32,000 nt of DNA from Candidatus Heimdallarchaeota archaeon B3_Heim. Lineage in GTDB: Archaea; Asgardarchaeota; Heimdallarchaeia; Hodarchaeales; Hodarchaeaceae. Under the pieces are notes generated by a model. That model was not told the DNA's origin, searched no databases, and saw only the letters and a program-made list of their open reading frames with translations. The DNA is taken from positions 1 through 32,000 of the forward strand of contig NJBF01000037.1 of the NCBI GenBank assembly GCA_003144275.1. Reading direction: 5' to 3'. Below are positions 1-32,000 of the stretch, piece by piece (positions within the stretch are counted from its first letter, which is position 1; the number at the start of each line of letters is the position of its first letter). A program made the position numbers and the translations under genes.

Positions 1-126
1 CCAGATCCCCAAGTAGTCCCAATGGAAAGCACTCCTTCTCTGGTTGCTCCCCTGCCGGATAGCGGATGTGTGACTCATCCTGTCCAGAACTAGTTTTTAA
101 CTAGTTGTCTGACAAATTTAGTCATG
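1..126 (+). mobile_element. Right-hand part of the ~360-bp CATG-flanked element (copy A), truncated by the window start
   Basis: Positions 10-126 align without gaps to 19381-19497 with 10 substitutions in 117 nt. Ends TTGTCTGACAAA-TTTAGT-CATG (CATG at 123-126). Confidence 0.92.
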
Positions 127-257
127 AAAAAAGTACCAAGATATTTCCTAGGATTCTAAAACCTGCGAAATTCATTCACGACCCAATAGTACGAATGGTC
201 AAATTCCCATTTTGCTTCTACTTTCTACATCCCTTGTGGAATTTCATCCATTATGAT

Positions 258-1808
258 TTAATCTTGCTGATGTTCGCTGATTAATTTCTGTGCTTTTTTG
301 AGATAATCTTCAATTTGTACTTTTTCAATTCGCTCTTTTACGGAAATAGCAGCATCCCACTTCTGAAATTCTCTTTCGATTTGCATCATCTCAAAACTAA
401 CCTTATCTTGCAAACGGTGGAGTTTATTGATATTAGCATCCTTTTTGACTTGTTCCAGAATGGCTAACGCTTTTTCAATCTTTCCATCGACAATTAACAT
501 CTTGGCCTTTAATAGTGAAAATTCTACGAGTTTAGGGGAAAATTTCAGAGTATCTGCCATCTGAATATGGTCATCGAGTAATTGTTGTGCTTCTACCATT
601 ATCTTTTTGTCTTCTGTGAGCTTAAATTCTTCTATATATAATTCTATGAGATGAGATACCACCAGGAAAGAGAAATCCTTGTCGGAAGTAGGCAAGATTT
701 GTGCATGTTTCGGATACCTTTCACTGTTTGCGTCTTCTAAGAGTTTATGGAATATTTGTTGAGCATGGCCTTTATCGATAAATCGGGAGCTAGATTTCAA
801 GAAGATAGCTTTAGCTAAAGAACCGTGGAGTTTCACTACTTCGTTACTTGTAGTTTTGCTAAATTCTTGGAATTTTTGATTACACTCATGTGCTTTCGGA
901 CGATTTTTTGATTCGACATAAAGAAACACTAGAGGAAGATAGCAGTATGAAAGTATCATTGGATTTCCAATTTCAACGGATGAATCAAATGCTTCTCTTA
1001 AGATCTCTTCAGCTTGTTCTATTTCCCCTTGTTGGTAAAACATCAAGCCTGTTAAGGAATTTACCACATTTAAACCTTGTATGTCACTAATTGATCTAAA
1101 TAATGCTAATACCTCAGAAAATTTTTCTTTAGCTTCTTTAAACTCTCCTTTATGCAAAGAATACTGTCCTTGCCATGTCCCTATCCAAGCCATTCCTTGT
1201 TTGGCATCAATCGTCTGAAAAATCTTCAGACTTTCTTCAAGTAATTCATAGTACTTGGTAATGTTTCCCTTCTCTCTTTCTATAAAGGCTGAGTAATATA
1301 AACACTTAGCTTTGATGAATTGGTTCGATTCATTGACTTTCAGACTTTTTTGGAAATATTTTGCTGCAGAGTTATTCTTAAATTCATAATAATGAGCCAT
1401 TCCGATTAAGAAATAGAGAAAAGAACTCCAAAAGGAGAGAAATTTAGAATTTTCTGAAAACTCTAATTTTTGCTGTTCTACTATGGATATTGTAGTAAAT
1501 CCTTTATTAATTGCTTCAGTGATATTACCTCGAGTAATGTGCAAATTTATAATCGAAGTTTGGTAAATTAAGCTTGAAATTGTATAATGCTTAGTAATAT
1601 CGGGTTTAGAAATTTTTTCGATGGTCTCTTTAGCATCCTTGACTTTTCCAAGTCGAATTAATGCTCTAGTGTGATAAGAGACACAGATGGCCTTTTCAAG
1701 GTCGCTCAGTTTTGTTGATGAGTGATTATATCTTAATTCATCGATTTCTTCTAGAAGTAATGAGTAGTCACCTGTTACATAAAGATGTTCCAGAGTTTCT
1801 TGATTCAT
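258..1808 (-). CDS. Tetratricopeptide-repeat (TPR-like) helical protein
   Basis: 516-aa ORF with repeated amphipathic helices of TPR pattern (e.g. LYFLIGMAHYYE..AAKYFQKSL; LTGLMFYQQGEIEQAEEILREA). Confidence 0.75.
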   Translation of the reverse strand: MNQETLEHLYVTGDYSLLLEEIDELRYNHSSTKLSDLEKAICVSYHTRALIRLGKVKDAKETIEKISKPDITKHYTISSLIYQTSIINLHITRGNITEAINKGFTTISIVEQQKLEFSENSKFLSFWSSFLYFLIGMAHYYEFKNNSAAKYFQKSLKVNESNQFIKAKCLYYSAFIEREKGNITKYYELLEESLKIFQTIDAKQGMAWIGTWQGQYSLHKGEFKEAKEKFSEVLALFRSISDIQGLNVVNSLTGLMFYQQGEIEQAEEILREAFDSSVEIGNPMILSYCYLPLVFLYVESKNRPKAHECNQKFQEFSKTTSNEVVKLHGSLAKAIFLKSSSRFIDKGHAQQIFHKLLEDANSERYPKHAQILPTSDKDFSFLVVSHLIELYIEEFKLTEDKKIMVEAQQLLDDHIQMADTLKFSPKLVEFSLLKAKMLIVDGKIEKALAILEQVKKDANINKLHRLQDKVSFEMMQIEREFQKWDAAISVKERIEKVQIEDYLKKAQKLISEHQQD

Positions 1809-1897
1809 CTAAAAACCTCTTATCTCATACTTGTTTTCTTAGAAAACCTAAAAAAACAGTTTTTACCCCATCTGTGCCAATATCAAATACATTATTG

Positions 1898-2548
1898 TCA
1901 AGATAAGAAATTCATTAAGTCTTGACTAATAAATTTGCCTTTTTCTCCACTTTCTAGTTTTAATAGTTTCTTTTTTATTGGGAGTCCACCTCCATACCCA
2001 ATAGGTGCACCATCTGATCCAATGACACGGTGACAGGGAACAATAATTGCAATTCCATTCTGTCCATTTGCATTTCCTACCGCTCGAACCGCTCCAGGGC
2101 GCCCGATCTTCTGTGCAATATCCATATAAGAAACAGTTTCCCCATATTTTATATCTAACAGTGCTTTCCAGACCTTTAATTGAAATTCAGATCCCCTGAT
2201 ATCTAATGGGACTGTAAAAGATTTCAATATTCCTTCTAAGTAAGCTTTCAATTGCATTTCAGCGAGTTCAATAATGTCTGTTGTACCGTACGAAATATTT
2301 TTCCCAAAATAGTTCTTTATTCGGTTGATTATCTTGGGAAAACTTTTTCGGTATTTGAAATCCATCAGACACAGGCCTTGTGTAGTACTTCCAAACATCA
2401 TTATTCCTATGGATGTTTTCACCTCTTTAAATGTTAAATGTGCCATTTCATTGGATTGATAGGCCCGAGAAGAAGGTTGAGGAGGCTTCAATACTACTTT
2501 ATCCGTCATTTCAATGTTTTCTAGATTTTTCATTTTCAATTTCCCCAT
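1898..2548 (-). CDS. ogt: Methylated-DNA-[protein]-cysteine S-methyltransferase (Ogt/AdaB-like)
   Basis: Contains IVPCHRVIG active-site motif, GSEFQLKVWKAL and RAVGNANGQN. True start may be the ATG at 2533 or at 2509, just after the ada stop. Confidence 0.93.
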   Translation of the reverse strand: MGKLKMKNLENIEMTDKVVLKPPQPSSRAYQSNEMAHLTFKEVKTSIGIMMFGSTTQGLCLMDFKYRKSFPKIINRIKNYFGKNISYGTTDIIELAEMQLKAYLEGILKSFTVPLDIRGSEFQLKVWKALLDIKYGETVSYMDIAQKIGRPGAVRAVGNANGQNGIAIIVPCHRVIGSDGAPIGYGGGLPIKKKLLKLESGEKGKFISQDLMNFLS

Positions 2549-3053
2549 ATTGTTTTTTGTACGCTAGTTTAAAGCCTTTAACTGATTGATAACCGACCAT
2601 AGAGGCTACTTCAGTTACTTTTCCTCCAGTAGATAACAATTCCTTTGCTTTATTAAGCCGTATAGTTCGATGGAAATCTTTGATCAACATCCCATATTGA
2701 TCCTTAAAATATCTCCTTATGGTACTAATATCTTGATTAACTAAATTAGCTAATTCAGTATCTGGAACTCGTCTATCAAAATTTTCACTTAAATATGCTT
2801 TCACATCTTCTACCCAGTCAGGATTATAAAATGGAGCATTTAATGGATGACATCGTTTGCAGGGGTTATAACCGCACTTTAGAGCTTCACTAGATGAAAA
2901 GACAAATACTACATTATTTTTTAGTGGTAATCTGGCTTTACAGGAGGGTAAGCAGAATATTTTTGTTGTTTTTACACACGGAAAAAACATTCCATCGAAA
3001 GAAGTATCATTTTCTCTAATCTTCTTGTACATAAAATCAAAGGAATATTTCAT
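2511..3053 (-). CDS. adaA: Ada metal-binding domain plus AraC-type HTH (AdaA-like methylphosphotriester methyltransferase/regulator)
   Basis: N-terminal VKTTKIFCLPSC...GYNPCKRCHP with four Cys, followed by an AraC signature (IRLNKAKELL...VASMVGYQSVKGFKLAYKKQYG). Confidence 0.88.
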   Translation of the reverse strand: MKYSFDFMYKKIRENDTSFDGMFFPCVKTTKIFCLPSCKARLPLKNNVVFVFSSSEALKCGYNPCKRCHPLNAPFYNPDWVEDVKAYLSENFDRRVPDTELANLVNQDISTIRRYFKDQYGMLIKDFHRTIRLNKAKELLSTGGKVTEVASMVGYQSVKGFKLAYKKQYGEIENEKSRKH

Positions 3054-3188
3054 TAATTAACGTAAAATCAAATCTATTTTTATATTTTTTGATTTGAAGA
3101 AAGAATTCAAGGAAAAAATCGGGTAGGCAATTTTTAATCGGCTTAATAGAAAATTAAAAAACGATTTTTTCATGAAAAGAATTTATAT

Positions 3189-3440
3189 TTACAAAAACTC
3201 CACTAATTTGATGAAATTTGAAATTAAAGGTTGATTTTCGACTATGTTTTTATTTTTATCATCCAAAGCTGAACCAATAGCGACACCAACCGCTACACCA
3301 GTTCCAGTACCCACTCCTATTCCGAGCGCAAGATTCCCAAACGCAATTCCGTAAACTATCCCTAAAACTACCCCAAAACATATCCCTAACGCGATTCCAA
3401 TACCTAATTTACTTTCTTGATTTGAATTGTTATTATTCAT
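3189..3440 (-). CDS. Small glycine-zipper membrane protein
   Basis: Periodic GxxxG hydrophobic stretch (GIGIALGICFGVVLGIVYG...GIGVGTGTGVAVGVAIG). Confidence 0.7.
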   Translation of the reverse strand: MNNNNSNQESKLGIGIALGICFGVVLGIVYGIAFGNLALGIGVGTGTGVAVGVAIGSALDDKNKNIVENQPLISNFIKLVEFL

Positions 3441-3686
3441 ATTGATTCTCTCTGAAGGTATTTCTTCATAATGAGATATTCTTAACGAATTAGCTTAAAG
3501 GTGAAATTGATATAAACTGATTGGTAGCGGAAGAATTGTCTAATTTCATCAAGTGAGGGTTGACTGGTCCCAGGCGGAAATTGATTTACTTATGATTAGG
3601 TAAAATTGTTTTCCAAGAGGAAAACGATTTCCTATTCATAACCTCGATAGGGCCCTTGCGGATTTCCTTTCTTCTCCAAATTATTC

Positions 3687-4691
3687 TTATGTAGAACAAG
3701 ATTCTGAGAGGAGACACAATATCTCGTAGATCATTGTTGCAGCTACCAGTGCTGTATTGCCTGAGGGATCAAAAGAGGGAGAAACTTCAACAAGATCTCC
3801 TCCAACAAGATTTAAACCTCGTAATCCTCTTAATAACATTTGAGCATCAAATGTAGATATTCCTCCTACCTCTGGTGTGCCTGTTCCTGGGGCATAGGCT
3901 GGATCTAGGCTATCAATGTCAAAAGAGATATAAGTGGGACTATTACCTACTTTTTTTCGTGTTTCATTAATTATAGCATTTACTCCCTGTTCCATGAATT
4001 CTTCGATAAAAACGACACGCATTCCTGATTCATGAGAGTATTTCCAACCTTCTTCCGAATTCTGAGCTCCACGAATGCCAATTTGAATTGTTTTCGCAGG
4101 ATCAAGAAGGCCTTCCTCAACTGCACGACGGAATGGTGTTCCATGTGTGAACTTATATCCCATTTCCTCATCACATGTGTCAGTATGCGCATCAATATGA
4201 ATTAACCCAATTGGTTGATCTTTGGCAATTGCTCGAAAGATCGGTAAGCAGATAGAATGGTCCCCTCCAACACTCATTGGAATTACCCCACCTGCATGAA
4301 CTTTATTGTAAAACTGAGTGATATCGTTATGAGCGTCTTGGATACTATAATAATGTGTAATGGGTACATCTCCTACGTCGGCAATACGACAATTCTTGTA
4401 AGGATTGATTCGTGTGGCATGGTGAATAGAGCGCATCATACTCGACATATTACGGATCTCACGCGGACCATCACGAGCACCAGGTCGATTTTCAACTGCC
4501 CCATCATAAGGTACTCCAATGATTGCGATATCTAAGTTTGATAGATCAGTAATATAAGGTGTTCGCATGAAAGTGGAGATACCAGTAAAGCGAGGAAGAG
4601 ACATTTTTTGGTAAAAATCGTCAGATTGATTTTTTGATTTTCTTTTCTTTTGAGGAGATTCGTTTTTCATTTTCATTCCACTTTCCATCAA
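3687..4691 (-). CDS. speB: Agmatinase / guanidino-acid ureohydrolase (arginase family)
   Basis: Metal-binding motifs GGDHSI, DAHTD, SFDIDSLDP and APGTGTP. Exact substrate (agmatine vs guanidinobutyrate etc.) cannot be resolved. Start may be a few codons downstream. Confidence 0.88.
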   Translation of the reverse strand: MMESGMKMKNESPQKKRKSKNQSDDFYQKMSLPRFTGISTFMRTPYITDLSNLDIAIIGVPYDGAVENRPGARDGPREIRNMSSMMRSIHHATRINPYKNCRIADVGDVPITHYYSIQDAHNDITQFYNKVHAGGVIPMSVGGDHSICLPIFRAIAKDQPIGLIHIDAHTDTCDEEMGYKFTHGTPFRRAVEEGLLDPAKTIQIGIRGAQNSEEGWKYSHESGMRVVFIEEFMEQGVNAIINETRKKVGNSPTYISFDIDSLDPAYAPGTGTPEVGGISTFDAQMLLRGLRGLNLVGGDLVEVSPSFDPSGNTALVAATMIYEILCLLSESCST

Positions 4692-4790
4692 TTATCATCA
4701 TTGTGAAATAACACGTTTCAAGAACAATTTTAAATTGTTTTGTATCAGTGCTCAAGAAGACCTTAGCGAATGAATTGGGATTGTATTGTT

Positions 4791-5501
4791 ATGGATGAAA
4801 AGGTGTTCCGAGAGTTTTTAAAGAAATCAGGAAGGCAATCAAACGTCATTGAAAAATATGTCTTATTTGTCATACAATTTGAGGATTATCTCGCAATTCA
4901 AACGCAAGGGAAGGAGGAACTAACGTTTACGACGGAATCTCTTGTAAATTACATTTCAGATTATGAAAGTACAACGAAGAAGTCAACACGAACCATATTG
5001 TATGCATTGATTCAATATTTTAAAGCAACAAAAAACGATTTAATGTATAAAATCGCATTAGAATTAAGAGAAACACGAAAGGTGAAGAAAGCTCCTTTTT
5101 TATTGAAGAAGATTCTAGGAATTGAGTCTAAATATATAGAACAGTTGAGTACCTTAGGAATCAAGAATGTCAACGATATGATTACTGCAGGAAGATCACC
5201 GAAACGTAGAAGGGTTTTAGTAGAAAAAACCGATATTCCGTATGATGTGATCGTAGAGCTTGTAAAAATATCAGATTTAACTCGAGTCGGTTATGTCAAG
5301 GAAAAACTGACAAGATTATACTTTAATGCAGGTGTACAAACACCTGCAGATCTCAGTGAGTGGGACGCTGCTGCTCTTCATAACCACTTCGAGCAGTACA
5401 TCAAAAATTCAGGTTGGGATGGTATGGTTCCTTATCTTTCTGATCTAAGGAGCAATATTGCAAATGCTAAGAAACTAAAATCAATTGTTGAGTACGAGTA
5501 A
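4791..5501 (+). CDS. DUF4332-like protein (helix-hairpin-helix-like C-terminus)
   Basis: C-terminal pattern LSTLGIKN...ELVKISDLTRVGYV...LYFNAGVQTPADL. ATG at 4791 preferred over the track start at 4770. Confidence 0.6.
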   Translation: MDEKVFREFLKKSGRQSNVIEKYVLFVIQFEDYLAIQTQGKEELTFTTESLVNYISDYESTTKKSTRTILYALIQYFKATKNDLMYKIALELRETRKVKKAPFLLKKILGIESKYIEQLSTLGIKNVNDMITAGRSPKRRRVLVEKTDIPYDVIVELVKISDLTRVGYVKEKLTRLYFNAGVQTPADLSEWDAAALHNHFEQYIKNSGWDGMVPYLSDLRSNIANAKKLKSIVEYE

Positions 5502-5504
5502 TGA

Positions 5505-7109
5505 TCATTTATTCCTCAAGAAAGGATTGGATTTTCTTAGTTTTTTTTTCAGAGAAATAGTCCATATAATTTCTTCTTTTTTTTTGAATTTGACAAAAAA
5601 AATCCCAATGATCAGTTGAATAGGAAACAGTGTATAACCCGAAGTACGATTTGTGGTAGTTGCTATTCGTGTTTGGATTATGGAGATGGTAATGTTCGTC
5701 AATGGACCAATACCAAAATCGACGGAATCAGTTGGCGTATGGTTCAACATGTAACTGGTAATGAAATACGATTCATCAAGTGAATCACAGGAAAAATCGC
5801 TATTAATGATCTCATTTGATTCATCGTGAAGATTTTGGTAGAATTGCCACCCGTTGGAATCATGAATAACAAGAGAGACACCTATAGCCTGAAGAGGGGC
5901 TTTTTTTATTTGGAGTGTAAATTTATCAGGTAGCTCCTTTAGTTTCAAAACATGGAAACCATAATAGCGAAGTAAGATGGTTTTGTTATGAATGGGAAAT
6001 TCATTCGCGATGTTAAAGCCAGATATTTGAGCGTTTAACTGTGAAAAGCCGTAAAGGTTATTCGCTACTTCAGGTTTATCGATTGTTACTGCGGTAATCC
6101 AATTTAAGTAGAGTTCATTGAATGTGACATTATAACCAGACGATTGAAGAACATTCTCAATACCTTTAGGACCATCAGCTGGCTCTTTGACTAATTTACG
6201 AAGGGTATCCAAACCATATTTTTCTGCAAGGTAGAAGGTAAATAGATATGCACTTCCATAATCGATAGCTCTGGGCATTCCCTCCTCGCTGTATACATTA
6301 AAATATAAGAGTGAATCTTCTGGAAGTGGAAGAAAATCTGCCACACGTGATGTTAGATTGGAATACGATGTTAGATAACCTGAATGGTACGTGGCATATT
6401 CTGCTAATCCCTCTAGAGTGAAGTGGGGCTCATCAAACTCATTGTTAAACCAAATAAGATGATGGAACTCATGCGCAATGGTGGTATGTAAATAAAATAG
6501 CCATTGAGATAGTTGGTAGTAGATGTAAATCATTTCGCATTCATTGCTGTAATCCAAAACTTGTTCGTTTCTCTGAGAATAGTAAGATGTCCAATTACGA
6601 GAAAGTAAAATAACAATTCTAGGGTCACCATCGATATCCCCTAAAGTTCCATTGGGATGGCCCGCTAAATCTGTAACTCCTGGATAGATTATATTGTCAA
6701 ATTCAGAGCAGATCGATTCTGCAAGCATATATACATTTGATTCTTCAAGCTCCGAAATGCAGCTATTCTCCAAAAAAACATAGCAATACATCCCAACACC
6801 AAATATTGTTGCGTTTATTAGATAGTATATTGAATCAGTGAAATCCCAAGACCAGAAGGTACGCTGATAGCCAACCTCAAAGGTTTCGCTGTACCGAATT
6901 GAAAACGGCACTCTTTTAGAAGATTCGAACGTCCTAGAATCCTGACCATAATGAGAGGGTTTGACAACATCGAAAGGTTGAATTATGGTCTCCATCTGTC
7001 TTTGAGTGGGAAAAATATGTGCCTGTGTTTTACCTGTGATTAGTAAACCATTTTGAGTGACTAGACTCAAGAATAAAAAAATAACAGTAAAAATTATTCG
7101 TATCTGCAC
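5505..7109 (-). CDS. Secreted, C-terminally anchored zinc metallopeptidase (HEXXH, M30-like)
   Basis: AHEFHH plus EGLAEY, and DIDGDPRIVILL. Hydrophobic N-terminus; C-terminal SGY-hydrophobic-basic tail. GTG at 7109 follows AGGTGAAGGA. Confidence 0.75.
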   Translation of the reverse strand: MQIRIIFTVIFLFLSLVTQNGLLITGKTQAHIFPTQRQMETIIQPFDVVKPSHYGQDSRTFESSKRVPFSIRYSETFEVGYQRTFWSWDFTDSIYYLINATIFGVGMYCYVFLENSCISELEESNVYMLAESICSEFDNIIYPGVTDLAGHPNGTLGDIDGDPRIVILLSRNWTSYYSQRNEQVLDYSNECEMIYIYYQLSQWLFYLHTTIAHEFHHLIWFNNEFDEPHFTLEGLAEYATYHSGYLTSYSNLTSRVADFLPLPEDSLLYFNVYSEEGMPRAIDYGSAYLFTFYLAEKYGLDTLRKLVKEPADGPKGIENVLQSSGYNVTFNELYLNWITAVTIDKPEVANNLYGFSQLNAQISGFNIANEFPIHNKTILLRYYGFHVLKLKELPDKFTLQIKKAPLQAIGVSLVIHDSNGWQFYQNLHDESNEIINSDFSCDSLDESYFITSYMLNHTPTDSVDFGIGPLTNITISIIQTRIATTTNRTSGYTLFPIQLIIGIFFVKFKKKEEIIWTISLKKKLRKSNPFLRNK

Positions 7110-7527
7110 TCCTTCACCTTTGTTGTGTATTAAATCCAACATCAGGTGGATATGAATAATCGTTGGGTATAATAATCTACATTTTCGAACAGTCGTTCGA
7201 AATTTTATTCCAATTTAATCAATAAATAAAGAGATTGTAATCGCAATGCCTGGCCAACAGGTGTAACTGAGTGTATGACATTAAGGCCTATTCATTCAGG
7301 CCACGATATCTTAAAATCAGGATTAAGTGAATCTTGAGAAAATTCATGAGTCTTCTCCATAACAGAGTGAGGAATGTCTCCCATTGCTTCACAAGAATTA
7401 ATTCTGAACTCATTGTGTATTTTTAATTAGAGGAATGTTATGCTTTTCGTAGTATATTATTGAGGAAACTTCAAATAGAATAACACCTCTTCGTATGTAG
7501 AATAGATTAGAATCTTAAATAAATAGG

Positions 7528-10500
7528 TTGAATGCATTGCTTTTGTCTAGGATACATAAACAAGCTAGATCTATGGTCTTTTGCCTCCTGATTATATTCA
7601 TTATAATCCCAGCTCTTAATTTGAATGAATATAATGATTCTAATAATCATATTTTTGATTTTAATTCAATACCATCATTAACTGATAATAATGAAGATCA
7701 TTATCTGGAAATTGAGCTGAAAAACCCCTTTTTCTCTATTCAACCCTTTCAACAACCTCGCATTCTCTTTGTTGTAGATAATCCCATTTCTCTAAATGTA
7801 GATAAAGATGTACGCTTTTTTGATTTTATGAACAAGTCTTTAAATTACAATGTTGTGTGTCATGAATCCAATGATTCGTATTCATATGAAAATTTTGACG
7901 CTATAGTAATTTCAAGTTCAGTGGGTGAAGAAAGTACCGTTGATTCATTATCGAACGTACCTATCCCGATTTTTACGATGCAAGCTGGTCATAATAATGA
8001 GTTCCAGTTGGGAGATGACTTTAGTATCAAGGATTCCGATAAATTTTATATTAACGATGGCGATCATTATGTTTCCCAAAATTTCGACAATAAAAGTTTT
8101 TTCACTGTATATGGAGCTGCAGATCCTATTGGGTATATTTATGATTACACTGCCGTGCCTATTGGCGCGGAAATTAACCCAATTGCTGTTAGAGTTGTCA
8201 AGAAAGAATCTGTTTACTTTCAAGAAGATGCAGTATGGTTAGTATTAGACAAAGGAGACAAAGATTGGAATTTAACTGCTTCTCCCGAAAGAAGAGCTTT
8301 TTGGGGGGCATATTTGGGGAATTCTCTCACTCTAAGTGGTTGGGAAAGTTGGAATCGCACTTTAAGTTGGATCCTTTATGATGACATTCCTGGAAATTCA
8401 ACCATCAAAGTAGAGGTCCTCGATCTAGATAATAAGACTGTTTCTAATGCTCAAGTCACTCTTACTGACTCTGGAAATCACTCTGTAAGTTGGAGTCAGA
8501 ATACCTCAAGTTATGGCTACACTACTTTTTCAAATGTTCCTTTTGGCTACTACAATATTACTGTGGAGTATGAAGATTCCATTAATACTGATTTACAATT
8601 TCTTGAGGTCGCAGGCGAGCGTACATACGATATAGAACCATTTTTATCTTATACCGTTCAAATAGATGAATATAGTGATAATGATCCCCCGATTATTACC
8701 GATATTCAGTTTAATCCCCTCAATTCAAATTTTTCTGCAAGTATCTATGATGTAAGTAATATAGATCATGTAAATCTAAGTTTAACTGTCAGAGATTCTT
8801 CTAATGGTAGCTTACTGCGGGATACTGTCTATAACATGGTATCACGGAATAATCTCCTCTATTTTAATGATAGTGCCTTGCAAGGATTACCTCTCACTGG
8901 ATTAAGTGTGCTGTATAACATCACTGCAACTGATGTAGCATTAAACATAGAAGTATCAGAAAATAAGTTCTTCACTCTTGGTGATCTAAATGCACCAATA
9001 GTCAATAGTTATAATGTTACTGACAATGAAGATGGCTCATTAGTATTTTACGCAAATATAACTGATACTGAGAGTCTGGTTCAGGATGTAGTTTTAAGAA
9101 TTAATGATACATATGAAAATATGTACGTGAATGCATCTGGATACTGGATTTTTGAAAAACCTGCCCACTTTGGGCTAGTATTGAACTATTCAATATTTTC
9201 TGCAACTGATAGCGTTGGGAATGTGAACAACGACAGTATTAATCCGAATTTTGGATTAATTACACCTCAAGATTCTGTAGAACCTTTGATTTATGCTGTT
9301 AGTGATACTCTTGATACTCATGAAGAAGGCTTCGTGACTTTTAGGGCTACTGTCGAAGAATCAAATGAATTCCAGAGTGGAATAAATGTAAGTAGTGTTT
9401 CAGTACTGCTTTCAATATTTAATGGTACATTGTGGGATAATGATACTTTTTATCCAATGACGGCACTCGGGGTAATCACATACGAATTTGAATACCATTT
9501 TCGCTATAATGATACTGTGGTTTATCAAATAGTTGCAGCAGATTTAGCAAGAAATTTGAATTTTGGGGATGAACATAATGACACGATAGATGACAATGCT
9601 ATCCCCAAATTATCCTTTAATGCTCAAGAGTTTGGTAATGGAGTTGTCGAATTTAATTCTACAGTAGTCGACTGGCCATATAATGCAACAGTTGTCACTC
9701 TCCACTTCACCCAGGACTATTTTGGAACCTGGTCTAATGTTTCAATGACTAATATTACTGAGAATTTATACATTTTTCAGGTGTCAAATTTTGACTTTCG
9801 ACTTCAAGATGTTTGGTATTATACGACTGCTATTGATCAATCTTCCAATTTATACGAACCTACATCAGATCAATACCAGAAGGTTGAATTAAGCGATATT
9901 ATTGCACCGCAAATATTCTTTATTATAGAAAATTCCACCTCAATCGATGGTCAAATTTTCATTACTTCATGGGCAAATGATCCTTATGGAGATACCCCTA
10001 ATATAAACAACACGTTTTACATTAATTTTACAAAACAAGGGGTTACTAGTCAATATGAAATGAACTATGATTCATTCTATTTCTATAAATTCAATCATGT
10101 ATTCAATTATAATGATGAAATCAACATCGAAATCTGGACAACAGATAGTGTAGGTAATATCGGAAAAATTGACCGTACTATAATAATAGGTGATTTTTCA
10201 GCCCCAAAGATTTTGAATACAGGTATATTTGAATACCAAAATGGTACTGTGACGTTTTGGGCAGAAGTTATAGAATTTTCAACTGGGAGTGGTCTTCCTG
10301 CGGAAAAATCCTCCGTCAAACTCGAATATGTATTTATTTCCAGCTTTAATGTATCTATGTCGTGGAATGGCTCTGAAAATGTATATATCTATACTGTATC
10401 GGGTTTTGTACCTGGAAATGCCTTTACTTATCGAGTGAGTGCGTTTGACAACAGTAATAATTCTGCTGTTACTTTTTGGAATAAAGAGAATATTGAAGAT

Positions 10501-11922
10501 AAGACACCTCCTATCATAAATAGCTCGGGATATTCTGAAACGTTAACGAATCATACATTCACACGACTAGACTTTTGGGTAGATGCTATTGATACATTTG
10601 GATCTGTAGTTGGAGTGACACTTACAGTAAATTATTTCAATACTACATCATGGATAATTGTTGATGGGGAAATGGTCAACACAGGGAGTTATTATGCATA
10701 TTCTCTTTATTTGTGGTGTAATACGTCTTTTAATTATAGTATTCAAGTTTATGATGCAAAACCAAATATTATTGTAATAAATGATTCTAACTTAAGGACT
10801 TACTGGGGACCAGTAATTATCAAGTCAGGTATAAGACAAAATATAGATAATTCTCTGACGGTATGGGCTAATATTTCAGATTGGGGTTCAGGTATTTCTG
10901 AAGTTACTTTAGAATATGAATTTATACCTCAAGGTGGATCTGGGGGAAATGCTGCACATCTACAGGTTGAAACGATCTCAATGGAGTTTAATGGGAGTTT
11001 ATATATTTCTGAACTTATATTCTCTGAGGCAGGGACGTTAAGCTGGACTATTATCGCAAAGGATGAGCTAAACTCATTTACTGCAACTGAATCATCTCCC
11101 CAACCATTTTTTATTTCTCTACCCACCGAATCAGTGATTTGGGAGGATCTACTACCCGTTATCTTTGCCGTAGCAATTATTCCTTTGGTTATCGTTTTCA
11201 CTATTGCTAGTGTGAGAAGGAGACGATCTCGAAGAATTCAACAGAAAAAGGATATAGAAAGAGCATTAGCAAAGCGTTTTACTGATATTTTAAGTATGCG
11301 TTCAATAATTTGTCGAAATAAACATGGAATTCCTTTTTATACCACAAATTTTATGGCTGAAGACCAAGATTTAGATTTAACTGCTGGTCTTGCATCAGCT
11401 GTGTCTAGTCTTGTATCTGAAGTATCACAAAGAGCGATGAAAAAAGGTGAATTCGATCTTATAGAACGAGAAGGTTTTAGCATACTATCTCATCATGGGG
11501 AATACTCTACTATTAGTTTAGTTTCTGAAGGAAAATTAAGCCTATATATGAGAGACAGAATCTCCAAACTTCACAATGAACTGGAATCTCGTTTCACTCA
11601 AGAACAACTCGAGGATCCGATGTTTGGAGATCATCCTGAACTTATTCGAGGATTGGTATATAAATACTTGAATGTTGGTTTACTCAGTAAATTAACTATT
11701 GATTTTCAACGTTTCAAAGAGCTTGAGAAGGATTTCAGTGAAGATGAAAGAAAATTCATAACCTATCTTGCTGAAATACCACCGCTAGACGATGGTCAAA
11801 TTTCATTTTACGTAACGACTTTTACATCCTCCATTACTCGTCATGGAGCGTCCTTGGCATTAGCCTACACGCTGTTAGAAAAATGCTTCAAACTAAGAAT
11901 TATCTATCCTATCACATTTTGA
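7528..11922 (+). CDS. Large cell-surface protein: signal peptide, repeated Ig-like beta domains, one TM helix, cytoplasmic longin/roadblock-like domain
   Basis: Repeats opening D-x-x-[AP]-P-x-I (DNDPPII, DLNAPIV, DSVEPLI, DDNAIPKL, DIIAPQI, DFSAPKI, DKTPPII). TM LLPVIFAVAIIPLVIVFTIASV then RRRRSRR. Tail SIICRNKHGIPFY...DLTAGLASAVSSLVSEV. Confidence 0.8.
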   Translation: MNALLLSRIHKQARSMVFCLLIIFIIIPALNLNEYNDSNNHIFDFNSIPSLTDNNEDHYLEIELKNPFFSIQPFQQPRILFVVDNPISLNVDKDVRFFDFMNKSLNYNVVCHESNDSYSYENFDAIVISSSVGEESTVDSLSNVPIPIFTMQAGHNNEFQLGDDFSIKDSDKFYINDGDHYVSQNFDNKSFFTVYGAADPIGYIYDYTAVPIGAEINPIAVRVVKKESVYFQEDAVWLVLDKGDKDWNLTASPERRAFWGAYLGNSLTLSGWESWNRTLSWILYDDIPGNSTIKVEVLDLDNKTVSNAQVTLTDSGNHSVSWSQNTSSYGYTTFSNVPFGYYNITVEYEDSINTDLQFLEVAGERTYDIEPFLSYTVQIDEYSDNDPPIITDIQFNPLNSNFSASIYDVSNIDHVNLSLTVRDSSNGSLLRDTVYNMVSRNNLLYFNDSALQGLPLTGLSVLYNITATDVALNIEVSENKFFTLGDLNAPIVNSYNVTDNEDGSLVFYANITDTESLVQDVVLRINDTYENMYVNASGYWIFEKPAHFGLVLNYSIFSATDSVGNVNNDSINPNFGLITPQDSVEPLIYAVSDTLDTHEEGFVTFRATVEESNEFQSGINVSSVSVLLSIFNGTLWDNDTFYPMTALGVITYEFEYHFRYNDTVVYQIVAADLARNLNFGDEHNDTIDDNAIPKLSFNAQEFGNGVVEFNSTVVDWPYNATVVTLHFTQDYFGTWSNVSMTNITENLYIFQVSNFDFRLQDVWYYTTAIDQSSNLYEPTSDQYQKVELSDIIAPQIFFIIENSTSIDGQIFITSWANDPYGDTPNINNTFYINFTKQGVTSQYEMNYDSFYFYKFNHVFNYNDEINIEIWTTDSVGNIGKIDRTIIIGDFSAPKILNTGIFEYQNGTVTFWAEVIEFSTGSGLPAEKSSVKLEYVFISSFNVSMSWNGSENVYIYTVSGFVPGNAFTYRVSAFDNSNNSAVTFWNKENIEDKTPPIINSSGYSETLTNHTFTRLDFWVDAIDTFGSVVGVTLTVNYFNTTSWIIVDGEMVNTGSYYAYSLYLWCNTSFNYSIQVYDAKPNIIVINDSNLRTYWGPVIIKSGIRQNIDNSLTVWANISDWGSGISEVTLEYEFIPQGGSGGNAAHLQVETISMEFNGSLYISELIFSEAGTLSWTIIAKDELNSFTATESSPQPFFISLPTESVIWEDLLPVIFAVAIIPLVIVFTIASVRRRRSRRIQQKKDIERALAKRFTDILSMRSIICRNKHGIPFYTTNFMAEDQDLDLTAGLASAVSSLVSEVSQRAMKKGEFDLIEREGFSILSHHGEYSTISLVSEGKLSLYMRDRISKLHNELESRFTQEQLEDPMFGDHPELIRGLVYKYLNVGLLSKLTIDFQRFKELEKDFSEDERKFITYLAEIPPLDDGQISFYVTTFTSSITRHGASLALAYTLLEKCFKLRIIYPITF

Positions 11923-11974
11923 GATGAAAGGAAAGCCGTGGCGTAATTCTGTTAGAAATGAAAGAATTTTGACC

Positions 11975-12247
11975 TCATCGCCATCGTTTGAGAGTTGGGA
12001 GGAGGAATTCGAGATAATTTTTCGCTTCTTCCAATGTCATATTTCGAGATTTTGATGTAGAAGCAACCGTTAGCTCAATCATTTCCTTAATACTAATTTC
12101 AGGTTCAGTAAATCTGCCAGTTTCGAAACAATCACCGCAATAATCGTTACTTAACGTTCCATCTGCTTGAGTACCTTTATCATCAGGATTTTCTAGGGAA
12201 ATAGCGCAGCTTTGACATATTGGTTTTGTTGGTTTTTTAAAAGTCAA
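11975..12247 (-). CDS. Putative zinc-ribbon protein
   Basis: CQSC...DKGTQADGTLSNDYCGDC...FTEP, matching the small CQSCxMP zinc-ribbon family pattern. Confidence 0.75.
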   Translation of the reverse strand: MTFKKPTKPICQSCAISLENPDDKGTQADGTLSNDYCGDCFETGRFTEPEISIKEMIELTVASTSKSRNMTLEEAKNYLEFLLPTLKRWR

Positions 12248-12318
12248 TTTCCGTCATCCTCATCTATCCCTGTTTGTGTTTTAAAAATATATATCGCGGT
12301 AAAAAACTCAATACTATT

Positions 12319-13023
12319 TTAATCAACGATTTTCACAAGTAAATTATGTAGAGAATCCATATTTAAGCAATGGTTTAAGCAGACATCAATAATTTTTGAA
12401 TTTATAAACCTAGCAGGCTCAATAGATGGAGAAATAGCATAGAGTCCATTAAAAAGGAGATATTTAGCTCTTGGGTGAGAATTATCATATCCTCGTGGTG
12501 TTCGTTTATAATGCAAACCTCCTATATTATAATTTAACCCATTGAGAGACTCGATAACTGTTTCTATCTCCTCACCTTGTTTTGAAACTACTATTTTTCG
12601 GTATTTGTCAAGAGATAATTTATCAAAACGGTGTAATCCGCCATAAACCCATCCACCTGAAGCATCAAATCCTATAAAAAAACCAGGATGATTCATCTTC
12701 TTTCCTGTTCCTTCCCAAAAGACGGTACGAAGCCTTGTGTTATAGGGAGTTTTATCTTTTTTAAATCGAATATCTCGATGGATTCGCATAATGGAACCAG
12801 AGCCGTTTAGCCGTAAATCATATCTGATTTCCGTAGATATGTTTTCTTGTAAACTTTCACCTAAGGTAACAACAAATGATTTTGCAGGGTTAATTATATA
12901 CTCTAGATATTCCTGCTTATGGTTATTAAACCATTCTCGGTTATTATTTAGTTTTAATTCAGTTAGGAAATCCAAAGTTTCCTTGGGAAACCCTGAAAAA
13001 TTATTTAGATCCTTCATTGACAT
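12319..13023 (-). CDS. DUF2461 / TIGR02453-family protein
   Basis: FLTELKLNNNREWF...IMRIHRDIRFKKDKTPY...PRGYDNSHP motifs. Confidence 0.85.
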   Translation of the reverse strand: MSMKDLNNFSGFPKETLDFLTELKLNNNREWFNNHKQEYLEYIINPAKSFVVTLGESLQENISTEIRYDLRLNGSGSIMRIHRDIRFKKDKTPYNTRLRTVFWEGTGKKMNHPGFFIGFDASGGWVYGGLHRFDKLSLDKYRKIVVSKQGEEIETVIESLNGLNYNIGGLHYKRTPRGYDNSHPRAKYLLFNGLYAISPSIEPARFINSKIIDVCLNHCLNMDSLHNLLVKIVD

Positions 13024-13188
13024 TCAAATATAATCATTGATATCCTTCTTCCCATGTAATAATTGGGGGAGGCAGCTAAAGCAGGTCCAAGTATTTTTCT
13101 GTTTGTAAGAAATTGAGATCAATGGTATTTCGTCTTCAGATGTTTCACAGCAGACACATTTTGCTATCGTTTGATTCTGATTTGTCAT
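13024..13188 (-). CDS. 54-aa CxxC...CxxC zinc-binding microprotein (below the ORF-track cutoff)
   Basis: Manual translation: MTNQNQTIAKCVCCETSEDEIPLISISYKQKNTWTCFSCLPQLLHGKKDINDYI*. Its TGA directly abuts the DUF2461 ATG (TGAATG). Confidence 0.75.
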   Translation of the reverse strand: MTNQNQTIAKCVCCETSEDEIPLISISYKQKNTWTCFSCLPQLLHGKKDINDYI

Positions 13189-13419
13189 CGTTCTTCACTC
13201 TAGTATGTGATTACTCGTAGTTTACCCTTTAATCCTGTCATTAAATAAGTAACTTCCCGATTTACAGAATCACATTCTTGATACTTGTCTATTATTTGTG
13301 TAGAGATTGATCGTTAAAGTGGAACGAAACATTTAATAGGAGATCTTTCAACTAGATGAGGCAAATATGATCAAACAATTACTCGTGATGACTGTTTTCA
13401 TTTCCATAAATTTAATTCA

Positions 13420-14007
13420 TTGGAGGTAAAAATATTACCCGTTTGTCGCTCGTGTCATAATTATGTAATGAAGATAGATAAATCTCATCCTTGTCCTCAT
13501 TGCGGGAATGAAGAACCGCTTACAAAAGATCGTGAGATTAAATCTGTCATCCCAAATGATTTAATGCATAACTTTGGGGACAATCTTACTGATTTAGCAA
13601 ATAGAACAAGTTCACTAAGCTTTGAAGAAATATATGGGGATATCGCTTCTCTTCCAAAAATTTCTAATCTAATAAAAAAGGATCTTGGGGCAGAGAAAAT
13701 TCAGTCTAGATTGGTGTCCCAGAACCTACCCCTTGAATTTTTATTTCCTCACCTTGAAAATGCGACCCTTGATCCTGCTTCATTGAAAGTATTCTTCCAA
13801 TTAGCAGTCGAGTACCAGATAATTCTAAAAAATGCTTCTACTTTTCAGGAGGGGATGTATCGGTGGAGTCTAATTCTTCCTGATCGTCTACAGAAATTTG
13901 GATTGACTCTCGAAGCTTGGAATAAAATCAGTAGTGTTGGAGACAACGATCCAATAATCCAAGGTGAATTAAGGAAAATCATGAATACGATTAATGAGCC
14001 TCTATAA
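13420..14007 (+). CDS. Hypothetical protein with N-terminal zinc ribbon
   Basis: 195-aa ORF with a TTG start; CRSC...CPHC, then helical region. Confidence 0.65.
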   Translation: MEVKILPVCRSCHNYVMKIDKSHPCPHCGNEEPLTKDREIKSVIPNDLMHNFGDNLTDLANRTSSLSFEEIYGDIASLPKISNLIKKDLGAEKIQSRLVSQNLPLEFLFPHLENATLDPASLKVFFQLAVEYQIILKNASTFQEGMYRWSLILPDRLQKFGLTLEAWNKISSVGDNDPIIQGELRKIMNTINEPL

Positions 14008-14148
14008 TTTACATCTCTGCTCTTTTTCTTTTAAATGTCGATTTTGAGGATCTAGATTCTTTGCTAAGCATGGAAAAAAAGAATCAACCTGAATCCATAG
14101 ATATTCATACTTTATGAATGTATCTACTGAACTAGGTTAGTTTGGATG

Positions 14149-14646
14149 CTATTTAATAGCTTGAAACTTCTCGTTAGATGGATCGCTTAGAATTTTTGTT
14201 CTTTCAGCCTCAAATTGTTCTTGGGTTAATATTCCCCTTTCTTTTAGTGCCCCTAACCTTTCTAGTTGACTGATACGATCTTTTGAACGGAAGTTTCTAT
14301 CAATTGAAGATGATATCTCTTTATCAACGATAATGGCGCCTTTTCCCATACTGTAGGTGAGTAATAACAATAGAAATCCCACAGCTACCAAAACAATTCC
14401 AATTACGATCAATAATGGGGTTACTAATTCAGGACTGTCAATAAAAATTTGTGCACCTACTCCTTCTATAGTCATAGAATTCACAACCTCCGGAAACACC
14501 AGAGGAATCCAAGATAACGCCAGTATTATCCCACCCGCAAGTGCTAAGGCAAACCCTGTCACTCCAAGTGTGAACATTAGTAATCCAACGAAAAATCCTC
14601 CAATCCCTCTATATCCCAATTTTATCAAACTTGCACTATCACTCAT
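14149..14646 (-). CDS. Membrane protein with C-terminal SHOCT domain
   Basis: Two to three hydrophobic segments, then ISQLERLGALKERGILTQEQFEAERTKIL (SHOCT pattern). Confidence 0.8.
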   Translation of the reverse strand: MSDSASLIKLGYRGIGGFFVGLLMFTLGVTGFALALAGGIILALSWIPLVFPEVVNSMTIEGVGAQIFIDSPELVTPLLIVIGIVLVAVGFLLLLLTYSMGKGAIIVDKEISSSIDRNFRSKDRISQLERLGALKERGILTQEQFEAERTKILSDPSNEKFQAIK

Positions 14647-14921
14647 AATAAATCACATTTCGAAAAGTTACTCTTATGATAGAAGTAATAAATTTGGTGT
14701 ATATATTATAATTGATCTAGTGACATGACCTGCTCTCTGCCTAGCTATTTCTTTCAATCAACCTTAATAGCTACTTGAAATATTAAAAGAAAGGTCAAAT
14801 TTCTTGCTATTGCTAGCCCTAGAGGATTTAAATTTGCTTTTAGAAAACCACCGGTGACAATATAGAGAGGAAAGTTTAGGGACAAAAATTACTCTGAATA
14901 ACATTCTGCGAGGGGGAGTTA

Positions 14922-15128
14922 TCAGAATGAGGATCGAATATTGAAGTAAACGGTAAAGTAAAAATTCTTCAATTGGATAAACTGATCAAGTTTGTCTTCG
15001 TATTGAAGTCTTTCCGATTTATTCTGATTTTCGGAGAAAATTTTTTCCTCTTTTTTACATTCTGCCAATATTTTATCGTAAAATGCTAATCGGTGATCCA
15101 TATTTTCCCAGAAGTTTGGATTAAGCAT
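14922..15128 (-). CDS. Small hypothetical helical protein
   Basis: 68-aa non-overlapping ORF; no recognisable motif. Confidence 0.4.
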   Translation of the reverse strand: MLNPNFWENMDHRLAFYDKILAECKKEEKIFSENQNKSERLQYEDKLDQFIQLKNFYFTVYFNIRSSF

Positions 15129-15417
15129 AATTCATTTCCTCTTCTATATTTACCAATTAACCAATATGTATACATCTTAATAAACTAGAATGAAACAATA
15201 TTCCGCAGAGGATTATTCTCTGATGATTTATCTAGAGAAAAGAAAAGCTAAAATGGCTTTATTACCTCACTCGTAATGAAATTAATTTCAAAATAGGATA
15301 AAATTCGTTAACTTTGGCTTCTATATCTATGTAAAAATTTTTAGGGTTTAATTTCATAACAATATTTTTAGACATATCAGCCTCACTTGAAATTCAAATT
15401 GAAAATGGTGTACTAAC

Positions 15418-15726
15418 ATGGAAGAAAAAGAATCAATCCTTTACGTTGTTTTAGTAGCAATTACATTGATGATAATGCCAGGAACACTCAACAAGGACAA
15501 TGCTCTTTATGAAATATCTTTATTAGCAATATTAGGGGCAGAAATCTTATTAGCTATAGCAATGGTATTGCTAGCAGTTAAAAATATCCCTTTTCTCACT
15601 CCATATCTTCCAGTAGGATTAGGAGATAACGTTGTCAAGCTATTAGCTTGGACTGGAGTATTTATTGTAGGGATTTTGTTTGTAATCATCAGTTGGTTAG
15701 ATTCATTAGATTTATTAGCAGCTTAG
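15418..15726 (+). CDS. Small three-TM membrane protein
   Basis: 102 aa with three hydrophobic stretches; ATG preceded by GGTG. Confidence 0.65.
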   Translation: MEEKESILYVVLVAITLMIMPGTLNKDNALYEISLLAILGAEILLAIAMVLLAVKNIPFLTPYLPVGLGDNVVKLLAWTGVFIVGILFVIISWLDSLDLLAA

Positions 15727-15746
15727 AGGAAAATTCGCATTTATCG

Positions 15747-16106
15747 CTATTTTATTTGTTTCATGGCAAAATAAACTTTTAGCATATTATCAAGAGAACC
15801 CTCGAATTCAGAAAATATACTAGGTTCAATTAATCCTTCTTGGAGATACCCTGCATATTCTTCAAAAAACTGGGTCAAGATCACTTTCATTAGCATGTTT
15901 AATTTTCGTTTAGTTGCACGTTGTGGAGTTGTAACAATTGCTACAAGAATGGGTCTAATAATTTTATAGATTATTAAATGTTGATCGAGTTTTATTTCTT
16001 GAATTGCTTCTCCCATGATTCTTTCAGCAAAGTTCGCTATAGCGATAAGAAATCCGCTGATCATATTTGGCTCTGAATCCCCAGTAAAATAGTGCCTCGA
16101 TACCAA
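15747..16106 (-). CDS. Stand-alone longin/roadblock-like protein; true start probably upstream of 16106
   Basis: MISGFLIAIANFAERIMGEAIQEIKL...ILVAIV pattern. The frame stays open upstream to 16184 and encodes IRDIYVIHESGLCL, the expected first strand. Confidence 0.7.
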   Translation of the reverse strand: MVSRHYFTGDSEPNMISGFLIAIANFAERIMGEAIQEIKLDQHLIIYKIIRPILVAIVTTPQRATKRKLNMLMKVILTQFFEEYAGYLQEGLIEPSIFSEFEGSLDNMLKVYFAMKQIK

Positions 16107-16399
16107 ACATAAACCTGATTCATGGATTACGTAAATGTCACGAATCGGAAGTTTCTTGGTATACTTCGAAGGGGAAATGGGTTTTCAACTCCAACCTATG
16201 TTGAGATAATTTCTCCACAAAAGAGGGTGGTCACTTTCAAGTATCCCCTTACGCTCCTAGTTTATAACGTACCCAGCTATCGGAATAAGACACATTATTT
16301 GGATGAGTGTCATACTTATTTGGTTGAGGAAATGAAGAATGTCACGGTTTCGTTTCAAAAAAAAGGGGTTATCTAGTCATTTTCTACTACAAGAATCAT

Positions 16400-16891
16400 T
16401 TATTCACATTGTTTGGGAATGCGATTCATCCCACTGACTTTTGAATGGAAAAAATGAATATTTACAAATCGTTTCAATCCAGGTATTTTTCTGTGACCCA
16501 TCATACAAGATGACCCATTGCTCATTCCATTATCATCACAGATCGCAATACTCTCTTTTGAAATCGTTCCTGGCATAAACCAGATTGCTGGTTTTGGATT
16601 TAAATTTGCAGCTTCTTTCACAACCTCAGTTGTTAACTCTTTCTTGTGAACTACGATAACTACATCTACTGGCTCAGGAAGAGATTTTAGTGTAGGATAA
16701 GTAGGTTCACCTTCTACTAACTCTTTATCTTCAACAACAGGATAAACTGTATTAACACAATACCAAGAGTCTTCCAACCCTGATTTGAAAAGTCGAAATC
16801 CTTTGCTGGATAGTCCTCCAGTAAATGTTCCTACAATCGCATATTTCATATCTGTGGTAAATCCGTGATCTATTTCAACCATACTACTCAT
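16400..16891 (-). CDS. CoA-binding domain protein (YccU-like)
   Basis: YAIVG...VYPV...VEGEPTYPTLKSLPEPVDVVIV...AIWFMPG. Confidence 0.8.
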   Translation of the reverse strand: MSSMVEIDHGFTTDMKYAIVGTFTGGLSSKGFRLFKSGLEDSWYCVNTVYPVVEDKELVEGEPTYPTLKSLPEPVDVVIVVHKKELTTEVVKEAANLNPKPAIWFMPGTISKESIAICDDNGMSNGSSCMMGHRKIPGLKRFVNIHFFHSKVSGMNRIPKQCE

Positions 16892-16956
16892 CTCACAAAT
16901 TACAGCTTATTTTATGAAAACTGCTTAGTGATTTATATTTGTGAACATAAAGGTAA

Positions 16957-17172
16957 CCAAACATTTGGTTGATAAAGTTTGGTGATGCATTTATTTATGG
17001 AGATGATGCAAGCGCTAGAGAAGTGGTGAGTGAGCAAGCAAACGATTTAGGACTCAATGTTGTAGATCTCAGACCTTTGACCTAAGCACGCTAGTTAGAA
17101 CCATTGGCAATGCTATGGATTTTTAGGCTTATCAACAAGGTTATGGATCAGAAATGGCCTTTACGCTCCTAA
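16957..17172 (+). pseudogene. Remnant of the C-terminal part of an F420-dependent NADP oxidoreductase-like (COG2085) gene
   Basis: The frame from 16981 reads GDAFIYGDDASAREVVSEQANDLGLNVVDLRPLT*AR*LEPLAMLWI, with in-frame stops at 17083 and 17092. No N-terminal Rossmann part is visible. Confidence 0.65.
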
Positions 17173-17194
17173 CTAAATAGAAGACTATCTCATT

Positions 17195-17881
17195 TCAGGT
17201 GGAAGTGGAGACTTTCAAAGCGCCATACCCTTGGATGGAAAATACAACTGCCATAATATAGACAATTATTTTCTGTCCCACGACTTGAATGAACAATCCT
17301 TCAGTTGTCTCTGCAGCAGGTCCAAAAAATAATAGAATGAGGTATAGAAAAGAAATGCCTGTAAATGTGAGTAATGTATTCAAATATACACGTGGATAGG
17401 TTGTTTGCCTATATAAGACAAAAGAGTATATAGTTGAGGCAATGAATGTGAAAAAAAATCCAATCCTCACGGAAAGAAAGTGAGGTTCTAGTAATAGATC
17501 CCATGGGGTCAATCCCACTCCAATAAAGCCAATAGCCGCGATAATGCCAAAAATTGATCCCACTTGGGATAATCGATAGGTTGAAGCGTCATCCTGGAAC
17601 AGACTGATCCATGCAGAGTAAAATAATATCATTGCGATTCCAATGGTCAAAACAGAAGCTGTAAAGAGTATCCAGGCTATGGTATTCGCTTCACCAGAAT
17701 GTGCCACTGTTCGCCCTAAATCGCTAAAGAAATTATTTAAAAATGAATAACCTGATGCATCAGGGTTTGTATATGTACCTCCCGTATATACAAGCATGGC
17801 TACAAGTGTTAAGACAATATAGATACTTGCTCCAAGAAAAACAAGTATAAACGCGCCCCGTCTCCAATTTTGAAAATTCAT
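17195..17881 (-). CDS. Multi-pass membrane protein (DUF998-like)
   Basis: YTGGTY...GYSFLNNFFSDLG motif and about six TM segments. Confidence 0.65.
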   Translation of the reverse strand: MNFQNWRRGAFILVFLGASIYIVLTLVAMLVYTGGTYTNPDASGYSFLNNFFSDLGRTVAHSGEANTIAWILFTASVLTIGIAMILFYSAWISLFQDDASTYRLSQVGSIFGIIAAIGFIGVGLTPWDLLLEPHFLSVRIGFFFTFIASTIYSFVLYRQTTYPRVYLNTLLTFTGISFLYLILLFFGPAAETTEGLFIQVVGQKIIVYIMAVVFSIQGYGALKVSTST

Positions 17882-17971
17882 ACTTACACACCTAATATAT
17901 CTTGTGAGAAAAGAAATTAACTTTATGGAATCATTGAACTCCCGCCTGCGATAAAAAACTTTCGAATTTAC

Positions 17972-18694
17972 TCATTCAGTTACTTCAGTTTCATATTCTT
18001 CGTGGGCGAATAGAAAAGTTTTCTCAATCAGAGTATAGAAAACAACTAAAATGATTCCAATGTCAAATAATATAAGGGCTGGTTCTACTAGATGGAAAAT
18101 CATCATCAACATAATTACGTAAACATGATCATGTGAAACAGGTTGTGCTTCCTCAAATAACCAGCTAGAGTATATAGATATAACACTAAGGAAACCAAGA
18201 AATCCTAGTGCAATAGCAACTAGAAACCACACATTAAAACCCATTAATTCTGTTTTTGTGATTGTTATGTTAAAACCTATTGCCATCCACAAGAAAGTAC
18301 CTTTTCCCCCTTCTAGGACGAAATCTAACCATTCACCTGTCGTACTACTTATTCCTCTATTCCGTGCAAGTTGACCATCTACACAATCCATGATTGCTGA
18401 AACCCAGTAAATGAAACTTGCTAGTAGCAACCAGACAAAATCGTCTCCTGACAAAGCTAAAATCAAAGCACTGAGTACTGCAAGAAGAAAACCAAACCAC
18501 GTAATTCGATTTGGTGTTATGAAAGAAAGTGGATCAATGACTTTTACAATCTGGTTTGAAATATTGCGATGAAACCGAAGTGTAAATCCTTCTTTCTTGA
18601 ACGCATACTGCCCCCCTTTCTCTTCATTCGGCTTCCCTCCGATTAGTTTGGAACTTAAGTTTCTTAGACTATAATCTGTCTTTTTTTTCCCCAT
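17972..18694 (-). CDS. CDP-alcohol phosphatidyltransferase family protein
   Basis: TPNRIT and DCVDGQLAR...GEWLDFVLE, matching DxxDGxxAR...GxxxDxxxD with Glu at the last acidic position. Confidence 0.85.
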   Translation of the reverse strand: MGKKKTDYSLRNLSSKLIGGKPNEEKGGQYAFKKEGFTLRFHRNISNQIVKVIDPLSFITPNRITWFGFLLAVLSALILALSGDDFVWLLLASFIYWVSAIMDCVDGQLARNRGISSTTGEWLDFVLEGGKGTFLWMAIGFNITITKTELMGFNVWFLVAIALGFLGFLSVISIYSSWLFEEAQPVSHDHVYVIMLMMIFHLVEPALILFDIGIILVVFYTLIEKTFLFAHEEYETEVTE

Positions 18695-18954
18695 AGTATT
18701 TTCCTTCTAGAGAATTCAGATTTAAATTTGGTATCCATGACAGTAAATAGTGGAAATTTTCAGATTTTTTGGATATTAATGTAACAGAAGCCTCCATATG
18801 GCCCTTTATTAAGATTTACTATGATAATTTCCTATTTCAAAGTTACAACGGGCATACTTGGCGTGTTTAACCTGAATAAATTCTCTTTTAAATAATCATT
18901 TCTTATGGTCACTCAATATAAGCAAGGGATTTTGAAATTAATGAATTTCTCTCC

Positions 18955-19626
18955 TTATTTCAGTGAATTTTTTCTTGCTTTTATGAGATACCAAAATTGA
19001 TTGGTAATTACTATCTCTGGAGTAAATCCCACTTTGGCTAATAACGTTGAAACTACGTCTGCTGTCCGATCGTTAGTAACACGGCGTTTACCGTAGGCTG
19101 TTTCAATAGCTTTACCGCTAGGTGTTATAACATGATCATTTTTGTCCGATAATTCCATAGTGTTCATATTCGCTGACCTCTCTCTCTTTCTCTTACAAAC
19201 TTAAAAGGCGTCCCGCCCGTACTTCATCAACGCCGAGGTGATGACAAAAAAATTTACTTAGCTCCTAGGTCATATTCCCTTGTAACTTCGTTAGACGAGT
19301 TACCCGTCAAAGGCAAGAGAAGAATGATCCAGACTGGTCGAAAAGTATTGGTGTTTGGGATGTCGCCAGAAGATCTGATGCAAGTAGTCCCAATGGAAAG
19401 CAGTAATTCTCTTGTTGCTAACCTGCCGGATAGTGGATGTGTGACTCATCCTGTCCAGAACTATTTTTCAAATAGTTGTCTGACAAATTTAGTCATGGGG
19501 TTTCGCTTCATCAATTTCAGATTGGAGTTTATCGATAGCAGTTGCTTTTTTTTTCCCAATTTGGGCAATTATCCCCTCACCCCCCCCCAACATCCAGTAT
19601 AGATCCACTAGGGATTTCTTGAACAT
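18955..19626 (-). pseudogene. Small hypothetical gene (up to ~102 aa) split by element copy B
   Basis: Removing 19135-19497 joins ...EIDEAKPH to VITPSGKAIETAYG... in frame (CCC CAT GTT ATA). With the element present the frame stops at CAT GAC TAA. Start uncertain: ATG 19626, ATG 19593, or ATA/ATT after GGTGAG. Confidence 0.7.
19131..19497 (+). mobile_element. Complete 367-bp non-autonomous element (copy B, CATG to CATG)
   Basis: CATG at 19131-19134 and 19494-19497. Sub-terminal inverted repeats TTTGTCCGATAA (19141-19152) and TTGTCTGACAAA (19476-19487), each 6 bp inside CATG. About 95% identical to the reverse complement of 22165-22527. No transposase ORF. Confidence 0.93.
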
Positions 19627-19827
19627 TAATAGTTTGTCTAGGGTACTGAAAAAATTCTTCAAGATTACTTACGATCTTCATAGGAATCAAATAACATTTT
19701 TTCTATGCTATTAATTATTGGTGCGCATCTCAGACCAAAAAATCATGGACGAACGATTTCCATTATTAGACTCTATGTTATTAAAAAAGAAAAAAGAGGA
19801 GAAAATATCAAGTGGAGCCCAAAAAAT

Positions 19828-20031
19828 TTATTTTTCGGCTGCTAATTTGACATCATTCTCTTTTACGGTTTTTCGTCCATTGTGACGTGCAATTTCAACT
19901 GAATATTTGGCTAAGTTCATACCATAGTCAGTTAAGATCTCATTCAAGCGGTTAATTGCGCCAGCAGATACTCTAAAAGCGCCTGCGGTTCGAATGAGTT
20001 TTTCTACACGTGCTCGTGCAAATCCAGTCAT
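19828..20031 (-). CDS. Archaeal histone (HMf-like)
   Basis: FARARVEKLIRTAGAFRVSAGA...AKYSVEIARHNGRKTVKENDVKLA histone fold. ATG at 20031 follows GGTGA; the track uses GTG at 20040. Confidence 0.95.
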   Translation of the reverse strand: MTGFARARVEKLIRTAGAFRVSAGAINRLNEILTDYGMNLAKYSVEIARHNGRKTVKENDVKLAAEK

Positions 20032-20062
20032 ATTTTTCACCTTTTCTCAATATTAAGTTGTT

Positions 20063-20084
20063 CTGAGTCATTTAATAGACTCAG
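20063..20084. promoter_or_regulatory. 7-8-7 inverted repeat upstream of the histone gene
   Basis: CTGAGTC-ATTTAATA-GACTCAG lies between a TATA-like TTATAAATATAT (minus strand, about 20103-20114) and the histone start. Confidence 0.4.
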
Positions 20085-20376
20085 TGGTTACGAAAATCCT
20101 CTATATATTTATAAGTTTTATTCTACAACAATGCACGTTCTAGATATCTCGATGTTACTTTTTGCACTCGGATTGATTTAGCTAGCTATGGAAAATACTT
20201 TTTCACGATCTTCAAGCTGAACTAGATAATATATTATGTATTCACTGAGGATAGATACTCTATTCATAAATGATTTGAAAAAGACAATAATTTTACCTGA
20301 TGCTTCTATCAGCCAAGGGAAATAGATCTGAAAATATAAACTCGCTATCTAGAAAAAAAGGGGGAAGTGAGAGTTT

Positions 20377-22598
20377 TTATACTCTCTTTCTTCTCGAGAG
20401 AATAGGAACTGAGATAATGACTCCCATGATGCTGATAAACTCCCATCCAGGTGAGAGACTTGGAATGGTGTTATTATCAGTTGTCTCACCAGTGAATGAC
20501 TCCATAAGCTCAAATTTGAAGATTGATATTTCAGAGCCATTAGTAGAAATGGAACCAGATATTAATTCAAGCTTTTCAAGTACACCAGTTTGTCTATTCC
20601 ACTGAAATTCGAGAACTCCGTCATCAGAAGGTTGAGTTTCATTATAATTCCATGTTAGTCGATAATAATCACTTTCTTCAATTAAATAAGTATTATCGAA
20701 CATTTTGAAGTTGGATAGATTTCCATAAATTGGGAGAAAAAGGAAGTTATTAATTCCGTTTCCTAGATAATCATCTGTATTTTTATGTATTTCAACTTCT
20801 ATACCCCATTCAACAAATTCAAACATTATCAGTTTGAGTTGATCTCCCTGAGCTAAAGATAGCGGGATATTTTCTTCTGTGTTTTTATTACGAAACCATT
20901 CTGTTAAATCAACTTCAGCTGATGCACCACTATATTCAGTCAAACTATAGATGAAAGTGTCACCAACTGAAATTGAAAAGTCCTCTTGAGTAAAGCTATC
21001 ATCAGGTTTTTCATCGATTTTTGGTGGATAAAATCCCTTTCTAATCCAAATATTATCCCAAAAAACTAAGGTTTCAGTGTTAATTTCTTGGTTATCAAAA
21101 CCAAAGCCAATATTTCCACATTTAAAGACGTTAAAATCATCATTTGTGAAAATTATATAGGATTCTAGCTCTTCTTCTTGAAGAAATACCTGAGTTATTT
21201 GTTTGTCACTTTCTACAGCAACCGCTATGATTAAACGCCCCCATGTTAGTTGTGATTCCATTGGCATGGAATAAAAAGTAGATTTTTCGCCTACCTCATT
21301 TTGAGCTCCAAACTCAAGAACATTTCTCTGATAGCTATAGCGAACATACTGAACGTCTGCACCACTGTTGAATCGCCATCCAAGTAACAATATATCTCCA
21401 TTTGCAATGTGAATATCATAATCAACCTCAATGGTGTAACTGTACAAGTCTTCATAAGTTTCCAAACCAGATGTTGTTAACCAACCACTTTCTGAAGAAA
21501 CATTATTGAAATAATATCCACGCAACCATTCATTCTCAATATCCCAATTTCCTTCTGGTCCTCCATACCAGACATAAGGATCAAGATTATAGCTGGAAAA
21601 GTCATCATAGTAAATAGTTTCATCAGTTGGGTGGTCTGGAGGCGTGTGATATCCTGTATATACACTAATATTGTCAAATCGTGCAGAAGAGTTATAATAT
21701 AACCCAAAACCGATATCCTCTAAATTAGGAACATTCATCATCATACTTGAGATAACTGGTTCTCCATTTACCCAGAGATCAAGTTGTCCACCAGCTACAG
21801 CCATATGTACAACGGCCCATTTGTCCGTTGGAAATTGATAGTCAAAATCATATAAACTTCCATAAGAATCAATATAGTGAGAGTATCCCGATGTTGATCC
21901 TAATTCCATTACTGCATATCCAGAGTAATAGTTGAAAATGAAATGAAACTGTTCTTCTCCATACCCTGACAACAAATTTACATCAAAGATTACTGTATAT
22001 TCACTCATATTGAAGATCGTATCGTCTAATACTATATCATCCCACATTTCATTTGTACTAATGCCATTAAGACTATTATCAAGAAAATCACATGCACCGT
22101 TCATAACAGTCCAGTATCCATTATCTACTTCAAAATCTTGGAAATATACAAGATCATCAGGAGCCATGACTAAATTTGTCAGACAACTATTTGAAAAATA
22201 GTTCTGGACAGGATGAGTCACACATCCACTATCCGGCAGGTTAGCAACAAGAGAATCATTGCTTTCCATTGGGATTACTTGCATCAGATCTTCTGGCGAC
22301 ATCCCAAACACCAATACTTTTCGACCAGTCTGGGTCATTCTTCTCTTGCCTTTGACGGGTAACTCGTCTAACGAAGTTACAAGGGAATATGACCTAAAAG
22401 CTAAGTAAATTTTTTTGTCATCACCTCGGCGTTGATGAAGTACGGGCGGGACACCTTTTAAGTTTGTAAGGGAGAGAGAGGTCAGCGAATATGAGAAATA
22501 TGAAATTGTCGGACAAAAATGATCATGGCTTGAGGAATAGTTGTTATTAACATCGGTAAAAAGAGAAGGATTAAAAGCATTTTTTTCTGATTTTTCAT
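20377..22598 (-). pseudogene. Secreted surface glycoprotein (two lectin/LamG-like domains plus PGW-TM-basic CTERM anchor), interrupted by element copy C after the signal peptide
   Basis: ATG 22598 (GGAGG upstream) encodes MKNQKKMLLILLFLPMLITTIPQA. Removing the element plus one CATG gives ...PQA-MAPDDLVYFQDF..., 620 aa in total. C-terminus SPGWEFISIMGVIISVPILSRRKRV. Confidence 0.85.
22165..22527 (-). mobile_element. Complete 363-bp non-autonomous element (copy C, CATG to CATG)
   Basis: CATG at 22165-22168 and 22524-22527. Reverse complement of copy B with about 13 substitutions and a 4-bp indel in a CT-rich tract. Both sub-terminal TTGTC-N-GACAA palindromes are perfect. Confidence 0.93.
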
Positions 22599-22757
22599 TT
22601 TTTTGAGATCCTCCTTCTGAAAATTATATAATAATAGAACCTTCTTCATACAAAAGTACCTAGTGAATTTACTCGTTTGTAAGGCTATTAAAATTTGTAA
22701 ATGGTCAGTATGATCAATTCGAAAGATAGTTGAAACACATAAAATCGAGAAAGAGAT

Positions 22758-23408
22758 ATGCAAATTTACTTGATTAGACACGGAGAAAGTACAGGTAACA
22801 AAGAAAAAGCTTTTCAGGGATGGAATAACGTTCATTTAAGTGAACAGGGAAAAATCCAGGCTAAAAAATTGGCTGATTATCTTTTCGGGGAAAAAATTAA
22901 CCTAAGGATAATATTTTCTAGCCCTCTCATTCGAGCAATGGAAACTGCAGAACCATTAACGATTTGTTCAACTAGTCCTGATATAATTACAGTTGATGGA
23001 TTTAAATCGATTAATGTCGGTGAATGGGGAGGAATTTTGATATCAAGGGTGAAAGAGGATTTTCCAAAGGAGTACAATATTTGGAAGCATTCACCAACAA
23101 AATTCCGTTTTCCGAAAGGGGAATCCTTAACTGATGTTCACAACCGCTCCCAAGCTTCTCTTATACATATCTTGCATAAATATATTGATTTTGGTGGAAA
23201 TATCGCAATAGTTTCACATATGATTACTATCAAAGCGTTAGCATTGTGGATGCTTGGGAAAAATCTAGGAAACATCTGGAAAAAAGAATATACAGTGCCT
23301 AATACTGGTATAATGGTTTTTAAAGTGGAAAAGGAAGAATCGACCGATTTCAGTTTCCAGCGCGTTGAAATAAATAATCCTATACCACATTTAGAGTCTA
23401 CAATCTAG
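22758..23408 (+). CDS. Histidine phosphatase (phosphoglycerate mutase) family protein
   Basis: IYLIRHGES, SSPLIRAMETA, FPKGESL and IVSH motifs. Confidence 0.9.
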   Translation: MQIYLIRHGESTGNKEKAFQGWNNVHLSEQGKIQAKKLADYLFGEKINLRIIFSSPLIRAMETAEPLTICSTSPDIITVDGFKSINVGEWGGILISRVKEDFPKEYNIWKHSPTKFRFPKGESLTDVHNRSQASLIHILHKYIDFGGNIAIVSHMITIKALALWMLGKNLGNIWKKEYTVPNTGIMVFKVEKEESTDFSFQRVEINNPIPHLESTI

Positions 23409-24043
23409 GAAGAGAGAGATTTCTTCCCACAATGCGTACAGAAGATACTACCTGCCTCTAATTGCCTTCCACAAGATGGACATTGTGAACCAGATATCGG
23501 ATCTGATAATGTTTGCTTATTCAAAGTCTTATCAACATTCTCAGGTGGATAATAACGTTCTTTATACTCTGAAGTTGATCTTTCTTCAATTAATGCACCT
23601 AAGGTTCCCGCAATTAGAAAAAATCCATAAGCTGTAACAAGAGTGTATCCAAAGGATATTGTTGGTAAAAAAAGTCCAATTAAAATAACAAACGCCCCTA
23701 TTCCTCCAATGAGCGTTATGACTGCCCCCTTTTGAGATTTATTAAGGATAAATGGACCTGGTTTGCTGGATGTTACAACTATTAATCCGTTTAGGACTCC
23801 TGTCACTAGAAAGAATGGAAAGGCTATTACGATTGCCAAACCAAAGTCTATATGTTGGGCAAAAATAGACAATAATATAGGAAAAACGCCAATTCCACCA
23901 ATAAATGTGATCAGAGCTTCTTTGTAATTCTTCTTCAATCTGTACACCTCTTCGGAAGTAGGAATTATATTTGAGAGTACTGTTCTCGTGTTTATATGAT
24001 TTTGAATAGAGGTATACATTCTCACCATCCTTAGCCTAATCAA
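23405..24043 (-). CDS. Four-TM membrane protein with internal duplication and C-terminal zinc ribbon
   Basis: Two similar two-helix units (ITFIGGIGVF...FFLVTGVL and ITLIGGIGAF...FFLIAGTL); C-terminal CPSCG...FCTHCG. Confidence 0.75.
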   Translation of the reverse strand: MIRLRMVRMYTSIQNHINTRTVLSNIIPTSEEVYRLKKNYKEALITFIGGIGVFPILLSIFAQHIDFGLAIVIAFPFFLVTGVLNGLIVVTSSKPGPFILNKSQKGAVITLIGGIGAFVILIGLFLPTISFGYTLVTAYGFFLIAGTLGALIEERSTSEYKERYYPPENVDKTLNKQTLSDPISGSQCPSCGRQLEAGSIFCTHCGKKSLSS

Positions 24044-24058
24044 CTCACTAAGTTGTCC

Positions 24059-24760
24059 CTACTCTGGTGTTTTCCTTTTTATTTGTATTTTAGATATTTT
24101 CGTTTTGATTATTGTGGGAGGGACAGATTCTTCTTCCATTGGTCTTTTTTCTAGGATAGATTTTGGAGGTGTTTTACTCCTGATATCTTTTTTGTGCTTT
24201 TGTTTGAATCCTAGTGTGCTAGGGGGAGGTATAGTTGTTTTGTTGGGAATTTCTGCGGTGATGCGATGTGGAGGAGTCTTGTTTATTATCCGATTTCGTT
24301 TCTTTTCAGCAATACCTCTACGAGTTGGTGGGACATTTTTATGATCCTGGATTTTTTTTCTTCGTGGGGGGACTTTTCGATTTACTAGGCCTTTTTTACG
24401 TCTTGATTTTGGGAGGCTCCCTTTAGTAGATGGAGTTGCCAATTCTTTCCTACCGTGAGTCTGAGTAACAGGAGGAAGATTGTTCGTGCTAGGTATTTGC
24501 TTTTTTCTCTTTTCTTTTGTTCCATGACTGGTGGGATAGGTACCAGATTCTTTTTTTATTAGTCCATTCTCATTTTTTCGCGCAGGAGGTAGCTTAAATT
24601 GCTCTTTCAAATCATTAGGAGTTTTTTGTTGAATAGTAGCAACTTTTTCTTTCATTGGAGTTTTCTCTTTGATTGTATCCTTCGGCTTTTTTGATCGAAC
24701 TTTGAATCGAGCCACTTTGTACATACCATCCTGCACTATTTTCAAAAATAACTTCTTCAA
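24059..24760 (-). CDS. Lys/Arg/Pro-rich low-complexity protein with recurrent KTPP/xVPP motifs
   Basis: 233 aa. Sits in the operon 15 bp and 48 bp from its neighbours. About 13 periodic x-[TVLI]-P-[PK] motifs. Confidence 0.65.
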   Translation of the reverse strand: MKKLFLKIVQDGMYKVARFKVRSKKPKDTIKEKTPMKEKVATIQQKTPNDLKEQFKLPPARKNENGLIKKESGTYPTSHGTKEKRKKQIPSTNNLPPVTQTHGRKELATPSTKGSLPKSRRKKGLVNRKVPPRRKKIQDHKNVPPTRRGIAEKKRNRIINKTPPHRITAEIPNKTTIPPPSTLGFKQKHKKDIRSKTPPKSILEKRPMEEESVPPTIIKTKISKIQIKRKTPE

Positions 24761-24808
24761 TTAAATGTACATTATTCGATTTTTAACAATTTGGAAATTG
24801 CGTAAGGA

Positions 24809-25393
24809 TTATTTTCCCAGAATAAATCCAATTCCAGAGAAAACGAAAAAGAGACCGTATAATATTCCAAGAAAATCAGATGCAAATGCTCCAGCAATTA
24901 GAAATAGAATCCCGAAGATAAGAAATGTGAAAATTGCCGTCCATTCGGCGGAAGGCCCCCTCTCAGACTGAGCAGTAATTCTAATGAATTGATAGCGAGT
25001 GAAACTTCTTATTAACAACGCTGTTGAGACCACTAAATACGGAAAAGCAAGTAAGGAAGGGACTGCAATATGAAGTTCGATGAATTCATTTGAAGGCATC
25101 ATATTAATTTCAAAGGATAATAAAACTTCTTGAAAAATAGGAATAAAGGGACTAGTAAAGACAATTACTAGAGGAATGATATTTGCAAGGGATATAAAGT
25201 AGATTTCGTTTAAAGTGGCATGATGATCAACGTAGTAGAATATCCGTAGGAAGTACAATATAGTAATCGCGGTGTAAATGGATAAGAAAAGGATGTTAAG
25301 AGCTAATGTATCCTTATTCTGTATAAAAAAGAAAATTGTAGCTGATACGCCAATGAGCATGATAAACCAAGCGATATTATGTCGTATAGCCAT
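24809..25393 (-). CDS. Multi-pass membrane protein
   Basis: 194 aa, about six hydrophobic segments, 18 bp downstream of the RING gene. Confidence 0.75.
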   Translation of the reverse strand: MAIRHNIAWFIMLIGVSATIFFFIQNKDTLALNILFLSIYTAITILYFLRIFYYVDHHATLNEIYFISLANIIPLVIVFTSPFIPIFQEVLLSFEINMMPSNEFIELHIAVPSLLAFPYLVVSTALLIRSFTRYQFIRITAQSERGPSAEWTAIFTFLIFGILFLIAGAFASDFLGILYGLFFVFSGIGFILGK

Positions 25394-25411
25394 AAGTAAT
25401 CAATAAACTCC

Positions 25412-26524
25412 TTATTTTCTGTATTTTTTCTGGAACATTTGAATTATTTTCTGATAACTGGGTCCTGAAATCCGGATCATTTTTACATTATTAATGGGTT
25501 TATTACAACGGCTACAAATATTAGACACTAGAAGCCATTTTTGAAACTCATCAGCATGAGATGGATGTTTACAACGGGGGCAAATGACTACTTGTTTATC
25601 TGATTCTGTGGGAAATTCATAGCAATAAATACATCGAAAATCGTCCTTTGAAATGTTCTGACCTGCTGGGGTTAAACTGGCAATAAGTGCAGGAGTTAGC
25701 TTCCTCTTTGTTCTCTTTGGCATGTGTATTGGAGGAGCGACCTGAACATTTGATCTCTGGGGACTTCTACTCGCTCTTTCCTGTACTTGAGTTACACGTG
25801 ATGGCTGTGGAGTTGATCGACGAGTTTCTACTGATGTTCTAGAAGATCTAACAGCTCTTCTCTGTGATTGAAAATCTCTAGTGGAAGTTCTAGAAACCCG
25901 TCTAAAGGGAATAATTACAAATTTGAGTATATAATTTTGAAAGAAGGTTAGGATACTGAAAAGTAAGAAAAATAATGACGATAGTTCAATTGTTTTCTGA
26001 TCTAACCAAAAAATGGTGAAAATTACAAGAAAACTTGCATTTAACACAATTATCGATTCAGAAGGAAATCGTCGTCGAAATATGAAAATATTAGGATAGG
26101 TTCCAGAATAGTATCTTCTAATTAGAATTCCGAGGATTGCAAAGAAGGGTAAACAAAATATTAGACTAAATAAATTTAAAAACAGATAGAAAGAATCTAG
26201 CTGAAATAAATTTAGGTTTAAATCTAATTCAATAAATGTTGCATGGAGAATATTTTCAGTATCGTCCAATGTGGCAGTAAATGCAGTCAAACTCCCCCCG
26301 ATAGCAATCAGGGCAGGAATACTAATGAAAATTGCTGAAGCTAGTGGAGCATTATATGATCGGTAATATCGCCATTCATCTACTAGTTTGATTAGTAAAA
26401 TAGCAACGAAAGTGAAATAAATTAACGTTATCGAGAGAGAGCTTTGTGGGTTAACGATTTGGCTTAAGAACGCAAAGACCAATCCAGTGAGAAAAACAGA
26501 AATATAGACATTTCTTCCAACCAA
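25412..26524 (-). CDS. Multi-pass membrane protein with C-terminal RING-like domain (putative E3 ligase)
   Basis: About six to seven TM segments, an Arg/Ser-rich linker, then CIYC-x14-CPRCKHPSHADE...W...CSRC. Confidence 0.8.
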   Translation of the reverse strand: MVGRNVYISVFLTGLVFAFLSQIVNPQSSLSITLIYFTFVAILLIKLVDEWRYYRSYNAPLASAIFISIPALIAIGGSLTAFTATLDDTENILHATFIELDLNLNLFQLDSFYLFLNLFSLIFCLPFFAILGILIRRYYSGTYPNIFIFRRRFPSESIIVLNASFLVIFTIFWLDQKTIELSSLFFLLFSILTFFQNYILKFVIIPFRRVSRTSTRDFQSQRRAVRSSRTSVETRRSTPQPSRVTQVQERASRSPQRSNVQVAPPIHMPKRTKRKLTPALIASLTPAGQNISKDDFRCIYCYEFPTESDKQVVICPRCKHPSHADEFQKWLLVSNICSRCNKPINNVKMIRISGPSYQKIIQMFQKKYRK

Positions 26525-26547
26525 ATAGATTTCACGACCTCATCTTC

Positions 26548-27369
26548 TCAATCATAGTCATATTCTAAGAACATTGTTTTCCCTTCTGCTAAGGGTAGTA
26601 GTGTGCTGATTAATTCCGGAAGACTTTCTAAAGGACAGTTTAAAACTTCATGACGAGGTTCTTCCCATGTTTTCAAATCTTTTTTTAGCCTGAAGATTTT
26701 GAATCCATAATTTCTTCTGGATATTTTAGTTGGATCAATAACGAGGGCTATCGGCGCCGCGAGTTGAGATCCTTTAGTTCCTAATTTTTGATAGCGAACT
26801 TGTGTTCTATAATCCGTTGTACTCATAAATGCTCCATAAGAAGGATGTGAATGGTACCATCCAAGAATTAGTTCCTTTTTCTTCCTACTTTCATTAAATA
26901 CTCGCACCATGCTTTGGGGATCCTCGATTTGGGCATTAACATTTGTGCCATGACCTACTGGAAATGCATCTGTAATCACCAGACACGCAAGGGGAGTGTC
27001 TTTATTTTCAATATGTCCTGTTAACAGCCCTATAACTTCAACCCATTCTACTTGAGGAATTGTTGAATTTGCATACTTTAGAGCATGGAGACTTAGACGG
27101 ATATAGGCTTTTAATTGAAGTTTCACTCTTGCTGGATCAATTTCAGGATCTAGATCATCAATATCGAGTAAGTCTTCTTCTCCCTGAGTGCGGTCATTTT
27201 TCAACGAAAACGTCTCCTCTGAAGGAGGAATTTTTTTGGATTCAGTAGTCGGGAATTTTAAAGTAAGAGTTAAATTATCTGGATCATAATTCATGGAGGT
27301 ATCTCTCAGAAGAAGTTCGAATAAATTCCGCGGTTTTTCTTTTTTTTTATCTGGCATCAAATAGACCAC
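26548..27369 (-). CDS. JAB1/MPN/Mov34 (JAMM) metalloprotease, Rpn11/CSN5-like
   Basis: EVIGLL...GWYHSHPSYGAFMSTTD...LVIDP JAMM motif. Confidence 0.92.
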   Translation of the reverse strand: MVYLMPDKKKEKPRNLFELLLRDTSMNYDPDNLTLTLKFPTTESKKIPPSEETFSLKNDRTQGEEDLLDIDDLDPEIDPARVKLQLKAYIRLSLHALKYANSTIPQVEWVEVIGLLTGHIENKDTPLACLVITDAFPVGHGTNVNAQIEDPQSMVRVFNESRKKKELILGWYHSHPSYGAFMSTTDYRTQVRYQKLGTKGSQLAAPIALVIDPTKISRRNYGFKIFRLKKDLKTWEEPRHEVLNCPLESLPELISTLLPLAEGKTMFLEYDYD

Positions 27370-27402
27370 TTTTGCTGGTACTTTACTAATCTTCTCAAAT
27401 CC

Positions 27403-27930
27403 TCACCACTTCTTTTTTGCATACTTCTTAGTGATTTTTTTAGCCTTTTCTTTGAATTTACCCTTATTTTTCAGGTATTCCACTGCAGCTTTCTTGTTAA
27501 AAACATCATGAGGGTTGGTGTAAGCTTCATCAATATTGAACATGGCTAAAATTGAGTATATCACTGTGGTAACGTTTTTTGACGGAGACCATCCTTGTGG
27601 TTTCCCTACCAAGTCGGGGTCGACTAATCCAAGACAAATATTCCGTTTTCCCTTGTATTCATCAGGTTTGGGCCAAAAATTCGGGTGCCAAATCGGGGTA
27701 TGTAATCTTACGAAAGGAGGAGAATAGGGGTAATTGGAACCAAATTTGATTTCGAGCATAAACTTCCCGTCTTGGTAGGGAGTACCTTTTGGACCTTCGA
27801 GAAGAATAGCTAAGTGCTCTACACTTTTTTTCTCTCCTGGGAAAGCTTTTAGCTGTTTAATCGTCTTTTGCTTGTAAAGAGTTTTTAATTGATTATAATC
27901 TTCTGCAATACGTTTAATGCGAATAGACAT
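27403..27930 (-). CDS. Ubiquitin-conjugating enzyme E2
   Basis: GPKGTPYQDGKF...YPYSPPFVRLHTPIWHPN...ICL...WSP UBC-fold motifs with catalytic Cys. Confidence 0.95.
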   Translation of the reverse strand: MSIRIKRIAEDYNQLKTLYKQKTIKQLKAFPGEKKSVEHLAILLEGPKGTPYQDGKFMLEIKFGSNYPYSPPFVRLHTPIWHPNFWPKPDEYKGKRNICLGLVDPDLVGKPQGWSPSKNVTTVIYSILAMFNIDEAYTNPHDVFNKKAAVEYLKNKGKFKEKAKKITKKYAKKKW

Positions 27931-27936
27931 GATAAA

Positions 27937-29175
27937 TTAACCTTCTAACTTTAGTGTAAGATATGCTTGTGATCCATCGTCAAAACCTGTTACAAGAACT
28001 GTCTCACAATCCCTTATTTCAGCTTGAGATATTGTTTGTTCCATAGATATTTCCCCAACTTCAGAAGAATCAATCCTAAATATCATAGGAGGAAATTCAG
28101 GGTCAATTGGGTAATTTTTATTATGAGAAAATTTCTCTATTAACCGTGTTAAAGGAAAGTTTCGTTTAACTTTGATACGAAACATTGAAGTTCTTCCCCG
28201 TCCACACATCTCGCATTTGGGATTACGTGGTTTTTCAATCTCATAAAATTTACCCGTTAAACCATTATAAATCAAATAGTTCAATTGGATATTCCCCAAT
28301 TTCTTATCTGGCTCTGGTGTGTGAATATGATGTAGTATTTTGACAGCCTCTTGTGATTGAAGAGATGCCATTACGCAATTTATCGTGATAACTGTCGGCT
28401 CGTGATTATCAATTATCTGAATAATCTGGTTGATCGAAAATTGCTCTTCTTGGGGAAAATATTCTTTGAGAAGTTTATTTGCATATAAAACCACATCTTT
28501 AACTTCATTTGACTTTAGAATATTAACTGGTTTTCCGTGTTTTTGTTCGAAGTGTAACTGTCCTTTAAGAATACAATGAGCTGGTCTACGAGGTTTTCCC
28601 ACAAGTGTACATGCTCCAAGCTGATCTTGATTACGTTCAGTTAAAGGATCACACTCCAAGCATGCGTTATTGAACGGAGAAACTACATATGTATGGCCAT
28701 TGTACACTGAAGTGCCTGCATCAATGAGATATTTCTTGTTATGAACTGCTCTTCGATTTAATTCAGATCTAGCTTCAATAGAGTCAAGACCAGCAATATA
28801 AAAATCGACCTTGCTGTAAATATGAGGAGGTACATCTTGTAAGGGGCAATCATAAGCATCAATGGTGATGAATGGATTCATTTCACGAAGTCTTTTCGCT
28901 GCGATCTTTGCTTTTGAAGCACCCTCTGGTGCACCAATAAACAATATCTGACGATTCAAATTTGAATATTCTATTGTATCAAGATCCACAAGTATTAAGT
29001 GTCCAACACCAACCATAGCCAAGTTTTTAGCTATTTCTACGCCTAAGCCCCCTATTCCCGCAATGAGGACTGAGCTTTGTTTTAGAATTTCCTGGTTCCA
29101 TCCAGGAAGACGAAATTGACGATCAAAGCGTCGTTTTTCCTCATGTGTTAGTGTTTTACTTGTGAAATTTGACAT
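27937..29175 (-). CDS. Ubiquitin-like activating enzyme E1 (ThiF fold, UBA3-like catalytic-Cys region, C-terminal extra domain)
   Basis: RFDRQ, GIGGLG, DLDTIEYSNLNRQ, CLEC and CEMC Zn pairs, and ACTLVGKPRRPAHC (PxCTxxxxP-like). Confidence 0.93.
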   Translation of the reverse strand: MSNFTSKTLTHEEKRRFDRQFRLPGWNQEILKQSSVLIAGIGGLGVEIAKNLAMVGVGHLILVDLDTIEYSNLNRQILFIGAPEGASKAKIAAKRLREMNPFITIDAYDCPLQDVPPHIYSKVDFYIAGLDSIEARSELNRRAVHNKKYLIDAGTSVYNGHTYVVSPFNNACLECDPLTERNQDQLGACTLVGKPRRPAHCILKGQLHFEQKHGKPVNILKSNEVKDVVLYANKLLKEYFPQEEQFSINQIIQIIDNHEPTVITINCVMASLQSQEAVKILHHIHTPEPDKKLGNIQLNYLIYNGLTGKFYEIEKPRNPKCEMCGRGRTSMFRIKVKRNFPLTRLIEKFSHNKNYPIDPEFPPMIFRIDSSEVGEISMEQTISQAEIRDCETVLVTGFDDGSQAYLTLKLEG

Positions 29176-29200
29176 ACCATTTGCTCCTCTGAGAGTGGGA

Positions 29201-29551
29201 TTATCCTGCAGTACTTACAGGAATAATTAGGACTTCTAGTCCATCTTCCAGATCATAATTTGACAATACATCATCCGAATCCAATGTTCGTCCACTAATT
29301 GAAAGGTGAAAGTCTTGTGTATCTAGTGCAAATATTTCACCAACTGTTGCGGCTAATTCTCGTACAGACAGTTCTGGATCTACAGTTAGTTTTTCTTGTT
29401 TTTCATGGCGTCCAATTGTTGATCGGAAGAATAATGTTATTCGTTGTCCATTTGGGATTTTGGAACGCGGAACTTTCGATTGTATCGATGAATCGTTTTG
29501 CCCCTCTTCCTCTTCTTCTTCAAATTCAATAAACTCTTCATTTTCCGACAT
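29201..29551 (-). CDS. Ubiquitin-like protein 1: acidic N-terminal extension, C-terminus ...PVSTAG
   Basis: Beta-grasp pattern (ITLFFRS...LTVDPELSVREL...FHLSISGRTLDSDDVLSNYDLEDGLEVLII). ATG at 29551 preferred over the track start at 29698. Confidence 0.88.
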   Translation of the reverse strand: MSENEEFIEFEEEEEEGQNDSSIQSKVPRSKIPNGQRITLFFRSTIGRHEKQEKLTVDPELSVRELAATVGEIFALDTQDFHLSISGRTLDSDDVLSNYDLEDGLEVLIIPVSTAG

Positions 29552-29800
29552 AATTACGGCTTCCCTAGTATTCTCGGTGATAAATTCTGGAAAGATTTTG
29601 TCCTTAACTTTCGGAGGTGTTCCAGTTCTTAAAATTTGTAAAGAGAATACAATCAGTTTCATCGTAATCCTTCCATAAATATCTATCTGAATTTTCAACT
29701 ATATGCCAGTTAATTGGGATTGAAGAGTTTCTATCTAGTTTTAATTATTTTCAACCTTTTATTTTTGCAAAAATTGGGAAAAAGTGAATTAATCCCCTTA

Positions 29801-30154
29801 TTAATTCCATCCAGCGGTTGAATGAGGAATTAAGAGGATTTCATCACCATTTTCGATTCCATAATCTCCGATTGGAGAGCTTTCATCCAGAGTTCGTCCA
29901 GCATGAGATAAGTGAAAATCATCTGGATCTAATCCAAATATATTCGCTAGTGTATCTCGGACATCTCTCACGGGTGTTTTTTCACCGACGGAGAGTTTCT
30001 CTGTTCTCTCAGGGCCAACGGTTGATTTAAAGAAAATATTCTTCTTGGGTCCAGAGGTAGTCCCTGTTACGGGTGTCTTCGACTGTGCAGGAGTTTTTGC
30101 CTTTACAGACGATGTTTCTTCAAGATCAAAATCTATATCTTCAAAGTCACTCAT
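29801..30154 (-). CDS. Ubiquitin-like protein 2: acidic N-terminal extension, C-terminus ...PHSTAG-WN
   Basis: Paralogue of Ubl1 (FFKSTVG...IFGLDPDDFHLSHAGRTLDE...YGIENGDEILLIP). Confidence 0.9.
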   Translation of the reverse strand: MSDFEDIDFDLEETSSVKAKTPAQSKTPVTGTTSGPKKNIFFKSTVGPERTEKLSVGEKTPVRDVRDTLANIFGLDPDDFHLSHAGRTLDESSPIGDYGIENGDEILLIPHSTAGWN

Positions 30155-30217
30155 TTTTTATTCACTTTTTTTTCATTTATTGATTGTGTTCCAATTATTT
30201 GTGATACATGGAACTCA

Positions 30218-30285
30218 TGTAACTTACGTAACCCACCCATTTATAAAACTTACGAAATACCCGTAACACCCGAAATCTATAAATA
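30218..30285. promoter_or_regulatory. Divergent promoter region with TATA-like boxes and 9-bp periodic CG(T/A)AA(C/T)-like repeats
   Basis: TTTATAAA at 30240-30247 and TATAAATA at 30278-30285. Hexamers at 30218, 30227, 30253, 30262 and 30271. Confidence 0.55.
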
Positions 30286-30322
30286 TGGGAATAATCAATA
30301 TTTCTTTTAAGAGGCAAGTTAA

Positions 30323-30703
30323 GTGTCGAAAGAAGCTCAAAATGTCAAGATTTCTAGTAAGGCATGGGAGATGCTTCGTTGGGCAAAATTTGAACTAACT
30401 GAGAAATCTTATAGCGATGTACTCATCAAATTAGATGGTACAATTCAGAACAGAGCTCATTCTCTTCAAGAGGAACTTAAGGAGTTTGATGAAGGTCGTC
30501 ATAGGATTGAAATGAAAATCCCAGGAGAAGGGAAAGTAACTAAAAGTTCGAAAACTATTCTACTAAGACCAGATGCTCATAAAATCTTAAGTCGTCTCAA
30601 ACTTGAAAGTAATACATCTGCGTACACATTTTCAGATGCTATTGAGTTTCTGATAAAACAAAATTCAGCTATTTGGGAAAGTATTCCAGATCGCTTGAAA
30701 TAA
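30323..30703 (+). CDS. Putative DNA-binding protein with two tandem RHH/VapB-antitoxin-like repeats
   Basis: NVKISSKAWEMLRWAK...SYSDVLIKL and TILLRPDAHKILSRLK...TFSDAIEFLI both fit the [KT]TI.I....Y..L...K...SFSDVI..L pattern. GTG start. Confidence 0.65.
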   Translation: MSKEAQNVKISSKAWEMLRWAKFELTEKSYSDVLIKLDGTIQNRAHSLQEELKEFDEGRHRIEMKIPGEGKVTKSSKTILLRPDAHKILSRLKLESNTSAYTFSDAIEFLIKQNSAIWESIPDRLK

Positions 30704-30782
30704 TTCAATCTCGTTATTTTTTCCTTTTTTCACCAGAGAAAAAAGGGGATTTATGAAATTTGGGTGGAATTTGAGAAAAACT

Positions 30783-31241
30783 TCAAATTCCAATTTTCCA
30801 GAAATCAATAATTTGGTCCGCATGTTCCGCTGATTTAACTTTATCATGCCCTTCTGCGCCATAAATACCCTCAATTAGCCCTTCTTCATTGATTAGATAT
30901 GTAATTCTTGCAACTCTGTTTCCTCGTTTAAAGGCACCAAATTTTTTCGCTAGGGCTAATTTTTCATCCATTAAAAGTGGGAAAGGTAGTTTAAACTTAT
31001 CTATGAATTTTTGATGTGACTTAGGATTTCCTCCTGATACTCCGTATACTGCTATTCCTTTATCTAGAAACATCTGATAATTGTCTCTAAAGGAACAGGC
31101 TTCTTTCGTACAACCTGGAGTATTATCTTTGGGATAAAAATAGAGGACATACTTAGTACCTTTCAGGCTTTCAGAATCGATTTTAGTTCCTGCTTGTGAT
31201 TTTGTTGTGAATTCAGGGGTAGGATCTCCTACTTTCAACAT
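30783..31241 (-). CDS. bcp: Thioredoxin-dependent peroxiredoxin (Bcp/PrxQ)
   Basis: LYFYPKDNTPGCTKEACSFRD with peroxidatic and resolving Cys. Confidence 0.93.
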   Translation of the reverse strand: MLKVGDPTPEFTTKSQAGTKIDSESLKGTKYVLYFYPKDNTPGCTKEACSFRDNYQMFLDKGIAVYGVSGGNPKSHQKFIDKFKLPFPLLMDEKLALAKKFGAFKRGNRVARITYLINEEGLIEGIYGAEGHDKVKSAEHADQIIDFWKIGI

Positions 31242-31456
31242 CTTTTTAATCTCCTTTTTCCTTCTTAAACATTCTATCTTAATAAAGTGAGAATTTATTA
31301 TACACTAATAACCTGATTTCTACTATTTCGAAAAATTTAACATTAAAAAACCTAAATTAATCTATACTCTAGATTTAATAAATTTCAAATACTATTCAAT
31401 CTTATTGACTTGTGAAGACAGTAGAATTAATTTTCTTTGAATAGGTGTGTTAATCT

Positions 31457-32000
31457 TTGGTACGAATCCGTAACTTGATATGTTATTTCATTATATCAGT
31501 CTTATTCGTAAATTTTCCTCATTTTATGAATAATCGTGCCGTCCCAAACTCCTTTGGGGTTAATCAAGGGGAGAATATAGAATTTGCTGTTATTGAGAAG
31601 CCAGAAAGGCCTGAATTTACCTTAGGCTCCTCTTTTCCTCTTGGTATCAACATTAGTGATATTAGAGCATTATCGATTCTAACAATGGAAAATTTCACTC
31701 TTCAACCCGTTTTCAATCCTCTTCCTCCTGAAAATACGAATTTCACTTTAAAAATAATTGAATTAGAGGAGACTTCCAACATTGGAAAAATCAATGTTTC
31801 ATACCAAGTCAGTGAAAATTCTTCTCTCGGAAAGGATGAGTATCAGCTCACACTCCACAATTTATTAGGTGAACCATTCATATCAACCGACTGGCAGGAA
31901 TGGATTCAGGTTGTAGACTCTTTATCGACAAAAGATTCCGTGGATGGAAAGAAAATCGAACAGGTCTCTTATAGTTTAACAGATCAAACCTTTAAAACAT
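31457..32000 (+). CDS. 5' part of a secreted surface protein, running off the window
   Basis: TTG at 31457 after AGGTG. MVRIRNLICYFIISVLFVNFPHF...SFGVNQGENIEFAV...; frame open to the window end. Confidence 0.7.
   Translation, partial: MVRIRNLICYFIISVLFVNFPHFMNNRAVPNSFGVNQGENIEFAVIEKPERPEFTLGSSFPLGINISDIRALSILTMENFTLQPVFNPLPPENTNFTLKIIELEETSNIGKINVSYQVSENSSLGKDEYQLTLHNLLGEPFISTDWQEWIQVVDSLSTKDSVDGKKIEQVSYSLTDQTFKT

Follow-up and report, generated by a model that had tools for sequence, protein, structure and literature searches.

The first 126 bases of the window (the whole 32,000-nucleotide stretch analysed here) very probably form the right end of an insertion sequence whose only gene is tnpB, from a Hodarchaeales-type Asgard archaeon. 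In this reading the last codons of tnpB are overlapped by the scaffold of a guide RNA (omegaRNA or reRNA) of about 118 nt. A previous sequence-only reading of this segment had described it as a copy of a structured "CATG element", which we would assign to the omegaRNA/right-end module of a TnpB rather than to a new RNA family. What looked like an anonymous structured repeat could in this way be annotated as the guide-RNA module of a TnpB family with many copies in some Hodarchaeales-type Asgard genomes.

Three related copies in the window

Copy A (window 10-126) matches copy B (19381-19497) at 91% of positions without a gap, and it matches copy C at 22165-22281 on the opposite strand. By direct count the 117 nt hold 10 substitutions between A and B, as had been stated, 11 between A and C and 3 between B and C. 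The earlier account of the individual changes is borne out as well. Positions 93 and 101 of copy A are G and C where B has U and A, a double change from U-A to G-C in the terminal hairpin. Positions 34 and 42 are C and G where B has A and U, a double change from A-U to C-G in the first stem (stem 1, the AGCA...UGCU stem of that reading), in which two other, apical pairs are lost, one at A 32 and one at A 35. The differences at A 49, 50, 63 and 98 fall on unpaired positions, and A 63 is the U/C site within GGAUAG(U/C)GGAUG that had been placed in a bulge. Four of the ten A/B changes make up two compensatory pairs. Taken alone this is only suggestive, and the larger alignments described below turn the signal solid.

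Table 1. Features of copy A and of the related copies, with positions in the window.
Feature	Position	Strand	Remarks
Last 30 tnpB codons and TAG stop (91-93)	1..93	+	Reads PDPQVVPMESTPSLVAPLPDSGCVTHPVQN*; gene truncated where the contig begins
Right-end module of about 118 nt, putative omegaRNA-type scaffold	10..126	+	Common to tnpB-bearing and gene-less copies; 141 bits with covariance model R1
Stem 1, 24-35 with 41-52, internal loop 26-27/49-50	24..52	+	Double changes at all ten pairs
Core hairpin, GGAUG (64-68)/CAUCC (76-80) with loop UGUGACU (69-75)	64..80	+	Invariant in the family
Terminal hairpin, AACUAGUU-UUU-AACUAGUU	88..106	+	tnpB stop codon in the 5' arm
Right terminus, TTGTCTGACAA box followed by ATTTAGTCATG	105..126	+	Mirrors the left end CATGATCA(A/T)TTTTGTCYGACAA
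Predicted 3' pseudoknot partner AGUCAU (+ G) of loop 69-75	120..126	+	98.6% of cells paired in the family
Flank	127..159	+	Last 10 codons and stop of the membrane-protein gene interrupted by copy A
Copy B, gene-less miniature element	19131..19498	+	368 bases including both flanking CATG
92-aa ORF, not a gene	19324..19602	+	Leftover tnpB frame running from the right end of copy B into the flank
Copy C, miniature element	22164..22527	-	Sense insertion in a secreted-protein gene

Several of the host genes in the window are split by insertions. Copy C splits a secreted-protein gene (20377-22835, minus strand), and it is positioned between the signal peptide (MKNQKKMLLILLFLPMLITTIPQA, 22835 down to 22528) and the mature part, which has about 590 aa (22163 down to 20377). 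Removing copy C together with one CATG restores the reading ...PQA-M-APDD..., and no Pfam family was found for the protein. Copy B lies antisense within a small ORF of about 90 aa, which it splits into 18955-19134 and 19495-19593 (minus strand), with MLGGGEGIIAQIGKKKATAIDKLQSEIDEAKPH and VITPSGKAIETAYGKRRV... on the two sides. A 67-aa ORF with an archaeal histone fold (MTGFARARVEKLIRTAGAFRVS...) is located between copies B and C at 19828-20031 on the minus strand. As copy C is inserted in sense orientation in a gene, a group I intron or IStron was also considered and rejected: no intron model matches, and both the antisense orientation of copy B and the ends speak against it.

A TnpB family and its gene-less derivatives

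We searched the assembly (3.95 Mb, 36% GC, 94% complete) with BLAST and iterated nhmmer. About 25 copies of an element of about 365 nt like B and C were detected, and about 10 further copies consist of the last 118 nt or so only, each of them at the 3' end of an ORF of 417-458 aa or at a contig edge. Moreover, a covariance model finds the module at 37 places in the assembly, so that the high genomic copy number proposed earlier holds. There are at least five intact tnpB copies besides fragments at contig ends; the ORFs on contigs C61, C69, C44, C57 and C8 of this genome (G000) are intact and followed or overlapped by the module, and the same arrangement is found in relatives.

The ORFs of 417-458 aa match the Pfam families OrfB_IS605 and Cas12f1-like TNB (PF01385 and PF07282), and they are homologous to the solved structures of ISDra2 TnpB and of Cas12f in the PDB. 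The sequence contains the motifs GIDLG, IETL and NADYNAA as well as a pair of CxxC motifs. As read from its sequence, the associated protein is a TnpB with the RuvC triad and a zinc ribbon.

The short element combines the left end, a fragment coding for RuvC-I and the last 118 nt or so; in copy B these parts are the left end, a tnpB fragment and the right-end module at 19381-19498. Homology between full and miniature copies begins at the equivalent of window base 10 and ends at CATG. Copies B and C are best read as internally deleted, gene-less derivatives of the MITE or PATE-like kind, being gene-less elements of about 365 nt with both parent ends, present in about 25 copies and polymorphic for insertion. 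Two miniature subfamilies are internally 96-98% and 98-100% identical, and older copies are 72-89% identical.

With the covariance model, the module was found in 8 of the 24 genomes of the order, all of which belong to one genus. These genomes carry 37, 43, 19, 11 and 6 copies and, in three cases, a single one. Such a patchy distribution is typical of a mobile element, and together with the structure of the copies it bears on whether the repeat might be an independent structured non-coding RNA or cis-regulatory "CATG element" unrelated to transposons. The covarying structure and the many copies would agree with this, but every copy either is a tnpB 3' end or belongs to an element delimited by the same pair of ends, the copies interrupt genes in either orientation, and their number ranges from 0 to 43 among genomes of one genus. 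We consider an origin unrelated to transposons very improbable.

The contig start

Base 1 of the window is also base 1 of its contig (C86). In a tblastn search with the 417-aa TnpB of contig C61, window bases 10-96 match residues 389-417. The translation of copy A ends with ...QVVPMESTPSLVAPLPDSGCVTHPVQN, followed by TAG, and its tnpB frame is open from base 1. Furthermore, the bases ahead of CAAGTAG are like those of tnpB-bearing copies and unlike those of the miniature copies. For these reasons copy A most likely represents the end of a full, tnpB-bearing copy that is cut by the contig start and whose left part was not found in the assembly. The sequence-only reading had counted copy A as the third copy of the short CATG element, which it probably is not, since it reads as the truncated end of the tnpB-bearing parent.

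The same reading had noted that the TAG falls in the frame of an ORF at 19324, and this is correct: the TAG at 91-93 is in frame with 19324-19602, which shares its frame with the TnpB tail. It had taken the TAG as a stop introduced into a frame that the ORF track calls a gene. If copy A is the end of a full copy, the TAG would disrupt no gene and would be one of several stop positions of tnpB, and the "gene" called at 19324 in the ORF track is the vestigial tnpB frame of copy B running into the flank. No Pfam family was found for this ORF, and annotators should be warned that ORFs of this kind are relics.

Another contig of the assembly, C41, begins with the identical 126 bases and continues with a different flank after CATG. 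Since C86 and C41 share their first 126 bases and then diverge, the assembler broke at near-identical insertion sequences. The number of intact tnpB copies is underestimated in an assembly broken at near-identical tnpB copies.

Evidence for a conserved RNA fold

We aligned 31 right ends of this genome with MAFFT (alignment A1) and tested a structure made up of stem 1, the core hairpin, the terminal hairpin and the pairing between the core loop and the terminus. In A1, 91.3% of the cells were paired against 80.2% after shuffling, 125 cells against 49 showed double changes, and the covariation score was 0.304 against 0.128. None of 500 shuffles reached the observed values for paired cells, double changes or score. 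Sliding the 3' partners by one to three columns lowered pairing to 32-43% (32-45% for the slid controls overall). As the relatedness of the copies inflates the shuffle control, we ran the test again on an independent alignment (A4) of 29 copies taken from seven further genomes of the genus. Here 19 pairs showed double changes against 11.9 after shuffling, a number reached by 0 of 500 shuffles, and pairing collapsed likewise in the slid controls. A search across the genome and an alignment of the copies had been proposed as a check; the covariation is strong in the 31 copies of this genome and is replicated in the 29 from the congeners.

Example counts for pairs of stem 1 are GC:18 and AU:10, AU:18 and CG:10, and CG:12 and AU:9. 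In the terminal hairpin double changes occur at five of the eight pairs. Among the minority cells G-U exceeds A-C by about 3:1 (47:14 and 52:18), and on this ground the fold is assigned to the tnpB-sense strand.

Conservation of the segment could also come from the C-terminal peptide of TnpB, with pairing as a by-product. The tnpB-bearing copies are indeed coding up to the terminal hairpin, with a conserved ...LPDSGCVTHPVQN. The peptide over stem 1, however, differs freely among tnpB copies in which the pairs are kept (TESIHSHVAN, TVSSPSAVTH and MVPTPFMVSG), the position of the stop differs among copies, and the gene-less copies hold the same nucleotides and the same pairs. A peptide origin of the conservation is therefore hardly credible on these points, and the claim that selection acts on pairing rather than on protein holds for this segment: the stem covaries, the residues vary and the gene-less copies keep the fold.

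A search of the whole window against Rfam returned nothing at the gathering thresholds, and for three right ends searched with E-values up to 10 only chance matches to microRNAs and snoRNAs were obtained. Covariance model R1, built from the alignment, found nothing at about 55 distant cyanobacterial and Firmicutes TnpB loci. We regard the scaffold as lineage-specific. The covariation yields a usable secondary-structure model, which can serve for the annotation of guides, the prediction of target motifs (here CATG) and tests of compact nucleases.

Pairing of the core loop with the element terminus

The segment CCGGAUAGCGGAUGUGUGACUCAUCCUGUCCAG is nearly invariant within the family, so that covariation cannot decide how the core folds. 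RNAalifold prefers a different nesting of the core, and only GGAUG/CAUCC is unambiguous within it. RNAalifold proposes that UGUGACU pairs with the terminal AGUCAUG, and within the family this pairing shows only one-sided, wobble-preserving changes.

For a wider comparison we used more distant TnpBs of the class, from a protein family that is present in 51 of 83 genomes and includes the IS607-type unit of a congener described below. Distant TnpB lineages keep the motif GGAYAG-N-hairpin, with compensated changes in the core stem (GGCUG/CAGCC, GGGUG/CACCC, GGACG/CGUCC, GGAUAU/AUAUCC and GGGUA/UACCC). The loop of every lineage complements a six-base word at the point where similarity within the lineage ends. 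The loop and terminus are GUGACU/AGUCAU in the family of copy A and GUGAGU/ACUCAU, GUGAUU/AAUCAU and GUGCGU/ACGCAU in others; further lineages have GUGGUU/AACCAU, GUGGC/GCCAU and GGGUUA/UAACCU. In at least six lineages, a change in the loop GUGNNU goes with a matching change in the terminal ANNCAU. The chance of meeting a given six-base word in a stretch of 280 nt is about 7%, and six or more independent co-changes at this chance each give strong support to a predicted pseudoknot between the loop of the core hairpin and the last six bases of the element, a pairing that is new here. The pseudoknot would mark the border between scaffold and guide.

In ISDra2, a pseudoknot joins an upstream segment to the bases that immediately precede the guide, a feature reported to be conserved in Cas12 guide RNAs (PMC10097598), and the serine recombinase of IS607-type elements produces a double-stranded circular intermediate (PMC10690162). 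With this parallel and this intermediate in mind, it is natural to read the pairing at the level of RNA.

Boundaries and insertion sites

CATG precedes the left end in nearly all copies, and the left end starts with ATCA(A/T)TTTTGTCYGACAA. Right ends close with ...TTGTCTGACAAATTTAGTCAT, usually followed by G. Both ends form an imperfect inverted repeat of about 22 bp built on the TTGTCNGACAA palindrome: by manual count, 19 of 22 positions agree between the left end CATGATCAAATTTGTCTGACAA and the right end in reverse complement. The tnpB start follows the left end after about 120-140 nt. Beyond CAT(G) the flanks are unrelated among the copies and similarity stops.

On contig C142 of the congener G007, the site of copy A is present uninterrupted as ...TACATAAAAAAAGTT..., near the 3' end of a 186-aa ORF ending in ...QEYIKKVPRYFLVF. 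This empty site fixes the right boundary of the element to within CATG. The left flank of the empty site has no counterpart in the assembly of our genome, as searched by blastn and by tblastn with the interrupted protein. The junctions and the empty site are compatible both with CATG as a 4-bp duplication and with CATG as target plus element terminus. By analogy with known systems, the first 16-20 nt or so of the flank would serve as the guide in an omegaRNA read through from the element.

Besides the complete elements, there are "solo" palindromes of 31 bp at C8:64500-64530, C35:1463-1493 and C50:11148-11178 of this genome. They correspond to the left and right termini fused at the common TTGTCTGACAA box, and they look like either remnants of deletions between two 11-bp boxes or minimal elements.

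Search for a mobilising enzyme

The Y1 HUH transposase (PF01797) has no match in the 94%-complete assembly, and neither Cas1 nor an IS607-type serine recombinase was found in it. Among five congeners that carry the element, a Y1 match was detected in G006 only, and this match has an internal stop; G004, with 19 copies, has no match to the Y1 or the resolvase family. The ends are not asymmetric, as those of IS200/IS605 elements are, and no gene for a serine recombinase with an N-terminal HTH lies upstream of tnpB in the element, as in IS607. Because of the ends, which resemble inverted repeats, and because no Y1, Cas1 or IS607-type transposase was found, the element is placed outside the textbook IS200/IS605 group.

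The sole gene with a resolvase domain in the genome (L005, G000:C2:5532-7731) codes for 183 aa with a C-terminal HTH. Next to it, in tail-to-tail orientation and at a contig end, is a reverse-transcriptase-like ORF of 416 aa, and the two may be a pair of the retron or defence type.

In IS200/IS605 elements, subterminal hairpins are read by the Y1 TnpA on single-stranded DNA. The hairpins of the right end might correspondingly be DNA structures or transposase binding sites rather than parts of an RNA scaffold, which we consider unlikely. Both the terminal hairpin and the TTGTCNGACAA box have a subterminal position and a mirror image at the left end, the right-end model weakly matches left ends on the reverse strand, and the excess of G-U, read as G-T, would suit top-strand DNA equally well as RNA. 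On the other hand, the covarying stem 1 sits 75-100 nt inside the end, and a Y1 enzyme is missing from the genome and, apart from the match with the internal stop, from the five congeners. Moreover, the nearest transposase-linked relative of this TnpB is of the IS607 type, where the intermediate is a double-stranded circle (PMC10690162) and single-strand folds would have no obvious role, and the pairing of loop and terminus covaries in IS607-type-related lineages too. The terminal 40 nt may have a dual role.

Within the preferred reading, of a TnpB guide-RNA scaffold overlapping the right end, transcription would run past the right end into the flank, and the RNA would be trimmed to the scaffold and a flank-derived guide of about 16-20 nt. 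The complex of TnpB and RNA would then cut the empty site, where CATG lies beside the match to the guide, and recombination would restore the element. The steps of read-through, trimming and cutting are modelled on the ISDra2, Geobacillus and Clostridium systems. Copies B and C, being gene-less, would depend on TnpB supplied in trans, as PATE-like elements and standalone omegaRNAs do.

The mirrored ends, the CATG target and recent bursts of near-identical copies, in genomes in which no Y1, IS607-type serine recombinase or Cas1 was found, lead us to consider that these tnpB-only elements might be moved by a route so far unrecognised, either a new transposase or copying that depends on TnpB and the omegaRNA. 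We give this only a slim chance. If true, it would be particularly interesting because this archaeal lineage is the one closest to eukaryotes, whose Fanzor nucleases are carried by transposons that have inverted ends. The mobilising enzyme is the point of wider interest.

Relation to described systems

The closest likeness to a transposase-linked system is to the IS607 type. The TnpB of the present family shares 36% identity (E 2e-84) with its counterpart in a canonical unit of a congener, in which a 195-aa HTH-serine recombinase is followed by tnpB. The two have in common the GGAUAG-N-GGAUG...CAUCC core and the covarying pairing of loop and terminus. Another likeness concerns the target motif: in IS607 its end recurs in the last scaffold bases (PMC10690162), and the same holds for CATG in the family of copy A. 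Unlike in IS607 and CboIStron, no serine transposase was found in or beside any copy of the family; moreover, the target is CATG and not the G-rich TGGG of Cbo, and there is no intron. The IS607-type TnpB lineage also has a member in this genome, at L148 (G000:C33:14280-18215), which is frameshifted and shares 81% identity with that of the congener. Its core hairpin is mismatched (GGCUG/CAUCC), and no tnpA was found beside the frameshifted tnpB.

As in the IS1341 group and in PATEs, tnpB is the sole gene and gene-less derivatives keep the ends and the putative guide-RNA module in many copies. Gene-less elements with omegaRNAs (PATE-like) and standalone omegaRNAs acting in trans have been described (PMC10055086; PMC10691335). 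Unlike the IS1341-group members of IS200/IS605, the present element has imperfect inverted-repeat ends of about 22 bp instead of asymmetric ends with hairpins, and it resides in a genome without a match to a Y1 transposase.

In ISDra2 the omegaRNA overlaps the 3' end of tnpB together with the right end of the element, and its scaffold measures 116 nt (PMC10097598). The module described here is likewise encoded over the tnpB 3' end and the right end, is about 116-118 nt long and has several stems. Its guide-adjacent bases are predicted to pair upstream in a pseudoknot and its guide to be the flanking DNA. Here the predicted partner in the pseudoknot, a hairpin loop, lies about 50 nt upstream, compared with about 100 nt in ISDra2. 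The two further differ in that there is no sequence or Rfam similarity between them, in the presumed target motif (CATG compared with TTGAT) and in the element, which is without tnpA here. The features by which we place the module among the omegaRNAs are its location at the 3' end of tnpB, the TnpB protein, the covarying structure, the guide-adjacent pseudoknot and the variable flank as guide, all of them drawn from sequence comparison.

Follow-up and report, generated by a model that had tools for sequence, protein, structure and literature searches.

The window is a stretch of 32,000 nucleotides at the start of contig NJBF01000037.1 of Candidatus Heimdallarchaeota archaeon B3_Heim. Within it two genes of the minus strand are each split by a copy of one short repeat, and the stub of a further copy lies at the contig start (Table 1). 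Copy 1, at 19131-19497, is laid out as CATG-6 bp-TTTGTCNGAYAA ... TTGTCNGACAAA-6 bp-CATG, with 323 bp between the two sub-terminal palindromes and a right-end terminus that reads ...TTTAGTCATG. Its left palindrome, TTTGTCCGATAA, departs from the family consensus TTTGTCCGACAA at a single position. With a length of 363-367 bp the element is too short for a transposase gene and has no ORF; the frame that opens at a retained ATG ends after 6 codons. This ATG forms part of the sequence GAGGTG-ATG (19235-19243), which is followed by an early stop and preceded by an A/T-rich, TATA-like box (CTTAAAAGG, 19200-19208). The right-hand segment, 19373-19497, comprises the 3' end of a tnpB ORF, four helices, TTGTCTGACAAA at 19476-19487, TTTAGT and the closing CATG at 19494-19497. 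In an alignment of 30 copies from five genomes the conserved blocks are the first 24 nt, approximately q45-65, the surroundings of GAGGTG-ATG, block A (q146-195) and the last ~120 nt; block A is near-invariant across the mini-element subfamilies and can form a hairpin.

A sequence-only reading of this DNA had proposed a mobile, transposase-less element bounded in this way. The CATG tetramers, the 6-bp spacers and both palindromes are all present at 19131-19497, the sub-terminal palindromes are borne out by their conservation across the 30 aligned copies, and the three flank sequences which had been quoted are correct. That the element is mobile and lacks a transposase is upheld by its gene-less interior, by the unrelated flanks of its copies and by an empty site in a relative.

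Table 1. Features of the repeat copies and of their host genes in the 32,000-nt window
Feature	Position	Strand	Remarks
Right-end/omegaRNA stub	10-126	+	117 nt; further copy cut by the contig start (the window begins at base 1)
Copy 1 host gene, C-terminal piece	18955-19134	-	Protein of ~200 aa, conserved across the genus; GGGxG motif
Left CATG, copy 1	19131-19134	+	Adjoins the left end; CATG at 46-49 of 53 left-end junctions
Left end, copy 1	19135-19156	+	Spacer ATCATT and palindrome TTTGTCCGATAA (19141-19152); conserved in 30 copies
Remnant of tnpB upstream region and start	19194-19255	+	Blocks conserved in the 30-copy alignment
Block A	19276-19325	+	~50 nt left over from the RuvC-I coding part of tnpB (parent: ...LVTTSDGLLVKGG)
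OmegaRNA-like scaffold and right end	19373-19497	+	Homologous to the last ~120 nt of tnpB elements
Copy 1 host gene, N-terminal piece	19498-19662	-	True start lies beyond a C9-run frameshift, further upstream
Copy 2 host gene, C-terminal part	20377-22167	-	Secreted protein; in frame with 22527-22835 after removal of the element and one CATG
Copy 2	22165-22527	-	95% identical; sense to host gene; target CATG 22524-22527; right-end CATG 22165-22168
Copy 2 host gene, N-terminal part	22527-22835	-	Signal peptide

The B3_Heim assembly (3.95 Mb in 103 contigs, 94% complete, 32% T) yielded 53 BLAST matches, about 18 of them full-length copies with unrelated flanks, and copies are carried by 4 of 21 other genomes of the same genus. 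The element is therefore not a chance repeat. A right-end stub identical to that at the start of the window opens a second contig (C41). In contigs of unrelated metagenomes from cold seeps and marine sediments the repeat is found in other contexts which diverge exactly at 22164/5 and 22527, so that these two boundaries are independently confirmed. Copies of one subfamily are 100%, 99.2% and 98-99% identical at unrelated loci, from which it follows that they have moved recently within this genome. The repeat accounts for the disruption of at least two genes of the window and for the occupancy of dozens of loci in the genome.

The state of the host genes was compared with that of their relatives. 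In G013 (Heimdallarchaeota MAG_8) the site of copy 2 is empty and reads CAAGC-CATG-GCTCC, with a single CATG and the flanks abutting, within an intact frame of 629 codons that begins with a signal peptide. For copy 1 the right-end junction coincides with a CATG (Pro-His codons) in the intact orthologues of G020 and G018; 74 codons (222 nt) are absent beside the left end, and a frameshift lies in the C9 run near 19580. Because of these missing codons and the frameshift, the in-frame join at copy 1 does not restore the original gene. In G013 a truncated tnpB right end replaces the whole of this gene. The expectation that exactly one CATG belongs to the host, both frames being restored by its retention, is thus proven for copy 2 by the G013 site, where the empty CATG sought in relatives was found. 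For copy 1 it holds in part: the right-junction CATG is present in the orthologues, but the gene has lost 74 codons and its frame. The short host-gene fragments gave no match in a Pfam search. An intron was considered and rejected, since copy 1 lies antisense and copy 2 sense to the host gene.

The same genome contains four intact elements of 1418-1424 bp with the architecture CATG-ATCAAA-TTTGTCTGACAA ... TTGTCTGACAAA-TTTAGT-CATG. Each of them has a single ORF of 421-458 aa with OrfB_IS605 and Cas12f1-like_TNB domains (E-values of 1.9e-18 and 3.3e-24 for OrfB_IS605 and the Zn ribbon), the nearest solved structures in the PDB being TnpB and Cas12f, and the tnpB stop codon is a TGA within the right-end palindrome. 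In the parental protein a Gly replaces the RuvC-II Glu (VIGYN), a Glu stands before the zinc finger and NADYN is found at RuvC-III. TnpBs with a rearranged RuvC-II have been described as type RIIr-5 (PMC10691335), and by its motifs the parent TnpB is of this rearranged, RIIr-5-like type. The ends CATG-6-TTTGTCNGACAA and TTGTCNGACAAA-6-CATG are common to the mini-elements and the 1.42-kb tnpB elements. Elements with these ends fall into size classes of about 33, 146, ~360 and ~1420 bp in this genome; none has a gene other than tnpB. Relatives in other Asgard MAGs are likewise without a second gene and have their left end ~135 nt before tnpB. Exact-pattern scans for the parental left end recovered one metagenome contig, with only the 33-bp terminal-only form, and none among viral contigs.

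Three parts of the mini-element align to the parent: the left end, q148-184 and q251-367. The additional BLAST loci match only the latter two blocks, which are there ~656 bp apart versus 220 bp, and when these loci are aligned coding sequence is seen to lie between the blocks. The segment 19194-19255 matches the left end and tnpB start of the parent in position and is homologous to it, and 19373-19497 is 85-93% identical to the parents. Since the ends and the interior blocks align to 1.42-kb tnpB elements of the same genome, an internal deletion is indicated, and on these alignments the 367-bp element is a gene-less internal-deletion derivative of a 1.42-kb tnpB-only IS200/IS605 (IS1341-type) element. 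Judged in the same way, the parts of its parent that it has kept are the left end, the region upstream of tnpB with the gene start, a scrap of RuvC-I and the ~120-nt 3' module. We infer that the retained upstream region is a putative promoter, which may allow read-through into the omegaRNA module. The element is very probably a tnpB-derived, omegaRNA-bearing mini-transposon, that is, a PATE or standalone omegaRNA.

A fixed target of 4-5 nt, combined with sub-terminal palindromes in place of true terminal repeats, is the signature of IS200/IS605 elements and PATEs (PMC3119063). The sequence-only reading had not recognised the family. It can be recognised: tnpB-only elements of IS200/IS605 type (IS1341 group) from the same genome have these ends and some 200 nt of the interior in common with it. 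With the ends matching a described class, the idea that the family is an unrecognised one is for the most part refuted. Longer elements flanked by both ends, for which a search had been proposed, do exist at 1.42 kb, but they encode TnpB only. The observation that the outer 6 bp match poorly is correct for this subfamily; in the parents 4 of the 6 spacer positions match as inverted repeats.

The right-end module was analysed in an alignment of 41 distinct right ends from parents and mini-elements in six genomes. It gave a consensus of four helices with 28 pairs, in which 97% of the cells are paired versus 28-57% when the partners are slid, and none of 500 shuffles reached the observed covariation score. 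Two-sided changes occur in 8 pairs; all 6 pairs of helix 2 covary, as does the apical hairpin of helix 4. In the fold one half of the right-end palindrome pairs with an upstream CAGA, and helix 3 joins the terminal AGTCAT to GTGACT further upstream; this helix is invariant and so has no independent support. The module is placed as is the scaffold of a TnpB omegaRNA: it overlaps the 3' end of tnpB, stops at the right-end boundary and measures ~120 nt. An Rfam scan of 18500-23000 in E-value mode matched no family. As DNA the whole element folds no more stably than its shuffles (z = -0.46), the structure being confined to the right-end module. On the evidence of covariation the module is a structured RNA-like unit shared by the tnpB elements and mini-elements; that it serves as a functional omegaRNA is suggested by its position and fold, and we consider this somewhat more probable than the contrary.

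The left end is of a different kind. It has the 12-bp palindrome only, for which a single-strand folding energy of 0 kcal/mol is predicted and hence no stable hairpin, and IS608-style 4-nt pairings between guide and cleavage site, sought on this end, gave none that was convincing. Compared with the inverted last 22 nt of the right end it agrees at 17/22 positions in this copy, at 19/22 in the parents and at about 21-22/22 in one relative (L064). Such an inverted-repeat-like end, predicted to lack a hairpin, is atypical for IS200/IS605. Among the bacterial TnpBs related to this clade (27-33% identity), four loci have a Y1 TnpA as neighbour. One of these TnpA-linked relatives, from a cyanobacterium, bears a classical direct hairpin at either end and, as here, terminates on the right in ...AGTTAGTCATG.

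No gene for a Y1 TnpA was found in the 94%-complete assembly, either as a Pfam Y1_Tnp (PF01797) match or, at E<=10, in an HMM search based on five Asgard TnpAs, nor did the three other genomes with the most copies yield a TnpA. Across the class Y1 TnpA matches occur in 11 of 81 genomes. Within the genus there are traces in two genomes only, both degraded and both beside a different TnpB in an IS605-type element without these ends. Absence of tnpA is usual for the IS1341 group; here the copy-rich congeners yielded no donor either. The assembly has no IS607-type serine recombinase, its sole resolvase being Hin-like with a C-terminal HTH and lying beside a reverse transcriptase on a 7.7-kb contig. 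Cas1 (PF01867) and the IS110 DEDD transposase (PF01548, DEDD_Tnp_IS110) gave no match in the genome, and the 1.42-kb elements offer no space for an extra gene. The multi-copy DDE insertion sequences of this genome are bounded by TIRs of an unrelated kind, and their target duplication measures 9 bp. For these reasons, and with its asymmetric flanks, the repeat was rejected as a classical DDE MITE, inverted-repeat-like as its ends are (17-22/22); an Asgard-type aCas1-TnpB transposon (PMC10691335) was rejected because the genome has no Cas1 gene.

The resemblance to IS1111 elements which the sequence-only reading had drawn from sub-terminal as opposed to terminal repeats is all that speaks for an IS110/IS1111-type element moved by a DEDD transposase. 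With no DEDD_Tnp_IS110 match in the genome and full-length relatives that encode TnpB alone, the analogy finds no support and this origin is extremely improbable.

The target was examined in the flanks of 53 left and 48 right junctions. The junction tetramer is CATG in about 90% of them and, with a single CATG at the empty site, the earlier view that CATG is the target is confirmed. On sequence alone a CATG at both sides cannot formally be told apart from a 4-bp target duplication. Outside the tetramer the bases are far from evenly distributed: position -5 of the left flank is A in 25 cases, C in 14, G in 9 and T in 5, in a genome with 32% T, and position +1 of the right flank is A in 27, G in 13, T in 5 and C in 3. 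The right end itself always reads T-CATG, T being the base depleted beside the left end. The insertion site, V-CATG-R, differs from its reverse complement, and the orientation of the element is therefore coupled to that of the target. Strand-specific insertion would produce such a coupling; a symmetric staggered cut would not. The asymmetric flanks thus argue for an oriented, IS605-like insertion without duplication. According to the TAM/TEM logic an occupied site must escape cutting by TnpB (PMC10055086), and the T at -5 of the right end would fit this avoidance of self-cleavage.

The main rival to an IS605-like insertion is a double-strand TIR/TSD mechanism, a cut-and-paste transposition in which a DDE-type or Cas1-like enzyme binds the 22-bp inverted ends and cuts CATG with a 4-bp stagger to leave a true duplication. 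It would account for the likeness of the ends (19/22 in the parents, about 22/22 in L064), for the left end without a hairpin, for CATG on both sides with a single copy in the empty site and for the lack of a TnpA, and TnpBs linked to DDE (IS630) enzymes with symmetric ends and to an Asgard Cas1 have been described (PMC10691335). A symmetric enzyme acting in random orientation would not, however, yield A or C at -5 together with A or G at +1. The elements with these ends carry only tnpB, Cas1 is not found in the genome and its DDE elements have the unrelated TIRs and 9-bp duplication noted above, and Y1 TnpA is found linked to bacterial relatives of the TnpB clade, which have the right-end terminus in common with the Asgard family. 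We give the double-strand mechanism a small chance.

A recombinase was weighed on the same evidence. In IS607 elements crossover takes place at a GG core, and TnpA is a serine recombinase whose N-terminal HTH is MerR-like. If a dimer of an IS607-like serine recombinase or of a tyrosine recombinase were bound to the TTGTCNGACAA palindromes, with crossover in a CATG core common to the two ends and the target, the perfect 12-bp palindrome at a fixed 6 bp from a palindromic 4-bp core at both ends would be explained, as would the one core copy retained in the empty site. The 33-bp "solo" forms resemble the product of recombination between palindromes, and IS607 elements often carry TnpB (PMC10691335). 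This route is nevertheless very unlikely: the core here is CATG and not GG, a palindromic core would not produce oriented, asymmetric flanks, and the sole serine recombinase is of the Hin/resolvase type with a C-terminal HTH. Repeat-mediated deletion, as in the PATEs of Haloquadratum (PMC3119063), would account for the solo forms just as well.

Taken as a whole, the explanation that we favour, mini-transposon identity and mechanism together, is a likely one. Under the IS605 model the CATG at 19131-19134 would be the host target, a TAM-like motif, and the element would insert strand-specifically 3' of V-CATG. The second CATG would belong to the element as the cleavage motif of its right end (TCATG), so that no real duplication arises. 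Catalysis would fall to a Y1 (HUH) TnpA acting in trans; an HUH enzyme was among the candidates of the earlier reading. The retained tnpB promoter would drive transcription of the element, and the transcript would give rise to an omegaRNA whose guide is the DNA immediately past the right end. TnpB from full-length copies could then use the omegaRNA of the mini-elements in trans and cut vacated V-CATG sites, after which homologous repair would restore the element. Occupied sites would be shielded from self-cleavage by the T at -5 of the right end (TCATG).

The source of the transposase is the least certain part. Mobilisation by a trans-acting Y1 TnpA that is now absent or was not assembled has, in our estimate, slightly better than even odds. 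Because the left end is atypical and copies 98-100% identical at unrelated loci occur without any known TnpB-associated transposase in the genome or in the copy-rich congeners, there is also a small but appreciable chance that mobilisation of the tnpB-only family and its mini-elements follows a route not yet described, which might involve a host factor, a new enzyme or a step that depends on TnpB at the palindromic CATG. If true, this would be a prokaryotic counterpart of the eukaryotic TIR-bounded transposons that carry Fanzor, in the archaeal lineage closest to eukaryotes. The family also adds a clear case to the standing puzzle, first raised by the PATEs of Haloquadratum, of recently mobile tnpB-only or gene-less elements with no detectable TnpA. 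For an Asgard TnpB with rearranged RuvC-II, exact boundaries, a V-CATG-R target and a likely TAM are now given, which may be of use in TnpB engineering, and several orphan structured-RNA and palindrome features of this genome are accounted for.

PATEs were defined in 2011 as gene-less IS605-type derivatives with near-terminal palindromes, a target of 4-5 nt and no duplication (PMC3119063). They have their ends in common with IS605/IS1341-type transposons and arise by deletion of the core; "terminal-only" forms are found among them, and insertions specific to a strain occur even where every tnpA is a pseudogene (PMC3119063). The Asgard element is like the HqIRS PATEs of Haloquadratum walsbyi (PMC3119063) in being gene-less, in having near-terminal palindromes instead of TIRs and a fixed short target, in its ends common to tnpB elements (IS605/IS1341 type) of the same genome with an origin by core deletion, in its terminal-only mini forms (33 bp here, 52 bp there) and in strain-specific insertions despite the lack of an intact tnpA. 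It differs from them in its host, of the Asgard/Heimdall group, in a much shorter palindrome (12 bp), in a left end without a stable hairpin, in a target and right-end motif that are the same tetranucleotide CATG, and in ends that are inverted repeats at 17-22/22 positions.

OmegaRNAs are often encoded by PATEs and used by TnpB in trans (PMC10055086), and mobilised standalone omegaRNAs work in trans with compatible effectors (PMC10691335). The Asgard element resembles the standalone omegaRNAs and omegaRNA-bearing PATEs of OMEGA (TnpB) systems (Altae-Tran 2021, via PMC10691335; Meers 2023, PMC10055086) in keeping the scaffold and right end of TnpB loci of the same genome, in having no effector or transposase gene, and in its many copies, each with its own flank as a putative guide. 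Unlike them, it retains the putative tnpB promoter, the start region and a conserved scrap of RuvC-I, and its use in trans is here a prediction.

With the IS1341 group the family shares a parent with OrfB_IS605 and a Zn ribbon, a putative omegaRNA that overlaps the 3' end of the ORF, and bacterial kin that are occasionally linked to Y1 TnpA; unlike the TnpA-linked cyanobacterial relative, with its hairpins at both ends, it is hairpin-less at the left end. ISDra2 and IS608, experimentally characterised members of IS200/IS605, have distinct TAM and TEM motifs (TTGAT, and TTAC/TCAA) and long imperfect hairpins at both ends. The Asgard family is like them in having the target motif 5' of the left end and a related motif that closes the right end, in a predicted scarless excision which would leave the target beside the right flank, and in a predicted TnpB guide taken from the right flank, and is unlike them in that its putative TAM and TEM differ only at -5 (V versus T). 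The kind of element, PATE or standalone omegaRNA, is already known, and this tnpB-derived Asgard family is an added case of it; the form of the left end, together with recent mobility without a known transposase, is likely to be the only part that surprises a specialist.

Block A, a scrap of the RuvC-I coding region of tnpB about 50 nt long, is present in all subfamilies of the mini-element and is near-invariant across them, although these subfamilies are otherwise just 70-76% identical. It is non-coding in the mini-elements, where it folds as a hairpin; a 146-bp form lacks it.

The gene struck by copy 1, the 367-bp mini-element of the window, was compared with locus L047 of genome G020 and locus L048 of G018, both of the same genus. 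Relative to these, exactly 74 codons (222 nt) are missing from it, the gap lying flush with the boundary between the left end and CATG, and near 19580 a C9 run carries a frameshift. Where the entire gene would stand, G013, another genome of the genus, has instead a tnpB right end that is truncated and points the other way. This locus is possibly a hot spot for deletions next to the element.

Several contigs of the source genome (G000) start or stop within copies of the mini-element/tnpB family. Since the family breaks the assembly, its copy numbers are underestimates.

G000 also carries a second, unrelated tnpB-only family of ca. 1.66 kb, represented by six or more copies that are ≥85% identical. 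The TnpB encoded here starts with an HTH_OrfB_IS605 domain at its N-terminus, and its RuvC-II motif (TEDL) is of the canonical kind. This family, too, lacks tnpA. Elsewhere in G000, on a 7.7-kb contig, a Hin/resolvase-type serine recombinase adjoins a 417-aa reverse-transcriptase-like ORF; this contig could derive from a retron-like element, a plasmid or a phage, or could be mis-binned.

Coordinates of the features (C, contig of G000)
Feature	Location	Strand
Block A	window 19276-19325	
Host gene of copy 1	window 18955-19662	-
Left end and start of tnpB, at contig start	C8:1-224; C82:1-224	
Identical right-end stubs	C86:10-126; C41:10-126	
Second tnpB-only family	C38:57938-59598; C61:21532-23188; C82:50635-52296; C96:23641-25294; C63:46818-48156	
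Serine recombinase and adjoining ORF	C2:~5600-7450	
tnpA-tnpB relative	L120:620-740 and 2380-2560	
146-bp form	C57:96043-96188	
33-bp terminal-only form	C8:64499-64531; C35:1462-1494; C50:11147-11179; L171:1114-1146	

A tnpA-tnpB relative with a TnpB of the same clade was found in a Merismopediaceae cyanobacterium MAG (L120). Both of its ends carry 23-nt direct hairpins and the right end terminates in ...AGTTAGTCATG; the GTCATG terminus is therefore conserved between cyanobacteria and Asgard archaea.

The shortest layout, CATG-6 bp-one palindrome-6/7 bp-CATG, is that of the 33-bp "terminal-only" forms, in which the palindrome is the point of fusion of the left and right ends. One lies on an unrelated metagenome contig (L171). 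They resemble the 52-bp terminal-only PATEs, gene-less IS605-type derivatives, of Haloquadratum.

Follow-up and report, generated by a model that had tools for sequence, protein, structure and literature searches.

What is the CATG-bounded repeat at this locus, and does its interior act as RNA? We analyzed a window of 32,000 nt from Candidatus Heimdallarchaeota archaeon B3_Heim (contig NJBF01000037.1, positions 1 to 32,000). An earlier note, made from the letters of the window, had read the interior of the repeat as a structured RNA of one polarity with two pseudoknots, either a guide or scaffold RNA for an RNA-guided enzyme supplied in trans or a new ribozyme class. Our analysis indicates that the repeat is probably an orphan omega-RNA carrier, for which TnpB would supply the nuclease in trans. 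It is a known kind of element, with an additional folded part that we call module A.

A mobile CATG-bounded element and its tnpB parent

Taking copy B as reference, we compared about 44 full-length copies (355-368 nt) from six genomes. The genome of origin contains 22 full-length copies and two weaker ones, with 76-96% identity to copy B, and more are present in five other genomes of the same genus. Pairwise identity among these elements is 54-97% overall, and 95-97% among the five B-type copies. Their protein-coding content is limited to short, non-conserved ORFs. The copies in the window, and the parts of copy B outside the two folded modules, are as follows.

19131-19497, + strand: copy B, a non-autonomous element of ~365 nt with CATG at either end (from full-length copies in the same genome)
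19131-19152, + strand: left end, with CATG and then the sub-terminal palindrome TTGTCYGACAA (from aligned ends of MITEs and tnpB elements, and from a scan of the whole genome for such ends)
19201-19206, + strand: TATA-like box TTAAAA, a putative promoter conserved across copies (from the alignment of parent and MITE left ends)
19235-19244, + strand: GAGGTGATGA box, invariant and MITE-specific (from invariant columns of the copy alignment)
19333-19381, + strand: variable linker, carrying the UUGGGAU arm (19355-19361), whose partner arm (19387-19393) is in the 3' module
22165-22527, - strand: copy C, inverted relative to copy B and 95% identical to it
10-126, + strand: copy A, right end of a complete tnpB element that the contig start truncates

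Left and right ends together read as a terminal inverted repeat of 22 bp, in which 16-19 of the 22 nt match. The sequence of the element ends is written CATGAYCAWWTTTGTCYGACAA, and the palindrome TTGTCNGACAA is located at the very end of the element. In copy A the upstream sequence is of the tnpB type (...CCCCAAGTAGTCCC), and copy A exactly matches the beginning of contig C41.

Over its right 116-118 nt, the element is homologous to tnpB-only elements of this genome, aligning in the same orientation with their 3' and right ends. The parent is a tnpB-only insertion sequence of ~1.42 kb (as in C44:69039-70462 and C69:9356-10779) encoding a protein of ~420 aa with the Pfam domains OrfB_IS605 and Cas12f1-like_TNB. 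This protein matches TnpB and Cas12f chains of solved structure (E about 1e-9 for ISDra2 TnpB), and several hundred relatives were listed in the protein search. Several copies combine an intact ORF with the RuvC D/E/D and zinc-finger motifs; the genome holds fragments as well as five intact cognate tnpB ORFs. In copy B, the sense strand of tnpB is the + strand.

Parent and MITE also have the left end and the TATA-like box in common: TTAAAA occupies the position of the parental TTATAA, ~28 nt upstream of the tnpB start codon, and transcription of copy B may thus start near 19230. The GAGGTGATGA box is missing from the aligned parent left ends, and the short ORFs behind it are not conserved among copies. 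Further inside, MITE positions ~148-200 match the tnpB interior, and module A is a 45-nt piece of it, corresponding to codons ~214-228 in the RuvC-I region. The pieces kept from the parent are both ends, the TATA-like box, the 45-nt module A and the last 116 nt (a 3' region of ~116-128 nt). Judged by these alignments, the element is shown to have arisen by internal deletion from a tnpB-only insertion sequence of Hodarchaeales (Asgard), as a non-autonomous derivative of MITE or PATE-like type. It has the properties of a MITE, being multicopy, below ~600 bp and devoid of a transposase, with terminal inverted repeats and CATG on both sides. It also resembles standalone omega-RNA or PATE-like elements, with its tnpB-element ends, its lack of genes, its dispersed copies and a cognate TnpB in the same genome.

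The element is truly mobile and its insertion at CATG is precise, since the locus orthologous to the copy C site is empty in a sister genome (G007) and carries a single CATG. The junctions fit insertion 3' of CATG equally well as a 4-bp duplication. At several loci there are versions consisting of the terminal 33 nt, and one of 146 nt, which shows that ends can persist by themselves. A Y1 TnpA was searched for in the 94%-complete assembly, without a match to PF01797, and the ends are symmetric, unlike the asymmetric ends of IS200/IS605. Candidates for the enzyme that moves the element include a Y1 TnpA, a DDE enzyme and Asgard Cas1 (PMC10691335). Assignment to the IS607 family was rejected: no tnpB-associated MerR-like serine recombinase was found, the sole resolvase-domain gene of the genome encoding a 183-aa Hin-like invertase that adjoins a reverse transcriptase and not tnpB. 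The genome-wide end scan found no longer element with the same ends and another gene; solo ends adjoin ordinary genes.

Two further ideas about copy B were discarded. ORFs start at both outer ends of copies B and C, which had suggested that the repeat is the 5' leader of paralogous genes; the existence of dispersed copies and of empty sites rules this out. A single ORF would seem to be restored by removing copy B. At this place the G004 ortholog is longer by 228 bases, and the continuity of frame is therefore coincidental or arose after a deletion.

The earlier note had proposed co-occurrence with a nuclease gene such as tnpB as a check, and this expectation was borne out. Cognate tnpB is present in 7 of the 22 genomes of the genus. 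The element or its module was found in those seven and in one MAG of 74% completeness; the other 14 genomes lack both. A cognate tnpB that is catalytically intact by its motifs is present in six of the seven element-bearing genomes and in none of the 14 element-free ones.

Covariation and constraint in the two retained pieces

The interior of copy B contains the following structural features.

19264-19332, + strand: module A (from homology to the tnpB interior, covariation and a synonymous-rate trough in tnpB)
19268-19273/19324-19329 and 19275-19281/19315-19321, + strand: helix P1, enclosing P2 and the invariant CCCGUCAAAGG
19282-19290/19296-19303, + strand: hairpin P2, inside P1
19382-19497, + strand: 3' module, putative omega-RNA scaffold (common to tnpB 3' ends; supported by a covariance model and a synonymous-rate trough)
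From 19381 (the first C), + strand: 5' segment of the 3' module, (C)AAGUAGUCCC
19395-19396/19422-19423 and 19399-19406/19412-19419, + strand: hairpin H5
19428-19432/19452-19456 and 19435-19439/19447-19451, + strand: hairpin H6, GGAUAG..GGAUG/CAUCCUGUCC
19459-19466/19470-19477, + strand: hairpin H7
19440-19446/19491-19497, + strand: candidate pseudoknot between the H6 loop (UGUGACU) and the last seven bases (AGUCAUG)
Following the hairpins, + strand: tail of the 3' module, UUGUCUGACAAAUUUAGUCAUG
19498-19517, + strand: predicted guide, flanking DNA read through from the scaffold (by analogy with the build of TnpB omega-RNAs; PMC10097598, PMC10691335)

All the stems that the earlier note had listed are present in copy B where it placed them. 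Across the copies of the six genomes half of them hold, namely P2, H5, H7 and, as a conserved hairpin, H6. Among the rest, GGCGU/ACGCC is paired in 57% of cells and in the B subfamily only. UUGGGAU/GUCCCAA is kept in three of the four subfamilies and has another partner in the fourth; an alternative for the strand 19387-19395, UAUUGG/CCAAUG, fits subfamilies 1 and 4 and fails in 2 and 3. Both pseudoknots proposed in the note fail because their pairings are not conserved across the family: UCAUCA/UGAUGA is paired in 79% of cells, with a central U.U and no covariation, and UCGCCAG/CUGG(U)CGA in 64%, versus up to 52% for slid controls.

The covariation that the note had expected from a larger alignment was found for H5, H7 and P1, and not for its pseudoknots. 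H5 and H7 scored 0.337 (versus 0.128 for shuffled and at most 0.114 for slid alignments), with 90% of cells paired, in an alignment fitted to the model, which favours the structure. In an unfitted MAFFT alignment P1 scored 0.256, versus at most 0.132 when slid, with 86% of cells paired. P1 is absent from the stem list of the note. The arms of H7 differ between copies A and B by a compensatory change. H6 and P2 are conserved almost without informative variation, and remain nearly invariant in MITEs, where no coding constraint applies, over the whole range of identity. GACGNG/CNCGUC is an alternative hairpin to P2. H7 adjoins the element end and could equally be a transposase recognition hairpin.

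RNAalifold, applied to the whole element, gave implausible long-range pairs, and the consensus-derived covariance model (R1) missed H6 and H7. It was replaced by a hand-set nested structure (R2), which matches 86 loci. Across 18 distinct haplotypes, the candidate pseudoknot UGUGACU/AGUCAUG forms standard pairs in 116 of the 126 cells; it is unproven because both sides are nearly invariant. By eye, nothing convincing emerged among the invariant segments as a pairing between module A and the 3' module.

Another view of the same two pieces came from the parent gene. We scanned the synonymous-difference rate in 10 distinct tnpB genes (66-95% aa identity), which averages 0.44. It collapses, to 0.05-0.08, only at codons ~214-228 and ~391-426 (with a range of 0.02-0.2 at the latter), and these two troughs are exactly the two pieces kept by the MITE. 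Thus, both pieces are constrained at the nucleotide level, including where the scaffold overlaps the tnpB coding sequence.

These results bear on the idea of a neutral relic, in which conservation would stem from recent amplification only and the stems from chance. The near-identity of the five B-type copies fits such a history, as does a single-sequence folding z-score that is not significant. Yet invariant blocks and compensatory changes are kept down to 54% pairwise identity, and the same two blocks suppress synonymous change inside tnpB. We therefore regard the relic as already contradicted by the covariation and synonymous-rate results, and as very improbable.

We give even less credence to a new self-cleaving or self-splicing ribozyme, or to an IS110-type bridge or seek RNA. 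The density of stems pointed out in the note speaks for them. Against this, Rfam 15 gave no match at gathering thresholds over the whole window, and permissive thresholds within 19050-19600 returned chance-level hits (E at least 0.14). Neither of the note's pseudoknots holds in the family as a whole. The protein of the parent is TnpB rather than a DEDD recombinase; all longer relatives encode TnpB only, and no other gene was found flanked by matching ends. The ribozyme class and the bridge RNA thus have no basis here.

Polarity of the product

The claim of a single polarity rested on four differences between copies B and C. These are real (19209 C/T, 19387 G/A, 19403 G/A, 19405 A/G) and all keep the + strand pair. 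That such changes are wobble-compatible on this strand only does not extend to the whole family. On the + strand, G-U exceeds A-C in H5 (63:18 cells), H7 (41:7) and P2 (14:4). In H6 the variant pairs are evenly divided (G-U 8, A-C 8), and P1 has a persistent C.A mismatch that would be G-U if read on the other strand. The invariant U.G of H6 would become an A.C mismatch on the - strand.

Folding does not decide the matter. The + strand of copy B (19233-19497, -65.2 kcal/mol, z -0.95) folds no better than dinucleotide shuffles, and the - strand reaches z -2.34; over 44 copies z averages -1.31 (+) and -1.55 (-). Neither strand is favoured by fold energy, and single-sequence z-scores were dropped as evidence of polarity because they did not separate the strands.

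Could the functional product be an antisense RNA, read from the - strand of copy B, for example as a regulator of tnpB or by read-in from neighbouring genes? The subfamily of copy B folds better in that direction (z -2.3 to -4.1, versus -0.3 to -1.7 on +), and so does its module A, at -23.0 kcal/mol (z -3.65) versus -14.8 on the + strand; the C.A of P1 would also be explained. However, the advantage is confined to subfamilies 1-2, in which module A folds better on the antisense strand, whereas subfamily 4 favours + and module A folds better on the sense strand in 8/8 tnpB copies. The G-U excess in H5, H7 and P2 and the U.G of H6 likewise argue against it, and the TATA-like box faces the other way. 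Antisense function is, in our judgement, improbable.

Somewhat more weight, though still little, is due to the possibility that the conserved interior serves as cis signals for a transposase at the level of double- or single-stranded DNA, with no functional RNA. H7 and the TTGTCNGACAA palindrome stand at the very end of the element, the hairpins can form on either strand with fold energies that do not separate them, and IS200/IS605-type elements use hairpins in single-stranded DNA ends (PMC3119063; bioRxiv 10.1101/2023.03.14.532601). In contrast, the most conserved blocks, module A and H6, are 40-230 nt from the nearest end, and the 33-nt and 146-nt versions show that ends alone can persist. 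The 3' block maps to the region that codes for omega-RNAs in TnpB elements, and P1 and H5 covary as helices, which is not required of a protein site on duplex DNA.

A guide-RNA model and its relation to known systems

The part of the earlier proposal that survives is a guide or scaffold RNA for an RNA-guided nuclease acting in trans: tnpB homology, the sense strand and co-occurrence all point there. The retained 3' region has the position usual for a TnpB omega-RNA scaffold, spanning the 3' end of tnpB and the right end of the transposon on the sense strand of the gene. In our model for the omega-RNA carrier, transcription would begin near 19230, follow the sense strand of tnpB (+ in copy B), cross the scaffold and continue into the flank. 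The product would be an orphan omega-RNA with the 16-20 nt beyond 19497 as its guide, and TnpB from full-length elements elsewhere in the genome would load this MITE RNA in trans. TnpB would then cut vacant, guide-matching CATG sites, and recombinational repair would restore the mini-element. The predicted target is a match to 19498-19517, preceded by NNNNCATG. The right end of the element also finishes in CATG, and how TnpB would then distinguish a vacant from an occupied site is a difficulty for the model; a T at position -1, as in the right end, is a candidate block to cutting.

Standalone omega-RNAs work in trans (Altae-Tran et al. 2021, summarised in PMC10691335), and PATEs "often encode omega-RNAs", TnpB then acting in trans (Meers et al. 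2023, bioRxiv 10.1101/2023.03.14.532601). Like these, our element is gene-less, has the ends of tnpB elements of the same genome, retains the tnpB 3'/right-end region with the omega-RNA scaffold, needs TnpB and a transposase in trans, and outnumbers tnpB. It differs in its Asgard host, its symmetric ends with CATG on both sides, its promoter-like box and its second covarying module from the tnpB ORF; no Y1 TnpA was found in the genome, and function in trans is predicted.

The ISDra2 omega-RNA, known from cryo-EM (PMC10097598), has a scaffold of 116 nt, compared with about 116-128 nt here. It likewise overlaps the tnpB 3' end and the right end on the sense strand, forms several stems, and pairs the bases just upstream of the guide with an upstream segment, for which the pseudoknot here is a candidate. 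Its partner is the scaffold 5' end, whereas the candidate partner here, at -57 to -51, is the loop of a hairpin. The two RNAs show no detectable similarity in sequence, and the proteins are only distantly related. Described omega-RNAs have no counterpart of module A.

Haloarchaeal PATEs of IS1341-type elements (Dyall-Smith et al. 2011, PMC3119063) are also archaeal, non-coding internal-deletion derivatives of tnpB-only elements, with identical near-terminal palindromes, insertion beside a short target oligonucleotide and terminal-only versions (52 bp there, 33 nt here). They are defined as lacking inverted terminal repeats, whereas the terminal 22 nt here read as one, and the interior here is strongly conserved and covarying. 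Classical DDE MITEs are similarly small and numerous, without a transposase gene, and have terminal inverted repeats and a flanking tetranucleotide. In contrast to them, the parent here encodes TnpB rather than a DDE transposase, the interior is under selection, and CATG may be an unduplicated target, with insertion 3' of it as in IS200/IS605.

A bolder version of our model is tentative, and we hold it to be less likely than its simpler form by far, though possible. It proposes a two-part omega-RNA system, in which the 3' scaffold would have a structured companion RNA module, lying within the RuvC-I part of the tnpB reading frame and needed for the function or control of TnpB. By placing both behind its own promoter, the MITE would be a self-expressing "guide-only" parasite of TnpB homing, also able to drive host genes, or to displace them, where the CATG target contains their ATG. 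The second region of non-coding constraint inside tnpB is not accounted for by current omega-RNA models. If module A is indeed part of the RNP or a regulator, the way omega-RNAs are delimited in genome mining changes.

Asgard archaea are the closest prokaryotic relatives of eukaryotes, and the eukaryotic descendants of TnpB, the Fanzors, ride inverted-repeat transposons. In the literature searched, we found no description of guide-RNA-only TnpB elements in Asgard archaea. Such elements mean that RNA-guided homing can be exploited in trans, and examples with clear anatomy are few. The symmetric, CATG-bounded ends, with no transposase found, bear on the long-standing question of how tnpB-only elements move. 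Finally, the family offers about 44 diverged scaffold variants, and about 24 linked to tnpB, as a ready-made mutational map of one putative omega-RNA.

The mini-element family and its tnpB parent

The window, contig C86 of a 3.95-Mb assembly (103 contigs, 36% G+C), carries three copies of the mini-element, a gene-less, CATG-bounded repeat of about 365 nt. Copy B serves as the reference.

Copies in the window
10-126, at the contig start: copy A, partial, with tnpB-type sequence upstream of the shared 3' block
19131-19497, + strand: copy B, full-length
22165-22527, - strand: copy C, full-length

Given its upstream sequence and its position at the contig start, copy A belongs to a full tnpB element truncated by the assembly, of which it is the right end. 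In the same genome we counted 22 full-length copies with 76-96% identity to B, as well as two weaker ones and fragments, and further full-length copies occur in five other genomes of the genus. In total, we collected 44 distinct full-length sequences, with a mean pairwise identity of 72% (minimum 54%).

Several matches covered the right 118 nt only. These are the 3' ends of elements of about 1.42 kb, 71-93% identical to one another, each encoding one protein of about 420 aa. This protein has the Pfam domains OrfB_IS605 and Cas12f1-like_TNB and matches solved chains of Cas12f and of the RNA-guided nuclease TnpB. The copies in this genome have kept the GIDLG, NEAYTSQ, CxxC...CxxC and NADYNAA motifs. 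The protein's nearest relatives belong to entries labelled Candidatus Hodarchaeales, Hodarchaeota or Heimdallarchaeota, which makes the host an Asgard archaeon; a histone-fold gene at 19828-20040 likewise marks it as archaeal. Matches to the TnpB zinc-ribbon domain number 19 in this genome and represent at least two families, only one of which shares its ends with the mini-element.

The mini-element is colinear with this parent. The left end, CATGATCAWWTTTGTCYGACAA, is common to both, as is an A/T-rich box (TTAAAA/TTATAA), which in the parent lies about 28 nt upstream of the tnpB ATG. Archaeal TATA boxes ahead of leaderless mRNAs have this spacing, and we infer a promoter role for the box. About 60 nt of the mini-element, including the invariant GAGGTGATGA, have no counterpart in the parent. 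Module A, a block of 45-70 nt, is homologous to tnpB codons ~214-228 (LVTTSDGLLVKG), directly after the RuvC-I aspartate. A variable linker separates it from the 3' block, which corresponds to the parent's final ~116-128 nt, CAAGTAGTCCC through the terminal CATG. Invariant in all mini-elements and absent from the tnpB elements, the GAGGTGATGA box (19235-19244) looks either like a box C (RUGAUGA) or like a strong Shine-Dalgarno sequence, but no conserved ORF lies behind it.

Constraint within tnpB and conserved pairing

The strongest new evidence came from the tnpB genes themselves. In a codon alignment of ten distinct genes of the cognate family (66-95% amino-acid identity), we measured how often codon pairs for the same amino acid differ, using 9-codon windows. 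The gene-wide mean was 0.44. Codons ~214-228 showed a drop to 0.05-0.08 and codons ~391-426 one to 0.02-0.2; no window elsewhere was below 0.22. These two troughs are exactly the two tnpB-derived blocks kept by the mini-element. The internal trough shows that module A also has a function as nucleic acid in the full-length transposon and is more than a leftover in the mini-element. The 3' trough starts at CAAGTAGTCCC, which delimits the putative scaffold of the omega-RNA, the guide RNA of TnpB, to ~116-128 nt, a typical size for such scaffolds. That of ISDra2 measures 116 nt (PMC10097598).

All stems drawn by the earlier note can be formed in copy B where it placed them. For the 3' module, 80 distinct sequences (mini-element copies and tnpB 3' ends) were aligned to R2, a covariance model built from a hand-set nested structure. 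In this alignment, which is fitted to the model and thus biased toward the structure, 90.3% of cells were paired, compared with 34-46% when the 3' partners were slid, and the covariation score was 0.337, compared with 0.128 for shuffled (0/500 as high) and at most 0.114 for slid controls. Compensatory changes are plain in unfitted alignments too. Helices H5 (19399-19406/19412-19419) and H7 (19459-19466/19470-19477) are supported family-wide, with two-sided changes in 10/10 and 6/8 pairs, respectively, the ten of H5 including two at its base (19395-19396/19422-19423). H6 (GGAUA/UGUCC and GGAUG/CAUCC, including one invariant U.G) is conserved and 97% paired, but essentially invariant and hence uninformative. 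The proposed UUGGGAU/GUCCCAA stem holds in three subfamilies; the fourth has GUCCCUCGAA as its 3' strand, which instead matches UUCGAGG about nine bases further upstream. The H6 loop UGUGACU could pair with the terminal seven bases, AGUCAUG, and this pairing fits nearly every copy, with both sides near-invariant. It is a possible pseudoknot, resembling the guide-adjacent one of the ISDra2 omega-RNA (PMC10097598).

Module A was assessed in an ordinary MAFFT alignment of 41 mini-element and 8 tnpB segments, in which 86% of cells were paired (31-49% slid) and the covariation score was 0.256 (0.167 shuffled, at most 0.132 slid). The earlier note's bulged hairpin, P2 (19282-19303), is conserved but uninformative, and most departures from it are changes of the wobble type on one side only. 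P2 is enclosed by a helix missing from that list, P1 (19268-19273/19324-19329 and 19275-19281/19315-19321), with two-sided changes in 10/13 pairs.

We rejected both pseudoknots proposed earlier because their component stems lack support across the family. GGCGU/ACGCC, confined to the B subfamily, is paired in 57% of cells; UCAUCA/UGAUGA, with a central U.U and no covariation, in 79% (64-68% when slid by three); and UCGCCAG/CUGG(U)CGA in 64%. The first would also have its 5' arms outside the RNA if transcription began near 19230.

Polarity and the proposed reading

The four differences between copies B and C on which a single functional strand had been argued are confirmed. On the + strand they are compatible with wobble pairing, as are two more (19328 and 19265). 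Two of the four fall in stems lacking family support. Family-wide counts were mixed.

G-U : A-C cells by helix
H5: 63:18, favours +
H7: 41:7, favours +
P2: 14:4, favours +
H6, variant haplotypes: 8:8, no preference
P1: 54:39, one persistent C.A accounting for 22 of the A.C cells

Fold energies fail to separate the strands (copy B, z -0.95 on + and -2.34 on -; 44-copy means, -1.31 and -1.55). Module A folds better antisense in mini-element subfamilies 1-2, and better sense in subfamily 4 and in 8/8 tnpB copies. The sense strand of the latter forms P1 plus a GACGGN-UUA-CUCGUC hairpin; in the mini-elements, two fixed changes disrupt this hairpin and complete GUAACU..AGUUAC instead. Consequently, the polarity that we propose rests mainly on homology, which places the scaffold on the tnpB sense strand, the strand from which omega-RNAs are made. 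The retained TATA-like box is oriented the same way.

Cognate tnpB (E <= 1e-100) occurs in 7/22 genomes of the genus. Those seven genomes also carry the mini-element or its 3' module, as does one 74%-complete MAG, and the other 14 have neither; the counts are not independent since the genomes are related. In the best-supported reading, the mini-element is a carrier of an orphan omega-RNA. This kind of element is already known: standalone omega-RNAs acting in trans have been described (PMC10691335), and PATEs "often encode omega-RNAs" (bioRxiv 10.1101/2023.03.14.532601). Here, in contrast, the host is an Asgard archaeon, the ends are symmetric and CATG-bounded with no transposase found, a promoter-like box is kept, and module A is present.

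Ends, insertion sites and neighbouring genes

The palindrome TTGTCNGACAA lies at both ends, seven to eleven bases from the terminal CATG, so the outer 22 nt read as an inverted repeat. In the sister genome G007 the copy C site is empty (...GGAGC CATG GCTTG..., a single CATG), which indicates precise insertion at CATG. The junctions fit a 4-bp duplication and, equally, insertion 3' of CATG by an element itself ending in CATG, as the IS200/IS605 rule has it. The 94%-complete assembly of this genome yielded neither a Y1 transposase (PF01797) nor any longer element with matching ends and another gene. The genome's sole resolvase-domain gene encodes a 183-aa Hin-like serine invertase, convergent (tail-to-tail) with a 416-aa reverse-transcriptase-like ORF (contig C2:5532-7731); this may be a retron or defence-type locus.

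Left and right ends also occur fused at the shared palindrome as 33-nt versions, CATGATCAAATTTGTCTGACAATTTTAGTCATG, recalling the 52-bp terminal-only PATEs of Haloquadratum (PMC3119063).

Terminal-only loci
C8:64499-64531 (L094:2800-2832): 33 nt
C35:1462-1494: 33 nt
C50:11147-11179: 33 nt

In the flanks of 44 copies, only 2 have a T immediately before the left CATG, A and T predominate at positions -3 and -2, and the first base beyond the right CATG is mostly a purine. This asymmetry suggests an oriented constraint, perhaps TAM-like. The right end also closes in CATG, with T just before it, and the avoidance of T on the left is the sole clue to how occupied sites might be spared by TnpB.

Copies B and C, together spanning 19131-22527, are inverted, right ends inward, around 2.67 kb that include an archaeal histone-fold gene (19828-20040), a composite-transposon-like arrangement. 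On contig C67 of the same genome, two identical mini-elements (3690-4051 and 12462-12823) are likewise inverted, 8.4 kb apart, with a right-end fragment at 11353-11436. Copy C sits exactly (22165-22168) on the start codon of a gene whose product is acidic, 596 aa long, has a membrane anchor at its C terminus and matches nothing in Pfam; the ORF as listed (20377-22338, - strand, 653 aa) owes 57 residues to copy C. The G007 empty site reads CC ATG GCT CCT..., which shows that the CATG target includes the native start codon. As the sense strand of the element reads out into this gene, the promoter-like box of copy C could now drive it. Copy B splits a small - strand gene (18955-19130 and 19498-19662), and 228 bases adjoining its left end are missing relative to the ortholog in genome G004 (L101:1661-1889), which indicates insertion followed by, or together with, a flanking deletion.

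Follow-up and report, generated by a model that had tools for sequence, protein, structure and literature searches.

The ORF listing of the window (the whole 32,000-nucleotide stretch of Candidatus Heimdallarchaeota archaeon B3_Heim that was analysed) contains nine co-directional minus-strand ORFs between positions 23405 and 30154. They follow the order that a preliminary description had given, namely two ubiquitin-like modifiers (Ubl2, then Ubl1), E1, E2, a JAMM metalloprotease, a transmembrane RING protein (the E3), a 6-TM protein, a lysine- and proline-rich protein (KTPP) and a 4-TM zinc-ribbon protein. Seven of the nine ORFs are firm. Together with the divergent gene upstream and the region between, the features are:

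30323..30703, plus strand: divergent candidate regulator (VapB/RHH-like), 126 aa; PF02697 at 1.9e-5, below cut-off
30155..30322, no strand: divergent intergenic region with a TATA-like box, TTTATAAA, and TTACG-containing repeats, read from the sequence and of presumed function
29801..30154, minus strand: Ubl2; acidic N-terminus, tail VKAKTP..SKTP, beta-grasp domain, C-terminus ..IPHSTAG and then WN
29201..29551 (longest ORF to 29698), minus strand: Ubl1, 116 aa; tail IQSKVP..SKIP, beta-grasp domain, ..IPVSTAG right before the stop
27937..29175, minus strand: E1 activating enzyme, extended at the C-terminus by a candidate ubiquitin-fold domain; ThiF 2e-52 (Pfam)
27403..27930, minus strand: E2 conjugating enzyme; UQ_con 1e-26 (Pfam)
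26548..27369, minus strand: JAMM/Rpn11-like metalloprotease, candidate Ubl-processing/deconjugating enzyme; JAB 2.6e-15 (Pfam)
25412..26524, minus strand: membrane RING E3, 370 aa; residues 1-208 with six TM helices, 210-273 a disordered linker rich in S, R and T, 289-369 a predicted RING/U-box fold at the C-terminus
24809..25393, minus strand: 6-TM protein, 194 aa, six TM helices; putative E3 membrane-domain paralogue without a RING (hhalign, synteny)
24059..24724 (longest ORF to 24760), minus strand: KTPP protein, 221 aa from a conserved ATG; disordered, no Pfam match
23405..24043, minus strand: 4-TM protein with two 2-TM repeats and a C-terminal zinc ribbon; Zn_Ribbon_1 2.7e-6 (Pfam)

Layout and conservation of the cluster

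With the longest ORFs, the intergenic gaps from Ubl2 through to the 4-TM gene measure 102, 25, 6, 33, 23, 18, 48 and 15 bp. Starting Ubl1 at the ATG at 29551 widens the first of these to 249 bp and thereby recovers the spacing described earlier (6-48 bp, with about 250 bp between the Ubls). From this ATG the sequence MSENE.F aligned in 12 of 12 copies from the genus, and the first 49 residues of the longest Ubl1 ORF, which are conserved in the closest species only, were rejected as coding. A hydropathy scan gave approximately six TM segments for the E3, six for the 6-TM protein and four for the 4-TM protein.

The order from Ubl2 to the 6-TM gene was kept in every locus of the genus that we examined. 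Of the three downstream genes, which had been proposed as part of a nine-gene operon, two hold their place in relatives: the 6-TM gene follows the E3 gene in four families of one class, and the KTPP gene is syntenic in the genus and in two further families. The 4-TM gene does not, as full-length orthologues were found only in the three closest species (G013, G020 and G018), all at the same position, with unrelated genes at that position in other loci. Because its synteny is limited to these three species, the conserved unit is eight genes plus the divergent regulator and not nine genes, and the 4-TM zinc-ribbon gene is probably a recent lineage-specific neighbour rather than a core part. The divergent regulator is syntenic in those genus loci whose contigs extend to it, and has matches in two other families (L025 and L026). 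A scan for sigma-70-type promoters and terminators found fewer promoter-like sites than in shuffled sequences, the model being of sigma-70 type and uninformative for an archaeon.

Modifiers, cascade enzymes and the putative membrane ligase

Ubl2 matches the Pfam models for ubiquitin (1.2e-8) and Rad60-SLD (2.6e-5; 24.4 bits against a cut-off of 23.8) and is 82-100% identical across the genus; Ubl1, which is 47% identical to Ubl2, matches ubiquitin at 1e-3, below the cut-off. As had been proposed, neither modifier ends in Gly-Gly: both termini read ..STAG, with Ala as the penultimate residue, and the C-terminal Gly of the beta-grasp modifier is present directly in Ubl1 and before a short extension in Ubl2. 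All Ubl orthologues terminate in STAG plus 0-3 variable residues (0-2 in the Ubl2 orthologues), a pattern to be expected if cleavage falls after the Gly.

Judged by its sequence, the E1 is a eukaryote-type enzyme, with UBA1 (1.8e-34), UBA3 (5e-28, residues 30-326) and UBA2 (7e-27) as closest solved relatives and UBA5 at merely 3.5e-12. Invariant among 19 E1 sequences are G40xGG43xG45, the four zinc cysteines C172, C175, C321 and C324, and C189 and C201, which are candidates for the catalytic cysteine. The E2 resembles UBE2R2 and Ubc13 among solved structures (~1e-16), and 16 sequences, some of them Lokiarchaeial, all share its H82-P83-N84 and C99. The JAMM motif E..HxHP..S..D is likewise intact and invariant in 17 sequences, the closest solved relative of this protein being the Caldiarchaeum Rpn11-like protease CsRpn11 (6fjv, 9e-12), followed by CSN5 and Rpn11.

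In agreement with the preliminary description the E3 is polytopic; it has six TM helices and is the only E3 of the cluster. In the AF2 model (pLDDT 77.8) its C-terminal domain is predicted to adopt a RING/U-box fold: all top Foldseek matches are RING/U-box domains (probabilities 0.9-1.0), and VIA gave Z scores of 8.7 with 3lrq and 7.8 with 2ckl_B. The candidate ligands C298, C301, C315, C318, H323, E326, C337 and C340 are invariant in the E3 alignment. Since ligand 6 is Glu and no Pfam RING model reached its cut-off (best 19.8 bits versus 27.4, E ~0.02), zinc binding and E2 activation by the E3 are assumed. The domain is not a RING-H2 (C3H2C3), as its invariant candidate ligands read C C C C H E C C and His 320 is variable, nor a RING-CH (C4HC3), for which the C4-H order fits but the spacing does not, and Glu stands at ligand 6; RINGv was absent among the families matched by five RING segments at E <= 10 (in one list, among the best 25 of 41). 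Fold searches with the membrane module (Foldseek against the PDB, VIA-wide and ESM Atlas with both models, and Atlas features) returned generic helical bundles and designed proteins only. No Hrd1, Derlin, Doa10 or Pex chain was among the listed Foldseek, VIA and ESM Atlas matches of this module, which also has no Pfam match.

The 6-TM protein and a recurrent lysine motif

One of the three downstream genes that had been called unexplained can now be accounted for, as profile and model comparisons identify the 6-TM protein as a RING-less paralogue of the E3 membrane domain. Pairwise BLASTP between the two was not significant (E 0.28). With hhalign they were matched at 88% (E 2.9e-6), and at 95.7% (E 1e-8, 157 columns) when a merged Hod+Loki profile was used, with reversed controls at 0.1-0.3%. 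The profile score was 39.9, whereas none of 30 block-shuffles scored above 28.7 and reversed profiles reached 14-15, and the helix and hairpin order is identical in two independent AF2 models. Searching 1.84 billion representative proteins with the 6-TM profile (E <= 0.001) gave 23 clusters, all of 57-239 aa and none E3-sized, which is why the paralogy rests on profile-profile and model comparison. A complex predicted from the 6-TM protein and the membrane domain of the E3 (residues 1-212) scored 0.18 (mark 0.32) and was counted neither way on binding. In both proteins the best conserved segments are basic loops on the predicted cytoplasmic side, for which reason we read the pair as a docking platform and not a channel. 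Lokiarchaeial versions of the cluster are without the 6-TM gene, so the system in general does not depend on it.

The KTPP protein consists of approximately 20% lysine and 12% proline, with a net charge of +46 (233-aa longest ORF); its Atlas model has a pLDDT of 0.40, and an Atlas search gave no usable relative. It carries four copies of [IVL][KR]xK[KT]P, grouped at both ends. This motif, hydrophobic-K/R-x-K-T/K-P, is found in 2-6 copies per KTPP protein, and the KTPP-like proteins of two families (L023/L024 and L025) have 0-1 copies of the strict form. In Ubl2 the motif has a fixed position in the N-terminal tail, where each of 15 orthologues shows at least its relaxed form, and most Ubl1 copies have the relaxed form in their tail. 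In Lokiarchaeial clusters the motif lies at both termini of a 367-aa neighbour, a long coiled coil that is not homologous to KTPP. The motif was defined after these proteins had been seen, and its statistics are therefore post hoc: the strict form is present in 23 of 3712 ORFs, with KTPP alone having more than one copy (four); by K[TIV]P density KTPP is first among 3429 ORFs, with Ubl2 in third place and Ubl1 in eighth; and the motif is roughly threefold above composition-preserving shuffles in most KTPP orthologues. It could equally be a binding site or a phosphorylation site (T-P).

Relation to known systems and possible function

That the cluster serves a dedicated pathway, as had been suggested, is the better reading because at least three further E1/E2 sets are encoded in the genome, among them a canonical cluster of Gly-Gly ubiquitin, small RING and UEV on another contig, C10. 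With the present cluster, the genome thus has four Ubl systems or more. Its claimed kinship with the Ub-E1-E2-RING-Rpn11 operons of Caldiarchaeum and Asgard archaea also holds, as seen from the Pfam matches of the Ubl2, E1, E2 and JAMM proteins and from the predicted RING/U-box fold. The Caldiarchaeum subterraneum operon encodes ubiquitin, E1-like, E2-like, small RING finger and Rpn11-like proteins, and its JAMM protease processes a Ubl precursor with a short C-terminal extension (PMC3082918, PMC5654768, PMC6043591). All five of these functional classes are likewise clustered here, the RING class by predicted fold, and the nearest solved relative of the JAMM protein is that very protease. Unlike the Gly-Gly modifier and small soluble RING of Caldiarchaeum, however, this cluster has two Ala-Gly Ubls and a six-TM RING E3 of 370 aa, joined by an E3 paralogue without a RING and by a motif-rich basic protein. 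For a Helarchaeial operon, an E1/E2/RING cascade has been reconstituted in which the pro-ubiquitin is extended at its C-terminus (10.1101/2023.07.25.550441). The Asgard ubiquitin-ESCRT clusters belong to the same phylum and have the same enzyme classes (Hatano et al. 2022, PMC9192718; 10.1101/2023.07.25.550441), but they contain GG-ubiquitin, soluble RINGs and ESCRT/UEV genes, whereas the present cluster is without an ESCRT gene. Asgard Ufm1 homologues have been reported (PMC12962969), and as in UFM1 a single C-terminal Gly would be bared here by loss of a two-residue extension. Unlike in the UFM1 system, the Ubls match ubiquitin and Rad60-SLD and not Ufm1, the E2 matches UQ_con and not UFC1 (Pfam), and the E1 is far closer to UBA1 than to UBA5.

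Eukaryotic polytopic RING ligases are of the RING-H2 type (Hrd1/gp78) or the RING-CH (C4HC3) type (Doa10/MARCH). The E3 shares with them a multi-pass membrane domain and a predicted cytoplasmic RING, and its ligand order C-C-C-C-H-x-C-C, with a Trp four residues past ligand 6, is reminiscent of RING-CH and RING-H2. With no TM-domain homology among the listed matches and with Glu as ligand 6, this is an analogy and not membership. In the peroxisomal Pex2-Pex10-Pex12 complex, paralogous TM-plus-RING proteins make up one membrane ligase, one of them with a degenerate RING; the parallel here would be a hetero-oligomer of the E3 and a paralogue that has no RING at all. It differs in having no listed sequence or fold match to the Pex proteins, and in conserved loops that lie on the predicted cytoplasmic side, with no evidence for a pore. 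SUMO ends in GG and carries the short lysine motif of its substrates (psi-K-x-E) in a disordered N-terminal tail. Similarly, the modifier tail bears the lysine motif of KTPP, and Ubl2 passes the Rad60-SLD model, but the motif is hydrophobic-K/R-x-K-T/K-P instead of psi-K-x-E and the end is Ala-Gly instead of GG.

From the sequences taken together, we lean towards a self-contained eukaryote-type system of Ubl conjugation and deconjugation in this Hodarchaeales (Asgard) archaeon, at the cytoplasmic face of the membrane and most likely with motif-directed conjugation. Ubl1 is encoded in mature form, and the WN of Ubl2 would have to come off; the JAMM protease may trim this extension and also reverse conjugation. 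The E1 would adenylate the terminal Gly and hand the Ubl to Cys99 of the E2. The disordered linker would keep the RING/U-box domain in the cytoplasm, with the E3 and its RING-less paralogue possibly assembled as a hetero-oligomer. The motif lysines would be the Ubl acceptors. KTPP would then be a dedicated substrate or scaffold with multiple sites at the membrane, and the motif in the Ubl tails would allow Ubl chains to form in the manner of the SUMO tail.

In the E3 model a polytopic TM domain is followed by a basic, disordered linker and then by the RING, which is how eukaryotic ligases of membrane quality control are laid out. It is possible, if rather doubtful, that the E3 and its paralogue tag misfolded or orphan membrane proteins for extraction by Cdc48 and the proteasome in an ERAD-like manner, with KTPP as adaptor or bystander. 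An Rpn11-like JAMM protease is encoded alongside, and Cdc48 and the 20S proteasome are present in archaea (PMC13328587). However, the cluster has no Cdc48, proteasome or chaperone gene, the TM module has no listed fold or sequence match to the Hrd1, Derlin, Doa10 or Pex proteins, and this reading would leave unexplained the motif that KTPP has in common with the Ubl tails and that two classes conserve. We consider unlikely a SUMO-like motif-directed machine in the membrane, in which a heteromeric E3 puts Ala-Gly-ended Ubls on motif lysines of the KTPP scaffold and of the Ubl tails, giving a Ubl-cross-linked layer or a signalling platform at the inner membrane face. If this were true, the membrane-RING part, being common to Heimdallarchaeia and Lokiarchaeia, would predate their split, and the machine would be a candidate prokaryotic precedent for the membrane-embedded ubiquitin ligases of eukaryotes.

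We see only a small chance that the Ubls are a non-degradative signal marking membrane proteins or a scaffold for ESCRT-type sorting, vesicle formation or envelope organization. Asgard ubiquitin is read by UEV/ESCRT-I (PMC9192718; bioRxiv 2023.07.25.550441) and the coiled-coil motif protein of Lokiarchaeia is scaffold-like, but the UEV/ESCRT-linked cluster on contig C10 has its own GG-ubiquitin, E1, E2 and small RING, and no ESCRT gene lies near the present cluster. It is also quite improbable that the system comprises just seven genes, Ubl2 through 6-TM, with KTPP, like the 4-TM gene, an unrelated low-complexity neighbour whose motif similarity is compositional. KTPP is indeed of low complexity and evolves fast (25-85% identity within the genus), is separated from the 6-TM gene by an opposite-strand ORF in G018, and is convergent in other families; yet its orthologues adjoin the 6-TM gene in three families even with the orientation flipped, so that the adjacency outlasts inversion, and the motif exceeds composition-preserving shuffles and recurs in KTPP, the Ubl tails and the non-homologous Lokiarchaeial neighbour. 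That the cluster is an anti-viral defence module like those of bacteria with Bil or CBASS-Cap2 (Ubl, E1, E2, JAB) is very improbable. The PADLOC matches, limited to 'E1-E2' models for the Rossmann part of the E1 adenylation domain (best 2.9e-17) and a weak JAB match for the JAMM protein (3.8e-5), fall far short of the match to eukaryotic E1s (1.8e-34) and extend to neither the E2, the Ubls nor the E3, and the single-copy cluster, with stable synteny across the genus and several families, is unlike defence islands.

We conclude that this is a known operon type in a variant form, with a putative membrane ligase, its ligase-less twin and a lysine-rich motif protein, of which we found no description in the open-access literature. 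Searches there for transmembrane RING ligases or ERAD-like systems in archaea, Asgards included, gave nothing specific. To our knowledge, small soluble RINGs are found in all experimentally studied archaeal ubiquitin cascades. Hodarchaeales are now placed nearest to eukaryotes. A conserved cascade whose sole E3 is polytopic and has a paralogous partner would mean that membrane-embedded ubiquitin-type ligation exists in archaea too, in two or more Asgard classes. The origin of membrane E3 systems (of ERAD, MARCH or Pex-like logic) would then become open to tests on a compact eight-gene set. Candidate substrates and sites are usually the missing piece in the reconstitution of orphan E3s, and the lysine motif common to the Ubl tails and the neighbouring protein offers a concrete candidate for both.

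The sequencing runs listed for the sequence were all DNA runs, from marine-sediment and cold-seep metagenomes, with small word shares; none was an RNA run.

Layout and conservation of the gene cluster

The preliminary description had placed nine co-directional genes on the minus strand at 23405-30154 of the window, in the order Ubl2, Ubl1, E1, E2, JAMM, E3, 6-TM, KTPP and 4-TM zinc ribbon, and the ORF listing bears this out. Between the longest ORFs, the intergenic gaps from Ubl2 to the 4-TM gene are 102, 25, 6, 33, 23, 18, 48 and 15 bp. Comparison of the orthologues makes the ATG at 29551 the most likely start of Ubl1, because the MSENE.F found there is common to 12 of 12 genus copies and the part of the ORF further upstream is kept in the closest species only; this start gives a Ubl2-Ubl1 gap of 249 bp, matching the 250 bp or so first reported. 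The most likely start of KTPP, a disordered basic Lys/Pro-rich protein, is the 13th codon of its longest ORF (position 24724). Pfam assigned Ubl2 to ubiquitin (1.2e-8), E1 to ThiF (2e-52), E2 to UQ_con (1e-26), the JAMM protease to JAB (2.6e-15) and the 4-TM gene, last in the cluster, to a zinc ribbon (2.7e-6). Ubl1 matched ubiquitin below the cut-off (1e-3), RING matches to E3 were sub-threshold only, and the 6-TM and KTPP genes received no Pfam assignment. The window is contig C86 of its host genome (3.9 Mb, 94% complete).

When the fetched loci were compared, the order Ubl2-Ubl1-E1-E2-JAMM-E3-6TM was kept in 11 of the 12 from the genus, the twelfth (L014) ending inside Ubl2. Among the loci from other families (L023-L026), the E3/6-TM pair is adjacent in two families, one of which has its Ubl/E1 genes relocated, and a third has 6-TM on the opposite strand, some 1.1 kb from E3. 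KTPP-like ORFs come next after the 6-TM gene throughout the genus and are convergent to it in L023, L024 and L025; some of these ORFs had escaped tblastn. For the 4-TM zinc-ribbon gene, full-length orthologues were found in the three closest species only (G013, G020 and G018), with unrelated genes in that place elsewhere. Of the three downstream genes that had been proposed to belong to the operon, synteny in relatives thus retains 6-TM and KTPP and removes the 4-TM gene, and on this survey the conserved unit is eight genes: eight of the nine belong together and the zinc-ribbon gene does not.

The co-directional run present in the window is broken in G018, where the 6-TM gene and KTPP are separated by an opposite-strand ORF of 180 aa (L015:7453-7995; about five TM segments). 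Downstream of the cluster, relatives (L013, L015) match the 653-aa ORF at 20377-22338 from residue ~57-59 onward only, so its N-terminus differs from theirs.

The predicted membrane RING ligase and the 6-TM protein

The E3 had been described as polytopic, and an alignment of 27 sequences together with an AF2 model (pLDDT 77.8) predicts just such a protein, with six helices and a C-terminal RING/U-box fold. In the model, residues 1-208 form the six helices, whose outer loops contain beta hairpins, residues 210-273 a disordered S/R/T-rich linker, and residues 289-369 a compact C-terminal domain whose top Foldseek matches are all RING or U-box domains (VIA: Z 8.7 to 3lrq, Z 7.8 to Ring1b). The invariant candidate ligands are C298, C301, C315, C318, H323, E326, C337 and C340; W330 lies four residues past E326, and H-x2-E-x3-W also occurs in the Lokiarchaeial homologue. 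By the positive-inside rule, the N-terminus, the conserved positive loops (~50-60 and 135-152) and the RING would be cytoplasmic.

Profile-profile scores, together with the same element order in the two AF2 models (three helices, hairpin, helix, loop, two helices; pLDDT 85.7 for 6-TM), lead us to view 6-TM as a paralogue of the E3 membrane domain that lacks the RING. The two profiles align over 127 collinear columns (88% probability, E 2.9e-6), and E3 trimmed to its membrane domain scores 39.9 against 6-TM, whereas reversed profiles reach 14-15 and none of 30 block-shuffles exceeds 28.7. A merged Hodarchaeales and Lokiarchaeia membrane-domain profile reaches 95.7% (E 1e-8, 157 columns; reversed control 0.1%), and the Lokiarchaeial profile alone is weaker (18%). 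Across 301 sampled genomes of the phylum, the 6-TM family is present in 51, from four families of one class only, and in none of 26 other families; among 1.84 billion proteins it forms only 23 representative clusters. Most simply, the E3 membrane domain would have been duplicated within Heimdallarchaeia. Database homologues of E3 and 6-TM are annotated as hypothetical in every case, with source labels Hodarchaeales, Hodarchaeum mangrovi, Heimdallarchaeota (including LC_3) or Promethearchaeota.

Lokiarchaeial operons (L038-L040) encode two STAG (Ser-Thr-Ala-Gly) Ubls, E1, E2, JAMM and a membrane RING, with no 6-TM gene in these three loci. Their E3 has 354 database homologues, labelled mostly Lokiarchaeota or Promethearchaeota, so at least two Asgard classes possess the membrane-RING system.

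Among described systems, the nearest are the Caldiarchaeum operon (PMC3082918, PMC5654768, PMC6043591), with its GG modifier and small soluble RING, and the Asgard ubiquitin-ESCRT clusters (PMC9192718, 10.1101/2023.07.25.550441), likewise with GG modifiers and small soluble RINGs, whereas the window cluster has Ala-Gly (STAG) ends and a membrane RING. Our search of the open-access literature found no description of an archaeal polytopic RING ligase; the cluster is real, and represents a known operon type in a form that we did not find described there. Hrd1, Doa10/MARCH and Pex2/10/12 each resemble the E3 in architecture only and differ in ligand set, with no homology to its membrane domain detected among the matches listed. 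We consider ERAD-like quality control an unlikely role for the cluster, though the best placed of the alternatives, and a part in producing an ESCRT-type sorting signal a doubtful one.

Modifiers, enzymes and a shared lysine motif

As first described, the paired Ubls lack a GG terminus: both end in STAG, as does every fetched orthologue from four Heimdallarchaeial families and the Lokiarchaeial loci (P-H-STAG, P-V-STAG, P-A-STAG). The Gly is followed by 0-4 variable residues (WN, WR, IK, SIN, IYY, Y, I, YF, LKC, LYFI), and a fixed Gly with a variable extension is the pattern predicted by processing after Gly, which we infer from these termini.

Several genus members have a small ORF (63-88 aa, alignable among four) between Ubl2 and Ubl1, with no counterpart in the window's gap:

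L018:10409-10675, small inter-Ubl ORF
L019:10524-10727, small inter-Ubl ORF
L020:10953-11147, small inter-Ubl ORF
L028:10567-10770, small inter-Ubl ORF
L016:9388-9579, also a small inter-Ubl ORF

The Lokiarchaeial operons also encode a protein of 265-273 aa whose N-terminus has 1-2 TM segments and whose C-terminal domain is Ubl-like. This domain, which ends ..IPSRKE without a terminal Gly, would be anchored in the membrane and unable to be conjugated; an unclassified 223-aa ORF adjoins the protein's gene:

L038:2585-3382, TM and Ubl-like protein
L039:2871-3680, TM and Ubl-like protein
L040:2519-3340, TM and Ubl-like protein

The nearest solved relatives of E1 are eukaryotic (UBA1, 1.8e-34; UBA3, 5e-28 over residues 30-326), with UBA5 reaching only 3.5e-12; no change occurs among 19 sequences in its nucleotide loop, its four zinc cysteines, C189 or C201. 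E2 is similar to UBE2R2 and Ubc13 (~1e-16), with H82-P83-N84 and C99 unchanged across 16 sequences. The JAMM protein, with its metal motif intact in 17 sequences, is nearest to an Rpn11-like protein of Caldiarchaeum, followed by CSN5 and Rpn11. Its gene (window 26548-27369) also encodes a poorly conserved N-terminal extension of ~90 residues before the catalytic domain, variable in length within the genus and shorter in other families.

KTPP orthologues contain 16-29% Lys and 10-17% Pro with a net charge of +33 to +55, and the window protein has an Atlas model with a pLDDT of 0.40. Most carry 8-10 copies of K[TIVKL]P against about 3 expected from shuffles. By K[TIV]P density among 3429 ORFs of the host genome, KTPP ranks first (p 1e-8), Ubl2 third and Ubl1 eighth, and [IVL][KR]xK[KT]P is present in 23 of 3712 ORFs, once in Ubl2 and four times in KTPP, the sole protein with more than one copy; these statistics are descriptive, because the motif was defined after these proteins had been seen. 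In relaxed form, the motif recurs at a constant position of the N-terminal tail in 15/15 Ubl2 orthologues and 8/12 Ubl1 copies. As an independent observation, a divergent 367-aa coiled-coil neighbour of the Lokiarchaeial operons starts ..KPIPKHQIREKTP and ends ..IPKYKIKSKTPSKY, the motif of the KTPP termini. That KTPP is a bystander therefore appears to us improbable. The ORF ranking second for K[TIV]P density (1003 aa, G000:C54:8818-11829; 6 copies, p 5e-5) has one VKFKTP near its C-terminus and is a possible further motif carrier.

A probable dedicated pathway and its candidate regulator

The host genome contains three further Ubl systems, none with a membrane ligase:

Further Ubl systems of the host genome
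G000:C10:15000-33000 (L029), 80-aa GG-ubiquitin (..TGG+MVR), 70-aa zf-RING_2 protein, E1, E2, UEV-like 247-aa protein
G000:C57:1-13000 (L030), ..KGG Ubl, E1, E2
G000:C58:1-10000 (L031), prokaryote-type set: E1-like, two E2-like, Prok-JAB

With the window cluster, the genome has at least four Ubl systems, and a membrane ligase occurs in this cluster alone, which supports the dedicated pathway originally proposed. In such a pathway JAMM would trim WN from Ubl2 and deconjugate, the Ubls would be relayed from E1 to E2, E3 and its 6-TM twin may form a hetero-oligomer, and the motif lysines of KTPP and the Ubl tails could be acceptors in a SUMO-like logic. A defence system is very improbable, because PADLOC models match only the Rossmann part of E1 and, faintly, the JAB protease, and because the cluster occurs once and in stable synteny.

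The ninth conserved element is a divergent 126-aa gene (30323-30703) with a sub-threshold VapB/RHH-like match; its synteny holds wherever a genus locus extends that far, and it has matches in two further families (L025, L026). The intergenic region that it shares with Ubl2 (from 30155) contains a TTTATAAA box as well as repeats with TTACG, among them the palindrome TTACGTAA, and gene and repeats together (30155-30703) are a candidate dedicated regulator and operator.

Follow-up and report, generated by a model that had tools for sequence, protein, structure and literature searches.

The operon

The window (the whole stretch of DNA analysed, 32,000 nucleotides of Candidatus Heimdallarchaeota archaeon B3_Heim, GCA_003144275.1 NJBF01000037.1:1-32000) has a G+C content of 35% and belongs to a genome of 3.95 Mb in 103 contigs, 94% complete, in which the gene family at the centre of this work, here called TM-RING, is present in one copy. 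TM-RING is the sixth gene of a minus-strand row that runs Ubl-A, Ubl-B, E1, E2, JAMM, TM-RING, TM6 and basic protein, and the features of the locus, with the evidence for each, are as follows:

30323..30703, plus strand: divergent RHH/VapB-like gene, candidate regulator (VAPB_antitox E 1.9e-5, below the cut-off)
29801..30154, minus strand: Ubl-A, ending in ...STAG-WN with a precursor tail (PF00240 E 1.2e-8; conserved position)
29201..29698, minus strand: Ubl-B, ending in ...STAG-stop (sequence; weak ubiquitin family match, E 1e-3; conserved position)
27937..29175, minus strand: E1, ThiF-type adenylation domain with a C-terminal extension of ~90 aa (ThiF E 2e-52)
27403..27930, minus strand: E2 with UBC fold (UQ_con E 1e-26; HPN motif, Cys in NICLG)
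26548..27369, minus strand: Rpn11-like JAMM/MPN+ metalloprotease (PF01398, JAB, E 2.6e-15; H-S-H-P-S...D motif)
25412..26524, minus strand: TM-RING gene, 370 aa, TTG start; candidate membrane-anchored E3
25901..26524, minus strand: TM-RING membrane domain, aa 1-208, with six TM helices, an external beta-hairpin and conserved cytoplasmic loops 2 and 4
25694..25900, minus strand: disordered Ser/Arg/Thr/Pro-rich linker, aa 209-277 (pLDDT, composition, low conservation)
25415..25693, minus strand: RING-fold finger and flanking helices, aa 278-370 (fold matches, invariant columns)
24809..25393, minus strand: TM6, 194 aa, RING-less paralogue of the membrane domain (hhalign, profile search, AF2 model)
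24059..24760, minus strand: Lys/Pro-rich basic protein, 233 aa, 47 Lys, eight xxPP repeats (composition)
23405-24043, minus strand: membrane protein with a zinc ribbon (same tight row)

When the genes upstream of TM-RING were compared with PDB sequences, the E1 was found nearest to UBA1, UBA7, NAE (UBA3) and SAE2, the E2 matched UBE2R2, Ubc13 and UBE2T best (E about 1e-16), and the JAMM protein had the Rpn11-like protein of Caldiarchaeum as its top match (6fjv, E 9e-12), with CSN5 and Rpn11 also near. The E2 sequence has the HPN motif, a candidate active-site Cys and the PY and SPS loops. The cascade is therefore eukaryote-like. It had been claimed in the original prediction that TM-RING is encoded together with E1, E2 and JAMM, and this is borne out both by the ThiF, UQ_con and JAB matches listed above and by conserved synteny.

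Neither TM6 nor the basic protein matches any Pfam family above the cut-off. The basic protein follows TM6 in most Hodarchaeales-type loci, and with 47 Lys in 233 aa it is a putative substrate or adaptor. In most loci a homologue of the RHH/VapB-like gene flanks the operon; in L002 and L003 this homologue is on the opposite side.

Family distribution and synteny

Full-length homologues of TM-RING form 60 clusters, all of them from Asgard archaea (Hodarchaeales, Heimdallarchaeota and others), every one labelled 'hypothetical' and none with a precomputed Pfam domain; in their alignment they share the start MVxRN with the 370-aa ORF. Of 400 Asgard genomes scanned, 185 have the family when a match to the family profile at E <= 1e-10 is required; by taxonomic family the counts are 19 of 21 for the window's own, 23/31 and 7/12 for two more from its class, and 116/135 and 7/14 for two from other classes. 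The cultured Candidatus Lokiarchaeum ossiferum has a member on its 6,035,313-bp chromosome (NEF87_002992, automatically named 'RING-type domain-containing protein' in UniRef), and exact look-up added further members from Helarchaeota, Borrarchaeum and Lokiarchaeota MAGs.

E2 and JAMM lie directly upstream of TM-RING in every locus examined that has sufficient flanking DNA, and in most loci the complete Ubl-(Ubl)-E1-E2-JAMM row precedes it, the Ubl and E1 genes being found elsewhere within the locus in L036 and L037. The row is conserved in at least 30 loci across the phylum, from Hodarchaeales to Lokiarchaeum, Helarchaeia and Borrarchaeia, and it is kept even where the identity of TM-RING to the window's protein falls to 20-25%. 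Other RING genes in the loci examined were confined to a small RING ORF near the operon in L031 and a zf-RING_2 gene in L002. The 60 clusters of homologues, the 185 of 400 genomes and the conserved synteny mean that the ORF is not a chance one, and TM-RING is thus confirmed as a real, conserved gene.

Membrane domain and linker

The AlphaFold2 model of TM-RING, built on a 30-sequence alignment (pLDDT 77), contains six long helices at residues 2-24, 30-57, 60-80, 118-139, 156-176 and 181-208, with a beta-hairpin (96-117) in the external 81-117 loop and a short hairpin in the 140-155 loop. Across the family, Lys and Arg together number about 12 in the cytoplasmic loops versus 1.3 in the external loops, which are acidic; since these counts obey the positive-inside rule, the topology is N-in/C-in with the finger in the cytoplasm and therefore in the same compartment as E1, E2 and Ubl.

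No column of the membrane domain is invariant across the phylum. Conservation within it is highest in cytoplasmic loops 2 (50-63) and 4 (136-156) and lower in the external loops and in the lipid-facing helices, a pattern that suggests a docking surface on the cytoplasmic side and not a sensor for the outside.

Between the membrane domain and the finger, residues 210-273 have pLDDT values below 50 in the AlphaFold2 model and are predicted to be disordered. This linker is rich in S (21%), R (17%), T (11%) and P (10%), is the least conserved part of the protein (0.38), and varies in length from 65 to 110 residues in the family, with about 65 in the window's protein.

The full TM-RING protein matches no Pfam family above the cut-off. 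When the membrane-domain profile was run against 1.84 billion representatives, it retrieved 95 proteins, all of them TM-RING family members, fragments of these, or TM6, and no relatives beyond the Asgard TM-RING family and TM6 were found, the longest match being <=465 aa. Homology of this region to Hrd1, gp78 or Derlin is therefore not supported by the profile search.

The RING-fold finger

In the AlphaFold2 model the finger is a compact domain (278-369) that begins with short helices and ends in a long one, and it has the cross-brace beta-beta-alpha fold with a central helix that is expected of RING and U-box domains. Foldseek and VIA-align searches with residues 289-369 returned RING and U-box domains only. 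Searched against PDB sequences, the finger profile had the RING-H2 domain of RNF24 as its top match (2ep4, E 1.5e-4 over 50 columns), with RNF165/Arkadia matched more weakly. The original description of a polytopic membrane protein with a basic linker and a C-terminal finger of the RING type, as opposed to PHD or another non-RING type, is in agreement with all of these results and with the six helices and linker described above.

Matches to Pfam families are sub-threshold throughout: the whole ORF gives zf-RING_16 at E 0.023 and Prok-RING_1 at E 0.051, and the bit scores of the finger against the respective cut-offs are 17.2/27.4 for zf-RING_16, 17.4/29.1 for Prok-RING_1 and 16.6/27.3 for zf-RING_2. 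A PHD finger was considered and rejected: the spacing of ligands 3-6 would fit, but W330 follows ligand 6 by four residues and precedes ligand 7 by seven, an arrangement of RING-H2 domains, where a PHD finger is expected to have its Trp two residues ahead of ligand 7; a helix spans 324-333 in the AlphaFold2 model where a PHD finger is expected to have no central helix, and Pfam PHD models match only at E 0.04-0.08 and in 12 of 20 members.

The family alignment yields the pattern C-x2-C-x(12-16)-C-P-x-C-x4-H-x2-E-x10-C-x2-C, in which C298, C301, C315, C318, P321, H323, W330, C337, R339 and C340 are invariant from Hodarchaeales to Lokiarchaeum. E326 is Glu in 16 of 17 sequences of one alignment and in 72 of the 73 representatives with the full motif, the remaining one having Ala. 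Position 320 varies (H/Y/R/F), so that H320 is not a ligand, and a ligand assignment of the C3-H2 type (RING-H2) was rejected on these grounds. Read from this alignment, the predicted ligand set is C4-H-E-C2, with both Cys of CPxC as ligands; seven of the eight Cys/His ligands of a RING are thus present and position 6 is Glu. The strings H-x2-H-x2-E and CPRC, from which a RING-H2 with Glu as the sixth ligand and an extra Cys had originally been deduced, do occur in the finger; the Glu at position 6 stands, while the first His drops out of the ligand set and the 'extra' Cys becomes one of its regular members.

In the column of E326, two soluble RING paralogues of the same genome have His and RNF24 has its Cys6, and for this reason Glu326, judging by these relatives, is in a genuine ligand position, with putative zinc binding. 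With Glu as ligand 6, and Ala in one member, site 1 may be weak or unoccupied.

Of the residues that serve E2 binding and activation in RING domains, the Ile after ligand 1 on the E2 face (I299) is invariant in the close family and I/M/L across the phylum, and W330 is invariant. RING E3s usually have an Arg/Lys linchpin directly after ligand 8. At this position TM-RING has Asn341, and distant members have Asp, Ser or Gly in place of a basic residue; a Lys at +2 after ligand 8 is found in the close family only. The invariant Arg339, one residue before ligand 8, might replace the linchpin.

TM6, a paralogue of the membrane domain

TM6 is a RING-less paralogue of the TM-RING membrane domain. Comparison of the two families by hhalign with broader alignments gave 97.9% (E 4.1e-13) over 172 colinear columns, essentially all of TM6, and a narrower profile-profile comparison gave 84% (E 7e-6). 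In BLASTP the two proteins alone gave no significant match (E 0.48), though the same positions 53-73 were aligned, and the paralogy is therefore visible only with profiles. The search of 1.84 billion representatives with the TM-domain profile retrieved TM6-family proteins of 192-196 aa at E 4e-7 to 8e-4, and these score 1e-46 to 1e-72 against the TM6 profile. In the AF2 model of TM6 (pLDDT 82) the first three helices are followed by an external hairpin, a fourth helix, a short pair of cytoplasmic strands and the last two helices, an order of elements that matches that of the TM-RING membrane domain in its AF2 model.

TM6 is more conserved than TM-RING (63-87% vs 44-78% identity). It is the direct neighbour of TM-RING in loci of the Hodarchaeales type and in two further loci from that class, and flanks the operon on the opposite side in the divergent L002 and L003; in the Loki-, Hel- and Borr-type loci examined it was not found within 8 kb. 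A TM-RING/TM6 heteromer thus cannot be general. A complex prediction with TM-RING(1-215) and TM6, both given as alignments, scored 0.10 where the mark is 0.32, a result that speaks neither for nor against a complex.

Searches with the TM6 model (VIA-wide, Foldseek PDB and Atlas) did not list HRD1 or Derlin and returned, at noise level, only designed helical bundles, two-helix hairpins, GPCRs, ferritins and CDF transporters. A CDF (YiiP/ZnT) identity of TM-RING and TM6 was rejected, the similarity being non-significant.

Proposed function and alternatives

As a polytopic RING-fold protein encoded together with E1, E2 and JAMM, TM-RING is probably the membrane-anchored E3 of the conjugation cascade of the operon, whose Ubl ends in Ala-Gly, its ligase activity being a deduction from this context and from the fold. 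Six TM helices would anchor TM-RING in the cytoplasmic membrane, its N- and C-terminus both facing the cytoplasm, and the flexible basic linker of 65-110 residues would let the C-terminal finger reach around its anchor. In the finger, zinc site 2 would be formed by four Cys (C315, C318, C337 and C340), and zinc site 1 by C298, C301 and H323 together with Glu326, which would replace the sixth Cys/His ligand and is presumed to coordinate the metal. The finger may then bind the charged E2 of the operon via the usual RING face, made of the Ile after ligand 1 and the Trp of the central helix, and, at the inner face of the membrane, promote the transfer of Ubl to nearby lysines, carried by proteins that are embedded in the membrane or located at it. 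The JAMM protein is expected to mature the Ubl-A precursor, which has two residues after Ala-Gly, and to remove conjugates. In the Heimdallarchaeia-class genomes sampled, TM6 probably hetero-oligomerises with the ligase through the membrane module that they share.

Three other explanations have to be weighed against this one. A finger without ligase competence might serve as a non-catalytic scaffold or receptor that tethers E2, Ubl or conjugates to the membrane, or the protein might itself be the main substrate of the cascade. We consider this rather unlikely, though several features of the finger would agree with it, namely the Glu (in one member Ala) at ligand 6, the Asn/Asp/Ser/Gly at the linchpin position, the sub-threshold score of every Pfam RING model and the fact that U-box domains score equal to RINGs in the fold searches. 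The cascade would, however, then be without an E3, since apart from L031 and L002 the loci examined have no other operon RING; the Ile and Trp of the E2 face are conserved (the Trp invariantly), the invariant Arg339 between ligands 7 and 8 could act as a linchpin, and the soluble paralogue L024 likewise has Asn-Lys after ligand 8. A transporter or channel, with the six-helix module as its functional core, a regulatory RING tail and turnover controlled by the Ubl system, appears quite improbable. Six TM helices with an N-in/C-in topology are what it would require, and a weak similarity to CDF proteins (YiiP/ZnT) recurs in both paralogues (Atlas row 1, TM 0.41), but none of these matches comes near significance (Foldseek E 0.5-2.4, probability about 0.1, rmsd 13-15 A). 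With no invariant column in the membrane domain, no conserved intramembrane polar or charged site stands out, conservation is concentrated in the cytoplasmic loops instead, and the strict linkage to E1, E2 and JAMM throughout the phylum argues for a component of the cascade and not for one of its clients.

The remaining explanation, and in our opinion the least probable, is an ERAD-like machine sharing ancestry with Hrd1/gp78, in which the six-helix domain and TM6 would form a channel for retrotranslocation or membrane extraction. The layout, a polytopic domain followed by a C-terminal RING, is indeed similar, and a paralogous membrane partner exists in TM6. The structural comparison of the TM region with Hrd1 and Derlin that had been suggested produced one HRD1 match, to chain B of 9uav, which we take to be the HRD1 membrane domain since its numbering (142-266 of a 266-residue chain) fits; this match, however, has 4% identity, scores under the noise level that the tool states for helical bundles (about 13), pairs helices 1-4 (residues 1-142) with chain residues 142-266 in a way that is not colinear relative to the RING, and is not reproduced by TM6, for which VIA-wide, Foldseek and Atlas gave no match to HRD1 or Derlin. 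The TM-domain profile likewise finds the TM-RING family and TM6 alone among the 1.84 billion representatives. TM-RING has its long disordered segment ahead of the RING, as the link to the membrane domain, whereas in Hrd1 such a segment follows the RING. The E2 of the operon has Cdc34, Ubc13 and UBE2T, not ERAD E2s, as its top matches among those listed, and no Hrd3/SEL1L, Der1/Derlin or Cdc48-recruiting partner is recognisable by Pfam among the operon neighbours. With no sequence relatives, no HRD1 match for TM6 and an E2 that is no nearer to ERAD-specific E2s than to others, the resemblance to Hrd1/gp78 is one of layout only, and 'ERAD-like', the term of the original prediction, is at most an analogy as regards function.

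TM-RING is therefore best read as the presumed membrane E3 of its operon and as an analogue, not a demonstrated homologue, of eukaryotic membrane RING ligases. A broader proposal, which we put forward tentatively and regard as doubtful, is that an Asgard-wide membrane RING ligase, joined in Heimdallarchaeia by TM6, tags membrane or membrane-proximal proteins with an Ala-Gly Ubl for removal or sorting; archaea related to eukaryotes would then have had a pathway that corresponds in function to ERAD or to endosomal sorting, with a membrane domain of independent origin and without known counterpart.

Comparison with known systems

Archaeal ubiquitin operons and soluble RING E3s are already known from Caldiarchaeum and Asgard archaea (PMC5654768, PMC6043591, PMC9192718, bioRxiv 10.1101/2023.07.25.550441). 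In the literature on Asgard RING, transmembrane, ERAD and Hrd1 proteins, we found no description of a membrane-embedded RING protein as the ligase of the operon, of its membrane domain, or of TM6. Membrane-embedded RING ligases are generally considered typical of eukaryotes, where they are linked with quality control and sorting in the endomembrane system. The RING protein of the operon is an integral membrane protein from Hodarchaeales to Lokiarchaeum, with a membrane domain that has no detectable relatives, and if TM-RING is active, ubiquitin-type tagging would have been organised at the membrane before eukaryogenesis. The presence of the gene in the cultured Lokiarchaeum ossiferum makes this directly testable, and the invariant Glu at a zinc-ligand position constitutes a natural test of the tolerance of RING domains for ligand variation.

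The nearest system in terms of gene content is the Ub/E1/E2/srfp/Rpn11 operon of Candidatus Caldiarchaeum subterraneum, in which the E3 is a small RING finger protein (srfp) (PMC5654768, PMC6043591). Both operons bring together a Ubl precursor, a eukaryote-type E1, a UBC-fold E2, an Rpn11-like JAMM and a RING protein, and the top PDB match of the JAMM protein is CsRpn11 itself. In srfp, the substitution I30Q abolished the reconstituted cascade and W58A removed chain elongation (PMC5654768), and the equivalents of both I30 and W58 are conserved in TM-RING. A supplementary table of the srfp paper gives 2ep4 and 5d0k among the templates used for its models. The differences are that srfp is called a small RING finger protein, with transmembrane segments unmentioned, whereas TM-RING has a six-helix domain and a long linker; that TM-RING has Glu at ligand 6 and no Arg/Lys at the equivalent of R69; and that the Caldiarchaeum Ubl ends in Gly-Gly, while the Ubls of the window end in Ala-Gly.

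Among Asgard archaea, a soluble RING E3 of Helarchaeia ubiquitylates UEV-Vps23 (bioRxiv 10.1101/2023.07.25.550441); the TM-RING operon is separate from such ESCRT-linked ubiquitin genes. The genome of the window itself encodes two soluble RING paralogues, L024 (70 aa, beside another E2 on contig C10) and L025 (433 aa, with its RING at the C-terminus, on contig C57), both matched by the full-length TM-RING profile over the finger region (E 1e-7 and 6e-6). The soluble Asgard RINGs share with TM-RING the spacing C-x2-C...C-P-x-C-x4-H-x2-[ligand 6]-x3-W...C-x2-C, but L024 and L025 have His at ligand 6 and C-P-x-C at ligands 7/8 where TM-RING has Glu and C-S-R-C, and L024 at 70 aa is too short for a six-helix domain. 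RNF24 (2ep4) has the [ligand 6]-x3-W and C-x2-C-N motifs in common with TM-RING, though with Cys at ligand 6 and with C-x-H at ligands 3/4 instead of the C-P-x-C of TM-RING.

The Pfam family Prok-RING_1 (PF14446) comprises prokaryotic RINGs encoded beside Ub-like, E1, E2 and JAB genes, and its bacterial members carry TM helices. TM-RING resembles it in being a prokaryotic RING in a Ub/E1/E2/JAB neighbourhood, and 19 of 20 members of the TM-RING family match it weakly, but the whole protein reaches 14.0 bits and the isolated domain 17.4 where the gathering cut-off is 29.1, so that it is not a member, and its membrane domain is a separate, Asgard-only family.

The eukaryotic polytopic RING ligases (Hrd1/SYVN1, gp78/AMFR, TRC8/RNF139, RNF121 and Pex2/10/12) have no detectable sequence relationship to the membrane domain of TM-RING, and Hrd1 and gp78 differ further in having a canonical RING-H2 (C3H2C3) soon after the last TM helix, in contrast with the C4-H-E-C2 finger that in TM-RING follows helix 6 after a linker of 65-110 residues. 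What they share with TM-RING is a multi-pass domain combined with a C-terminal RING in the cytosol, to which a soluble E2 is recruited (presumably so in TM-RING), and, by analogy, it is likely that the same logic applies to both, with ubiquitylation being confined to the membrane surface.

Gene order and variant loci

The order E2, JAMM, TM-RING (the candidate membrane-anchored E3 ligase) and TM6 (its RING-less twin) also occurs in two loci from another family of the same class, L036 (genome G020) and L037 (genome G051), the former having Ubl and E1 downstream and the latter having E1 far upstream. Since the E2-JAMM-ligase-twin block is kept in these loci, where Ubl and E1 are displaced, it constitutes the most stable unit of the row. 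In two related MAGs (L016 6519-7059 and L018 6519-7059), the only match to the E2 gene is an ORF of 76 aa that spans its C-terminal 43%; the gene may be split or frameshifted there, or the assembly may be in error.

Genes flanking the block

Three further genes of the window lie beyond the block:

30323-30703 (+), RHH/VapB-like gene, divergent from the operon (E 1.9e-5, below the cut-off)
24059-24760 (-), Lys/Pro-rich protein of 233 aa (47 Lys, 27 Pro, eight xxPP repeats)
23405-24043 (-), zinc-ribbon membrane protein with about four hydrophobic segments and a C-terminal Zn_Ribbon_1 domain (E 2.7e-6)

A homologue of the RHH/VapB-like gene adjoins the operon in most loci, being found on its opposite side in L002 and L003, and its product is likely to be a dedicated regulator. 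The Lys/Pro-rich protein, whose repeats include KVPP and KTPP, has no TM segment and gave no match in the Pfam search; its gene is kept immediately 3' of TM6 in most Hodarchaeales-type loci, and the protein may serve the Ubl system as a substrate or an adaptor. The zinc-ribbon membrane gene ends the row only in the window and its closest relatives (L004-L006).

Variation of the finger and its relatives

Ligand position 6 is Ala rather than Glu in a single member of the TM-RING family (L041 8357-9628 (-), genome G127), which also carries an insertion of about 45 residues following helix 1; two additional short RING-region matches accompany it in G127. Within the window's own genome, which contains five UQ_con matches in total, two other RING genes were found, both with the pattern CPxC-x4-H-x2-H and with His as ligand 6:

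L024 1507-1719 (-), small RING protein of 70 aa (at about 22.6 kb on contig C10), with another E2 (C10:19617-19991) about 3 kb away
L025 1486-2787 (-), 433-aa protein with a C-terminal RING (at about 97.9 kb on contig C57)

When the RING-domain profile (window 25415-25693 (-)) was searched, the C-terminal zinc fingers of WDR19/IFT144, which are intraflagellar-transport proteins (PDB 8bbf, 8fgw and 8bda), matched after RNF24, with E 2e-3. Pfam Zf_2nd_IFT121 gave a weak match in 19 of 20 family members, and the motif CPxC-[FY]PA is common to the TM-RING finger and intraflagellar-transport zinc fingers. This resemblance may be due to chance, or else it may tie the finger to protocoatomer-type proteins through the RING-like fingers that these carry.

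Follow-up and report, generated by a model that had tools for sequence, protein, structure and literature searches.

Tandem ubiquitin-like proteins with an Ala-Gly terminus head a putative conjugation operon in Asgard archaea

Introduction

Are the two ubiquitin-like proteins (Ubls) encoded next to each other in Candidatus Heimdallarchaeota archaeon B3_Heim, each with a single glycine at its reactive end, modifiers that are attached to other proteins, and do they constitute a class of their own? In eukaryotes a number of Ubl pathways, among them those of ubiquitin, SUMO, NEDD8 and UFM1, operate side by side while insulated from one another. The DNA analyzed here, referred to as the window, is the first 32,000 nucleotides of contig NJBF01000037.1 (assembly GCA_003144275.1). 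A preliminary description of this DNA proposed a distinct Asgard Ubl class, likened its single terminal glycine to UFM1, ATG8 and ATG12, and read the pair as a two-modifier system in which a protease gates one member. Searches of the literature for Asgard Ubls with an Ala-Gly or single-Gly end returned only the Gly-Gly ubiquitins of Asgard archaea and Caldiarchaeum, Asgard Ufm1 homologues and the bacterial Bil proteins.

Results

Two paralogous Ubl genes with different 3' ends

The two genes are named UblA (Ubl2 of the preliminary description) and UblB (its Ubl1), and the features of this part of the window are as follows.

29801..30154, minus strand: UblA, 117-aa precursor ending STAG-WN (ORF and DNA reading)
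29804..29809, minus strand: codons of the UblA W116-N117 extension, 3' of the codon of the presumed reactive Gly115 (DNA reading)
29552..29800, minus strand: AT-rich spacer of 249 bp between UblA and UblB (DNA reading)
29201..29551, minus strand: UblB, 116 aa, ending VSTAG followed by the stop (ORF and DNA reading)

Both open reading frames are present on the minus strand with the ends first reported for them. UblA finishes ACC GCT GGA TGG AAT TAA (TAGWN, then stop), with the G115 codon at 29810-29812 and the stop codon at 29801-29803, and UblB finishes AGT ACT GCA GGA TAA (TAG, then stop), with the stop codon at 29201-29203. UblB is thus born mature, with no residue beyond the glycine, and the WN of UblA is a predicted propeptide removed by the JAMM protease of the operon. 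The two proteins are ubiquitin-fold paralogues that share 43% identity over 117 residues (E = 3e-28). Translation of UblB is placed at the ATG at 29551 (MSENEEF) because orthologues keep MSENE(D/E)F; a longer 165-aa form beginning at TTG 29698 was rejected since its upstream open frame is unconserved in orthologues. Oligo-T tracts lie directly 3' of the UblA stop in the spacer, which also holds a block that is invariant in four close genomes (ATTCAGATAGATATTTATGGA), and the spacer might serve as a terminator or an internal promoter. No RNA record is listed for this DNA; short contigs covering UblA, UblB and the E2 gene occur in two sequencing runs labelled metatranscriptomic but flagged as probably DNA, and they are not counted as a sign of expression.

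A ubiquitin-family fold with an altered surface

UblA and UblB belong to the ubiquitin family and are putative modifiers. UblA scores 35.0 bits against the Pfam ubiquitin family (cut-off 25.4) and 24.4 bits against Rad60-SLD, marginally over that cut-off (23.8); UblB reaches 19.6 bits (E = 7.8e-4) against ubiquitin, below the 25.4 cut-off. Both families, ubiquitin (PF00240; best E = 3.5e-10) and Rad60-SLD, are matched by 20/20 family members tested. The AlphaFold model has a beta-grasp core with pLDDT 83-91 (strands at 37-44, 50-57, 80-84 and 105-110; helices at 62-73 and 95-98), preceded by an amino-terminal arm of approximately residues 1-36 with pLDDT <50 that is predicted to be disordered. 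The layout of UblA is a disordered arm (1-36), the beta-grasp (37-110) and the tail HSTAG ending at residue 115, and the low-confidence segment ahead of the fold agrees with the SUMO-like amino-terminal arms that had been proposed. The UblA arm carries an acidic/aromatic DFEDIDFD motif and two K-T-P motifs, the UblB arm is acidic with one K-V-P and one K-I-P motif, and the motif-bearing arm is conserved across the family. In Foldseek searches the best PDB matches of UblA are structures of Caldiarchaeum ubiquitin, CsUb (6fno, 6fnn and 6fj7; TM by target 0.79-0.85, identity 26-27%), and the top Swiss-Prot matches are SUMO1, Smt3 and ubiquilin at 13-20% identity.

Alignments made with phmmer, hhalign and MAFFT all pair ubiquitin G75 with Ala and G76 with Gly, which upholds the single terminal glycine described for both Ubls. 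The Gly-Gly end (LRLRGG) of ubiquitin sensu stricto is absent, and 25/25 aligned members have Ala where ubiquitin has G75. The recognition surface is changed as well. In the same 25 members the hydrophobic patch L8-I44-V70 is not kept (L8>T in 25/25, I44>S in 23/25), V70>I is retained, Lys48 is replaced (K48>R in 23/25), and R42>H, L71>P, L73>S and R74>T are each found in 23-25/25. The paralogues themselves differ at the R72-equivalent position, His in UblA and Val in UblB, and in their arms.

The Ala-Gly terminus is invariant and the residues beyond it are not

The penultimate Ala is present in 104/104 family proteins examined; loss of the terminal AG in orthologues had been named in the preliminary description as an outcome that would speak against its proposal, and the proposal clearly withstands this check. 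The motif (I/L/M)(I/L)Px-S-T-A-G hardly changes in proteins of as little as ~45% identity, and UblA and UblB carry its form P-(H/V)-S-T-A-G, an uncharged tail where ubiquitin has LRLRGG. As judged across these aligned sequences, the Ala-Gly motif is far beyond chance. The residues that follow the glycine number 0-12 and are unconserved in sequence and length. Twelve relatives are independent head-to-tail di- or tri-Ubl fusions whose junctions fall exactly at the AG, as AG|(S/A/G/V/M)DDFEDF; the fused units are diverged paralogues separated by an amino-terminal arm of ~35 residues that acts as a linker. An invariant AG, variable and unconserved tails, and fusion junctions at the AG together are the signature of a processed, activated carboxy terminus.

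This tail also bears on how conjugates could be detected. The suggested mass spectrometry search for lysines bearing an AG remnant is unworkable with trypsin, because the last Arg/Lys of both UblA and UblB sits 28 residues before the terminal Gly. Hodarchaeales isolates in culture are reported (bioRxiv 10.1101/2025.02.26.640444). A literature search for single G75A ubiquitin mutants returned only uses of the double G75A/G76A mutant.

The WN extension could in principle be a regulatory gate between functionally different paralogues, with UblB constitutively activatable and UblA usable only after JAMM cleavage. A tree of the 82-residue cores, which included the Gly-Gly Ubls of the same genome, divides the sequences of the genus into a UblA and a UblB clade, both with good support (94/94 and 90/99), with UblB evolving faster; deeper relations are not separated in this tree and the own-genome Gly-Gly Ubls lie on very long branches. 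This separation, the differences in the arm and at the R72-equivalent position, and the restriction of the extension to UblA in the B3_Heim genome fit such a division of labor. The extension is not tied to one paralogue, however: among 17 congeneric genomes UblA bears it in 4, UblB bears it in 9 and the remaining 4 lack it altogether, and one genome of a further family (f5) carries it on both. The extensions are also unconserved, the units are simply fused in some relatives, and the overall pattern resembles the neutral drift of a tail that can be dispensed with, comparable to the additional residue at the end of polyubiquitin genes. The protease gate of the preliminary description is consequently considered unlikely.

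The operon encodes an E1, an E2, a JAMM protease and a membrane RING-like protein

The Ubls head an operon with the gene order Ubl-Ubl-E1-E2-JAMM-membrane RING-like, and a gene for a Lys/Arg-rich protein lies further along the same strand.

27937..29175, minus strand: E1, 412 aa, ThiF-fold adenylation domain with GxGxxG and NLNRQ (Pfam ThiF, 2e-52)
27403..27930, minus strand: E2, 175 aa, UBC core (Pfam UQ_con, 1e-26)
26548..27369, minus strand: JAMM/MPN+ metalloprotease, 273 aa (Pfam JAB, 2.6e-15)
25412..26524, minus strand: polytopic membrane protein, 370 aa, with a carboxy-terminal Cys/His RING-like finger
24059..24760, minus strand: Lys/Arg-rich protein, 233 aa, with six K-(T/V/I)-P motifs

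The best PDB sequence matches of the E1 are UBA1 (1.8e-34), UBA7, UBA3 (5e-28) and SAE2 (7e-27), and those to UBA5 (3.5e-12) and ATG7 (1e-7) are far weaker. Judged by these matches, the E1 is of the canonical, UBA1/UBA3/SAE2-like type. In a 23-sequence alignment Cys189 (ACTLVG) and two CxxC pairs are invariant, which makes Cys189 the candidate catalytic cysteine and the CxxC pairs candidate structural zinc ligands. The E2 has an HPN motif followed by a downstream Cys (NICLGL) with an insertion of ~6 residues between them, and its PDB matches are UBE2R2, UBC13 and UBE2T. The JAMM motif HSHPx7SxxD is intact and the best PDB match of the protease is CsRpn11 of Caldiarchaeum, followed by Rpn11 and CSN5; it is the candidate enzyme for both precursor processing and deconjugation. 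The finger of the membrane protein gives weak Pfam RING matches (E 0.02-0.1) that are below cut-offs, and a CxxC..CxxC protein occupies the matching operon position in relatives, making the protein a candidate E3. With their motifs kept, the operon enzymes look active. A predicted complex of the E1 with mature UblB (residues 36-116) had a score of 0.16, where the mark is 0.32, and is counted neither for nor against the assignment.

Other beta-grasp proteins are also activated by ThiF-type enzymes, and the Ubls could be sulfur carriers of the MoaD, ThiS, SAMP or Urm1 kind that serve biosynthesis and tag no protein. Automatic JGI names point in this direction, calling family members 'molybdopterin converting factor small subunit' and the E1 'molybdopterin/thiamine biosynthesis adenylyltransferase', and some fused forms have precomputed ThiS matches. 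Against these names stand an operon that holds a UBC-type E2, a JAMM protease and a RING-like protein and in which no MoaE, ThiG or rhodanese is found, an E1 with a Cys-containing insertion that is nearer to UBA1/UBA3/SAE2 than to MoeB or ThiF, and the Pfam assignment of the Ubls to the ubiquitin and Rad60-SLD families. A biosynthetic role is therefore rated highly improbable.

An archaeal forerunner of UFMylation, or an ATG8/ATG12-like single-glycine pathway, would likewise account for a lone terminal Gly, and the two-residue extension resembles that of pro-UFM1; nine Asgard clades are reported to have Ufm1 homologues (PMC12962969). However, the Pfam Ufm1 family (PF03671) has no match at E<=1 for UblA or UblB and none at E<=0.1 in 20 relatives, and its best match in the whole genome has an E of 0.53. 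The E1 favors UBA1/UBA3/SAE2 (1e-34 to 1e-27) over UBA5 (3e-12) and ATG7 (1e-7), the E2 is a UQ_con protein with HPN and not of the UFC1 type, and fold searches return CsUb, ubiquitin, ISG15 and SUMO rather than UFM1. The likeness to UFM1, ATG8 and ATG12 drawn at the outset is superficial, because the E1 is canonical, the E2 has a UBC core and the Pfam Ufm1 signal is absent, and there is scarcely any probability left for a pathway of this kind.

Distribution in Asgard archaea and coexistence with two Gly-Gly cascades

Copies of the operon occur in the genus, in family f5 and in a metagenome-assembled genome (MAG) labelled Helarchaeota, and a 170-kb Hodarchaeales contig has the order diUbl-E1-E2-JAMM-413 aa. 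The class itself extends to MAGs that carry the labels Heimdall-, Hel-, Loki- and Thorarchaeota. Related STAG-ending domains also occur at the carboxy terminus of larger proteins without an adjoining E1, as would be expected of Ubl-domain adaptors or scaffolds that are never conjugated and in which the STAG end is purely structural. Such a role for UblA and UblB is very unlikely given the tight and conserved linkage to E1, E2 and JAMM genes and the processed, activated terminus indicated by the AG and its fusion junctions.

Two further cascades are encoded in the same genome. Contig C10 has a ubiquitin ending TTGG|MVR with an E1, an E2, a RING protein and ESCRT-I/II-like genes, and contig C57 has a Ubl ending IKGG with an E1, an E2 and a JAMM protease; the enzymes of the three cascades share 28-37% mutual identity. 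Because two Gly-Gly cascades coexist with them, the STAG Ubls are taken, from these genomic comparisons, to be a distinct Asgard-wide class with its own operon that is probably insulated from both. The proposal of a distinct class accordingly holds, now with its own E1, E2, JAMM and RING-like genes.

Discussion

A proposed pathway

The most probable reading is that UblA and UblB are conjugatable through the JAMM, E1, E2 and RING-like proteins of their operon, as a class defined by the Ala-Gly tail and insulated from the other cascades; we regard this as likely. From gene content, fold, motif invariance, the fusions, operon conservation and the three coexisting cascades we infer activation, transfer, cleavage and insulation as follows. 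The JAMM protease would cut after the terminal Gly, releasing the WN of UblA, the other short tails or the next unit in fusions. The canonical-type E1 would then adenylate the free Gly and form a thioester on Cys189, the UBC-type E2 would receive the Ubl, and the membrane RING-like protein would steer it to lysines, probably of membrane-proximal targets. The JAMM protease would also undo conjugation. Insulation from the two Gly-Gly cascades most likely comes from the invariant Ala-Gly tail in combination with the altered recognition surface.

A JAMM protease is known to trim the precursors of CsUb (PMC6043591) and of bacterial BilA (PMC10557695). On the CsUb G77A mutant, in which the penultimate Gly is Ala, CsRpn11 acts much more slowly, and it leaves G77V unprocessed (PMC6043591). 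A penultimate Ala thus slows the protease in the one characterized archaeal system, and a co-adapted operon JAMM has to be assumed.

A more elaborate version of this pathway is suggested by the K-(T/V/I)-P motif, which occurs twice in each Ubl arm. The 233-aa Lys/Arg-rich protein contains six such motifs where 1.2 are expected in shuffles (p ~5e-4), similar K-rich K[TVI]P proteins are at the matching operon position in three other genomes (G009, G010 and G026), and the protein may be a substrate or acceptor. The operon would then encode a pre-eukaryotic, SUMO-like orthogonal pathway in which the E2 and the RING-like protein target K-(T/V/I)-P lysines, chains form on the arms, the Lys-rich protein is a dedicated acceptor, and insulation comes from the AG tail and the polar 'I44' surface. 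We consider this version unlikely. If it were true, Asgard archaea would already have had the eukaryotic hallmark of running several Ubl pathways that are insulated from one another.

Conjugation of UblA and UblB by their own operon would matter in its simpler form as well. One Hodarchaeales genome holds three complete cascades whose Ubls end in TTGG, IKGG and STAG, and it makes a concrete and testable case for a pre-eukaryotic origin of polyubiquitin-like precursor genes, of RING ligases anchored in the membrane and of the multiplication of Ubl pathways. The genome is also a natural experiment on the penultimate tail residue as a determinant of E1 and DUB specificity, and the parts are small soluble proteins that are open to reconstitution.

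Comparison with known systems

What appears to be new is the Ala-Gly Ubl class; the archaeal operon kind with ubiquitin, E1, E2, RING and JAMM genes is already known. The closest arrangement is the operon of Caldiarchaeum subterraneum (PMC5654768, PMC6043591), whose gene set likewise combines a Ubl with one canonical-type E1, a UBC E2, an Rpn11-like JAMM and a RING-type protein, and in which the protease removes the CsUb precursor tail as proposed for the STAG Ubls. All components of the archaeal Ub-E1-E2-RING-Rpn11 operon are found in B3_Heim, the RING by sub-threshold matches. The two systems differ in that CsUb ends in Gly-Gly and is encoded by one gene, whereas the STAG Ubls have an invariant Ala-Gly and occur as two paralogues or fused units with long conserved amino-terminal arms, and the RING-like domain is on a polytopic membrane protein where the Caldiarchaeum RING protein is small.

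The Gly-Gly ubiquitin of Asgard archaea is linked to ESCRT-I/II and belongs to the same phylum with the same E1/E2/RING logic (Hatano 2022, PMC9192718; Lu 2023, bioRxiv 10.1101/2023.07.25.550441); the reconstituted Helarchaeia pro-ubiquitin has the short carboxy-terminal extension SPKN (same sources). This system corresponds to contig C10, whose ubiquitin is hydrophobic at the I44 position and keeps K48, whereas the STAG Ubls have Ser and Arg there, are without ESCRT neighbors and have enzymes ~30% identical to those of C10.

The bacterial type II BilABCD operons (PMC10557695) share a universally conserved single carboxy-terminal Gly followed by <=9 unconserved residues, and an operon JAMM DUB that trims the tail before E1 activation. 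They differ in being bacterial and antiviral, in having an E1 with an inactive and an active adenylation domain in one chain, and in having no RING protein; the likeness is put forward as a functional analogy rather than as membership.

Among eukaryotic systems, SUMO is a ubiquitin-family modifier that has a flexible amino-terminal arm and operates next to ubiquitin with a dedicated E1 and E2, but it ends in Gly-Gly and is activated by a heterodimeric SAE1/SAE2-type E1, whereas the STAG Ubls end in Ala-Gly and have a single E1 gene in the operon. The short beta-grasp, compared at this level of divergence, appears to resolve no specific relationship to SUMO or another eukaryotic Ubl. UFM1 shares a single terminal Gly (as Val-Gly) and a two-residue propeptide, and it differs in its UBA5 E1, its UFC1 E2 without HPN and its own Pfam family, none of which the STAG operon has. 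Eukaryotic polyubiquitin genes are matched by the relatives that encode two or three units head to tail, joined at the reactive Gly, the final unit often bearing a short additional tail; the STAG units are diverged rather than identical repeats, and at the B3_Heim locus they are two genes 249 bp apart.

UblA and UblB are probable ubiquitin-like modifiers

The two tandem ubiquitin-like (Ubl) reading frames noticed in the preliminary description, both ending in Ser-Thr-Ala-Gly (STAG), are present on the minus strand, and their ends were confirmed on the DNA. UblA and UblB (Ubl2 and Ubl1 of the preliminary description) are the first genes of a minus-strand operon, which also encodes additional small membrane proteins and Lys-rich proteins.

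29801-30154, minus: UblA, 117 aa; 3′ end ACC GCT GGA TGG AAT TAA (T-A-G-W-N-stop)
29201-29551, minus: UblB, 116 aa; 3′ end ACT GCA GGA TAA (T-A-G-stop)
27937-29175, minus: E1; Pfam ThiF, 2e-52
27403-27930, minus: E2; UQ_con, 1e-26; HPN with Cys downstream
26548-27369, minus: JAMM protein; JAB, 2.6e-15; complete H-S-H-x7-S-x2-D
25412-26524, minus: polytopic membrane protein, C-terminal RING-like finger; Pfam RING matches sub-threshold only

UblA and UblB are 43% identical over their full length (E = 3e-28). The UblB start is placed at the ATG at 29551 because MSENE(D/E)F is kept in orthologues, while the open frame upstream varies between genomes. The 249-bp spacer between the genes (29552-29800) carries oligo-T tracts immediately past the UblA stop and may combine a terminator with an internal promoter; its block ATTCAGATAGATATTTATGGA is identical in four genomes too close for conservation to mean much. 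A 3-nt insertion at 29510 (TCT, plus strand), found in metagenome contigs from two runs, falls within the poly-Glu stretch of the UblB arm and is an in-frame, between-strain length variation of this acidic arm. Divergent from UblA, 30323-30703 (plus) is a gene for a 126-aa protein; two stretches of it are ribbon-helix-helix-like, and its Pfam VAPB_antitox score is 25.8 bits, slightly below the cut-off of 27.9.

The Pfam ubiquitin profile matches UblA above the cut-off (35 bits) and UblB below it (19.6 bits). All members of the family alignment (20/20) match the ubiquitin and Rad60-SLD profiles, and 0/20 match Ufm1. An AlphaFold model from this alignment places a confident β-grasp at residues 37-110, preceded by a disordered arm of ~36 residues. 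The closest solved structures are those of Caldiarchaeum subterraneum ubiquitin (CsUb; 6fno, 6fnn, 6fj7; 26-27% identity, TM about 0.8), followed by ubiquitin, ISG15, and SUMO. A Swiss-Prot model search returned SUMO and ubiquilin; UFM1 was absent from its matches. UblA and UblB are regarded with good confidence as genuine modifiers, and the mechanism set out below is entirely a proposal.

The Ala-Gly tail is conserved

Three independent alignments agree on a tail register with ubiquitin of I109 = V70, A114 = G75, and G115 = G76. (H/V/Q)STAG, with or without an extra tail, closes almost all full-length sequences among 72 homologues of similar length. Conservation of the terminal AG in orthologues, which the preliminary description had set as a refuting test, holds: Ala is penultimate in 104/104 proteins, a count that takes in every family member of this tail architecture. 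The Gly is followed by 0-12 unconserved residues, often a dipeptide containing an aromatic. Both paralogues occur in 18 of the 21 genomes of the genus, and other families of the same class have one or two copies. A profile run against 1.84 billion representatives recovered farther members ending in SSTAG, ASTAG, TSTAG, SSRAG, and similar tails.

A protease gate specific to UblA had been proposed from its two-residue extension. This is not a conserved trait; of 17 congeneric genomes in which both Ubl genes are complete, four carry the extension on UblA, nine on UblB, and four on neither. The paralogues form separate clades within the genus tree and may yet serve as modifiers with different functions. 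The suggested mass spectrometry search for AG-remnant lysines would fail on tryptic digests, because the last Arg/Lys lies 28 residues before the end and trypsin leaves no AG remnant.

K-(T/V/I)-P occurs twice in each N-terminal arm (UblA residues 18-28, UblB residues 24-32); across the family P22 and P28 are invariant and K20 and K26 nearly so. The motif recurs six times in a 233-aa Lys-rich operon protein (24059-24760, minus; shuffle p about 5e-4), and three related genomes (G009, G010, G026) encode similar K-rich K[TVI]P proteins at the equivalent position. K-(T/V/I)-P may be an acceptor-lysine consensus. An acidic-aromatic DFEDLDFD-like motif opens every arm (UblA 3-11, UblB 5-12), internal units of fusions P0345-P0354 included, and resembles acidic LIR/SIM-type short linear motifs.

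The operon enzymes are of the ubiquitin type

Among PDB sequences, the E1 matches the active adenylation domains of UBA1 and UBA7 best and UBA3 and SAE2 next (1e-34 to 1e-27), UBA5 and ATG7 being far weaker; on these matches it is an E1 of the canonical kind. Cys189 in ACTLVG and two CxxC pairs are invariant. The nearest relatives of the JAMM protein are CsRpn11 (the CsUb JAMM), Rpn11, and CSN5.

The comparison with UFM1, ATG8, and ATG12 was built solely on the single Gly, and every testable feature that defines the UFM1 pathway is missing. A UFM1 pathway reading was rejected on the lack of a Ufm1 profile match, the canonical E1, and the UQ_con E2 with HPN. The reported Asgard Ufm1 homologues (PMC12962969) are a different system from the STAG Ubls.

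STAG Ubls form a distinct class beside two Gly-Gly cascades

A Helarchaeota-labelled MAG repeats the gene order with a Ubl (end TSTAG-GF), E1, E2, JAMM, and a 389-aa protein. MAGs carrying the labels Loki-, Thor-, and Heimdallarchaeota also have STAG-ending Ubl domains at the C terminus of larger proteins. Larger Asgard proteins of this kind include P0098/P0220, P0099, P0102, P0111, P0115, P0138, P0142, P0152, P0158, P0173, and P0198 (loci L038, L040). Their genes have no adjoining E1; if activated, entire proteins could be conjugated through the Ubl end. Read by eye, their N-terminal parts resemble a Roadblock/LC7-like domain, a Zn-ribbon plus coiled coil, a P-loop ATPase, or a VWA domain. 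The STAG Ubls are a distinct class and more than a local oddity.

The window's genome also carries two Gly-Gly cascades. Contig C10 (L034:4579-18268) encodes an 80-aa Ub ending TTGG-MVR with adjoining E1 (349 aa), E2, and 70-aa RING genes, neighbored by ESCRT-I/II-like (UEV/Vps28/Vps25-like) and small GTPase genes. Contig C57 (L035:4350-8299) encodes a 109-aa Ubl ending IKGG with adjoining E1 (412 aa, sharing 37% identity with that of the window), E2, and JAMM. Enzymes of the three cascades share only 28-37% identity. At recognition positions the STAG family carries residues of its own in place of those of ubiquitin, each kept in 23-25 of 25 aligned members (L8>T, R42>H, I44>S, K48>R, L71>P, L73>S, R74>T, G75>A). 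At I44 the C10 Ub retains a hydrophobic residue, and it also retains K48 and GG. CsRpn11 processes a CsUb mutant with the penultimate Gly changed to Ala much more slowly, and the same study argues that recognition becomes exclusive as co-resident systems evolve (PMC6043591). On these grounds we infer that the Ala-Gly tail and altered surface would insulate the STAG cascade from both Gly-Gly cascades.

Relatives encode poly-Ubl fusions joined at AG

In twelve independently sourced relatives (P0073, P0074, P0345-P0354), two or three Ubl units are fused head to tail. The junctions fall exactly at AG, with the acidic DDFEDF of the next arm directly after. The P0347 fusion (L041:7001-7690) lies on a Hodarchaeales contig of 170 kb, where the gene order is diUbl, E1, E2, JAMM, 413-aa protein, and 195-aa protein. 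By analogy, the fusions look like polyubiquitin-like precursors, and since they are joined at AG, the window's tandem pair would be the unfused counterpart of such a gene. Trimming of Ubl precursors by JAMM proteases is documented for CsUb (PMC6043591) and for bacterial BilA (PMC10557695). The JAMM protein is the sole protease encoded in the operon. The AG junctions speak for cleavage of the Ubl chain at that point, and in the proposed mechanism the JAMM protein would cut it after AG.

Ub-E1-E2-RING-JAMM operons are already known from Caldiarchaeum and Asgard archaea, and a Gly-Gly system from Helarchaeia has already been reconstituted (PMC9192718; bioRxiv 10.1101/2023.07.25.550441). In the searchable literature, no paper was found on a class of Asgard Ubls that end in Ala-Gly, on poly-Ubl precursors of such a class, or on its presence beside Gly-Gly cascades. 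The likeness to eukaryotic polyubiquitin genes lies in the head-to-tail units of the relatives; the window differs in having two separate genes.
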